A stretch of DNA of 53,743 nt. Origin: Octopus sinensis. Its lineage: Eukaryota. Below are positions 1-53,743 of this stretch, one piece after another. The DNA lies in NCBI RefSeq assembly GCF_006345805.1, contig NW_021833880.1, positions 1-53,743 on the forward strand, written 5' to 3'. The notes beneath the pieces are model-generated. The model was not told the origin of the DNA and ran no database searches. It saw only the letters and a list, made by a program, of their open reading frames with translations. Made by a program: the position numbers and the translations under genes. The number at the start of each line of letters is the position of its first letter. Position 1 is the first letter of the stretch.

Positions 1-830
1 TTTCGTCTCCTGTCTGGCCCTAAGGCCGTATTCTGTTTAGGTATTTCAGTTTGTTCGTATGCCCACATTTTGTCGTGTTTGTTTTCTCTTTGTCCTTCAC
101 CCGTCCACTAATGATCTCATCTTGAATCACATTTATCTCATACTTGTATGTTCACTTTCTGTATGGTATATTTGTTTATTTCTTGTTTGTTTGTCACGTT
201 CTGTCATCTTTGGTCCCTTTATCGTTGGCTCGCCATTCCCCCGCTCCCCGGTGGCTTCTAAAGACAGGCGATAGTTACGTGTGAGCAACGAGAGAGAGCT
301 TACACGTGACCAGCACCCATCTTTCTTTTCCTCACGTGACCATCTTTCTTTTCCTGTACGACGTTCTAAGGATTGGACGTCTTTTATCTCTCTCTTCTAT
401 CTTTTCTCTTTTCAAAGAAAATATTTCTCTCAGCGTTCACTATTTTCCTCTCGTTCTGGTCCATCGACCCTCCATCTTTGTTTTCATTCATCTTCCTTGT
501 ATGTCTCCACTGTTCTGTTTTTGTTCCCAACTTTAACCCTCTATAAATTCAAAATTTTATGTTGGAAGTTATGGGAGCAACTATCTTCGAAGACTCATAT
601 TGCCATTGAATGCTCGAAATGAGGAGTAGATAGACAACCAAGAATTGATGATGGGTCGTTGTTTGTATTACTTGTCCTGTTTACCATTTTTCTCTTGTTG
701 TTTGCGTATTTAACTCGTTTATTTTCGTACTTCGTGTTGTTTGCACAGTTGGTGACGTCCTGTACCCATATATGCATATATATATATATTATTTAAGTGA
801 ACACCACGCATCTTCTTCCAGAAGAGAGTT
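1..830. mobile_element. Penelope-like (PLE) non-coding fragment, probable pseudo-LTR
   Basis: Non-coding and pyrimidine-rich, with an internal direct repeat CACGTGACCA...CATCTTTCTTTTCCT and a degenerate hammerhead at 581-633. Family assignment is inferred from the known HHR-PLE association. Confidence 0.35.
581..633 (+). ncRNA. Degenerate type I hammerhead-like motif
   Basis: CTATC-T-TCGAAGA...ATGCTC-GAAA-TGAGGA-GTA-GATAG. Stem I CTATC/GATAG is intact; core and stems II/III are decayed. Confidence 0.35.
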
Positions 831-1106
831 AACGATAAGTGGCTAACTCTAGTACTAGAAATAGCTCCTTATTCTGGTATAGTCACCGAAGATTTTTTCC
901 ACAGCAGAAACAGCATTACCCTCAACGTAAGGGAAGCGAAATACAAAAAAAAGATAGATCAATACTGAACAATTGTTTCCTTATCAACATAATATGTAAT
1001 TATACTCACATATTTGCCTATAATTCATCAGCAGTATTTGTCCTCGGGCGATGAAATACACATGCGGTCTGCTCTATTGCATACATAGTTGTGGTTTAGC
1101 TTCCCG

Positions 1107-1153
<47 letters not shown>

Positions 1154-1168
1154 TTATACATACACACA

Positions 1169-1231
<63 letters not shown>

Positions 1232-1239
1232 TTATACAT

Positions 1240-1278
<39 letters not shown>

Positions 1279-1339
1279 CACTTATACATACACACACATA
1301 CATATAATATATATATACACATATATATATATATATCCC

Positions 1340-1935
1340 TGTGCTTTGTATAGTTAATGCATCTGTATTTTCCCAGAATGTCTTATGTCTCTCCTGCATC
1401 CCCATCCAATTCTTGCCTATTCTCGATATAAGGCTACTTTCAAGAATTTGTTTTTGTAACATTTGTTGCGATTGTTAGTGTAACCCATGTTGTTCTCGCT
1501 GTTGTTGTTGTGTCTCTGTTACTATTATTTTTGCAGTCGTTGATGCAGGTCATCTCCAGTTGCGTAACAACCAATCGTCATCCTCACAACCGCCTCCGAC
1601 CTATCACTGGTTTGTCCGGCTATCTTTCGTATCTGTTCGTTTTAAAACTCAATACGCGCCCGTTTCGTTTGTCTTTTTTTTCTTTGAAAATAATGTAATT
1701 TCTGAAGTTTGTAAAATGTCTCTTTATTATTATTTTTTTTGTGTGTGTATGTTTCTTACAGTATCCATTCTGTGAAAGCCATCCCAGCTTGTCAACTGCT
1801 AAACCTTCAGATTCTGTGGGGGTTTTTTCAGGGACAGCTGACAACATGGAATGTTTTTGACATCGGCTCCTTGTTTTGGAATCATTATCATATCTCACAC
1901 CCTGTATAAAGTTTGTTTTGAGAGAAAAATAACAA
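1340..1935 (-). repeat. Local non-coding module, copy 1 of 4 (core 1545-1568)
   Basis: Colinear by eye with 13470-14115 and, inverted, with 5285-5670. Core GCAGGTCATCTCCAGTTGCGTAAC. Confidence 0.8.
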
Positions 1936-2339
1936 CACACGCACACACACACACACGCACACACACACGCACACACACACGCACACACGCACACACACAC
2001 ACACGCATACACACGTAATCTTACTGACAATGACTACAAAGTAGCATCGGGCGTGTAGATTATTTATGTATATATATACATTCAAATGTGAGTGTGAGTG
2101 TGAGTTTGTTCATGTGCGAGTGTGAACGAATCATATACACAAAGAAACTCAAGTCAGTGTTAATAAAATTATTTTAATTCTATACATGCATGGGTGTGTG
2201 TTTGAGGCTTTGAGTTCAGTCCCACTGCGTGGCACCTTAGGTGTCTTCTGCTGTAGCCTCGGGTCGATCAATGCTTTGAGTGAATATATATGCATATGAA
2301 TATATAGGCATATGAATATATATATAAAACTTAGATAAA

Positions 2340-2810
2340 ACTTAGATATGTTCGACCAAAGATTGGTCCAGGCCATGTCTAACTTAATAGCACCACCTGA
2401 TAGGATTATCTAAATCCTGTTTAAGTCAAGTTTTGTTTATGGTCCATTCAAGTAGTGAGTTTTTGTTGGGTGAGTTGTATCCAATTATGGGTGGCTTATC
2501 TGGTATTCCTTGAAGGAATCTATCCAGACTCCGTTTAAAGTTGGTGGGATCCTTTTCCTGTTTGATCTCTTTCGGGACAATGTTAAATAGGGCAGGGCCT
2601 GTTGAGGAAAAGAAATTATGTTGCAGTGTACATGTATGCTGTACATGTATGCTGTGATCTTGAATTGGGCAGGTCCCAGTCTTGGATGAACCTTGAAGCT
2701 AGTGTTCAGGTCGTTTGGGCAAAGTTGCCGGTATATTCTCCACATCGTACAAATTAGGTACCGTTCACGGCGATGCTGGAGAGAGTAGAGTTTCAAAGCT
2801 TTAAGGCGGA
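2340..2810 (-). mobile_element. CR1-clade LINE, 5'-truncated 3' end
   Basis: Minus strand translates [23 protein letters not shown]...GPALFNIVPKEIKQEKDPTNFKRSLDRFLQGIPDKPP. 3' tail GGTGCT..CATGGCC-hairpin-(TCTAAGTTT)n is similar to the tail at 25490-25560. Confidence 0.85.
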
Positions 2811-2857
2811 TATATTATATATATATGTATATATGTATGTGTGTGTATATATATATA

Positions 2858-2896
<39 letters not shown>

Positions 2897-2997
2897 TATA
2901 TATATGTATAAATATAAATATATATATATATATATTATATATATATATATATAATATATTATATATATACACATACATATATATATATACGTAAAGT

Positions 2998-3483
<486 letters not shown>

Positions 3484-3489
3484 ATATAT

Positions 3490-4500
3490 ATGTATGTATA
3501 TATGCATATATTTTATTTATTTATATTACTATATGACCGAACGCACGCGTTATTTCTCTTCTCCAAGTTTATATTTGAATCATCACGACGCGCACTCTTT
3601 GACCTTTCCTCCCCGCCTGTCTGTCTTTCTCTCTACTTGTCTCTCTCCTTATTTTTCACCCTTTCTGGTTTCTTTCCTCTCTCTCTCTCTTCCTCTTCCT
3701 CCTCCTCCTCCTCCTCCTCCTCCTCCTGACCAGAGGGTTGCTAAAACTTTCTTTCAGCTTCGTCCTTCAACAAGTATAGATCGACTTCTGTCCTTCGTAA
3801 GCCGATTTTTCACATGCGTTCTAACTAATTTTTCCACCGTCCAGGTAAAAAAGCCCTTATTGTCTGTTCCCTATTCTGTTTCTTTATTTGTACTGTTTTT
3901 TCTTCATTTGTATTGCTTTTACGTCCTGTTTTTGTCACTTGCAAAAGAATTTTATTTAATTCTTTTTGCAGGAAGGACTGCTTCGACTGTGTTCTGTTCT
4001 TACCTTCGAAACACACTTTGAGTCGAACCAGGGACAGCTGATGCAGGGGAATATTCCTTGTATTGTTTGTCTTGTACTCTGTTTTTTCGTTGTTTAAAAA
4101 AAGTCCGTTTCCTTGTTTGATTTTATGTTCTCGTCTCTCGTTGTGTTCTACGTTTATTTGTGGTGTCCTGTACTCATATATATATATATGTATGCATGTA
4201 TATATACATGTAGATGTAAGTATGTACATATATGTATGTATATATGCATATATCTTATTTATTTATTATATTACTATATGACCGAACGCACGCGTCATTT
4301 CTCTTCTCCAAGTTTACATATATATATATATATATTATATAATTAAATAATGAGAGTAGAAATTGATATTAATCAATTAAAACCAGTGGATACAGTTCTA
4401 ATGAGGAGTTATGAACATTATTTACATTATTTACATTCGGCGGATATTTGTCCTCATCATTTTTGTTAACACAACGTTTCGGCTGATATACCCTCCAGCC
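3490..4500. mobile_element. PLE-derived non-coding fragments with internal direct repeat
   Basis: 3490-3575 is repeated at 4240-4320. 4140-4270 matches 11235-11360. At 4482-4500 (minus) half an HHR remains (GGCTG..CAGCC-GAAACGTT), cut off by a SINE. Confidence 0.5.
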
Positions 4501-4509
4501 ATATGCCGA

Positions 4510-4628
4510 CGGGCATATGGCGTAGTGGTTAAGAGCGCGGGCTACTAATCCCAAGATTCCAAGTTCGATTCCAAGCAGTGACCTGAACACTAACAATAAT
4601 AATAATAATGATAATAATAATAATAATG

Positions 4629-4696
<68 letters not shown>
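4510..4696 (+). mobile_element. Short tRNA-derived SINE with (AAT)n tail
   Basis: A box TGGCGTAGTGG and B box GTTCGATTCC, followed by a long (AAT)n tail and no tRNA acceptor stem. Confidence 0.8.
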
Positions 4697-4973
4697 TCCT
4701 GAATGAGACAAATATCCGTCGAATGTAAATAATGTAAATAATGTAAATAATGTTAAACCAGTGGCTTAGCATATTTAAAAACTCCGAAGATTGAAAATTA
4801 TATTACATACAAATTAAGAGGAATGACCACCAACGTGGACTTCTAATATGCTAAACGTAGACGTCAAATCGCCTTACAACGAAGAGTGTGTTCTCAAGAA
4901 AAATTCCAGCAAAATGCCAGAATGTAAAAATGAGCACGACAAATGAAGATATACGAAATAAAAAAACGATTGC

Positions 4974-5039
4974 CTACGTACCAGTGATTTCGTTTGTTAA
5001 TATTTATGAATATAAATATCTGCAAGCTCATCAGCGTAG
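4974..5039 (-). ncRNA. Type I hammerhead ribozyme with extended stem II
   Basis: CTACG-CTGATGA-GCTTG..ATATTTA/TAAATAT..CAAAC-GAAA-T-CACTG-GTA-CGTAG: 5-bp stem I, canonical core, GUA cleavage triplet, U.G in stem III. Confidence 0.7.
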
Positions 5040-5284
5040 TCTGTCGCTTACAAAACACAATTTCAAGAACTAGACACAGAACACTCACCCGAGAGAGAAC
5101 ATGTATAAAGTTCTGCAAATTATATTTGGGGGTATCTTTCAAACGTCTTCGTTTTGGCGCGCTGAGGCCGGAAATAACTATGCAATTAATAAGTTTCTGA
5201 AGCTAATTTACCGATGAGAGAACCTTGTTATTTAAGAATTAAATGAGGGTAGGAATTGATATTAATCAATTAAAACCAGTGGCT

Positions 5285-5692
5285 ACTGTGTATGAAACGC
5301 GATAATGTTCCTGAGACTAAGAGTCGATGCCAAAACCTTTCAATGTTGTCAGTCTCCCCGGAAAGAAACAACACAGAATTTGAACATTTATCAGTTGACA
5401 AACCAGGATGACTTTCACAGAAATGGATATTCTAAAACACACACACATACACATATGAAATAAACAAACAATTAAAATAAATGAATAAGAAAATAAAAGA
5501 TATTTTACAACATTAAAAAATTACACCATCTAAAAGAAAACATGGCTCATGGACAAGCTGAGACGAAAGAAAGAAAGAAAGAAAGAAAGAAAGGAAACCT
5601 AACAAAGGGTGGTGAGGATAGTCGTGGCGACAGCGACTGGTTGTTACACAACTGGAGATGATCCTGCAACAAGTATGGCCATACTTGTTGCA
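5285..5692 (+). repeat. Local non-coding module, copy 2 (inverted; core 5643-5667)
   Basis: GTCGATGCCAAAACCTTTCAATGTTGTCAG...GAAACAACACAGAATTTGAACATTTATCAGTTGACAA matches the reverse complement of 13970-14050. It ends in a 28-bp palindrome. Confidence 0.8.
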
Positions 5693-6092
5693 ATAACATT
5701 ATCCGTTTTTTCTGTCCTTGTTTTTGTATACATTCGCTACTTTCTTCCAAGGAATCTAATGCTCTTAGCTTAATTTTTCCTTGGGGCTGGCCAGATTGGA
5801 GCAATCTCAAGTATAATCAGCCGAAATTGAGAAGATAATCTGGTACTTGACTGAGGAAAGAACTCTTTGAATAACCGTCCTTGTTTTCTTTATGTCATCT
5901 ATCTGGATGCTTTGTTGTCCGATTTTTGTATCACCTAACTGTCCGGATGTTTTGCGTTTTTGTCCCATTTTGTATTTTATATATATATATATATATGTAT
6001 ATATTGGTAAAAATAGTAAGATAACAAAAGAAACAAAGAGACCTCAATATTATGTAAATAGAGGAAATTTATCTATAAAATAATATGTGACA

Positions 6093-6153
6093 GATAACCG
6101 AAGAGATGTTGTCGTGGATTTCCACCTCGGCATCAGAAACTCAGAGTTTTATC
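6093..6153 (+). ncRNA. Type I hammerhead variant (U4C core)
   Basis: GATAA-CCGAAGA-GATGTT..GTGGA/TCCAC..GGCATC-A-GAAAC-TCAGA-GTT-TTATC. All three stems pair. Confidence 0.6.
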
Positions 6154-6203
6154 TTGGCTACCGAATAATTATCACATATTATTTTACAGACATATATATA
6201 TAT

Positions 6204-6337
<134 letters not shown>

Positions 6338-6344
6338 TATGGAT

Positions 6345-6424
<80 letters not shown>

Positions 6425-6693
6425 GCGTTGAATGCACCTACAAGTATCTACAATACAAAATATCTGCTTCCTGCGTAGGTTCTTTTGAACTATGTTTGTA
6501 CGTATATGTGCATACTACATACTTACATACATTCATACAATGCATGCACCCGGCCCCATATATATAATATATTTTTCCTTATCTTTCATCTTTTACTTAT
6601 TAAACTGTAGCCATGCTGGGGCACCGCATTGAAGAATCTGCTTTAGCCTGGCGAATCGCCCCCAGTACTTACATATATACATACATACATACA

Positions 6694-6728
<35 letters not shown>

Positions 6729-6774
6729 GTATAATATATATATATATATATGTATAATATATATGCACATAAGG

Positions 6775-7175
6775 CGCAGGAGTGGCTGTGTGGTAAGTAG
6801 CTTGCTAACCAACCACATGGTTCCGGGTTCAGTCCCACTGCGTGGCATCTTGGGCAAGTGTCTTCTGCTATAGCCCCGGGCCGACCAAAGCCTTGTGAGT
6901 GGATTTGGTAGACGGAAACTGAAAGAAGCCTGTCGTATATATGTATATATATGTATGTGTATGTGTGTTTGTGTGTCCGTGTTTGTCCCCCTAGCATTGC
7001 TTGACAACCGATGCTGGTGTGTTTACGTCCCCGTCACTTAGCGGTTCGGCAAAAGAGACCGATAGAATAAGTACTGGGCTTACAAAGAATAAGTCCCGGG
7101 GTCGATTTGCTCGACTAAAGGCGGTGCTCCAGCATGGCCGCAGTCAAATGACTGAAACAAGTAAAAGAGTAAAAA
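6775..7175 (+). mobile_element. tRNA-derived CORE-type SINE, full length (family B)
   Basis: tRNA-like head, CORE-like CTTGGGCAAGTGTCTTC, central (TA/TG)n and tail GGTGCTCCAGCATGGCCGCAGTCAAATGACTGAAAC. Related pieces at 2195-2285, 6580-6670, 7730-7900, 8570-8700, 34470-34610, 36905-37000, 37720-37800, 38395-38700, 44560-44610 and 50080-50300. Confidence 0.9.
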
Positions 7176-7218
7176 AGAGAGAGTATAACATATACATACA
7201 TACATACGTACAAACATA

Positions 7219-7270
<52 letters not shown>

Positions 7271-7359
7271 CAACATACATATACATATGTGTAAACTTAT
7301 AAATCCATATATACATACATAAATTCGTATACATACACATACACACACAATCCCTGGAG

Positions 7360-7730
7360 GTACATCTATGTCTGCATCGTCTAATGTTTTTCCCTTCCTT
7401 GCTTTTTTTCTTTCTATGAACTTAAACAAACAAATTCCCGTCCTTCCTTCTTCTGCCAACGTAAATTGCTTTTAGTGACAAACAGTTGCTGCTGCTGTTG
7501 TTATTGTTATTATATTTCCTGCTAATATTGTTGCTATCGATATTGCTATTGCAGGATATCTCCAGTTGCGTAACAGACACCATCTCCACTTCCACCCCCA
7601 TCCCCACCTCCATATCCATCTCCATCTCCACCTCCACCTCCCTCTCCAATCACGTTTTCCTCTTCCTATTTTGTCTTTCATTCGTTTTGTCTCTGAAATT
7701 GTATATTTATGTTTTATTTGTTGCATGTTT
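7360..7730 (-). repeat. Local non-coding module, copy 3 (core 7551-7574), truncated by a SINE
   Basis: GCAGGATATCTCCAGTTGCGTAAC preceded by a (GTT/GCT)-rich tract as in copies 1 and 4. Confidence 0.65.
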
Positions 7731-7904
7731 CAAACATTGGACTGCGACCATGCTGAGACCCTACCTTTGAGGCTATTAGTCGAAGAAATAATCCATCCCA
7801 GTGCTTATTCATTCATTCATTCATTTATTTATCTTTGAAGCCTAGCATTTATTCTATCATTTATTTTTGCCGAACCGCTCAGTTACGGGCTGTAAAGAAA
7901 CCAA

Positions 7905-8528
7905 CATTCTTTTCTACTCTAGGCACAAGTTCCGAAATTTTGGGGGAGGGAGCCAATCGATTCGATCGACCCCAGTATGCAACTGGTACTTAATTCATCG
8001 GCCATGAAAGGATGAAAGGCAAAGTCGACCTCGGCGGAACTTGAACTCAGAACAGTAAAGAGAGACGGAATACCACTAAGCATTTCACCCGGCGTGCTAA
8101 CGTTTCTTATTTCTTTTTTTTTTTATTGCCCACAAAGGGCTAAACACCGAGGGAAGAAACAAGGACAGACAGACGGATTAAGTCGATTATATCGACCCCA
8201 GTGCGTAACTGGTGCTTATTTAATCGACCCTGAAAGGATGAAAGGCAAAGTTGACCTCGGCGGAATTTGAACTCAGAACGTAGCGGCAGACGAAATACCT
8301 ATTTCTTTACTACCCACAAGGAGCTAAACACAGAGAGGACAAACAAGGACAAACAGATTAAGTCAATTATATCGGCCCAAGTGCGCAACTGGTACTTATT
8401 TAATCGGCCCCGAAAGGATGAAAGGCAAAGTCGACCTCGGCAGAATTTGAACTCAGAACGTAGCGGCAGACGAAATACCGCTAAGCATTTCGCCCGGCGT
8501 GCTAACGTTTCTGCCAGCTCGCTGCCTT
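7905..8528 (-). mobile_element. Family A tRNA-derived SINEs, including a head-to-tail dimer
   Basis: Reverse complement of GGCGGCGAGCTGGCAGAAACGTTAGC...GAGTTCAAATTCCGCCGAGGTCGACTTTGCCTTTCATCCTTTCGGGGTCGAT. The central block resembles, from memory, the Meta-type SINE domain. Confidence 0.9.
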
Positions 8529-9434
8529 AGCAAACAAACCAACATGGATTATCAAACGGTGGTTGTGTTCAAAGACACACAATTTCTGTCTACCAAATTT
8601 ATTCACAAAGCATTGGGTAGCCAGGGTCTGTAGCAAAAGACATTCGCTCAAGATGTCGCACAGTAGGACTGAACCCGAGTACATGTGGTTGCCAAGCGAA
8701 CACACATTTTGATATACACGTTTCTTATTTGAATTATGTGAACTTTGTTTCTTAATCCATTCATGTCGATCGTCCATATAAACTGTCCCTTAATTTATAA
8801 GGGTATAAAACAAATACTTAATACAAATTGCGATTTGTGTATGATGTGTATCAAATAATGAAACATGTTCTTAACGTGTATGCAGTCTGTATCAAACGGA
8901 TTTCAATAAATTTTTTTCAGTTGCAATTTAGGTCAAAATAATAATCTCTGTGAATTTTCAGGCAATTTCATTCACGAAAAAAAATTTCGGCACGGATGGG
9001 TTAATTTGATTTTCCTCTGTCTGCGCCCATCATGAAATGTTCATCCTTATATATCAATATAAGAGGCGGGCTTTTCAAATTGTATCTCAGTACACGTGTA
9101 TATTCAGAATAATGCAGCACTGAATGTATTCGGTTAAATTTAAGATTTAAATATAGGATAAAATCTTTATAAGAATTTATCAAGTCAACAGCGTGAAAAC
9201 CTTATAAGGGAAAAATTTATAATTATTCCCTTTAAATATATTCATTTATATTAAGGGCATTACTACATGTAAATGCCTCACGCTATGCGGGACTCTTAAT
9301 GTCAAAACTACCATAAGCGAGGGAATGCAACTTTGGATGCCAACACTTAAAAACAGATTCAGTCGCAAATCATATGATTTCATACTTAGTGTGCATAATC
9401 CACTTTCTAATCGTTATATCTATATGTATATATA

Positions 9435-9760
9435 AATCCTTAAAATCCTTAAAAATGTTTTAGCCCGGAGGCTGCGGCCATGCTGGGGCACCACCGCTGA
9501 ATGAGCTACACTAATATGTGAATCCACCTTTGATACGTGGCACTTGGTCAACAAGGGAGTTCGATGCCACTGCCCGCATCTGTGTCTCCTGTCGTGAGGT
9601 AGGTTCATCTGGGACCCCCGACAAGAAGAGAACCAGTTAAGTTTTAAAGAAACCCACATCCACACCATGCAAGTCTCTCAGGCATTTAGGGAGGATGTTA
9701 AAGAGCTGTGGTCCTCTGAAACCCAAGCTGTTGCAGTATCTGGTCCTGTATTTTGATATA
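9435..9760 (-). mobile_element. CR1-clade LINE 3' end
   Basis: SLGFRGPQLFNILPKCLRDLHGVDVGFFKT*LVLFLSGVPDEPTSRQETQMRAVASNSLVDQ, with tail GGTGCCCCAGCATGGCCGCAGCCTCCGGGCTAAAACA. Confidence 0.85.
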
Positions 9761-9820
9761 TATATATATATGAAAAAACAAGTCAGGATAGAAAATGCTA
9801 AAATAATTTTATAAAGAACA

Positions 9821-9863
9821 GTTCAGTACCGGTTTCAGTCATTGAGACTTTTTCAACTGTAAC
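9821..9863 (-). ncRNA. Minimal type I hammerhead with compensated U3-A8 core
   Basis: GTT-A-CAG-TTGAAAA-AGTC-TCAAT-GACT-GAAAC-CG-GTA-CTGAAC, with palindromic ACCGGT in stem III. Confidence 0.7.
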
Positions 9864-10004
9864 AATTAAATAATTAAATTTAGAAAAATTAAAAGAAAAG
9901 TTTTTTTTTAAGAATATTTGTATAGTGTTCAAATATAATTGCCATTTTCCTTGTTTCTGTTCTGCCTTTCTCTCTCTCTCTCTCTCTTGTTTACTCTTAT
10001 GGGT

Positions 10005-10056
<52 letters not shown>

Positions 10057-10275
10057 CTATATATATATATATATATATCTATGTGTGTGTGTGTATATAT
10101 ATATGCAAGTACACAGCTTTATGTATGTCCATATATACATAGATGCACGCAGACACCCGCACACATGTACGCAGATACACACGCACACACACGTACACAC
10201 ACACACACCACATACACACACATATACATATATATATATATACTTGGCTTTTAAAAATGAATCTGGGTGTTTGTT

Positions 10276-10314
10276 TCACGACTCGGATTTCACGCCACTG
10301 CGATCTTCATGCGA
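10276..10314 (-). ncRNA. Degenerate minimal hammerhead
   Basis: TCGC-ATGAAGA-TCGC-AGTG-GCGT-GAAA-TCCGA-GTC-GTGA. C3 is changed to A and stems II/III carry mismatches. Confidence 0.45.
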
Positions 10315-10670
10315 GAATTCTTTTCAGAGGGAAATAATATCTGACCAGAACATAGCAGCGATGAGAAAAATTCTTAATTTCGGTCTTAATAAAAAAGCCA
10401 TATCCCTTACAAGACCTATTGAGCATTTCTTCTTACATTACAGTATATATCTGGCTTTGAAATATTCTTGTTTATTAATGAATTTGTCACAGTTATGTGT
10501 CCGGATCCGTTTGTTACACTCTGGTCTGTGTATCCATTTATAAATTTTTAGTCTGTATATGCATTCATCAGATTATTGTCTCTATAAACTCTTTCTGACA
10601 GTCATGTCTTTATATCCTTTTGAGGCAGCATCTCTCCCCTATTCACCTTTTCTCCCTCTACCGATATATG

Positions 10671-10804
10671 TATACGTGAATACAGGACACCACAAATAGA
10701 CGTAGAACTCAACGAGAAACGAAAACGGAAAAACTATTTTTTTACAACAGAAGTTCGATTCGATTCGTTCGCTTCGTTCCGTTCTTATTCTTCCAGTACT
10801 GTAT

Positions 10805-10842
<38 letters not shown>

Positions 10843-11274
10843 ATTAGTGTATGAACGCATGAATATATACATACGTACTACATACACACCACACACACAC
10901 ACCCACACACACACACACACACCATATATAATATATATATATATATATATAATATATGTAGGTCCCGGGTTGAGTCGGGTTAACCACAGTAAATAAGGTA
11001 CTCAATACATAGCAGAGTAAATTAATTTATTATATAGAAGGAGCTTCTACAGGACTAGAACTGTTTCATTCAAAAGCTTCTGATGATTTCTTTTGAATGA
11101 AACAGTTCTAGTCCTGTAGAAGCTCCTTCTATATATATATAAAACAGTACTGGGAGAATAACAACGGAACGAAGCGAACGAATCGAATCGAATTCTGTTG
11201 TAAAAAAATAGTTTTCCCGTTTTCGTTTCTCATTGAGTTCTACGTCTATTTGTGGTGTCCTGTATTCACGTATA
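10671..11274. repeat. Nested foldback of PLE-derived sequence
   Basis: Outer arms 10671-10801 / 11145-11274 are near-perfect inverted repeats. Inner arms 11031-11076 / 11090-11135 form a perfect 46-bp inverted repeat with a 13-nt loop. Confidence 0.9.
11075..11124 (+). ncRNA. Type I hammerhead, slightly degenerate
   Basis: AGCTT-CTGATGA-TTTC-TTTT-GAAT-GAAAC-AG-TTCTAGTC-CT-GTA-GAAGCT. It appears to lack one C at the stem I/core junction. Confidence 0.6.
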
Positions 11275-11371
11275 TATATTTATATATGCATGTATATATA
11301 CATGTAGATGTAGGTACTTACATATATGTTTGTATGTGTGCATATATTTTATTTATTACACTATATATATA

Positions 11372-11402
<31 letters not shown>

Positions 11403-11439
11403 ATATAATATATATATATTAATATATACTATATAATAT

Positions 11440-11680
11440 AATAGTGATGTACTTGCATAGCGAGTGACTTGATCTGAGATCGTATGCTGGAACGAAAACA
11501 ATCTCAGCGTGGAAGGTGTTGTAATAAGCCATTTAAGAAACACACAAAACCGTTAGATTCACTTCAAGATTTACATTTAATTTGACAAAATATTTTCGTC
11601 GCTTTGAGACCGCGACCTGTTTCACTGACAAAAACTATCGTGCTGCATCACGAAATGGCTTATAAAACACCTTCCACGCT
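11440..11680. mobile_element. PLE-derived fragment with ~30-bp inverted arms
   Basis: CAGCGTGGAAGGTGTT..AAGCCATTT (~11506-11535) versus AAATGGCTT..AACACCTTCCACGCTG (~11652-11680), enclosing an HHR-like motif. Confidence 0.55.
11584..11629 (-). ncRNA. Hammerhead-like motif, possible G3-C8 swapped core
   Basis: GTCA-GTGAAACA-G-GTCGC-GGTCTCAAA-GCGAC-GAAA-ATAT-TT-TGTC. Perfect 5-bp stem II and palindromic AATATT; one extra A in the core. Confidence 0.45.
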
Positions 11681-11697
11681 GCAATTGTATATATATA

Positions 11698-11773
<76 letters not shown>

Positions 11774-11989
11774 TAATATATATATGTTATATGTAATAAA
11801 TAGGTCTGGGTGTAAAACTTGTAATTGTTTTTATTTTTCATTCCCTTCAAAATTGCTCTTAACTGTACACCTGTGCTGGAATTGTCGCTTTTAGGGAAGG
11901 AGTGAGCTAATGTGAAACATGAACATTTGGTCACCATAAACAACTCTTTTGTGCAGGTTATTCAGCAAGAAATTGCAGAACCGTCTTTC

Positions 11990-12190
11990 ACTCGAACATG
12001 AGAGGCTAGTACGAAAAACGCCGATTAAAAATCGATTTTTAAAAAATTCCAAGTGCGTAAGCGACCACATGGACATAAGCCCCCCCACCCCCACCCCACG
12101 TGTCAAGTTTCATCAATGTCTGTTGGATAGTCTCGGAGGAGTTAAAGTAACAAATTCTCAAACACACAAACTTGCCATTTATTATTATAG
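11990..12190 (+). mobile_element. Possible Helentron/HINE-like non-autonomous fragment
   Basis: GTCAAGTTTCATCAATGTCTG...ACACACAAACTTGCCATTTATTATTATAG resembles, from memory, Helentron-type 3' ends. Confidence 0.3.
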
Positions 12191-12195
12191 CTGAC

Positions 12196-12590
12196 GAGGG
12201 CGGCGAGCTGGCAGAAACGTTAGCAACGCCGGCCGAAATGCGTAGCGGTATTTCGTCTGCCGTTACGTTCTGAGTTCAAATTCCGCCGAGGTCGACTTTG
12301 CTTTTCATCCTTTCGGGGTCGATTAGATAAGTACCAGTTACGCACTGGGGTCGATATAACCGACTTAATCCGTTTGTCTGTCCTTGTTTGTCCCCTCTAT
12401 GTTTAGCTCCTTGTGGGTAATAAAGAAATAGGTATTTCGTCTGTCTTTACCTTCTGAGTTCAAATTCCGCCTAGGTCTACTTTACCTTTCGGGGTCGATA
12501 AATTAAGTACCAGTTGCGCACTAGAGGTGATCTAATCGACTGACCTTTTCTCCCAAAATTTCGGGCCTTGTTCCTAGAGTAGAACCGATT
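12196..12590 (+). mobile_element. Family A SINE dimer
   Basis: Full unit followed by a 5'-truncated unit joined at AAAGAAATA|GGTATTTCGTCTG. Confidence 0.9.
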
Positions 12591-13263
12591 ATTATAACTG
12601 ATGTCTTTTTCATATGTCTATATATATATCTTAGCTTATCTGGTTTTAATATGCCGTCTTCATTCTGGTCATACTATTGTTTTTGGTGTACTCTCATCTC
12701 TATATTTTCTCGCTACTGGCTTTCTTGGTGTCTTACTTTACTGCGAAAGTTTTATCTTAAGCAAGATTTACTCTTTACTGTCAATGTTTAAGATTATGTA
12801 ATGTCTTTTTTTTTCTGTTGCATTCAATTAGATTGGTTATCGTATTATCGTCCTGGTGCGTTTGAGTTGTTGTTTACACACCCTGGTATGGTGTCTTGAA
12901 GAGCTATATGAAAAGACACACATATACACATACATTGTATACGTATATACATAACTATATATAGATGTATGCGTGCATGTGTGAGTGTGCGCCTATCTGT
13001 ATGTGTGTGTAGCTGATCGAGAGACCACACACACATATATATTGCTCATTAAGGAACCATGTATGTAAGAAAATATTTATATTTATACATATATATTTCT
13101 ATGGGTGTGTATGCATATATATATATATGATATATATATATATATTATATATATATATATTATATATATATAATATAACAATTTGTATATAGACATACAT
13201 ACCTTTGTATATATATATACTGTACATATATATATATATGTTTATACATACATACATATAATA

Positions 13264-13298
<35 letters not shown>

Positions 13299-13377
13299 AT
13301 ATTGTGTGCGTGTGTGTGTGTGTATGTGTGTGTGTGTGTGTGTGTATACCACGCAGCACATCAAGGCACTATATATG

Positions 13378-13425
<48 letters not shown>

Positions 13426-13469
13426 CGTATATACATTCAATCACACACACACACAAACACATATTTCTT

Positions 13470-13885
13470 GTGTTATTGTCATTAATGGATCTGTATCTTC
13501 CAGATACGCTTTCCCCCGACGTCTCTTTACTAATACAAACACCAATAAATGTTCCTGGCTACCTAAAGCTACTTTTAATAAACTTGCTTTTCTCGTTTCT
13601 TATATCAGTCGCTCTTGCTGCTGTTGTTCTGCCTTCATCACTAATATAGTTGTTGCTGTTGTTGCTATTGTTGTTGTTGTTGTTGTTGTTGTTGCTGCTG
13701 CTGCAGGTTATCTCCAGTTGCGTAACGACCAAACTCCATCCACACGTTCTCCGTATTTTTGGCTTGGTCTGTCATTTAAATTTTCTTTTTTAGTTTCAGT
13801 TCATTTCTAAACTCAACATATGTCAGCTTTTTTTTTTTCTTTGAAAGATGATGTAATTTGTAAGTTCTGTAAAACTAGCTTCTAT

Positions 13886-13924
<39 letters not shown>

Positions 13925-14115
13925 TAAATGTTTTCTTTTATTATCCATTTCTGTGAAAGCCATCCCAGATTGTCAAACTGATAAACGTTCAAATTCTGTG
14001 TTGTTTCTTTCATGGACAACTGACAGCATGGAAAGGTTTTGACATCGACTTCTTGTCTTTCGATCGTTATTACATCTCACACTCTGTATATAGTTTAGTT
14101 AGTTTTTTTTTCTCT
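13470..14115 (-). repeat. Local non-coding module, copy 4 (core 13703-13726)
   Basis: Colinear with 1340-1935; core GCAGGTTATCTCCAGTTGCGTAAC. Confidence 0.8.
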
Positions 14116-14124
14116 AAAAATTTG

Positions 14125-14141
14125 TCTTGTATGTATGTATG

Positions 14142-14175
<34 letters not shown>

Positions 14176-14317
14176 TGTATGTATATGTAATGTATGTATG
14201 TATGTATATAGTATGTATATATGTATGTTGTATGTATGTATGTATGTATATGTATGATGTATTGTATGTTGTATGTATGTATATATGTTTATCATTTATG
14301 TATGTATGTATGTATGT

Positions 14318-14349
<32 letters not shown>

Positions 14350-14387
14350 TATATGTATGTATGTATGTATGTATGCATGTATGTATG

Positions 14388-14421
<34 letters not shown>

Positions 14422-14448
14422 GTATGTATGTATGTAGTTGTATGTATG

Positions 14449-14482
<34 letters not shown>

Positions 14483-14525
14483 TATATGTATGTATGATAT
14501 GTATGTATGTATATATGTATGTATG

Positions 14526-14559
<34 letters not shown>

Positions 14560-14600
14560 TGTATGTATGTATGTATGTATGTATGTATGTATATGTATAT
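14125..14600. repeat. Long imperfect (TATG)n microsatellite
   Basis: Seen directly; it is the source of the MYVC/IHTY pseudo-ORFs. Confidence 0.95.
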
Positions 14601-15080
14601 ACGTATATATATATATACGTATTATATGCGTACAACCGTATATATGCATATGCATATATATTATTTATAGATATATAATATACACACACACACACATATA
14701 TATATCACATGTGTATATTCATATATATGTATATACAAATATATACGTATATACATTTAATATATACATATTAACATAAATGTACACTTATATATACATA
14801 TGTACACACACACACACACGCACACACACACACACACACACATATATATCGCTCTCTCACTCTCTCTCACTTTCTCTATTTATCTAGTGATTCATCTATG
14901 TGTTCGTGTGTGTGTTTATGCCTGTGTGAGTGTGTGTTTGCATGTCAGAACGTACACACATTCACACATGGTGTTTCGCTCATGGACAGATATATTGACA
15001 TACATACAAAATGTACAGTAGCTTACAGTTGTACATAGATACATGCATGCATATATGTATATATATATATGTGTATCTAC

Positions 15081-15159
<79 letters not shown>

Positions 15160-15589
15160 TGTATTGATTCACGAGTGCAAGGCTTGAAGATACAAAAATA
15201 AAGTATTCGATACTTCAGGAATTATTATTTTCACAAGCGGTATTTCGTCTGTCTTTATGTTCTGAGTTCTGAGGTCGATTTTGCCCGGCTTTCCCGGGAA
15301 TTACCGGGTACGTCAGCTCCTATGTAATATCTAAAGCGGTGATTTGACAAAATCGTTAGCACACCGGGCAAAATACTTACGTTCAAATTCCGCTGGCGCC
15401 GACCTTTTGCTTCATTCTTTCGGAGTCGATAAAATAAGCAACATTTGACACTGGGTCGATGTATTTCACTTAAATACTTTCCTTGAAATTGCTGAACTAT
15501 GCCTTTTGAAACCAATAAATACATACATACATACATACATACATACATACATACATACATACAGACAGACAGACAGACAGACATGTGTG

Positions 15590-15633
<44 letters not shown>

Positions 15634-15682
15634 TAGATGTGTGTATACATACATATCTACATCCACACACACACACACACAT

Positions 15683-15732
<50 letters not shown>

Positions 15733-15943
15733 AATGATAAATATCAAAGTGAGTTATATACAGTAGCGGTAACACATCGTGACGTATTTTTGCCATTTCA
15801 ATATGGCTAACCCCTAAGGGTGGATGCTACTGTAGTTTTTAGCCCCAGGAGGACACACTCCTCCAGCTGGCCATAGACACACTTTCTGTGTCCTGTCAGT
15901 ATTTGCAAAGGGAAGTCATCCTTCCCGTCTTCAACTTATGATA

Positions 15944-15988
15944 CACACGGACTCGAGTTTCGAGGTATTGACCTCTCGTCAGCGTGTG
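15944..15988 (-). ncRNA. Intact minimal type I hammerhead ribozyme
   Basis: CACACG-CTGACGA-GAGGT-CAAT-ACCTC-GAAAC-TCGA-GTC-CGTGTG: 6-bp stem I, 5-bp stem II, palindromic ACTCGAGT stem III. Predicted GUC cut between 15950 and 15949. Confidence 0.9.
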
Positions 15989-16255
15989 ACAATCATAGTT
16001 GTCGGCGAGAATTAGATTTCCTTCACAAATACTTATACTTTTTCCAGCGTCCTCTGTATATTTGTCTTGCTCGCTTACGTTCTGCCGTTTGCTAAATTTT
16101 GTTGAGAACATTCCTTTCTTAATGGTAAGACTGTAGTGGGTCGACTTCCAGCAAAAGAGATGTCCACTTAGTGGCCATCCCGCTTATTGTATGTAATATA
16201 TATATATATATTGTATATATAATATATAATATATATATATATAATTAGAATAATA

Positions 16256-16314
<59 letters not shown>

Positions 16315-16717
16315 GTATATATATGTATATATATATATATGTGTGTGTTATATATATATATATGTATGTATGTTGTATGTATGTATATATTACGTCAGGG
16401 TACAATATGCTCTTGTTGGCTTGAAAGAGGTGTTAAAACTCTCCAAAACCACTCATCCCTCTCTATGTTTAAACACGCACGGAGAATATAGCAAGTATAA
16501 ATTTAAAATTCTAGTATGCTATCATTATCTATAAAAAATAATGATAAAGTGGTCAGCAAGCATCATCCAAATATGCAAAATATACAATAAAACGTCAGGG
16601 TACGTTTAGAAACGATGCACAATATCAGAATTTTCGTCTCGAGTTAAATATAACAAGCCACTCCAAATCCTTGTAAGAGGATCCGCGGAAATAGGGTTAT
16701 AATAAATTACGCATTCT

Positions 16718-17115
16718 TTTCTACTCTAGGCACACAAGGACCGAAATTTTGGGGGATGGAACCAGTCGATTGGATCGACCCCAGTACGCATCTGGTACTT
16801 AAGTTATCGTCTCCGAAAGGATGAAAGGCAAAGACGACCTCGGCGGAATTTGAACTCAGAACGTAAAGACAGACGAAATACCTATTTCTTTACTACCCAC
16901 AAGGGGCTAAACACAGAGAGGACAAACAATGACAGACAAACGGATTAAGTCGTTTAGATCGACCCCAGTGCGTAACTGGTACTTATTTAATCGACCCCCG
17001 AAAGGATGAAAGGCAAAGTCGACCTCGGCGGAATTTGAACTCAGAACGTAACGGCAGGCGAAATACCGCTAAGCATTTCGCCCGGCGTGCTAACGTTTCT
17101 GCCAGCTCGCCGACT
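16718..17115 (-). mobile_element. Family A SINE dimer
   Basis: Same family; the same junction occurs near 16880 on the reverse strand. Confidence 0.9.
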
Positions 17116-17401
17116 TAATAAGCTATTATAATGAAGCGGAAATAAGTTATAATAATTATTTCAAATTTTTACCATAAGGGCAGTTTGGAGGAAGCGGGGA
17201 AGAGTCGGTTACATCGACCCCGGGGTTTAACTGGTACTTATTTTATAGATATATTATTTAGGGAAAGCAACAAAAAGAGTACAGTAGAATTGCAGTCGCA
17301 CGTATGAAGCCCACATTGTTGTCCGTTCCCCATCAGTTGCAGGCGGTTTTTTAATCATACAAGAATTAATGTTCATGCAGATATCGATCTGTCTGTCTTC
17401 G

Positions 17402-17506
<105 letters not shown>

Positions 17507-17784
17507 CCTATCTATCTATCTATCCATCCATCTATCTATGTGTTCGTATGTGTGTGTCAGAAGCCACACACATAAACATTCATACACACACACACACACA
17601 CACACGCTCGCTTGCACGCACATATCGATATACATACAAAAAGTACATAAGCTTACAGTTTTATATATTAAAAGAACGTATTTATATATGTATTCATGTA
17701 TGTATGTGTACATATATACGCATACATACACACATGCACATTCATACATACATATTTCCATACATACATATGTATACATGCATG

Positions 17785-17815
<31 letters not shown>

Positions 17816-18319
17816 TTACATACAGATATATACATACATATTTACATACATACATATGTATATACATGCATGCATATATACACATATATACATACATATT
17901 ATACGTATGTGTACATGTATTCCGTCTGCTGATATGGTTGTATTCAATAACAAGGATATTCACTATATCCATCCCTGGGGAGTCTTTCCTACGGATGGCA
18001 TTTTTACATTATTCTGGTAACAACGTATCCCAATGGGAGCTAGTATCTAGATGACATTTTAGGGCAGCTGTTAATTACAAGTCTAAATTTCCCCCAAAAG
18101 TCTGACATCAACGAAATTTTCCGTTGAATCGAGGCCGTCTAAAAGATTCACTGTCTCTTGTTCCTTAATTGCTTAACATAACCTTCGGAAAGGGATAAAA
18201 TTTAACGGTCACGAGAAGAAGCGAGTTTATGCGCCATTCTAATTTTGGTACGACGCCAGCAAGTTTGAAGAAGCTGGCAAGTTGGTTATATGGACCCCAG
18301 TACATAACTGATATTTTGG

Positions 18320-18540
18320 CAGAAACGTTAGCACGCCAGGCAAATTGTCTAGCGGTATTTCGTCTGCCGTTACGTTCTGAGTTCAAATTCCGCCGAGGTC
18401 GACTTTGCCTTTCATCCTTTCGGGGTCGATTAAATAAGTACCAGTTACGCACTGGGGTCGATATAATCGACTTAATCCGTTTATCTGTCTTTGTTTGTCC
18501 TCTCTGTGTTTAGCTCCTTGTGGGTAGTAAAGAAATAGAT
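18320..18540 (+). mobile_element. Family A SINE
   Basis: GGCAGAAACGTTAGCACGCC...GTAGTAAAGAAATAG. Confidence 0.9.
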
Positions 18541-18920
18541 ATTTATTATATCCTCCTTGAAAGGAGGAAATGCTGAACCTACCCCCGCGTGTACTCCAGC
18601 GTGATTAGAACTTAGGACGTTAAGAGCCGGAAGAATACCACTAAGGGTTTTGTTCGATGCGCTAACGATTCTGCCAATCGTCGCTTTACTTCATATTAAT
18701 AATTTTGGCAGAAGGTCAGCAGTTTTAGTGGAAGGGACAAGTCGATTATATCGACCCCAGTATTTGACTGGTACTAATTTTATCGACTCTGAAATCATTT
18801 TGTTCGACGCGCTAACGATTCGACTAGCTTTCCGCTCTATTTCACATTATCCTCAAACTTATGAGAGAAATCGAACGCATAACGTTACGTTTGCAGAATG
18901 CTTCACTTCCAGGTTTTTGT

Positions 18921-18943
18921 TGAGGTACGCAAATCATACAGTT
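18921..18943 (-). promoter_or_regulatory. Candidate let-7 complementary site
   Basis: Minus-strand AACUGUAUGAUUUGCGUACCUCA pairs all 22 nt of let-7 (UGAGGUAGUAGGUUGUAUAGUU): Watson-Crick at nt 1-7, one bulged G and six G:U pairs. Confidence 0.55.
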
Positions 18944-19015
18944 CAGAGGTCACATGGACGGTCATGGAGATGTGAATAGTTCTTGAGGCATTCACTATCG
19001 ACTTGTAGGATATTG

Positions 19016-19106
19016 TTATCTTATCTTTTGGGTACTTTGTTGTTGTATTATCTTATTGTTGTGCAGAGTCGAATATCCAATGTTTTGAACATTATCCTTC
19101 TTCAGG
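19016..19106 (-). other. Candidate terminal exon, coding part (LKKDNVQNIGYSTLHNNKIIQQQSTQKIR*)
   Basis: A ~35-nt polypyrimidine tract and TAG acceptor precede 19106; no strong donor was seen downstream; the let-7 site lies ~70 nt after the stop. Confidence 0.35.
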
Positions 19107-19940
19107 CTAAAGAGGACAAATAGAGAAATAAAAAAGAAAAAGAGCAGAGTTTTACATCCTCTGTGATTGAGGAACTGCGAGCAACTACTGGGGAACGGAC
19201 GACGATGTATGCTTCATATATATGAAGGCAGTTTTACTGTACTCTTCCTGTTGCTTTTCCCAAATAATATGAGTTTTCTTTTTGGATTTCGTTCAGTCTG
19301 ATGTATTTTTTTGGTGAATCATCTTTGCTTTTCTTTAGCAGATACTGCGTGAGAAATACAAAGAGAATCACAAAAACTGTTTGCATTGATCTTAAGCAAT
19401 TTTTCTACTCTTTTGTTTTTTGAGAGGCGTCTGCCAATATCACGTGTCTGTTGAATCAACTATTTGATATCAGGATCTCGTGCGCTTTAATAATATCTAT
19501 GGTGCAGATTTCCTTTATATACCACTCAAATATCGCAAATATTGTTATCAGTAGTGATGCTGTAAATGTCTTATGAAAAGGAAAGATACGATTACCATAT
19601 TTTAAAGAGCATTGTAAAATATTCTTCAGTCACTTTTCCTGTTCGCAGTGAGGGTCTTGGTGTAAGAGACAAGATACGATTGTTACTTTTAAAATATCTA
19701 ATAAAGAATTCTTTCGTCACTCTGTTCGATACATTTATATATCTTTTCGCAAAACAGAGGTATTTCCAGCACCAATTTTGAGAGAGAGAGAGAGGGAGAG
19801 AGAGAGAAACAGAGAGAGGAGAGTGAGAAAGAGGGAGAAGGAGAGACAAAAGAGAGATTGAGAGAGAGTGAGCATTTGGATCGGGAAACAAATTTTACGC
19901 ATTTAATCTTCACATTTCATCTACTGGAAGAGAAGCAGAG

Positions 19941-19991
<51 letters not shown>

Positions 19992-20147
19992 ATGTGTTAT
20001 TGTATAAAACTACCTTTGGATGGTTCGTTGTTCTATCTATCTATCTATCTATCTCTTTTTTCTTTTTTCTTTGCTTGCCAAAAAGAAAAGCTCTACTTGG
20101 TATTTTATCCTCACTGTGTTCAGCCCTGTGTGGCTAATAAGGAAACA

Positions 20148-20243
<96 letters not shown>

Positions 20244-20323
20244 CTTATCCCTCTCAATCTTTCTCTTCGCTTTCCCCGTTCCCACATCTTACTACTTGCT
20301 TCTCTCCTTTTCTCAGAGTCTCG

Positions 20324-20383
<60 letters not shown>

Positions 20384-20688
20384 ATCGTTGTTTTTATGTT
20401 TTTTTATTTATTACAAAGCACGTGGTATTTATATAATAATATCGTTCTTTTTTTTCAGTACAAATCACATGAATTTATATAATAAATCTATTAGCACTAA
20501 AACACGGGGACGGACTTCAATGTAAACAGAATAATAAGACATAAACAGTAATTTTTAAACACTTAAGACATACCAAAACAAAAAAACAAATAAAATAAAC
20601 TTTAAAGGAAGCCAAATTCTAAATGAGCACCTACTGCGAAATTCCTGATCACAAACCCAGTGTCAGATTCCAGAGGCTGAACCCTTAC

Positions 20689-20707
20689 CCTGACAAAAAG
20701 ATGTTCT
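20689..20707 (-). other. Candidate 19-nt microexon
   Basis: ttttattttttaaaacag|AGAACATCTTTTTGTCAGG|gtaagg. Confidence 0.3.
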
Positions 20708-20902
20708 CTGTTTTAAAAAATAAAATGGTTTTTTTTTGGTCTATATTTGATTTTTGTTTAATATATTTTTCAGATTTTAAACATGTATTTGTGCATGTTT
20801 CACCCCCTCTCTCGCTCTTTCTATCTCTTTGTGTCTGTCTGTCTGTCTTTTTCTGTGCTTGTCTCTCTGCATGTGTTTATAAGAAACGGGTAAATTGAGT
20901 GG

Positions 20903-21300
20903 CAGGGCGGTGAGCTGGCAGAATCGTTAGCACGCCGGGCGAAATGCTTAGCGGTATTTCGTCTGCCGCTACGTTCTGAGTTCAAATTCCGCCGAGGTCG
21001 ACTTTGCCTTTCATTCTTTCGGGGTCGATTAAATAAGTACCAGTTACGCACTGAGGTCGATATCATCGACTTAATCCGCTTGTCTGTCCTTATTTGTCCT
21101 CTCTGTGCTTAGCCCCTTGTGGGTAGTAAAGAAATAGGTTTTTCGTCTGTCTTTTTGTTCTGAGTTCAAATTCCGCCGAGGTCGACTTTGCCTTTCATCC
21201 TTTCGGGGTCGATAAATTAGGTTCCAGTTGCGTACTGGGGTCAATCAATCGACTGGCCCCCTCCCCAAAAATTTCGGGCTTTGTGCCTTGAGTAGAAAAG
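20903..21300 (+). mobile_element. Family A SINE dimer
   Basis: Junction GTAAAGAAATA|GGTTTTTCGTCTG near 21135. Confidence 0.9.
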
Positions 21301-21469
21301 AAAGAGGTAGAATGAGTGCGCGCTTGTGTGTGTATGTATGAAACAGAGAAAGGGAGGAAAGGAGAGGAGCTTGAAGGTGAAGGTGAGAGGGAGTGAGAGA
21401 GAGAGAGAGAGAGAGGAGAAAGAGAGGGTGTAATTGAAAGAGGTAGTAAGAGAACGAGAAAGTGCAAAG

Positions 21470-22960
21470 TTTTCGACCTCATAAGAGCATTAAGCGTAGA
21501 AGTTTTCAAGCAATTTCGATTCTTAATTTTGACATTGTGGAAAACAGAGAAAATTCTTTCTGACGTTGCAGAGGAATGTGGTAAAGAAAGAAGACTGAGC
21601 ATAAAAGATGACAAGAGAAATGTGGTGATGATCACCACATTTCTCTTGTGAAACAGCAAACCCAAATTTTTCTGACTCGTTATACGGGATGAAAGGACAA
21701 TCTTGAACCGTCCAGTCGTGCCATTCCAGAATAATTTCTTCGAAATCTTTTTCATCACAAAGACTGGGGAATCGCATAATAAGTGGTATAATTGACCTTA
21801 GCCTTCCTTCAGTTACGTTGGTTGGTTCCAACGCCTCTAGTAATCCCAAATTGTTCTGCATATCGCAAGACTAAAACCGTACAAGGATTTGATATGAAAG
21901 ACTATCAAAGAATCGTAGTATATTCTGTCGGAGTCCCCAATTCATCAGGGGCAATGGTGATAGCATTTTCGTATAAAATTCTCTCAGCTACAGCCCCAAA
22001 GTAGATACAGTTTAATGGTTGGTGTGTCGTTGCATCGTTGAGATTAATCTCACACATATTGATGACAGATTTGATGAAATTGCTCAAAATTCCCTTCATT
22101 CCAGCGTTGATGGCTCTTTTAAGCTTATGCATCCGATATGCTTCGGCCTGGAATTCCAGATTAAGTTTGTTAACGTCGTTTAAAATGAAATAGAGAAATG
22201 GTAAATACATCTTTGTAAGAGGATTCTTCATTTCAGTGAGGATTCATCGAGCCGTAATTGGACACCCACCTTCTAATGTTGCATGTGTGAAATATGGCAG
22301 CAGTGTTGGCCACTGCTCTGAAATGCGCTGCACAACTTGCTTGAGATACAGTCATCTAGTGCAACTTGCATGCAGGATTTTGTGAGGATCAACTGAAGTT
22401 ATTTTCTGCAGATCTTTGAATTCATTGATACGCTCAGGATTGTGACTGAAGTATGCATAAATACTTCTTGTCATGTCTTCGACAGAATTCGGTAATTCCT
22501 TGCACGCGTTTGGTGAACATACGTGTAAAGAATGATAAACACAGGCTTGAACACAAAGATCTGGCCTGTTCTGCTTCAACACAGGCGAAACCTATCAAAT
22601 TTTCCAGAGGAATAGTGTGCTCGTTTAAAAGTGATAGAAGACAGTTGTATATACCCATAGCACTGCAATCTTGTATTTCTATAAATGTAAGAAAATCGTC
22701 GACTGTCATAATATCTGGAAACCAGGACAGGTTGTTTTAGTGTTGAAACATCAGTTGTTTCATCAATAACGAAAGAGAATTTTGTTGAATGATGTTTTGT
22801 TTTTAATAAAGCGTTGAATCTGTAGGGGCCAATGGCTTTAAGAAAGATGTATGTGCCTATCGTTCGGGCACACTTTGCATCCTTGTCGGTTATTTTTGAC
22901 AAAGCTGTGGGGAAGGCAGATCTTCCAGGAGAAAGATAATCTTAAATAAAACTTGCAGTC
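21470..22960 (-). pseudogene. hAT-superfamily transposase relic, frameshifted
   Basis: Successive frames give KCARTIG..FSFVIDETTDVST..; C-x2-H-like CVYHSLHVC; TKMYLPFLYFILNDVNKLNLEFQ; and the C-terminal dimerisation motif LSLPHSSATSERIFSVFHNVKIKNRNCL. Confidence 0.9.
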
Positions 22961-23130
22961 AGAAATAGTTACCAGTCATCTTGCTGTGCTTGTCACTGGA
23001 ACCTACTATAGCAACACAGAGTGTGGCAAAAGTGTTGTCTAAGCTTTAGTCACTGAGATCCAGTGACGTACATATGTCTTTCTATCGCTTCATTTCTTGA
23101 TCTGTTTTGAATTTTATTAAGTCCTTTGGC

Positions 23131-23354
23131 GATGGATGCGTGGCGATGGATGCGTGGCGATGGGTGCGTGGCGATGGATGCGTGGCGATGGGTGCGTGGC
23201 GATGGATGCGTGGCGATGGGTGCGTGGCGATGGATGCGTGGCGATGGGTGCGTGGCGATGGATGCGTGGCGATGGATGCGTGGCGATGGGTGCGTGGCGA
23301 TGGATGCGTGGCGATGGATGCGTGGCGATGGGTGCGTGGCGATGGATGCGTGGC
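23131..23354 (+). repeat. 14-bp minisatellite, 16 copies of GATGG(A/G)TGCGTGGC
   Basis: Counted directly; only position 6 varies. Confidence 0.95.
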
Positions 23355-23722
23355 GATGTGCAATGTCATATCCTCGCACATTCAAGGATGAAAGTAAATG
23401 AGAACAACTGGGCCGAATGTGAGATGCTATCAACTGTCAGGATGAAGCAATGGTAATATAGCATCTACATGCATAAATGTTTACAAAGAAATGTCCAAGT
23501 GGTCAGGACGTTGAGCTCACGATCATTTGGTTGTGGGTTCGACTCCTTGGCGAAGGGAGTTTCCTTCACGCTGTTCCAGTTTGCTCTTCTGAAAATGAGT
23601 ATCAGCTGTCGCATAGCGGTGATGTACTGGGCCACGAATAAGAAAGACGAGAAGGTGTCTGTGGTTGTTCATGAATAGATAGGCACCGAAAACAATTTTT
23701 GAAACTACGGTAGATGATGCAA

Positions 23723-24112
23723 AGTGGAGGCGCAATGGCCCAGTGGTTAGGGCAGCGGACTCGCGGTCGTAGGATCGCGGTTTCGATTCCCAGACGGGCG
23801 TTGTGAGTTGTGGTGTTTATTGAGCGAAAACACCTCTAAAAGCTCCACGAGGCTCCGGCAGGGGATGGTGGTGATCCCTGCTGTACTCTTTCACCACAAA
23901 TTTCTCTCACTCTTATTTCCTGTTTCTGTTGTACCTGTATTTCAAAGGGCCGGCCTTGTCACTCTCTGTGTCACGCTGAATATCCCCGAGAACTACGTTA
24001 AGGGTATACGTGTCTGTGGAGTGCTCAGCCACTTACACGTTAATTTCACGAGCAGGCTGTTCCGTTGATTCGGATCAACCGGAACCCTCGTCGTCGTAAC
24101 CGACGGAGTGCT
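23723..24112 (+). mobile_element. tRNA-Arg-like SINE, full length (family C)
   Basis: GTGGAGGCGCAATGGCCCAGTGGTTAGGGCAGCGGACTCGCGG...GTTTCGATTCCC. Other copies at 44612-44770(-), 46880-47050(+) and 53218-53600(-). Confidence 0.9.
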
Positions 24113-24131
24113 TCCCTATCTATCTATCTAC

Positions 24132-24218
<87 letters not shown>

Positions 24219-24230
24219 ATACTATCTATC

Positions 24231-24261
<31 letters not shown>

Positions 24262-24690
24262 TTAGATAGATTTATGTATATATAATATATATATATATTT
24301 CTGTATGTATGTTGGGGACTGTATATTGATACGTTCTGTATATTTTTGGATACATACATATATACAGGCCATGTTTACTGATTGAATTCGAGTGACAGAA
24401 AGGATGTACAAACACACAACACACACATAAACACACATAAACACACATCTATGTTCTGTATCTAGATACATGTATATATATATATCCTGTGTATGTATAG
24501 GGAGCACGATCGGTTTTTCTTCTAAAGAATACATTCACTATAAAGCATAAACATCGGATTTCCACCCAAAAGTCACTTTCTGCCTCTCATATAAACACAC
24601 TTCAAAACTGAATAACTTGAGACAAGACTTTCTTACATTCAACACAAAGAACATATTTCTAGGGAAGGCTTGCCATATACATACATACAA

Positions 24691-24723
<33 letters not shown>

Positions 24724-24912
24724 CATATATGTATGTATATATATGTGTGTATATATATATGTATGTACATGTATGTATGTATATGTATATATATGTATAT
24801 ATGTATATATATGGTTAATCCAAACAAGAAAGCACAAAAAAACACACAACAATGCGAGGACGTGGAGCAAATATAGTATTGTTGGACGCCCAGGAAAGAA
24901 GAAAAGAAGGAG

Positions 24913-24948
24913 GTTTTAACGTTTCGAGCGGAGCTCTTCGTCGGAAAC
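24913..24948 (-). ncRNA. Minimal hammerhead-like motif (U4C core) in a PLE-derived repeat
   Basis: GTTT-CCGACGA-A-GAGC-TCC-GCTC-GAAA-CGT-TA-AAAC, with palindromic AACGTT. Confidence 0.5.
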
Positions 24949-24996
24949 ATAGGAGAAGGTAAGATTCAGAGAAGGAAGACAGAGGAAAAAAATCGC

Positions 24997-25033
<37 letters not shown>

Positions 25034-25489
25034 TGTATATATATATGTGTGTACATATATATGTATATATGTATGTAAGTATATATATATGTATATATAT
25101 ATATAATGTATGCATACATACATGCCTACTTACATATACATATATACACATATATATATATACACACACGTGTATATATATGCATATACGTACACGCACA
25201 TATATGCATATATGCACACATATATATAATAATATATACACTTAGACAAATATTTGAGCTTATATATATAGGTATAGATATATATGTGTGTGTGTGTGTA
25301 TGCGTGTGCGTGTGCATGTGTGTATGTATAGGTATCTATATACGCACATACATAAAGTGAGAGAGAAAGAGAGAGAGGTGGTGAGATAGAGATAGAGAAT
25401 ATATTTGGTTTTTTCTCACGTGAATTAAGAAACGTTCTAGAGAGCACACGTGTGTATACAAACTTATATATCTATAAATACAGATTATA

Positions 25490-27520
25490 TACAACTTAGA
25501 TTGGTTCCGGCCATTATCGACCCAGGCCATGCGTAACTTAATAGCACCACCTGGAAATGTCTTTTAATTAATTATTTTGGGACACCATGGACCACTCAAG
25601 CAGGAAGTTGTTGGATGAAACGTATCCAAGAGTAGGTGGTTTGTCTGGCATTTCTTGGAGGAATTTGTCCAGGTTCCATTTGAAGGTTGAGGGGTCTTTT
25701 TCTACTTCAATTTCTTTCGAGATAACATTGAAAAGTGTAGGACTATTTGCAGTAGAGAAGTTGTGTTGCAATGTTCTTATGTGATGTGATCTCGACCTTT
25801 GTAGTAGCTTTCCACCGACTCCAACGTTGGATAATTTCCCTAACACTATATTGTGGTCAACTCTATCAAAGGCCTTGCTGAAATCAAGGTATATGACATC
25901 GGCGTTGGAGCCCTCGCTTAGTGCATTTAAGATGCCATTAAAGTGGTGGAGGAGCTGTGTTAGACAGTCCCTCCCACCGCGAAAGCATGCTGGTTGCAAT
26001 TTAGAAGATGATTTTGCACTAGGAAGGCTGTTATTCTTGATCTCAACACTCTCTCAATATTTTGATATGTAAGGTGAGTGAAATTGGACAGTAGTTTACT
26101 GGGAGCGATTTATTCCCATTTTTGAAAAATAGGAACAACTGACTGAGAGAGGTGGTTTTGAGAGGTAAAACCATCCTCTAGTGATTTCCTCCAGAGATTT
26201 GCAAGAGGAGCTGCAAGTTGCTGTCTGCATTCCTTCAGCACTGTAGCAGGGAACCTGTCAGGACCCACTGTTGAATCAAGTTTGATTTCTTTTATTGCCT
26301 CTAGGATGTCAGTAGCGTCGAAGATTATGTCGGAAAGGACATGCTGAGGATTCAAAGAAGCATGTTGCTTGAGTCAGCTGAATCAGGGTCACTGAAAACA
26401 GAGCAGTATCGACTTTTCAGAATCTCGGCCATGTCTTTGGCATCACTGTGAAAGATGCCGTTTCCGTCAAGCAGTGGGCCGATAGAGGAAACTGTGGCCC
26501 TATGTGGTTTTGCAAAGGAGTAAAAAACCTTAGGAATATTCTTGATGTTTTTAATAGTCCTTGCTTCCTCTGCAGCTCTTTGGTCGTTTATCGGAGTTCT
26601 CATACACTCCTGCAACTGTTTCTTCTTTGATTCCAAGGTTGTTGATGTTCTCGATTGGGAGGATGCTGCTGACGGTGGTATTTTAGAGTATTGATTTTTC
26701 GGTTTATTCTTTTTATTCTCCTGTTGAGCGCTTTTCTCTGTTTTGGAATCCTGCATCTACTGTTATTTATGAGCCATGAGGGTGTGTGTTTTGAGCATAT
26801 GTTGGTAGCTGTGTCTTCAAATAGTTGCCATGCGTTTGTGCTTGTTGTGATATTGGAGGAAGCAATGGTGAAGGACCAGTCCATTTGCGATAAGTCTTGA
26901 GTGATCGCGCTCCAGTTTGACTTTTGTAAATTCATATTATCAAATGGGTGCACTGGAGTCAGTGATTTATGCCAAATTTTTGAATGCGGAAGACTGAGGT
27001 TACAGAGTACTATGCCATGATCGGACAGGAATGTTCTTTCCACTGTGATGTTATGGATAGTTTTAGCATGATTGCTTATCACTAGATCCAAGACACTTTC
27101 ATTGTTTCTGGTTTGCTCATGAACGAGTTGTGACAGGGAAAAAATTATCAATAAATCTGGAAAGTAACTCTACTGTTGCTTTGTCTGAGTTTGAGGTGAA
27201 GGTTCTTGGTCTAACAATATTAGTGGACCAGTCTACAGAGGGTAGGTTGAAGTCGCTCATCATCAGAATATTTCCTGGTTTACATTGCAGGAGGAAAGAT
27301 TTGATCTTCTTGAGGCACTCTTCGAAATAGTGTAAGGGTGCTTCTTGGGGTCTGTAGAACCAAATGACAGAGAGGTCTTTACCCTTGTTGTATACAGAGA
27401 CGCATTCGCCGTAACCGCTGGAGAAAATTACCTTGGCATCTGCGCTGAAAGAATCAGGGAGGAAACCAGCAACTCCCATCTTTCTTCAGCTTGGCCGATC
27501 AGCCTCTGAAGTCTCTGATT
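25490..27520 (-). mobile_element. CR1-clade LINE ORF2 relic: endonuclease plus partial RT, internally deleted
   Basis: APE motifs FYRP, SDFNLP, VLDLV and LSDH; RT motifs VGPDRF..VLKEC, QHAFRGGRDCLTQLL and VIYLDFSKAFDRVDH. After KLLQ it jumps to the C-terminus, so the QG and YADD-type motifs are missing. 3' tail at 25490-25560. Confidence 0.92.
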
Positions 27521-27606
27521 TTCAAAATACACTTAAATGCATTCATATATGGTGTATGTATATCCATATATACATACATACATACATACATACATACATA
27601 CATACA

Positions 27607-27640
<34 letters not shown>

Positions 27641-28166
27641 CATACATAACGCGCACACACATGCAGACATACACACAGACACACACACATGTAGTAATAC
27701 ACATCATATAATGTTATTTATTGTAATTTGAGTTTCACATTGCCGAATCGCTTCTGTAACAATATTTAGGAATAAGACATTCTCAGGAGGTCTTATTCCA
27801 AAAGAATAAAGAGGAATAACACCTCTGCAGAAAAATCCCTGCACTGTCTGTCTGTCTGCATGTAAGTGTATACACACATACACACACATGCACATATCTA
27901 CTAGCGTCACCTTGTCACTCGTACACACGACAAATAAGTTTAGCTTGCTTAAACACATTTTAAAGCGGTAATGAAGGAAACTCAATATATACGAAACTAT
28001 ATATACTTTCATATACATTCATATGCTACAACAGACTGATTTCATCTTTATTTATAAAAAAAAAAATCTGCTCAATATTTGTTGTGATTATCCGCTAAGC
28101 TGATACAGTCTTCACATGGGATCAAAACATACCAGAAACTAAACTGTTAGACAAACTAAACTGTTA

Positions 28167-28767
28167 AAGGCGGCGAGCTGGCAGAAATGCCAGCACGGCG
28201 GGCGAAATGCTTAGCCGGATTTCGTCTGCCGTTACGTTCTGAGTTCGAATTCCGCCGAGGTCGACTTTGCCTTACATCCTTTCGGGGTCGATAAATTAAG
28301 TACCAGTTACGCACTGGGGTCGATGTAATCGACTTAATCCGTCTGTCTGTCCTTGTTTGTCCTCTCTGTGTTTAGCCCCTTGTGGGTAATAAAGAAATAG
28401 GTATTTCGTCTGCCGTTACGTTCTGAGTTCAAATTCCGCCGAGGTCGACTTTGCCTTTCATCCTTTCGGGGTCGATTAATTAAGTACCAGTTACGCACTG
28501 TGGTCGATGTAATCGACTTAATCCGTCTGTCTGTCCTTGTTTGTCCTCTCTGTGTTTAACCCCTTGTGGGTAGTAAAAAAATAGGTATTTCGTCTGCCGT
28601 TACGTTCTGAGTTCAAATTCCGCAGAGGTCGACTTTGCCTTTCATCCTTTCAGGGTCGATTAATTAAGTACCAGTTGCGCACTGGGTCGATGTAATCGAC
28701 TGAATCCCTTTGTCTGTCCTTGTGTGTCCCCTTTATGTTTAACCCCTATGAGCAATAAAGAAATAAG
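28167..28767 (+). mobile_element. Family A SINE trimer flanked by a single 14-bp TSD
   Basis: TSD AAACTAAACTGTTA at 28153-28166 and 28768-28781; internal units start at 28400 and 28584. Confidence 0.92.
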
Positions 28768-29909
28768 AAACTAAACTGTTAGAATAGCTACACCAATTTC
28801 AACATAACCAAATACTCATACCTTCATGTGAATATCCGTAAAGACATAATCTCATACACAGATATACATGCGTATAAAACGAAACACTTATTGTCCTATG
28901 TCCTATAATTCTATGATTCAAATCGTGTAATCGACATCCGAGGACAGGAAGTTGTTGCCATTATTGTTGTTGTTGTTACTGCTGCTGATTATCCCCTGGT
29001 CAACTCTAATTTTGCCAATCAATGATTAAAGGGTTTTTTTTTCCCAATTTCACCTCCATATACTTATAGCATGTTTTCTAGGACCGGTCATAAGATGAGC
29101 TGGCAGAATGGTTAGCACGTCGTACAGAAGTCTTAGCGGCATTCCTTGCAGCTCTTTACGTTCCGTGTTCAAATATCGGTAAGGTCGAATTCGCCTTTCG
29201 TCCCTTCGGGGTCGATAAAATAAAGTACCAGTCAAGTACTGGCTTCAATGTAACAATGTAATTAAGTTGTCTCCTACCTCCAAAATTGCTGGTTTTCAAT
29301 CCAACAATGGACCGACGCATGTATATTGTGAAATCAGCTACATAAGCGCTTTAGAAACCGAGTGACTGACCTTATGAATTCTGGGGTTCAGGAAACGTAA
29401 TCTAGACCCTTTATTCTTTTAAACAGTAGGACGTGATAAGAGCGATATTTGGCTGGTGTTTCTAGCAGGCCGACGGAACCCGTAAATTCTCTTGCTGATG
29501 GAATGCCATGTCTGTGTACTCTACAGGTCCTTACGCTCTACCCATTCCCCGTCCTTCAGTTTGTCTTCATCATAATGACTGTTTAATTTCGAGACAACAC
29601 AACATTGCTGCAAACCGAATGTATATCTTTATTTATTTCCTACATTAGTAATTTGGGCGGTGACGCGATTGTTGAAACAAACACTATTACCAAGGATACT
29701 GACACAGTTATATACACAAACACAAACACAAACACACATGCTATATGTATGTATGTAGGTATATAGGTGTGTGTATATGTATGCATGTGTTCGCGAACAT
29801 ATGTATGAATGACTGCGTAACTATGTATATCTGAATGTCTAGTACACGCACACACACACACACGCACGCAAACAGACACACACATGTATGTACGTAAATG
29901 CATACATGA

Positions 29910-29951
<42 letters not shown>

Positions 29952-30178
29952 GATACGTATGTATAAATATATCGATGCATACACACACATATATCTACAA
30001 ACAGACACACACACACGCACACACACACACACACACATACGAGTGTGTGTATGTCTCATATGTTTGTGTGTGCATATATACATACATACATACACACACA
30101 TACATAGACACTAATATACAATATATATGTCTGTGTGTTGTGTATGTGTACTTTTGAAAAGTTTTACTTACCTACACA

Positions 30179-30234
<56 letters not shown>

Positions 30235-30736
30235 CATACACACACATACACTCATCTATGAATGGCTAGTGTGTGTATGAGCGTGTGAATATCGTCACTA
30301 GAGTACATGCTACTCCAGCGTTCGGTACCTTTCCCCCGACTCCACCCACAATCCATCTATTATTTAGTGTCGACGTTGTTTCGAAGATTTATCGCATTTA
30401 CTATGACTGCATTGCGTGCTGTCGAGGGTGCATATATTTTAGGTTCTCAAATACACACACAATCACACACTTACATACAGCCACTGACACACATACACAT
30501 ACTGACACACATACGCATACTGACCGCCCTCACTCCGACCTACCCACACGCAAACAGACAAGCTCTGTACACGCACATACACACAAACGCATATACACAT
30601 AGGCACACGTTAATTACATTGACACAGACCTCACAACGCATAACTTATATATTTAATTAAAATACTTATCGCCTATGTATGCTCCACTCCCAAATAGAAA
30701 CTGGTTAACATATGTTAAAATATATTAAAATACATC

Positions 30737-31110
30737 AGGCGTGGGAGTGCCTGTGTGGTAATTAGCTTGCTTTCTAACCACATGGTTCCGCGTTCAGTCC
30801 GTGGCACCTTGGCAAGTGTCTTCTACTATAGCCTCGGGCCAGTGGATTTGGTAGACGGAAACTGAAAGAAGCCCGTCGTATATATGTGTGTGTATATGTT
30901 TGTGTGTCTGTGTTTGTCCCCCCCCCAACATCGCATGACAATCGATGCTAGTGTGTTTACGTCCCCGTAACCTAGCGGTTTGGCAAAAGAGACTGATAGA
31001 ATAAGTACTAGGCTTACAAAGAATAAGTCCTGGGGCCGATTTGCTCGACTAAAGGCAGTGCTCCAGCAAGGCCACAGTCAAATGACTGAAACAAGTAAAA
31101 GAATAAAAGA
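30737..31110 (+). mobile_element. CORE-type SINE (family B)
   Basis: Colinear with 6775-7175. Confidence 0.9.
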
Positions 31111-31197
31111 ATAATGAGATAAATATATAGAAAGAATGAATGATGAATACATACATTACACACACAAACACACATAATCGAAGGTGCTGAATCGACG

Positions 31198-31232
31198 TAC
31201 TCCGACGAAGAACTATGGTCGAAACGTCAAAT
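31198..31232 (+). ncRNA. Degenerate hammerhead-like motif (CCGACGA core)
   Basis: CCGACGA-AGAACTATGGTC-GAAACGTC; stem I is poor. Confidence 0.3.
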
Positions 31233-31608
31233 TCTCTCTTTTTCACCGACCGTCACGCTTATACATTCTTTGCGCACGTCCTCTTGTTGTCCGTAAATTG
31301 TATCCGTTTATTTGAATTTACTGCACACACATATAATCCAAATAAGAAGGCAAAGAAAGACTTTAACACGTCTTTAATGATCAGTTACAGTTGTTTTTGT
31401 ACCAACTCTGCTTTCGACACCAGTTCACGCCAAAGTTCCAAGTGAGTATTAACGTAATATTTGCGGTTTTAACATTGAAGTGGCACTTCGTTGCCTACAT
31501 CAAAGGTACACTCTCTCTATATATATATTATGCATGTATGCATGTATGTATCTATATAACAATTAGCAATTCAACATCAGAAAACTGTTCACTGAGACAT
31601 TTATTTGA

Positions 31609-31650
31609 CGTCAAATGTTTCGTCGCACCAACAGTCACCTTGTCAGGATC
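31609..31650 (-). ncRNA. Degenerate hammerhead-like motif
   Basis: GATC-CTGACAA-G-GTGAC-TGTTGGT-GCGAC-GAAAC-ATTT-GACG; G8 is lost without compensation. Confidence 0.3.
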
Positions 31651-31771
31651 TCATATAAAATTTCTTGTGTATTAAGTACATCACCGAAATGTATGTTTTT
31701 TTTTTTACTAAGACTGGACCAGATATTTACAGTAAACTTCCAGCGATAACACGAATTTTGAGGAGAGAAAG

Positions 31772-31854
<83 letters not shown>

Positions 31855-31861
31855 TAGATAT

Positions 31862-31899
<38 letters not shown>

Positions 31900-31917
31900 T
31901 GATAGATAGATAGATAG

Positions 31918-32144
31918 GCGGCGAGCTGGCAGAAACGTTAGCACACCGGGCGAAACGCTTAGCGGTATTGCGTCTGTCGTTGCGTTCTGAGTTCAAATTC
32001 CGCCGAGGTCTACTTTGCCTTTCATCCTTTCGGGGTCGATAAATTAAGTACCAGTTACGCACTGGGGTCGATGTAATCGACTTAATCCGTTTGTCTGTCC
32101 TTGTTTGTCCCCTCTATGTTTAGCCCCTTGTGGGCAATAAAGAA
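31918..32144 (+). mobile_element. Family A SINE monomer within (GATA)n
   Basis: Full head to tail. Confidence 0.9.
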
Positions 32145-32146
32145 TC

Positions 32147-32185
<39 letters not shown>

Positions 32186-32206
32186 CAGATAGATAGATAG
32201 ATAGAC

Positions 32207-32253
<47 letters not shown>

Positions 32254-32667
32254 TAGACAGATAGATAGACATATAGATAGATAGAGAGAGAGAGAGGGGG
32301 GCTCGAAGCGTGACTACGAAGAGCAGTTAGCCAAGAGGATTGAATATAAAGCAACCAGAAGTTTTGACGACAAACGAAGTGAGAACGATTATTAAAGGCT
32401 GAAATAACTGTGTTTTACCGACGTTGTGAAAATGCTTATTGAGTGTGCTTCTACACACGAAGGAGAGACACGAAGTGGGAAAAATTAAAATAACAATACA
32501 TGCATACAGGGAGTTCGGGATAACTTTGACGATTATTTTATGTCTCCTTTTTTCAAGAATAGCTTGATGTATTGGTGAATAGTCAACGGCGTTGGAGGGC
32601 ATAGAGATTAAAGTTGTTGTTGAGAAAAAATTACCCGACATGGAGGAACGGAAGCTATTTGAATATT

Positions 32668-33062
32668 TGTTTCAGTCATGTGAGTGTAGCCATGTTGGAG
32701 CACCGCCTTTAGTCGAGCAAATCGACCCCAGGACTTATTCTTTGTAAGCCTAGTACTTATTCTATCGGTCTCTTTTGCCGAATTGCTAAGTTACGGGGAC
32801 GTAAACACACCAGCATCGGTTGTCAAGCGATGTTGGGAGGACAAACACAGATACACAAACATATACACATACATACACACACATATCTATATACATACAT
32901 ACGACGGGCTTCTTTCAGTTTCCGTCTACCAAATCCACTCACAAGGCTTTGGTCGGCCAAAGGCTATAGTAGTAGACACTTGCCCAAGGTACCACGCAAT
33001 GGGACTGAACCCGGAACCATGTGATTCGTAAGCAAGCTACTTACCCCACAGCCACTCCTAAG
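32668..33062 (-). mobile_element. CORE-type SINE (family B)
   Basis: Reverse complement of 6775-7175. Confidence 0.9.
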
Positions 33063-33149
33063 CCTATATTGGAAAAAGAAAAGTTACATGAAGCCCGATG
33101 ATTCGCGACAGGTATGAAAACGCAGACATCGTAGCTGGAGCTTAATGCT

Positions 33150-33700
33150 ATGTGGGCACTATAAAAGAGCATTGCAAAGTGACATGGACAGCTGCCGCAG
33201 AGACCACGAAGCCGTGGCCAGCAGAAAAGGACACAGTAAGCGTTCTGACTGCGTCCGCATGCCAGTTTTCATCCAACGACTTTGAACAGGGGATTAAGCC
33301 CAATTGGGACGGCTATATAAAGCTGCTGGGGACTGTGGTCAAATCCTGGTTGGAGAGGGTTGCTTCTGGATGGCCACATGTATGGCAGCAGGATTCGGCT
33401 CCTTGCCATACTTCCGAAAAGAGTCAGCGGTGGTTGTCGGAGAATTTCTACGACTTCACTAACCCCTATTTATAGCCTTCTGATTTTTCCGGATTGTAAT
33501 CTTATGGGTTACTATATGTGGGGCGCGGTTGAGAAAGACATCAACCACTCTACCTGCAACACCAAGGCCGAACTGGTGGCCAAGATCAAGAATGTGTTCG
33601 AAGACCTTCCCAAGGATACGGTGAAGAACGCATGTGCAATATTCCGGAGCCGTCTTGAGGTCGTGGTGGTGGTGATGGGGAAGTTACTTAGAGTAAACTG
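33150..33700 (+). pseudogene. Tc1/mariner transposase relic
   Basis: HEAVASRKGHSKRSDCVR, then VWQQDSAPCHTSEKSQRWLSENF..., YYMWGAVEKDINHSTCNTKAELVAKIK..ACAIFRSRLEVVV. A possible left TIR (TA-CAGGGAGTTCGG) lies at ~32505. Confidence 0.88.
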
Positions 33701-33823
33701 TTTTACTATATAAAGATCACCAACTGCCTACCCGGAGTAATTTCTGACGGCACGTGCCTGATATATATATATATATATAATATATATATATATATATTAT
33801 ATATATAGATATATATATAATAT

Positions 33824-33854
<31 letters not shown>

Positions 33855-33886
33855 TATATATAGTATATATATATAATATATATATA

Positions 33887-33932
<46 letters not shown>

Positions 33933-34237
33933 CAGGCACGTGCCGTCAGGAATATATATAATATATATATATATAATATAATATATATATACATAATTGT
34001 TTTCATAAGAATTTACAAACTTACGACAAAACGTAAAATAATTCTGTTTTGGAACTGGTTCTCGAAGTATATATAAAGCAATAAATAATAGCGTCTAACT
34101 ATTAGGTTGTAAAAAACCCTTTTGGAAAAATAAAATAATGTTTACTAACTGGAATCTTGAAGCGGTATTCAAGTTGACATGAGTGTTGTGTAATATCTAA
34201 TTTCTTCACACATGTCCTTCCGTACATTTATACTTAC

Positions 34238-34311
34238 CCTTCTCTTTTCCTGGAAAACTGTGGGCGAAGGAGGGTTCGCACATTCCTGGAATCCATTCAG
34301 AGATTGGATGG
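34238..34311 (-). other. Candidate 74-nt internal exon
   Basis: catttctctgttttaaag|CCATCC...GAGAAGG|gtaagt, a consensus donor. Two frames are open: HPISEWIPGMCEPSFAHSFPGKEK or IQSLNGFQECANPPSPTVFQEKRR. Confidence 0.4.
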
Positions 34312-34626
34312 CTTTAAAACAGAGAAATGCGAGTGCGCATCGTTGCGTTTGCTTTTCAAAATATTGTAAATCTAGATTTCTCCTCATTCTTTGCAAATAG
34401 GAGAGATTGTTCTGATTATATTAATTTCCGAAAACATATATTTATGCACAAATGAAATGATACAGTAATTAATACGGAAGCCCACTTTGGGTTTACTCCC
34501 AGTGCGTGGCATCTTCGATAAGTGACCTCTACTAAAGCCCCTGTTCGACCAAAATCTTGTGAGAAAACTTGGTAGACGGAAACTGTGCGGAAGCCAATCG
34601 TGTATACACACACACAATTTTATATA

Positions 34627-34844
34627 CGGTGATACCTCGTCATATTGCGGTTCATCTATCGCGGTTTAACATTTAAGCTTACATCGATTCCTCTGAGGTG
34701 TTGTTTTGTATTTACAATAAAATAAACATACACAAATTATAAAAATAATGAAAAAAAAATATACAGTACTGTTTTTACTTCGCGGATTTTCACCTATCGC
34801 GGGGTTTCTGGAATGTAACACATGCGATAGTCGCGGGATTACTG
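34627..34844. mobile_element. Tigger/pogo-type MITE
   Basis: TA-CGGTGATACCTCG ... CGCGGGATTACTG-TA: imperfect TIRs with a TA TSD. Confidence 0.75.
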
Positions 34845-34859
34845 TATACTTATACACAC

Positions 34860-35068
34860 TCTTTTATTCTTTACTCTTTTACTCTTTTACCTGTTTCAGT
34901 CATTTGACTGCGGCCATGCTGGAGCACCTCCTTTAGTCGAGAAAATCGACCCCAGGACTTATTCTTTGTAAGCCCAGTACTTATTCTATCGGTCTCTTTT
35001 GCCGAACCGCTAAGTGACGGGGACGTAAACACACCAGCATCGGTTGTCAATCAATGCTAGGGGGACAA

Positions 35069-35099
<31 letters not shown>

Positions 35100-35262
35100 C
35101 ATATATACGACAGGCTTCTTTCAGTTTCCGTCTACCAAATCCACTCACAAGGCATTGGTCGGCCCGGGGCTATAGCAGAAGACACTTGCCCAAGATGCCA
35201 CGCAGTGGGACTGAACCCAGAACCATGTGGTTGGTAAGCAAGCTACTTACCACACAGCCACT
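34860..35262 (-). mobile_element. CORE-type SINE (family B), full length
   Basis: Reverse complement of 6775-7175. Confidence 0.9.
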
Positions 35263-35470
35263 CCTGCACACAATTATATAAATATATAATCTTTCGCTGA
35301 GGCATTGCGCGACTAATAACCTCGGGTGGAACTCAATATCCATGCTTCAGAATGAAGAATTAGTCGAATACAGAGGATGGAATGACAAAGGAATAAGCGA
35401 TTATCGCATGAACTTCCTAAACTTAAAGCTGTTTATGCTATAACAAGCAGTGGACTTGCAATTCAGTGCC

Positions 35471-35565
35471 TGAGAAACGGCGTTTAGCTTCATCGGGGCC
35501 TCGAATATGAAATGCAATTTCTATTCGAGGCTCTGATGAACCTGTAAGTTGTTACTTAAGCCCTC
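35471..35565 (+). ncRNA. Candidate pri-miRNA hairpin (predicted pre-miRNA 35485-35546)
   Basis: TTCATCGGGGCCTCGAATA pairs fully with TATTCGAGGCTCTGATGAA, and the lower stem extends to 35471/35558. UG lies at -14 and CNNC at +16 relative to one consistent Drosha cut. Confidence 0.65.
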
Positions 35566-35996
35566 AACTATGAAACCACTGCATTTATAGCAGAAACAGC
35601 TACATGCTGGTGAATTTGATAAGATAATCATTTTGTATATATTTACATATATATACACAAACACATACACACACACACACATACACATATATATATAATA
35701 TATATACATATATATACATATATATATGTATATATATATATACACATATATACATATATATACATATATATATATACATATATATACAATAGATACATAT
35801 ATATAAATACATATATATATATACATATATATACATATATATATACTATTATACACACACATATAGAATATATTCATATATATACATACAATATATGCAT
35901 ATTACATATATATACATATATACATATATATATACATATATATATACATATATATACACACACATATATATATATACATATAATATATATATACAC

Positions 35997-36034
<38 letters not shown>

Positions 36035-36064
36035 ATAATATATACATATATATATATACACACA

Positions 36065-36340
36065 TATGGTGGCTGCTCCCTCGTTATCGAGTATGGTCAT
36101 TGCACGAAGCTTAATCAATGTTGTTATCGTGCAATGCCTGTGCAAGAAGATTTTTTTAAAGTGAGGAAAGGCTGTGCACTGAGTCAATCCCACTCACTAA
36201 GCAACAGCAGCCATAATCCGAAAAGAAGAACAAGTCAACATCATCGGTAACCACTGAGACGCAGGTTTTATGTCGGAGTTATCCCAGTTACTTGAGTTAC
36301 CTTCTCCTAGAAGGATGCCCTAACAAAGGCTAGGAGTCCT
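36065..36340 (+). mobile_element. Probable LINE (RTE-like) 5' region relic
   Basis: GAGTTACCTTCTCCTAGA...AAGGCT resembles, from memory, RTE-type 5' ends. Confidence 0.35.
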
Positions 36341-36588
36341 TCACTCTTATTTTGATATATATACATACATACACACACATATATACATATATACACATAC
36401 ATATATATATATATACATATAATAAATATTAGGGAATAAATCCAAATTTACAGGGAAAAAATCAGATTAGGATTAAATCCAATTTTATAGTAAATATTAT
36501 ATAATATTATTAGAGACAAACCCACTATTTGCAAAACAAACAAGGAAAGACTTAATCAATACATAAATTTTAATTAATAATAATATAT

Positions 36589-36643
<55 letters not shown>

Positions 36644-36837
36644 TGAGAGAGAGAGAGAGGGAGATTAGATAGATATATATAGACAGATAGACATATATAC
36701 ATATATATGTATATATATTATATATGTATATATATATATGTATATATATATATATGTAGATATATATATATTATATATATATATATATATAATATATATA
36801 TATATTATATATATATATATATATAGCGAAAGAGAGT

Positions 36838-36883
<46 letters not shown>

Positions 36884-36999
36884 TATAGATAGATAGATAG
36901 ATAGATATGAAGGGCTTCTATACAGCTTCCATCCACCAAATTTACACACAAGGCATTGAACAGTCCGGGGCTACTGTAAACCACAAGTGCCCAATGCAT

Positions 37000-37330
37000 C
37001 GTTCAGTGCGAAATTTGCCTACTATTTTAAGCAAATGAACTGACCACATAGCAGCTTCATTGTTGGCGCATGATTCGGCTTTTGATAAGCTTTCTTTGTT
37101 CGTGCGAGTAGAATATGGGCGAAACGTATGCTGAAATTTAATTAATGTTGAATCAATCATGTTTGGTTTGTCCAAAGCAATTTTCTCAGCTTTGACTTTT
37201 TTTTCAGATCTTATTTCCCTTGTTCTCTTACTGATGTCCCTGGAGTCAATTGGAACTTTAGTTGCACAAATTTTGCAAAACAATTTTATTCATAAATTCT
37301 CTACGTTTTTAAGAATACTGTTTTTTTTCT
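37000..37330 (-). pseudogene. Possible transposase N-terminal zinc-finger relic (CGGBP1/BED-like)
   Basis: KLFCKICATKVPIDSRDISKR...; the His ligands are not preserved. Confidence 0.25.
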
Positions 37331-37559
37331 TTCCGTTTTTCTTTTGTGAAAGCTAAGTTGATTTCAGATAAAGATACTCTCTTACGTAGTTCCCTTTGAG
37401 TTGTATCGTCAAGAGGCTGGCTAGGATTTCAGCTGATAGCTTCAGAATACAAAGGCACGCACACATTTGCACATACATACATACATACATACATACATAC
37501 ATACATACATACAACAGGCACACATATATATAAATACATATACACACACATAAACATTA

Positions 37560-37635
<76 letters not shown>

Positions 37636-37803
37636 AACATACTTAAATATATACATACACATAAATATATATACATATATATGCATATATACATTTATGC
37701 ATAAATACATGTTGTGGGTGTATCTATATACAGGCAGAGGAGGTGCTCCAGCATGGCTACAGTCAAAAATGGCTGAAACAAGTAAGAGAATAAAAGAATA
37801 TAT

Positions 37804-37864
<61 letters not shown>

Positions 37865-37935
37865 TATATACATGCATATGTGATATATTTATATTTGCAT
37901 TTATATTTATCTATATGTAAATACATAAACAAACA

Positions 37936-38006
<71 letters not shown>

Positions 38007-38763
38007 TTTTGACGCTCACACATATCTATGTTTCATGTCATATCATATAATATGATATCATACATTATATTATATACAGAAGCTAAAAGAAAGCATTCCT
38101 CTGAAATTCTCGTTCCCGATATCTGACGATAGTGAAAATTGGAACGTAATGCAAAAGTAAAGATCTGATTGGATAATGTAATTGATGCAAAAAGAATATT
38201 AAAGCAGACGCTATACAAAGTAAAATAAAAATATTATCAACTAAAGAATATAAAGAAGTAAATAATGGAGTGTCCATGCGATTTATCTGCCAGAGAAAAG
38301 AAGAAAGGAGAGAAAAAATTGGAAGAGGAACTTGTGTGGAGAGGAATTGCTAAAAATATGGGTACTGGCGAAGAAATGGGATAAAATCATATAGGCACAT
38401 GGTTCCGGGCTTAGTCCCACTGCATCGCACCTGGGGCAAGTACCTTCTAGAGCAAGTGCCTTGTGAGTGGATTTGGTAGATGGAAACTGAAAGAAGCTCG
38501 TCATATACATGTATATATATATAATATATAATGTATGTGTCATGTTATATATATATATCTATATATATAATATATATATATATTATATATATATATATAT
38601 ATCTATATGTGTGTGTGTGTGTGTTTTTATGTATGTATGTCATGTAGTATATGTGTGTTGTTCGTGTTTGTAACCCCAACGTCGCTTGACAACCGAGTCA
38701 GACGCCGTGATAGATTGTTAGCCACTACACACATTTTTCTCTCTCCTTGTTTTTTCTGTGTCC

Positions 38764-38799
38764 CTTTCTATAGAAGAGCGTAGTCTCGAAACGTAAAAG
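38764..38799 (+). ncRNA. Hammerhead-shaped motif with non-canonical CTATAGA core
   Basis: CTTT-CTATAGA-A-GAG-CGTAGT-CTC-GAAACGTA-AAAG. Confidence 0.35.
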
Positions 38800-39009
38800 A
38801 CTTTTTCTATTCCTGAGCGCTATACTAATACATCTGTTTGTTTTGTAGACCACCTGTTTTCGTCTTTTTGTTTTTTTTTTCGTAAACTTTCCCTATATAT
38901 ATCACGCGCTCACGTGGTCTCACTTGTTGATCCCATCTTCTCTACCACTACGAAATTTTCTCCACTTGACTTCTACCTTTACAGATACTTTACCTCTACG
39001 GATACTTAC

Positions 39010-39057
39010 CCTCTGGCTGCACCTTTGGAAACTTTATTTTTACTAATGAGTATGTTG
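39010..39057 (-). other. Candidate 48-nt exon (or 106 nt from a weaker GAG acceptor at 39115)
   Basis: ttctctcgaagtttctaaatcag|CAACAT...CCAGAGG|gtaagt, a consensus donor. Confidence 0.35.
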
Positions 39058-39394
39058 CTGATTTAGAAACTTCGAGAGAACGTGAAATAATCCTCTTTGG
39101 TGATGGTGGTGGAGTCTCGAAACAGATAAAGATATAAATAATAACGTGCAAATATTGAGTTAGAAAACCGTTCAGATGGAAAAAAATATGGAAGGCTGCC
39201 CCATCAAACATAAATTCTGCTCATAATTTGCTTAAATTGCTTGCATATTTCCCTCATATTTGGTTACTTCGATACTAAGAAGACGAAGGAGGAGGAGGAG
39301 GAGGAGGCGGTGTAGTAGTAGTAGCTGTTGTAGTAGTAAAAGAAGTAGTAGGAGAAGGAGAGGCAGCAGAGTAGTAGTAATAGTAAAAGTAGTA

Positions 39395-39477
39395 TTTTAA
39401 AATAGTAGATAGTACTAGTGGTAGTAGTAGTAGTAGTAATAGTAAAAGCAGTGGAAGTAGTAGAATATTAGTAGATT

Positions 39478-39520
<43 letters not shown>

Positions 39521-39764
39521 ACGAGGGAGAAGAAGAATCAGCAGCAGTAGTAGTAGTAGTAGTAGTAGCAGCAGTAGCAGTAGTTGTAGTAGTAGTAGCA
39601 GCAGAAGTAGTAGTAGTAGTAGTAGTAGCAGCAGAGTAGTAGTAGTAGTAGTAGTAGCAGCAGAAAGTAGTAGCAGTAGTAGTAGTAGTAGCAGCAGCAG
39701 AAGTAGTAGTAGTAGTAGTAGTAGCAGCAGCAGAAGTAGTAGTAGTAGTAGTAGTAGCAGCAGC

Positions 39765-39796
<32 letters not shown>

Positions 39797-39888
39797 CAGC
39801 AGCAGTAGCAGTAGTAGTAGTAGTAGCAGCAGAAGTAGTAGTAGTAGTAGTAGTAGTAGTCGCAGCAGCAGCAGTAGTAGTAGTAGCA

Positions 39889-39923
<35 letters not shown>

Positions 39924-39979
39924 ATAGTAGTAGTAGCAGAAGAAGTAGTAGTAGTAGTAGTAGTAGCAGCAGCAGAAGT

Positions 39980-40018
<39 letters not shown>

Positions 40019-40059
40019 CAGCAGCAGGAGTAGTAGTAGTAGTAGTAGTAGTAGCAGCG

Positions 40060-40093
<34 letters not shown>

Positions 40094-40140
40094 CAGCAGC
40101 AGCAGCAGAAGTAGTAGTAGTAGTAGTAGTAGCAGTAGTA
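39395..40140. repeat. Compound (TAG)n/(CAG)n trinucleotide array
   Basis: Seen directly; it is the source of the poly-Leu pseudo-ORF. Confidence 0.95.
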
Positions 40141-40816
40141 ATTTATTTAGTATTGGACAAGTTCGTTATTTATCATCCTCAAATCCCGTCGAGGTCATTT
40201 TGCTTGTAAAAGCCAAATTGAGGTCGTTTGAACTGACCGCACAGAGAGACGAACCCACCGTCACAAGGAACTAAACCTAATGCTCTGCCGATTCTGACGA
40301 ATACAATCATAAAAACTCCTTCAAAGCAAAGGAAATAATGAAAACACAACACAACAATTTTATGGTGAAATTTCTTTATTTGATTTTACACTCGCCCGAG
40401 TGTTAATTGCAATATAAATATGTAGTATATATATATATACAGCTATAAACACATGCACTGGAGTATATACAACAATAAACACGTGCAACCGAGTTTCAAA
40501 AGTGTGTATACATACTTTGAACTCCTGTAATGTTAGCATATGTTTAATAATATTTACAAAAAAAGGAATATAATGCATTCACAGACACACTTCGCAATCA
40601 TTTCCATTCGTGCATTTATCACCCATTTACATGTTATGCGCATGCATACTCTCGTATATACAAAATATTGTGTGTGTGTGAGTGTGTGTGTGGGGTTTGT
40701 GTGTGTGTGTGTATATGTGTGTGTGTATGTGTGTTTGTGAGTGTGCTAAAACGTAAACTTTCTCTGAGAAACCTATACATATTGCAAATTAAAAACGTAT
40801 TACACAAACAAAAATA

Positions 40817-41101
40817 CAGTAATGCCTCGATATTGAATTAATTTGTTCCCGGAGGCCGCTCGTAAAGCGAAAACTCGTAAAGCAGAGCAATAGTTTCGCA
40901 TAGAATCAAGGAAATTTTATGCCGTCTTTTTACTCCGTCGCTACATGTAGCTGTATAGACGCGTCAGAACTAGTGTTGCCACATGTTGCGACTTTGCCAC
41001 ACACACAAAATGGCTGTTTAACCCTTTTACATATATCATTAAATAAAACTCGTAAACCCGGGGTCTCGTAAAGCGGGTCTCCGTAAAGTGAAGTATTACT
41101 G
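40817..41101. mobile_element. Tigger/pogo-type MITE
   Basis: TA-CAGTAATGCCTCG ... GTGAAGTATTACTG-TA, with repeated CTCGTAAA subterminal motifs. Confidence 0.8.
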
Positions 41102-41204
41102 TATATATATATATATATATACTACCTAAAATTAAGTAAATAGCTATACATACGTATGTGTGTGTTTTTACATGTATGCATATATGCGTATGTATGTATA
41201 TATA

Positions 41205-41258
<54 letters not shown>

Positions 41259-41838
41259 CTCACGCACACAGAAGCATTCATATGTATATATATATACATA
41301 CATACGCCGCACAGTACATACACAGATACACACGCATACACTCACATGTATATATTTGCAGACACATAATTATTAGTGTATAAATAAAAAATGCATATAC
41401 CTACGTACATGTGTGTAACGCACCCTAGTATGCATAGTCTTTGTGTGTGGATGTGTGTGTGCATTATACATATGTATATATATATTTATACATACATATA
41501 TCTACACACATGTACATACATATACACACATATACACAAGCACACACAGACACATATGCATTTATATATACACCCACATATATACGTGTGTAAAACACAC
41601 ACATATATATATGTGTGTACATAGATACATACTTATGTGCAAACATGCATACATATATACAAACATATATATATATATACACACACACTCACACACATTC
41701 ACACACACACACACGCAGATACACACACACGTGTATAAATGGTTCAAAATATACAGAAAAATATGTAAACACACACACAGATAGGTAGAACAACAAACAA
41801 GGTGTATTAGTTTAACGCTCAAGGAGAATGGAAGAAGG

Positions 41839-41873
41839 GTTTAACGTTTCGAGCCGATGCTCTTCTATAGAAA
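41839..41873 (-). ncRNA. Hammerhead-shaped motif with non-canonical CTATAGA core
   Basis: TTT-CTATAGA-A-GAGC-ATCG-GCTC-GAAA-CGT-TA-AAC. Confidence 0.35.
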
Positions 41874-42017
41874 TAAATGAAAAGAGAAAACAGATGGAGT
41901 GAGAGAAAGAAAATGTATCTGAATCAACTGTTACTACATGTCAACTTGAAGTTTCGTATTGCATACTGTACCCGAGGGAGAAGTTTCCTGAACAGAAAGG
42001 CAGCGACAATAAAATCT

Positions 42018-42100
<83 letters not shown>

Positions 42101-42450
42101 GTCTGTCCACATATATGTATGTGCCTGTGTATATGCGTATAGATTTATAACCTAGATAAATGTATACTCAATACACGCAGGAGAGCATGAAAATTTATTC
42201 AACACTCACAGTTCCGTTGTAACTTTGTGTCCTCTATGTTTCGCAAACGTCTAAGCAGTTGCTAAAATATCGCTGGACAATCACTCTCTCACTCGTTTAA
42301 AGAACTATGTACAGTTTACCTGGTTTGCGCTTTTGATTTTGCACATTAGAAACTGTAGGAAAAAAATGAACTGATCACAAGTGGTAGGCTCAGAATAGTA
42401 TTTGATGTAAATCTTTATTGTATTAGGATCAGTTTTACTCCCTTTTCTCA

Positions 42451-44010
42451 CGGCTCTAGGACAATTCACCGTAAGGCATTTCGCCGTAGCACTATTCGCC
42501 GTAAGACAATTCACCGTACGGATATTTCGCCGCAAGAACATTTTGTAGTAAAGCAAAAAAAGAGGACAAAAAATATATATAATGAAGACCTTATACTTAA
42601 TTTTAAAATAATGAAGGTCATGCACTTTATTTAAAAAGTTAAGCTATAGAACTAAAAAGCTAAAGAAAGCTATAGAACTAAAAAGCTAAAAACCATGTAA
42701 ATTCATTGAAATTGCACGCATATAATGTTGGTTTTGATTTCAATCGTAACTTCCGACAATGCGTTGGTAAACATCTTTGTATTTTTTCTTGGTTGCAGTT
42801 TCTTTTTTTTTTTGCTGCATGGTTTACCTTCTTTTTAGAAAGAAATTCTTCTTTTCTCAAGACATTGAGAAGTTTCCGTAAATTTGGATGAGTATTTGTA
42901 ACAGATGCTTGTAGCGCATTATGGAAGCCTTCTACTCCATTGTTGGTGTTGGCCGGCTAATTTGGGGTTCTTTCATACATATTCCAAAGACCGATAAGAA
43001 AAGTAGGAAGAACTCTACGTCTACGAGCTCCCTTGCCTCTCTCGCCACCAATGTAATGTGTTCCAAAATATGCCGTAAGTTCTTGTGGCAAGCCATCATC
43101 ATTCACAAGCTCTATAAATGCATCGATGGTGTCTGGAGGCGGGGTGAATTACTTTTGTGTTAAAATCACAATCAATTTGATATCGCACCTTAAGCCCAAT
43201 ATCTGTCACCTTTACAGAAATGAAAAAAAAAAAAAAAAAAAAGAAAACAAACAGCCTGTCACATTTGCAGATGGAAAATTGTCTGGAAATCTCAGGAAAC
43301 TAGCTTGTTCAAAATCAATCATTAAATTTTCAGATCTTAGGAACTCGAGCAATTCTTTAACCTTTCGAAAAAAACTTATTGCCTGAGTCAAGAGTCTTAT
43401 TCGGAAGGAGACCGTAAATTCGTGGGATGCATACATGTCCTATGTTGACATGCAGAGTACATAACTGATAATAAATTTCAGGACAAACCTGTTGATACAG
43501 TTTGTATCAACACACTTCCAATAGACCTTGTCTCCATATTTTCTTTCTTGCCTATAAATAGATTCGTCTATGAGCTTACCATAACCTCTGCTACTTTTAA
43601 CATTGTATGGAATCGTAAGGGTTTAAGTTTCAAATTTTACAGAAAAATAATGTAAATAATGTCGAGGTAACCTCTCAAAATAAGCTTTTTGCTTTTGAAT
43701 TCTCAAGATAAGCCTGTTATTTTGTTTTTTTTAAATGTTAAACGACTTTCTGCTTTTAATTTCTCGTTTTAGCATTTAACGACGCAGTTTCAAATTTAAA
43801 CGACCTTTCAGTTTTTAACCGAAAATGGCTGCTGTTAATACTGTTCCTTTATCTACGTTATTTAATTAACGTAGCAATTTCAAGTTTCTAAGCTTTACGG
43901 CAAAATGTCCTTGCAGCGAAATATCCGTACGGCGAATTGTCTTAGTCCTACGAATAGTCCTACGGCCAATTGTCCTAAGGCGAATTTGTTTACGGCGAAT
44001 TGGCCGGTCA
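42451..44010 (-). mobile_element. Mutator-like (MULE) DNA transposon, internally deleted, with ~100-bp TIRs
   Basis: TIRs ~42451-42553 / ~43892-44010 are built of TTC(G/A)CCGTA repeats. Relic ORF: FLYWCH-like SRGYGKLIDE..VYWKCVDTNC; LMIDFEQA..FPSANVTGCLF; YFGTHYIGG..LWNMYERT..TNNGVEGFHNAL..THPNLRKLLNVLRKEE. Confidence 0.9.
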
Positions 44011-44108
44011 GACTTTCTCAACTACTCTTTCTACTATATTCCAAAATACTTTATTTCTATCATTCCATCAGCCTACCTACCTAATTTCTATATTATATAT
44101 AATAGGAA

Positions 44109-44163
<55 letters not shown>

Positions 44164-44343
44164 GTATATATATGCATATATAGGTTATATACAACTACCA
44201 TGCACATACATATATACAATCTGTGCATAACATACACATGTGCATACGTTCATAATAACTAAAAGTTTATATACCTTGTTTGTATGCGTGTATTCATATA
44301 TGTATGCATGTATATTGTAATATTGTATGCATATATAGATTGT

Positions 44344-44392
<49 letters not shown>

Positions 44393-45107
44393 ATATTATA
44401 TATATATACGACACTGACATATATCTAATATATCTATATATACACATCCACTTGTATATATTCATATGTGCGCTTGTGTGTTCCGTATGGGTGCGTATAA
44501 AGTATAAATGCCGATATACTTATACTACATATATATATATATATTTTTTTTTTTCTGTACTTGTTTCAGTCATTTGACTGCGGCCATGCTGGAGCCCCAC
44601 CGCCTTTTAGAGTGGTGAAAGAGTACAGCAGGGATCACCACCTCTGCCGGAGCCTCGTGGAGCTTTTAGTGTTTTTTCGCTCAATAAACACACACAACGC
44701 CCGGTCTGGGAATCGAAACCGCGATCCTCCGACCGCAGTCCGCTGCCCTAACCACTAGGCCATTGCGCCTCCTATATCATATTTATATATGATATATGAA
44801 TATTACTATCGTTTACATGTATGTATGTATATATATATGTGTCGATAAATAGAAAGATCTGTCTCTCTGTGAAAGTATGTATGAACGTATGTGTGCGTTC
44901 GTGTGTTTTTTGTGTGTGTGTGTGCGTGTGTGTATGTATGCGTGTGTTCGCGTGAATTCATACATTTACTTAAATATACGTATATTTTATTACAAGTCGG
45001 CATACAAGGGCAAATAAACATTTATAAGTTCATAAATGGATATTTATATGTATACAAAAGAAAAAGAATAGAATAAACACAATAACAACATTGATAATAA
45101 TGATAAC

Positions 45108-45160
<53 letters not shown>

Positions 45161-45174
45161 TTGTAATAATAATA

Positions 45175-45365
45175 ATCCTTTTTACTGTAGGCATAAGGTC
45201 TGGAATTTTGAGGAAGGAGGTAAGTCGATTACATCGACCCCAGTGTTCAACAGGTACTTGATTTATCGACCCCGAAAGATGAAAAGCAAGGTCGAGCTCG
45301 GCGGAATTTGAACTCAGAACGTAACGACGGGCGAAATACCGCTAAGAATTTCGTCCAGCGTGCTG
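45175..45365 (-). mobile_element. Family A SINE, degenerate
   Basis: Similarity to the family A central domain. Confidence 0.75.
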
Positions 45366-45699
45366 CCTTAATAATGATAATAATAATGATGGTGATGATG
45401 ATATCAATAATAACATTTTCCGGTATATTTATAAGGACTGTAATGTTTCATGGGGGGGAGAATAGTCGTTATGTCGACCATATAATTTAACTGGTACTTT
45501 AGTGTATCAATTCCTGATATATGAAAATTGAAAAAATGTCGACCTGGGTGCGCTTTGAGAATGTGCCGAATCGTACAGAATCGGAGCAGATAACGGATTG
45601 TATAATTATTCAGTGGATTCTAATTATTGCAGCAAAAAATGTACGGCAAAGTTAAAAGAAATACATTTAATATTTGTTTTTAAATAGCAGTTTAAATAG

Positions 45700-45838
45700 T
45701 CGTAGCTTGCTTACCAACCACATGGTAGCGGGTTCAATCCCATTGCGTGGCACCTTGGGCAAGTGTCTTCTACTGTAGCTTCGGGCCGACCAAAGCCTTG
45801 TGAGTGGATTGGTCGACGGAAACTGAAAGAAACTCATC

Positions 45839-45929
<91 letters not shown>

Positions 45930-46160
45930 TGTGTGTGTGGTGTGTGTGTGTTTGTGTGTCTGTGTCGCTGCGTGTTTGTGTGTCGCTTGACAACCGATGC
46001 TGGTGTGTTTACGTCCCCGTAACTTAGCGGTTCGGCAAAAGAAACTGATAGAATAAGTACTAGGCTTACAAAGAATAAGTCCTGGGGTCGATTTGCTCGA
46101 CTGAAGGTGGTGCTCCAGCATGGCCAGAGTTGCATGACTGAAACAAGTAAAAGAGTAAAG
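45700..46160 (+). mobile_element. CORE-type SINE (family B)
   Basis: Colinear with 6775-7175. Confidence 0.88.
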
Positions 46161-46424
46161 AGTTCGATGTTTAAATAAAATAAAATTACTTTGGGTAAGT
46201 TCTCGTCGTCGTCGTCATCATCCGTCATCACCACCACCACCACCACCACCACCACCACCACCACACCACCACCACCCACCACCACCACCACCACCAACAC
46301 CATCACCACCACCACCATCATCATTATCATCATCGTCATCGTCGTCGTCGTTCTCGTCATCGAAACAATTTAAGTTAGAGAACATTGGTTAGAATAAGAA
46401 CAACAATATTTACAATTTGTATAA

Positions 46425-46810
46425 AGAAGGTAGCGAACTGGGAGAGTCGTTAGCGAGCCGGACAAAATGCTCTAGCGGCATTTCGTCCGTCTTTACCTGT
46501 TGAGTTCAAATTCCGCCAAGGTCGACTTTGCTTTTCATCCCTTCCGGGAGGGTCGATAAAATAAGTACCAGCTGAGTACTGGAGTCGATGTAATCGACTT
46601 ACTCTCTCCTCCGATATTGCTGGCCTTGTCACGCCGAGCGAAACGCTTAGCGGCACTTCGACACTCGCTACGTTCTGAGTTCGAATTCCACCGAGGTTGA
46701 CTTTGCCTTTCAACGTTTAGGGGTCGATAAATTAAGTACCAATGAAAATCTGGGGTCGATGTCCTCGACTAGTCCCCTCCCCACAAATTTCATGACTTGT
46801 GCCTTAGAAA
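46425..46810 (+). mobile_element. Family A SINE copies, older
   Basis: Two diverged central domains. Further degenerate copies occupy 47370-48400. Confidence 0.75.
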
Positions 46811-49567
46811 GGTTATTACTGCCCTTGCGACAAAATTTGAAATCATTAATTATAATGTATGTAAAGAACAGCAGCAACAGTGGAGGCGCAATGGACCAGT
46901 GGTTAGGGCAGCGGACTCGCGGTCGTAAGAACATTGTGAGTGTTTATTGAGCAAAAACACCTAAGCTCCACGAGGCTCCGGCGGGGGATGGTGGTGAACC
47001 CCGCTGTACTCTCTCACCACAACTTTCTCTCACTCTTTCTTCCTACTTCTGCCACAAAGCAGAGGAACCATGGTGTAACCCACTTTCAGCCCTAGTCTAG
47101 ATTGCGATTCCTTTGTACTCCTAGATGGTTCAGCTCTCCACCCGTTAAAAGCCACCGTTTGCGGAATGAGGATAACAACGTAGCTTTCGCGCCCGTGCAA
47201 CCGCCAGTCTATCGCGTGTGGTGGGTGGATCTTCAAGTTGCCGCACGCATTCTTTGTAGCTTAGAGTAAGGCTCGAATTAGAGATTATTCTTTGTGGCTA
47301 ATGGCGCGAGTCCTCATTGGAAGAAGAAGATAGCAGCAACAACGACAGCGGTTACTGATCTAGGCACAACGTCAGCTCTTTTGAGAAGAGGGCTAATCGT
47401 GTTGATTGGTACTTCATTTTAATGACCCTGAATGCGATTAAAGGCAAAGTTAATCTCAACAGGATTGGCAGAACAAAAAAAGCACCTGACAAAATGCCCG
47501 GCTGTATTACTTTCGTTTACTGTATTACTTTACGATCTGAATTCAAATCCTGCTGTGGTCAACTTTGCCCTTCACCTTTCCGTAGTCGATAAAATAGAAT
47601 ACTAGTCTTAGACACTTGATGGTATTGACTTACCCTTGCTCTCAAAACTGGTGGGTCTGGGACCAAAGTGCAAACAATTACGACTAAAAGAATAGCAGTT
47701 TAAAATTTTGGCTCATGACCAGTAAATTTAGTTGGAGGGGCGAGTCAGTAATATCGATTTTACTGCTCATTTGCTACTTAATTTATCGACCCCAAAAGGG
47801 CGGGAAGGAATGTCAGCGTGTCGCCTAATAAGGATTGTGGGAAGGGGTTAAGTCGATTACATCAGTGCGTAACTGGTACTTATTTTATCGACCCCGAAAG
47901 GATGAAAGGCAAAGTCGACCTCGGAGGAATTTGAACTCAGAACGCAGCGATGGGCGAAATAGCGCTAAGAATTTCGTCCGGCGCTCTAACGATTCTGCCA
48001 GTTCGTCGCCTAATAATAATTATAATAATTATTTCTAAATTTGACGAAAAGATCACCAGATTTTGAGGGAGGGGGTTACCCATTTACATCGATCCCAGTA
48101 TCTGACTGGCGCTTTATTTTATCGACTCCAAAAGATTGGAAGACGAAGTCAATTTTGCTGATGTTTGAACTCAGAGCGTTAAGATGCAGAAGTGGCGTTA
48201 ATCATTTTTGTCCAACGCTCTAACCATTCTGCCAGCTCACCGTTTAAAGAACAACGACTATAATTCTTTGTGAAATTTTTGAGGGGAGGGGCTATTCGAT
48301 TACATTGATCTCAGGGCTCAACTTATATTTGTTTCATCGACCCCGGAATGATAAAAAGCAAAACAGGCTTTGATGGAATTTGAACTCAAAACGCAATGTG
48401 GAAATAATTACAGGAATAATGACAGAAATAGGATACCAAATATACGATGTCAACAAGAACACGGGGAAAATGCAAAAAATATGCAAAAAAAACAAAAAGA
48501 AGATTGTCCAAAAATTATAATATAATATTTGAACAAATAAATCATGTTTTTCTATTATTTAAATATCTTTTTTTTTATATTCATTCAGAATTGTCTTTTT
48601 TTTTCTGTTATGGTTTTGAGGTTTATTGTGTGTATTTTAGTAGTGTTATTATTATTATTCTTTGTTTTAAATAGATTTTTCTTGTTGTCATTTTCACTTC
48701 AATTTTTATTATTGACATGAATGTTTTTTAAGGTTACGCATTGTTCCTTCTATAAAAAATTGTTGCCATTGTATGTGTTTTTTTATTTTCTTTTTAATAA
48801 TCAATTTTATATGATTTAATTTATTTTTCAGGAGATTTCTGTCTCAATTTCATTGTATTTAGCTTTTTTGGTTTTGAATTTTAATAGTATATCACACAAA
48901 AAAAAAATACCTATTCAGATGTTTTACAGAACTGCGATAAAAAATGAGGAAAGAAATCTTCATAACCATCATCATCAACAACAACAACAGCAGCAACAAT
49001 AACAACAGTGGCAGCAGCAGCAGCAGTAGTAGCAGCAATAAAAACGATAACAACAACAGCAACAACATAAACAAATCATAAGAGCCGGTCAGGAAAAAAA
49101 TCACTCCTCATCTGGCTGGAATGCAGGGCAACGAATGTATTTTTAAAGGTTTCCGTCCCGTTTTCTTCAAAATGTAGGCACCGATTTCTATACACCTGCA
49201 ATGAAAAAATATATATTTAAATATATAGTTCTCATAACTAAATAGATTTTTGCATTTCAATATGTAAATGTATGTATGTATGTATGTATGTATGTATGTA
49301 TGTATGTATGTATGTATGTATGTATGTATGTATGTATGTATGTATATATATATTATATAATATATGTATGTATATATATACAGATCGATAGACAGATGTG
49401 CATGCGTGTGTATGTGTGTGTGTGTGCATGTCTATGTGTTCGTGTTGTATTTGTACCCTACCACCCCGCTTGACAAGCGGTATTGTTTTGTTTACCGTTC
49501 TATATATATATATATGTACGCGTACATAGATACATATCTATTTATGTATCGCTCTCCTCTCTCTCTC

Positions 49568-49621
<54 letters not shown>

Positions 49622-49711
49622 TAAAATAATATATATACTATATATAATGTGTGTATATATGTACATATATAACTGTATAGTAATATATCATAATACATAT
49701 ATTCTCTGATT

Positions 49712-49787
<76 letters not shown>

Positions 49788-49887
49788 GTACATACACCTA
49801 TAAGTATACCACACACATACATACATACATATACAAACATCGATAAGGTAGACAAACAGTCTCGTTTGTCAAGTTCAAATGTTTATT

Positions 49888-49897
49888 CCGCCATGTT
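49888..49897 (-). promoter_or_regulatory. YY1-like motif AACATGGCGG overlapping a Fox-like GTAAACA
   Basis: Motif match only, in unique sequence; the orientation fits a minus-strand TSS. Confidence 0.2.
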
Positions 49898-50565
49898 TAC
49901 ACAAAGCGAAAGTTAAAAATATTTCTCGTACCAATACCTCCACCCACGAAACTGCAATTGTTGTTGAATTCATTGTGTTGATTTCAGATTGTGTTTGTTG
50001 TAGATGCTGTTGTAGTGGTGGTGGTGGTTTTGGTGGCAGTTCTATTTACTGGTGGCTGTATTTGTTGCGGCAATAGTTATTAGAAGCTTACACTTTTTAC
50101 TCGCATCTTTGCTTCAGCCATTCGACAGCGACCATGTTGGGGCACTGTTTTGTTGTTGGTTTAGTTAAATAAAACGATATGAGTAATTATTTCTAGTCTA
50201 GAATATATTGGTCTGTTTTGACGAATTACTTAATTACGGGTGACGTAAGGAAAGCAACACCGGTTCTCAATCGGTGACGGGAAATCAGACACAAAGACAT
50301 GTGTGCCTCCCCCCGCCAAAAAAAAAAAAACACCCCAGCACACATAATTAGAAGAGAGGGCGGAAAAGCATAAATTTCTTACATCATAATTACAAAAAAT
50401 GTTTTATTAGTGACAAAGATCATTGATTCTTTACTTACTCAATTAAGATACATAATAAACACAATTAATATAAAATAATTAAAACAAAACTTTAGTTGGG
50501 GTAAGACATTGTAGATGTTATTCTTATTGCTGTTGTAGATGTCGCTGTGATATTAGTGAACACTG

Positions 50566-50782
50566 CAAGCGAGCTGGCAGAATTGTTAGCGCACCGGGCG
50601 AAATGCTTAGTGGCTTTTTGTCTGAGTTCAAATTCCGCAGAGGTCAACTTTGCCTTTCATCCTTTCGGGTTCGATTAATTAAGTACCAGTTACGCACTGG
50701 GGTCGATGTAAACGACTGAATCCCTTTGTCTGTCCTCGTTTGTCGCCCTCTATGTTTAGCCCTCTGTGGGCAATAAAGAAAC
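50566..50782 (+). mobile_element. Family A SINE (TGAATCCCTT subfamily)
   Basis: Shares diagnostic bases with unit 3 of the 28.2-kb trimer. Confidence 0.88.
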
Positions 50783-50994
50783 AGATATGAGTAACACTAG
50801 TAGCAGTTGTGGTAGTTGACGGTGTTTAGTGTAGTAGTTGGTGCGGTAGTTCGGTATTCTTAAATGGATCTACGTCTTTCTCGACGATTAATAGTTTTTA
50901 GTTGCTCGATTACTCGAACTACCTTAAGTGGTTGAATATTCCACGGACATGTCTGCTATCTTTAATGTAAATCCCCAGATAGAATGTCTGACAA

Positions 50995-51395
50995 GGTCAA
51001 ATTTTGCCACAAGGGCAACCATTTTGGGGGAGGTGGGGATGTGTCGATTATATCGACCTGCAGTACACAACTGATACTTAATTTATCGACCCCGAAGGGG
51101 AGAAAGGAAAAGTTGACCTCGGCGGAATTGGAACTCAGAAGTAGCGACGGACGAAATACCTATTTCTTTACTATCCACAAGGGGCTAAACACAGAGGGGA
51201 CGAACAAGGACAGACAAAGGGATTAAGTCGATTATATCGACCCCAGTGCGTAACTGGTACTTGATTTATCGACCACGAAATGATGAAAGGCAAAGTCGAC
51301 CTCGGCGGAATTTGAACTCAGAACGTAACGGCAGACGAAATACGGCTACGCATTTCGCCCGGCGTGCTAACGTTTCTACCAGCTCGCCGCCTTAT

Positions 51396-51427
<32 letters not shown>

Positions 51428-51845
51428 ATAATAATAATAATAATAATAATAACAATATTAATAATAATAATCCTTTCTAGTGTAGGCACAAGGCTTGAAA
51501 TTTGGGAGAGGCGACATGCCACTAAGCATTTCGTCCGGCGTGCTAACGATTCTGCCGGGCCAGCGTCTGTTGCAGAGCAGAAACAACAACAACAATATCA
51601 ACCACAACTACGATGGCGACGGCAGCGGCACCAATACCTATTTCTTTACTACCCACAAAGAGCTAAACATAGAGGGGACAAACAAGGACAGACAAATGGA
51701 TTAAGACGATTATATCGACCCTAGTGCGTAACTGGTACTTAAGTTATCGACCCCCGAAAGGATGAAAGTCAAAGTCGACCTCGGCGGAATTTGAACTCAC
51801 AAGCATTTCGCCCGGCGTGCTAACGTTTCTACCAGCTCACCGCGG
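50995..51845 (-). mobile_element. Cluster of family A SINEs including a dimer
   Basis: Junction near 51160 (reverse complement of AAAGAAATA|GGTATTTCG). Confidence 0.85.
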
Positions 51846-51901
51846 CACCAATACCTTCCTCCATACCACTGAATTACCAACACCTCTGCCACCACCAACT
51901 T

Positions 51902-51955
<54 letters not shown>

Positions 51956-52149
51956 CACATACACATACACACACGCACACACACACACATAACCCCAGTC
52001 ACTCAACGTCAATCACCACCATGTTCAGTATTGTCCAAAGTTATTACCCCCACCACCACCACCACTGCCACATCCTCTTCCTCCTCTTAAGCTACACAAT
52101 ACCATTCTATCACGTCATCAAATATACACCACCAATAACCACCCTAACT

Positions 52150-52510
52150 ACCTTCGCCGTAATCACATTGCAACCACCACCACCACCATCACCACCACCA
52201 CCACCATCACCACCACCACCACCATCACCACCACCACCACCATCACCACCACCACTACTAGTGCCACTACTAGCAGTAGTAGTAGCAGCAGCAGCGGCAC
52301 CACCACCACCATCACAACTAGAGCAACAGCCACCACAATCGTGTCTTACCTACATAACACCATTCTATCAAAAAATCAAATCCACCCCAACGCAACCATC
52401 ACCACCACCACCACCACCACCACCACTAACAATCACAACAACAACAATGACAAAAACAGCCAGGACCACCACCACCACCACCACCCCACACCACCACCAC
52501 CTACTCATTA
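52150..52510. repeat. (ACC)n/(CAA)n low-complexity tract
   Basis: Seen directly; it is the source of the poly-Pro pseudo-ORF. Confidence 0.9.
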
Positions 52511-52891
52511 CCTACATACCATCAGTCTTATTCTGAACATCAAAATCACGCCTCAAAACCACAAACAACAATTTAATGGGATTTTTATGTCTACCCTCTC
52601 CTCCCCGCCTCCCCTTCCACCTCTCCTTATTTTCCATTTAACAAAAAAAAAAAAGAAAAACAGAAAAGAAAAGGGATCATGTTTCTTTCAATGTTTTCTT
52701 CTAGTGACCCCTTTTATTCGAGTACACGTTTACTAAGAGGCCCCTAATTTTGTCGTTGATTGATACATCATCTTATCTGTTGATGTCACAGTTCCCTATA
52801 TATAAGCAGTGGGGGGGGGTGAGGTTCTACGTAATTGTTCGCTTTGCTAGAAATAGCAGTCAAATACCTCTGAAATTACTACTCTATCTAC

Positions 52892-53030
52892 ACTAGTGAT
52901 TCTCAACCGGGGTTCATGTGGCCCTTTGTGGATCCCCATAAGATTTTGTTGTTAAAATTTATCTGCAATAAATTGGTTATATTTTTACAATACACTAAAT
53001 ATTATATAATATTTAATAATACCTACTTAT
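52892..53030 (+). mobile_element. Possible hAT-type MITE end
   Basis: (C)TAGTGATTCTCAACCGGGG resembles CAGTGGTTCTCAACC-type TIRs; no partner TIR was found. Confidence 0.4.
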
Positions 53031-53039
53031 AAAAATATA

Positions 53040-53743
53040 GGGTAAAGAGCCCCTTCGGTCAAGAACGACGATGGGATTGCACCGAGAAAGTTGTTTATGG
53101 AAAGACCAGTAGTCAGCCATGCGTACTTGCCTTCCCTCTCCACGCTATCGATGTTATTTATCCACGGGAAAGGCAAAGGCCAATACAGCTTGGCACTAGG
53201 GGTCGCAATCCATTTCTTTGGAAGCACTCCGTCGGTTACGACGACGAGGGTTCCGGTTGATCCGAATCAACGGAACAGCCTGCTCGTGAAATTAACGTGT
53301 AAGTGGCTGAGCACTCCACAGACACGTGTACCCTTAACGTAGTTCTCGGGGATATTCAGCGTGACCCAGAGAGTGACAAGGCCGGCCCTTTGAAATACAG
53401 GTACAACAGAAACAGAAGTAAGAGTGAGAAAGTTGTGGTGAAAGAGTACAGCAGGGATCACCACCATCCCCTGCCGGAGCCTCGTGGAGCTTTAGGTGTT
53501 TTCGCTCAATAAACACTCACAATGCCCGGTCTGGGAATCGAAACCGCGATCCTATGACCGCGAGTCCGCTGCCCTAACCACTGGGCCATTGCGCCTCCAC
53601 TAATCCATTTCTACAACTGAGTGAACTGGAGCAATGTGAAAATAAAGTGTCTTGCTCAAGAACACAATACACATCTAGGTCCGGGAATCGAACTTGCTAC
53701 CTCATGCTTGTGAGTTCGATGCTCTAACAACTGGATGGCAATA
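53040..53743 (-). mobile_element. tRNA-derived SINE (family D) interrupted by a family C SINE (53218-53601)
   Basis: 11-bp TSD AATCCATTTCT at 53207-53217 and 53602-53612. The host head (reverse complement of GGGAATCGAAC..CTAAC) lies at the window end. Confidence 0.85.

What the first reader, a model, noticed from the sequence alone, without database searches (positions are those of the whole stretch)
35471..35565. Candidate unannotated microRNA gene with both Microprocessor motifs in register
The upper stem has 19 consecutive pairs (two G:U) plus 5 more after a 1-nt bulge, and the lower stem continues to 35471/35558 with few mismatches. A 5' cut at 35485 and 3' end at 35546 give a 62-nt pre-miRNA with a 2-nt 3' overhang, UG at -14/-13 and CNNC (CCTC) at +16, the established positions. 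The G:U pairs favour the plus strand. Predicted arms are ~UAGCUUCAUCGGGGCCUCGAAU (5p) and ~UAUUCGAGGCUCUGAUGAACCUGUA (3p); I do not recognise either seed. Coleoids are known to have many lineage-specific neural miRNAs. It lies in unique sequence, antisense to an intron of the speculative transcript.
Basis: partly seen in the sequence, partly recalled or inferred. Interest (0 to 1): 0.8.

Follow-up and report, generated by a model that had tools for sequence, protein, structure and literature searches.

The report
MicroRNA-like hairpin inside a longer foldback
The hairpin is real and shaped like a microRNA precursor, but it is the core of a 230-base decaying inverted repeat in repeat-rich DNA, and nothing available here shows that it makes a microRNA.

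Summary
Window 35471-35558 (+) folds into an unbranched hairpin (-44.8 kcal/mol, z -7.7).

1. The hairpin is the centre of a ~230-nt imperfect inverted repeat, 35399-35628 (-91.6 kcal/mol, z -9.2). Its outer arms are complementary well beyond chance.
2. DNA-level divergence between the arms is about the same in the core and the outer arms, so nothing points to purifying selection on the core.
3. "Unique sequence" is shown only for this 54-kb window, which cannot exclude a dispersed repeat family.

The hairpin meets the structural criteria for a miRNA precursor. It has three of six known processing motifs, U at positions 1 and 9 of the 5p arm, and a weaker 5p 5' end. It matches no Rfam family.

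I could not test expression, Drosha/Dicer read signatures, genome copy number or cross-species conservation, because no cephalopod genome or small-RNA data are reachable with these tools.

Published base rates suggest roughly 0.3% of suitable hairpins become miRNA genes. I therefore put a genuine miRNA at about 0.15. A neutrally decaying foldback is the most likely reading.

The parts
35399..35628 (+). Whole imperfect inverted repeat (foldback), about 115 nt per arm, centred near 35514/35515
   Evidence: Region 35390-35635 folds as one unbranched hairpin: -91.6 kcal/mol, z -9.19, 0 of 200 shuffles as good. Self blastn finds an inverted match 35399-35629 at 69% over 232 nt, E 7e-20.
35399..35470 (+). 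Left outer arm of the foldback
   Evidence: Aligned to the reverse complement of 35559-35634 it scores 24, against a shuffle mean of -5.8 (sd 4.2); 0 of 1000 shuffles reach it. Cofold is -45.7 against -28.8 (sd 3.5).
35559..35628 (+). Right outer arm of the foldback
   Evidence: Same test as the left outer arm. Perfect blocks include GAUUAUC/GAUAAUC, AGCUGUUU/AAACAGCU, GCUAUAA/UUAUAGC and GCAGUGG/CCACUGC.
35454..35464 (+). 5' side of an 11x11-nt internal loop below the core hairpin; it could act as the single-stranded basal flank
   Evidence: Unpaired in the minimum-free-energy structures.
35565..35575 (+). 3' side of the same 11x11-nt internal loop
   Evidence: Unpaired in the minimum-free-energy structures.
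35471..35558 (+).
   Evidence: -44.8 kcal/mol, z -7.68. It keeps the same structure when folded in longer context.
35471..35472 (+). Basal UG at -14/-13 from the proposed 5' cut
35485..35506 (+). Predicted 5p arm and likely guide, UAGCUUCAUCGGGGCCUCGAAU
   Evidence: 21 of 22 nt are paired. U at positions 1 and 9. G:U wobble at position 11. The 5' end is less stable than the 3p 5' end (+0.8 against -4.7 kcal/mol). This is a prediction with no read support.
35507..35524 (+). Predicted inter-arm loop region (18 nt), which contains a weak 5-bp AU-rich apical mini-stem and a 3-nt tip
   Evidence: There is no apical UGUG motif.
35525..35546 (+). Predicted 3p arm that fits 2-nt overhangs at both ends, UCGAGGCUCUGAUGAACCUGUA
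Evidence: Derived from the pair table.
35562..35565 (+). CNNC (CCUC) starting at +16 from the proposed 3' cut
   Evidence: In the minimum-free-energy fold, 35563-64 pair weakly with 35465-66.

Best explanation
The locus is an old, single-locus inverted duplication (foldback) of about 115 nt per arm, lying in repeat-rich non-coding DNA. It sits between a SINE copy and a TA/CA microsatellite, and its two arms have since drifted apart by about 30%.

When the plus strand is transcribed, the whole region folds into a long imperfect hairpin. The central 88 nt happen to keep miRNA-like geometry because all six transition differences there are G:U-compatible on that strand.

The most likely origin is a replication template switch or another local inverted duplication. 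This is inferred, not shown.

The most likely present state is that the locus has no dedicated small-RNA function. If transcribed it would be a generic double-stranded RNA and ADAR substrate, and at most raw material for a future miRNA.

Shown here: the foldback, its extent, its statistics and its motif content. Inferred: the origin, the neutrality and the lack of processing.
For: - The inverted repeat extends to 35399-35628, and the outer arms alone are significantly complementary.
- Arm-to-arm differences are spread evenly: 12 of 44 columns in the core against 26 of 76 in the outer arms (Fisher p 0.54). The upper stem has 4 of 23 against 34 of 97 elsewhere (p 0.14). This is the pattern expected from neutral decay.
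- Foldbacks arise readily in this genome. A perfect ~48-bp-arm palindrome lies at 11031-11135 in the same window.
- The base rate is low. In primates, more than 6,000 suitable template-switch hairpins yielded 18 miRNA genes, about 0.3% (PMC10710096).
- The reference study annotated only 164 miRNA genes in Octopus vulgaris (PMC9699675).
- There is no Rfam family match at gathering score anywhere in the window. Only generic hairpin-level scores were found (mir-580, 25.7 bits against a cut-off of 83).
- Three of six processing motifs are absent: CmR, bulged GWG and apical UGUG (motif definitions from PMC11701709).
- The duplex is more perfectly paired than typical, 21 of 22 against 19 +/- 1.6.
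Against: - UG and CNNC both in register have only a 0.7-3.3% chance.
- The stem spans 35 positions, from -13 to +22. The predicted pre-miRNA is 62 nt, with 22-nt arms and an 18-nt loop. All are within MirGeneDB ranges for molluscs.
- U at 5p positions 1 and 9, a wobble at position 11 and a weak 5p 5' end are all features of real mature arms.
- All six transitions in the core are G:U on the plus strand, while the outer arms show 2 G:U against 5 A.C (Fisher p 0.021). This could reflect selection for plus-strand RNA pairing. However, choosing the locus because it folds well biases this count.
- No target-site duplication or second copy was seen. That fits a local origin but does not prove neutrality.
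Confidence: 0.55

Rival explanations
1. It is a genuine, lineage-specific canonical miRNA gene on the plus strand. The Microprocessor would cut before 35485 and after 35546, guided by the basal UG, the CNNC and a ~35-position stem, with the 11-nt internal loops acting as the basal single-stranded flanks. Dicer would then release a duplex of 35485-35506 (5p) and 35525-35546 (3p). The 5p arm (seed AGCUUCA) would load into Argonaute as the guide. The outer arms would be the decaying remains of the inverted duplication that gave birth to the gene.
For: - Hairpin stability and strand asymmetry.
- Both motifs in register, with a null of 0.7-3.3%.
- Arm, loop and pre-miRNA lengths, U1/U9, the mid-arm wobble and the end-stability asymmetry all fit MirGeneDB propensities.
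- The 6:0 G:U bias in the core against 2:5 outside.
- The authors of the octopus miRNA survey state that their count is an underestimate (PMC9699675).
- De novo birth of miRNAs from inverted copies is documented (PMC10710096).
Against: - No expression, processing or conservation evidence could be obtained.
- The prior is about 0.3% per suitable hairpin.
- The core is no more conserved between arms than the outer arms at the DNA level.
- Extended pairing below the stem blurs the basal junction, and the CNNC is partly paired.
- CmR, GWG and UGUG are absent.
- The proposed cut sites lie at the edge of a 3x3 internal loop.
- None of the 12 possible 8-mer seed sites appears among the Ovu miRNA seed sites in the held parts of Data S2/S3 of PMC9699675. 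This is weak evidence because those files are truncated.
Confidence: 0.15
2. It is one aged copy of a dispersed foldback or MITE-type repeat family. The hairpin would then simply be the palindromic structure of the element, as with human Made1 elements. Any small RNAs from it would be repeat-derived.
For: - The whole 230-nt unit is an inverted repeat, in the size range typical of MITEs.
- The surroundings are dense in transposon remains: a SINE at 34874-35267, hAT and LINE remnants.
- A family of 10,000 copies in a genome of a few gigabases would be expected only about 0.2 times in a 54-kb window. The single copy seen here therefore does not argue against a family (inference).
- There is precedent in Made1 and mir-548 (PMC1784062).
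Against: - There is no second copy or fragment in the window, even with word size 7 and E up to 10.
- No target-site duplication is visible at either plausible boundary.
- A translated-frame search found nothing, but that database holds almost nothing from this organism, so this is uninformative.
Confidence: 0.2
3. It is a hairpin-RNA or endo-siRNA locus, or another structured RNA element such as a regulated ADAR target, in which the whole long duplex rather than a 22-nt duplex is the functional unit.
For: - A long ~81-bp imperfect duplex forms on the plus strand.
- Hairpins in octopus introns and 3'UTRs are reported to be the main A-to-I editing substrates (PMC9699675).
Against: - Molluscs, including O. 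bimaculoides, lack dedicated siRNA Argonaute and Dicer proteins and show no endo-siRNA signal (PMC12479628).
- No Rfam family matches.
- Nothing suggests function beyond the fact that it folds.
Confidence: 0.05

Closest known systems
Canonical bilaterian miRNA genes, in particular the lineage-specific 'Novel' families of Octopus in MirGeneDB (PMC9699675, PMC11701709)
   Same: - An unbranched hairpin with a stem of about 35 positions.
- A 62-nt predicted precursor with 22-nt arms.
- Basal UG and CNNC in register, U at positions 1 and 9, and a mid-arm wobble.
   Different: - There is no read evidence and no known ortholog.
- Pairing extends about 70 nt beyond each side of the stem.
- The CmR, bulged GWG and UGUG motifs are lacking.
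- The duplex is more perfectly paired than average.
- It matches no Rfam family.
De novo miRNA hairpins created by replication template switching (Monttinen et al. 2023, PMC10710096)
   Same: A local inverted copy creates a ready-made stem in non-coding DNA. Most such hairpins never become genes.
   Different: Template-switch events are usually short and start out perfect. Here the repeat is about 115 nt per arm and already about 30% diverged. No outgroup sequence is available to infer the event.
MITE-derived miRNA genes such as hsa-mir-548 from Made1 (PMC1784062)
   Same: The hairpin is the fold of a short palindromic DNA unit lying among transposon remains.
   Different: Made1 is an 80-bp multi-copy element with TA target-site duplications. 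Here no second copy and no duplication were seen, and copy number in the genome is untested.
Young plant MIR genes and Drosophila hpRNAs born from inverted duplications (from my own knowledge, not checked here)
   Same: A long foldback whose outer parts decay while the central part stays paired.
   Different: Those depend on Dicer-like or siRNA pathways. The dedicated siRNA pathway is reported absent in molluscs (PMC12479628).

Membership tests
Canonical animal miRNA gene (MirGeneDB criteria) | Imperfect hairpin with at least about 16 paired nucleotides between the two arms | tested here: met
   21 of 22 nt of the 5p arm are paired. Hairpin z-score is -7.68.
Canonical animal miRNA gene (MirGeneDB criteria) | Arms of 20-27 nt, loop of at least 8 nt, pre-miRNA under 80 nt in molluscs | tested here: met
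   The predicted geometry gives 22 + 18 + 22 = 62 nt (ranges from PMC11701709). This is a prediction from structure, not from reads.
Canonical animal miRNA gene (MirGeneDB criteria) | Reads from both arms with 2-nt 3' overhangs (the Drosha and Dicer signatures) and homogeneous 5' ends | not testable with these tools
   No small-RNA read data can be reached.
Canonical animal miRNA gene (MirGeneDB criteria) | Conservation in at least one other species (required for a family name) | not testable with these tools
   No cephalopod genome is in any searchable collection. Exact 22-mers are absent from metagenome contigs and genome contigs. The protein-space searches were empty or uninformative.
Canonical animal miRNA gene (MirGeneDB criteria) | Single-stranded flanks at the basal junction | tested here: inconclusive
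   Weak 2+2 bp continue to -20. 11-nt loops on both sides follow, and then further stems.
Canonical animal miRNA gene (MirGeneDB criteria) | Processing motifs basal UG and CNNC | tested here: met
   UG at -14/-13 and CCUC at +16. The joint null is 0.69% for a fixed register and 3.3% for any of 5 registers.
Canonical animal miRNA gene (MirGeneDB criteria) | Processing motifs CmR/mGHG, bulged GWG and apical UGUG | tested here: not met
   Position -5 is G, not C. Positions -6/+4 form a G:U wobble, not a mismatch. Positions -11/-10 are GA. The loop starts AUGAAAUG. These motifs are common in miRNAs but not obligatory.
Canonical animal miRNA gene (MirGeneDB criteria) | Mid-arm bulge, wobble or mismatch at positions 10-12; U at positions 1 and 9 of the mature arm | tested here: met
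   G35495:U35534 is at position 11. U35485 and U35493 are at positions 1 and 9.
Any described miRNA family (Rfam 15) | Covariance-model score at or above the family's gathering threshold | tested here: not met
   No hits in the whole window. The best sub-threshold match is mir-580 at 25.7 bits against a cut-off of 83.
MITE / foldback transposable element | Multiple dispersed copies | tested here: inconclusive
   There is no other copy within 53.7 kb. A window of this size has little power, and the genome cannot be searched.
MITE / foldback transposable element | Terminal inverted repeats | tested here: met
   The whole unit is an inverted repeat and includes the ends GAUUAUC/GAUAAUC.
MITE / foldback transposable element | Flanking target-site duplication | tested here: not met
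   No matching direct repeat lies next to 35395/35634 or 35399/35628. It could have decayed.
hpRNA / endo-siRNA locus | A dedicated siRNA Dicer and Argonaute pathway in the host, and phased 21-22-nt reads | not testable with these tools
   The literature reports no such pathway in molluscs (PMC12479628). No reads are available.
Template-switch-generated hairpin | An ancestral or outgroup sequence lacking the inverted copy, with a donor site adjacent | not testable with these tools
   No outgroup sequence can be reached.

The most novel reading that the evidence does not exclude
A lineage-specific cephalopod miRNA gene caught part-way through its birth from a ~230-nt inverted duplication. The central 88 nt would be held in a Microprocessor-competent shape on the plus strand, which would explain why all six transitions there are G:U-compatible. 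The outer arms would be decaying freely. This would be an animal example of the inverted-duplication route to new miRNAs, in the clade with the largest known invertebrate miRNA expansion.
Probability: 0.12. Interest if true: 0.45.

Novelty: new member of a known kind. Interest (0 to 1): 0.25.

Why it matters
If reads and orthologs confirmed it, this would add one more lineage-specific miRNA to the roughly 90 novel octopus families already described. More usefully, it would document how such genes arise, which the authors of the octopus survey say is unknown (PMC9699675).

As it stands, it is one of the many genomic hairpins that look right but are usually not processed. Its practical value is as a clearly specified locus for a five-minute read-mapping and BLAST check.

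Tried and rejected
- **Known RNA family:** rejected. Rfam at gathering threshold finds nothing in the window. E-value mode gives only generic hairpin matches, and the mir-297/mir-466-type hits fall in the adjacent TA/CA microsatellite.
- **Literal arm sequences in papers:** none found.
- **Supplements of the octopus miRNA paper:** these hold no miRNA sequences. The let-7 and miR-1 control strings are absent, so the negative means nothing.
- **Seed-site tables of that paper:** they lack all 12 candidate 8-mers, but the files are truncated.
- **Other supplements:** the MirGeneDB 3.0 paper and the mollusc small-RNA survey have no usable supplements. The preprint's 19 files also lack the let-7 control.
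- **Exact look-ups of ORFs overlapping or near the hairpin, and of transposon ORFs:** not on record.
- **Translated-frame homology search across the foldback:** no candidates. A LINE ORF from the window finds only two ~55% ENA metagenome hits. The protein collection therefore barely samples this organism, and one search is uninformative.
- **Exact 22-mers in metagenome and prokaryote genome collections:** none, as expected.
- **Identifying the organism:** a SINE string search in papers gave one irrelevant hit. ARAGORN finds no tRNA. My recollection that the 34874-35267 repeat resembles the abundant octopus SINE is unverified.
- **Finding a host-gene exon, to fetch an orthologous intron:** no convincing exon was found. 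The open frames are SINE, LINE, hAT or microsatellite translations.
- **A cluster of hairpins nearby:** rejected. Other strong folds are microsatellites, SINE heads, a perfect palindrome and one tandem-duplication hairpin.

Full report

Yes. As plus-strand RNA it folds into one unbranched hairpin of -44.8 kcal/mol. Dinucleotide shuffles average -20.0 (sd 3.2), giving z -7.68, and none of 200 shuffles does as well. The reverse complement reaches only -34.6 kcal/mol, so the G:U pairs do favour the plus strand.

A position-by-position pair table confirms each structural claim:
- 19 consecutive pairs (35489-35507 with 35522-35540), including two G:U pairs.
- Five more pairs after the bulged U35508.
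- A lower stem reaching U35471:A35558.
- UG at -14/-13 relative to a cut before 35485.
- CCUC at +16 after 35546.

Over all positions of the window on both strands, UG at -14 occurs at 6.6% and CNNC at +16 to +18 at 11.7%. Both together occur at 0.69%, or 3.3% if five registers are allowed. The hairpin and its motif register are therefore both more than chance would usually give.

**2. How unusual is it locally?**

I folded every 95-nt window of the sequence on both strands (21,460 folds). The mean was -16.3 kcal/mol (sd 8.2), and 51 windows reached -44.8 or lower. Almost all of those are TA/CA microsatellites.

The non-low-complexity rivals are:
- GC-rich heads of two abundant repeats (20896, 28156, 44671, 53496 and their many copies).
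- A perfect ~48-bp-arm palindrome at 11031-11135.
- A hairpin at 2581-2695 built from a tandem duplication.

That leaves one or two unique miRNA-shaped hairpins in 54 kb. Scaled to a multi-gigabase genome, this implies tens of thousands of such hairpins.

**3.

A self-BLAST of 35270-35630 shows that the inverted similarity runs from 35399 to 35629, at 69% over 232 nt with E 7e-20.

The outer arms on their own (35395-35470 against 35559-35634) are complementary far beyond chance. Their alignment scores 24 against a shuffle mean of -5.8 (sd 4.2), with 0 of 1000 shuffles reaching it. Their cofold energy is -45.7 against -28.8 (sd 3.5).

An 11x11-nt internal loop follows (35454-64 and 35565-75), and then further stems run out to GAUUAUC/GAUAAUC at 35399/35628. 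The object is therefore a ~230-nt degenerate inverted repeat, not an isolated 88-nt hairpin.

**4. Surroundings**

Immediately upstream lies a SINE copy at 34874-35267. Other copies lie at 7177-6776 (95% identical), 32668-33059, 31123-30744 and 46163-45702. Immediately downstream, a TA/CA microsatellite begins at about 35630.

The window also carries a hAT remnant and a LINE remnant. I found no convincing protein-coding exon.

The hairpin arms and the whole 35270-35630 segment have no second copy in the window. A 54-kb sample cannot exclude a dispersed family, though. A family of 10,000 copies in a genome of a few gigabases would be expected here only about 0.2 times (inference).

I could not verify that the window is cephalopod. 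The SINE resembles, from memory, the abundant octopus SINE, but the string search in papers found nothing relevant.

**5. Does the core look selected?**

I aligned the left arm to the reverse complement of the right arm. The result was 86 matches, 16 transversions, 13 transitions and 8 gap columns.

Differences are spread evenly. The core has 12 in 44 columns and the outer arms 26 in 76 (Fisher p 0.54). The upper stem has 4 in 23 against 34 in 97 elsewhere (p 0.14). At the DNA level, then, the core has diverged as much as the rest, which is what neutral decay of an old inverted duplication predicts.

What differs is the type of change. All six transitions inside 35471-35558 give G:U on the plus strand and none give A.C. 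The outer arms show 2 against 5 (Fisher p 0.021; binomial 6/6 p 0.031). This is the only hint of selection for plus-strand RNA pairing. It is weakened by ascertainment, because the locus was picked for folding well on one strand.

**6. Scoring against what is known of miRNA precursors**

MirGeneDB 3.0 (PMC11701709) gives these reference values:
- Arms of 20-27 nt, median 22.
- Median loop of 15-16 nt.
- Mollusc precursors under 80 nt.
- 19 +/- 1.6 paired positions per duplex.
- U enrichment at positions 1 and 9 of the mature arm.
- Six processing motifs.

Features that fit:
- The precursor is 62 nt.
- 21 of 22 positions in the duplex are paired.
- 5p positions 1 and 9 are U.
- UG and CNNC are present, and there is a G:U wobble at 5p position 11 (the mid-arm motif).
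- The 5p 5' end is much weaker than the 3p 5' end (+0.8 against -4.7 kcal/mol), which predicts 5p as the guide (seed AGCUUCA).

Features that do not fit:
- CmR is absent (-5 is G; -6/+4 is a wobble, not a mismatch).
- The bulged GWG motif is absent.
- The apical UGUG motif is absent.
- The proposed cuts lie at the edge of a 3x3 internal loop.
- The CNNC is partly engaged in weak pairing.

The structural criteria are met. The criteria that actually define a miRNA gene are read signatures and conservation, and they could not be tested.

**7. Known or novel?**

No Rfam family reaches its gathering score anywhere in the window. The best sub-threshold match to the hairpin is mir-580 at 25.7 bits against a cut-off of 83, which is a generic hairpin score.

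The arm sequences occur in no paper's main text. The octopus miRNA paper's held supplements contain no miRNA sequences at all, since the let-7 and miR-1 control strings are absent.

That paper's seed-site tables list none of the 12 possible 8-mer sites for plausible 5p and 3p registers, but those files are truncated. Other papers' supplements were absent or equally uninformative. Whether MirGeneDB already holds this locus therefore remains open.

**8. Attempts to get conservation or copy-number evidence**

All of these failed for lack of cephalopod data:
- Exact look-ups of ORFs overlapping the hairpin, and of transposon ORFs, are not on record.
- A translated-frame search across the foldback found no candidates.
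- A LINE ORF from the window has only two ~55% identical relatives, both from short contigs of ENA assemblies; the one looked up is an 852-bp contig of assembly ERZ23872291. This shows that the protein collection barely samples this organism.
- The 22-mers are absent from the metagenome and prokaryotic genome collections.

**9. Weighing the explanations**

A citable base rate comes from primates. More than 6,000 suitable hairpins generated by template switching yielded 18 miRNA genes, about 0.3% (PMC10710096). This agrees with my rough estimate of 164 annotated genes (PMC9699675) against tens of thousands of comparable hairpins.

My own rough estimates raise this as follows. The two motifs in register are worth a likelihood ratio of perhaps 5-25. 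The U1/U9, wobble and asymmetry features and the G:U pattern add a further factor of a few. Uniform arm divergence, extended basal pairing and the three missing motifs pull the other way.

I put the probabilities at:
- 0.55 for a locally arisen, neutrally decaying foldback.
- 0.20 for a copy of a dispersed foldback or MITE family. The precedent is Made1 and mir-548 (PMC1784062).
- 0.15 for a genuine miRNA.
- 0.05 for other structured-RNA roles. An hpRNA/siRNA role is disfavoured because molluscs lack a dedicated siRNA pathway (PMC12479628).

**10. Verdict**

The interpretation as a miRNA gene can be neither supported nor refuted with the data reachable here, and on priors it is the less likely reading.

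The locus is a well-defined candidate. Read mapping and a genome BLAST, both trivial with the right data, would settle it.

Noticed in passing
window 11031-11135: A perfect palindrome with ~48-bp arms, folding at -72 to -79 kcal/mol on both strands. It is unique in the window and has TA-rich flanks. It could be a very young inverted duplication, a foldback element or an assembly artefact.
   Followed up: partly
window 34874-35267, plus copies at 7177-6776, 32668-33059, 31123-30744 and 46163-45702: An abundant ~400-bp SINE-like repeat with an internal CA/TA microsatellite. One copy ends about 200 nt upstream of the hairpin. From memory it resembles the major octopus SINE; this is not verified.
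   Followed up: partly
window 20896-21010, 28156-28270, 8422-8526, 17010-17112, 51287-51391, 12197-12304, 31917-32021: A second abundant repeat with 25 or more BLAST hits in the window. Its GC-rich head folds at about -47 kcal/mol and accounts for several of the strongest non-microsatellite hairpins. Its translated frame ([31 protein letters not shown]) recurs in many ORFs.
   Followed up: partly
window 44671-44785, 53496-53610, 23726-23833: A third repeat family with a cloverleaf-like GC-rich head of about -42 kcal/mol. ARAGORN calls no tRNA anywhere in the window.
   Followed up: partly
window 21195-22902 (minus strand): A hAT transposase remnant split over several frames. The Dimer_Tnp_hAT domain matches at E 1.3e-8.
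   Followed up: partly
window 25568-27479 (minus strand): A LINE remnant with weak endonuclease and reverse-transcriptase domain hits. Its only relatives in the 5.8-billion-protein collection are two ~55% identical proteins from short contigs of ENA assemblies; the one looked up is an 852-bp contig.
   Followed up: partly
window 33152-33713 (plus strand): Two overlapping ORFs that, from memory, look like the C-terminal part of a mariner-type transposase. There is no Pfam hit at E 0.01.
   Followed up: partly
window 23127-23358: A 14-nt minisatellite, TGGCGATGGATGCG, in 16.6 copies at 94% matches and 68% GC. It folds into a periodic hairpin.
   Followed up: partly
window 39312-39950: A trinucleotide repeat of about 214 units that gives long poly-Leu and poly-Thr open frames.
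   Followed up: no
window 2581-2695 (plus strand): A unique hairpin of -43.9 kcal/mol. Its 17-bp perfect apical stem comes from a tandem copy of GUACAUGUAUGCU. It is the only other unique miRNA-shaped fold in the window.
   Followed up: no
window 35632-35750: Sub-threshold Rfam matches to mir-297, mir-466, mir-3149 and mir-1277 (30-34 bits against cut-offs of 81-100). They are caused by the TA/CA microsatellite and are not miRNA evidence.
   Followed up: yes
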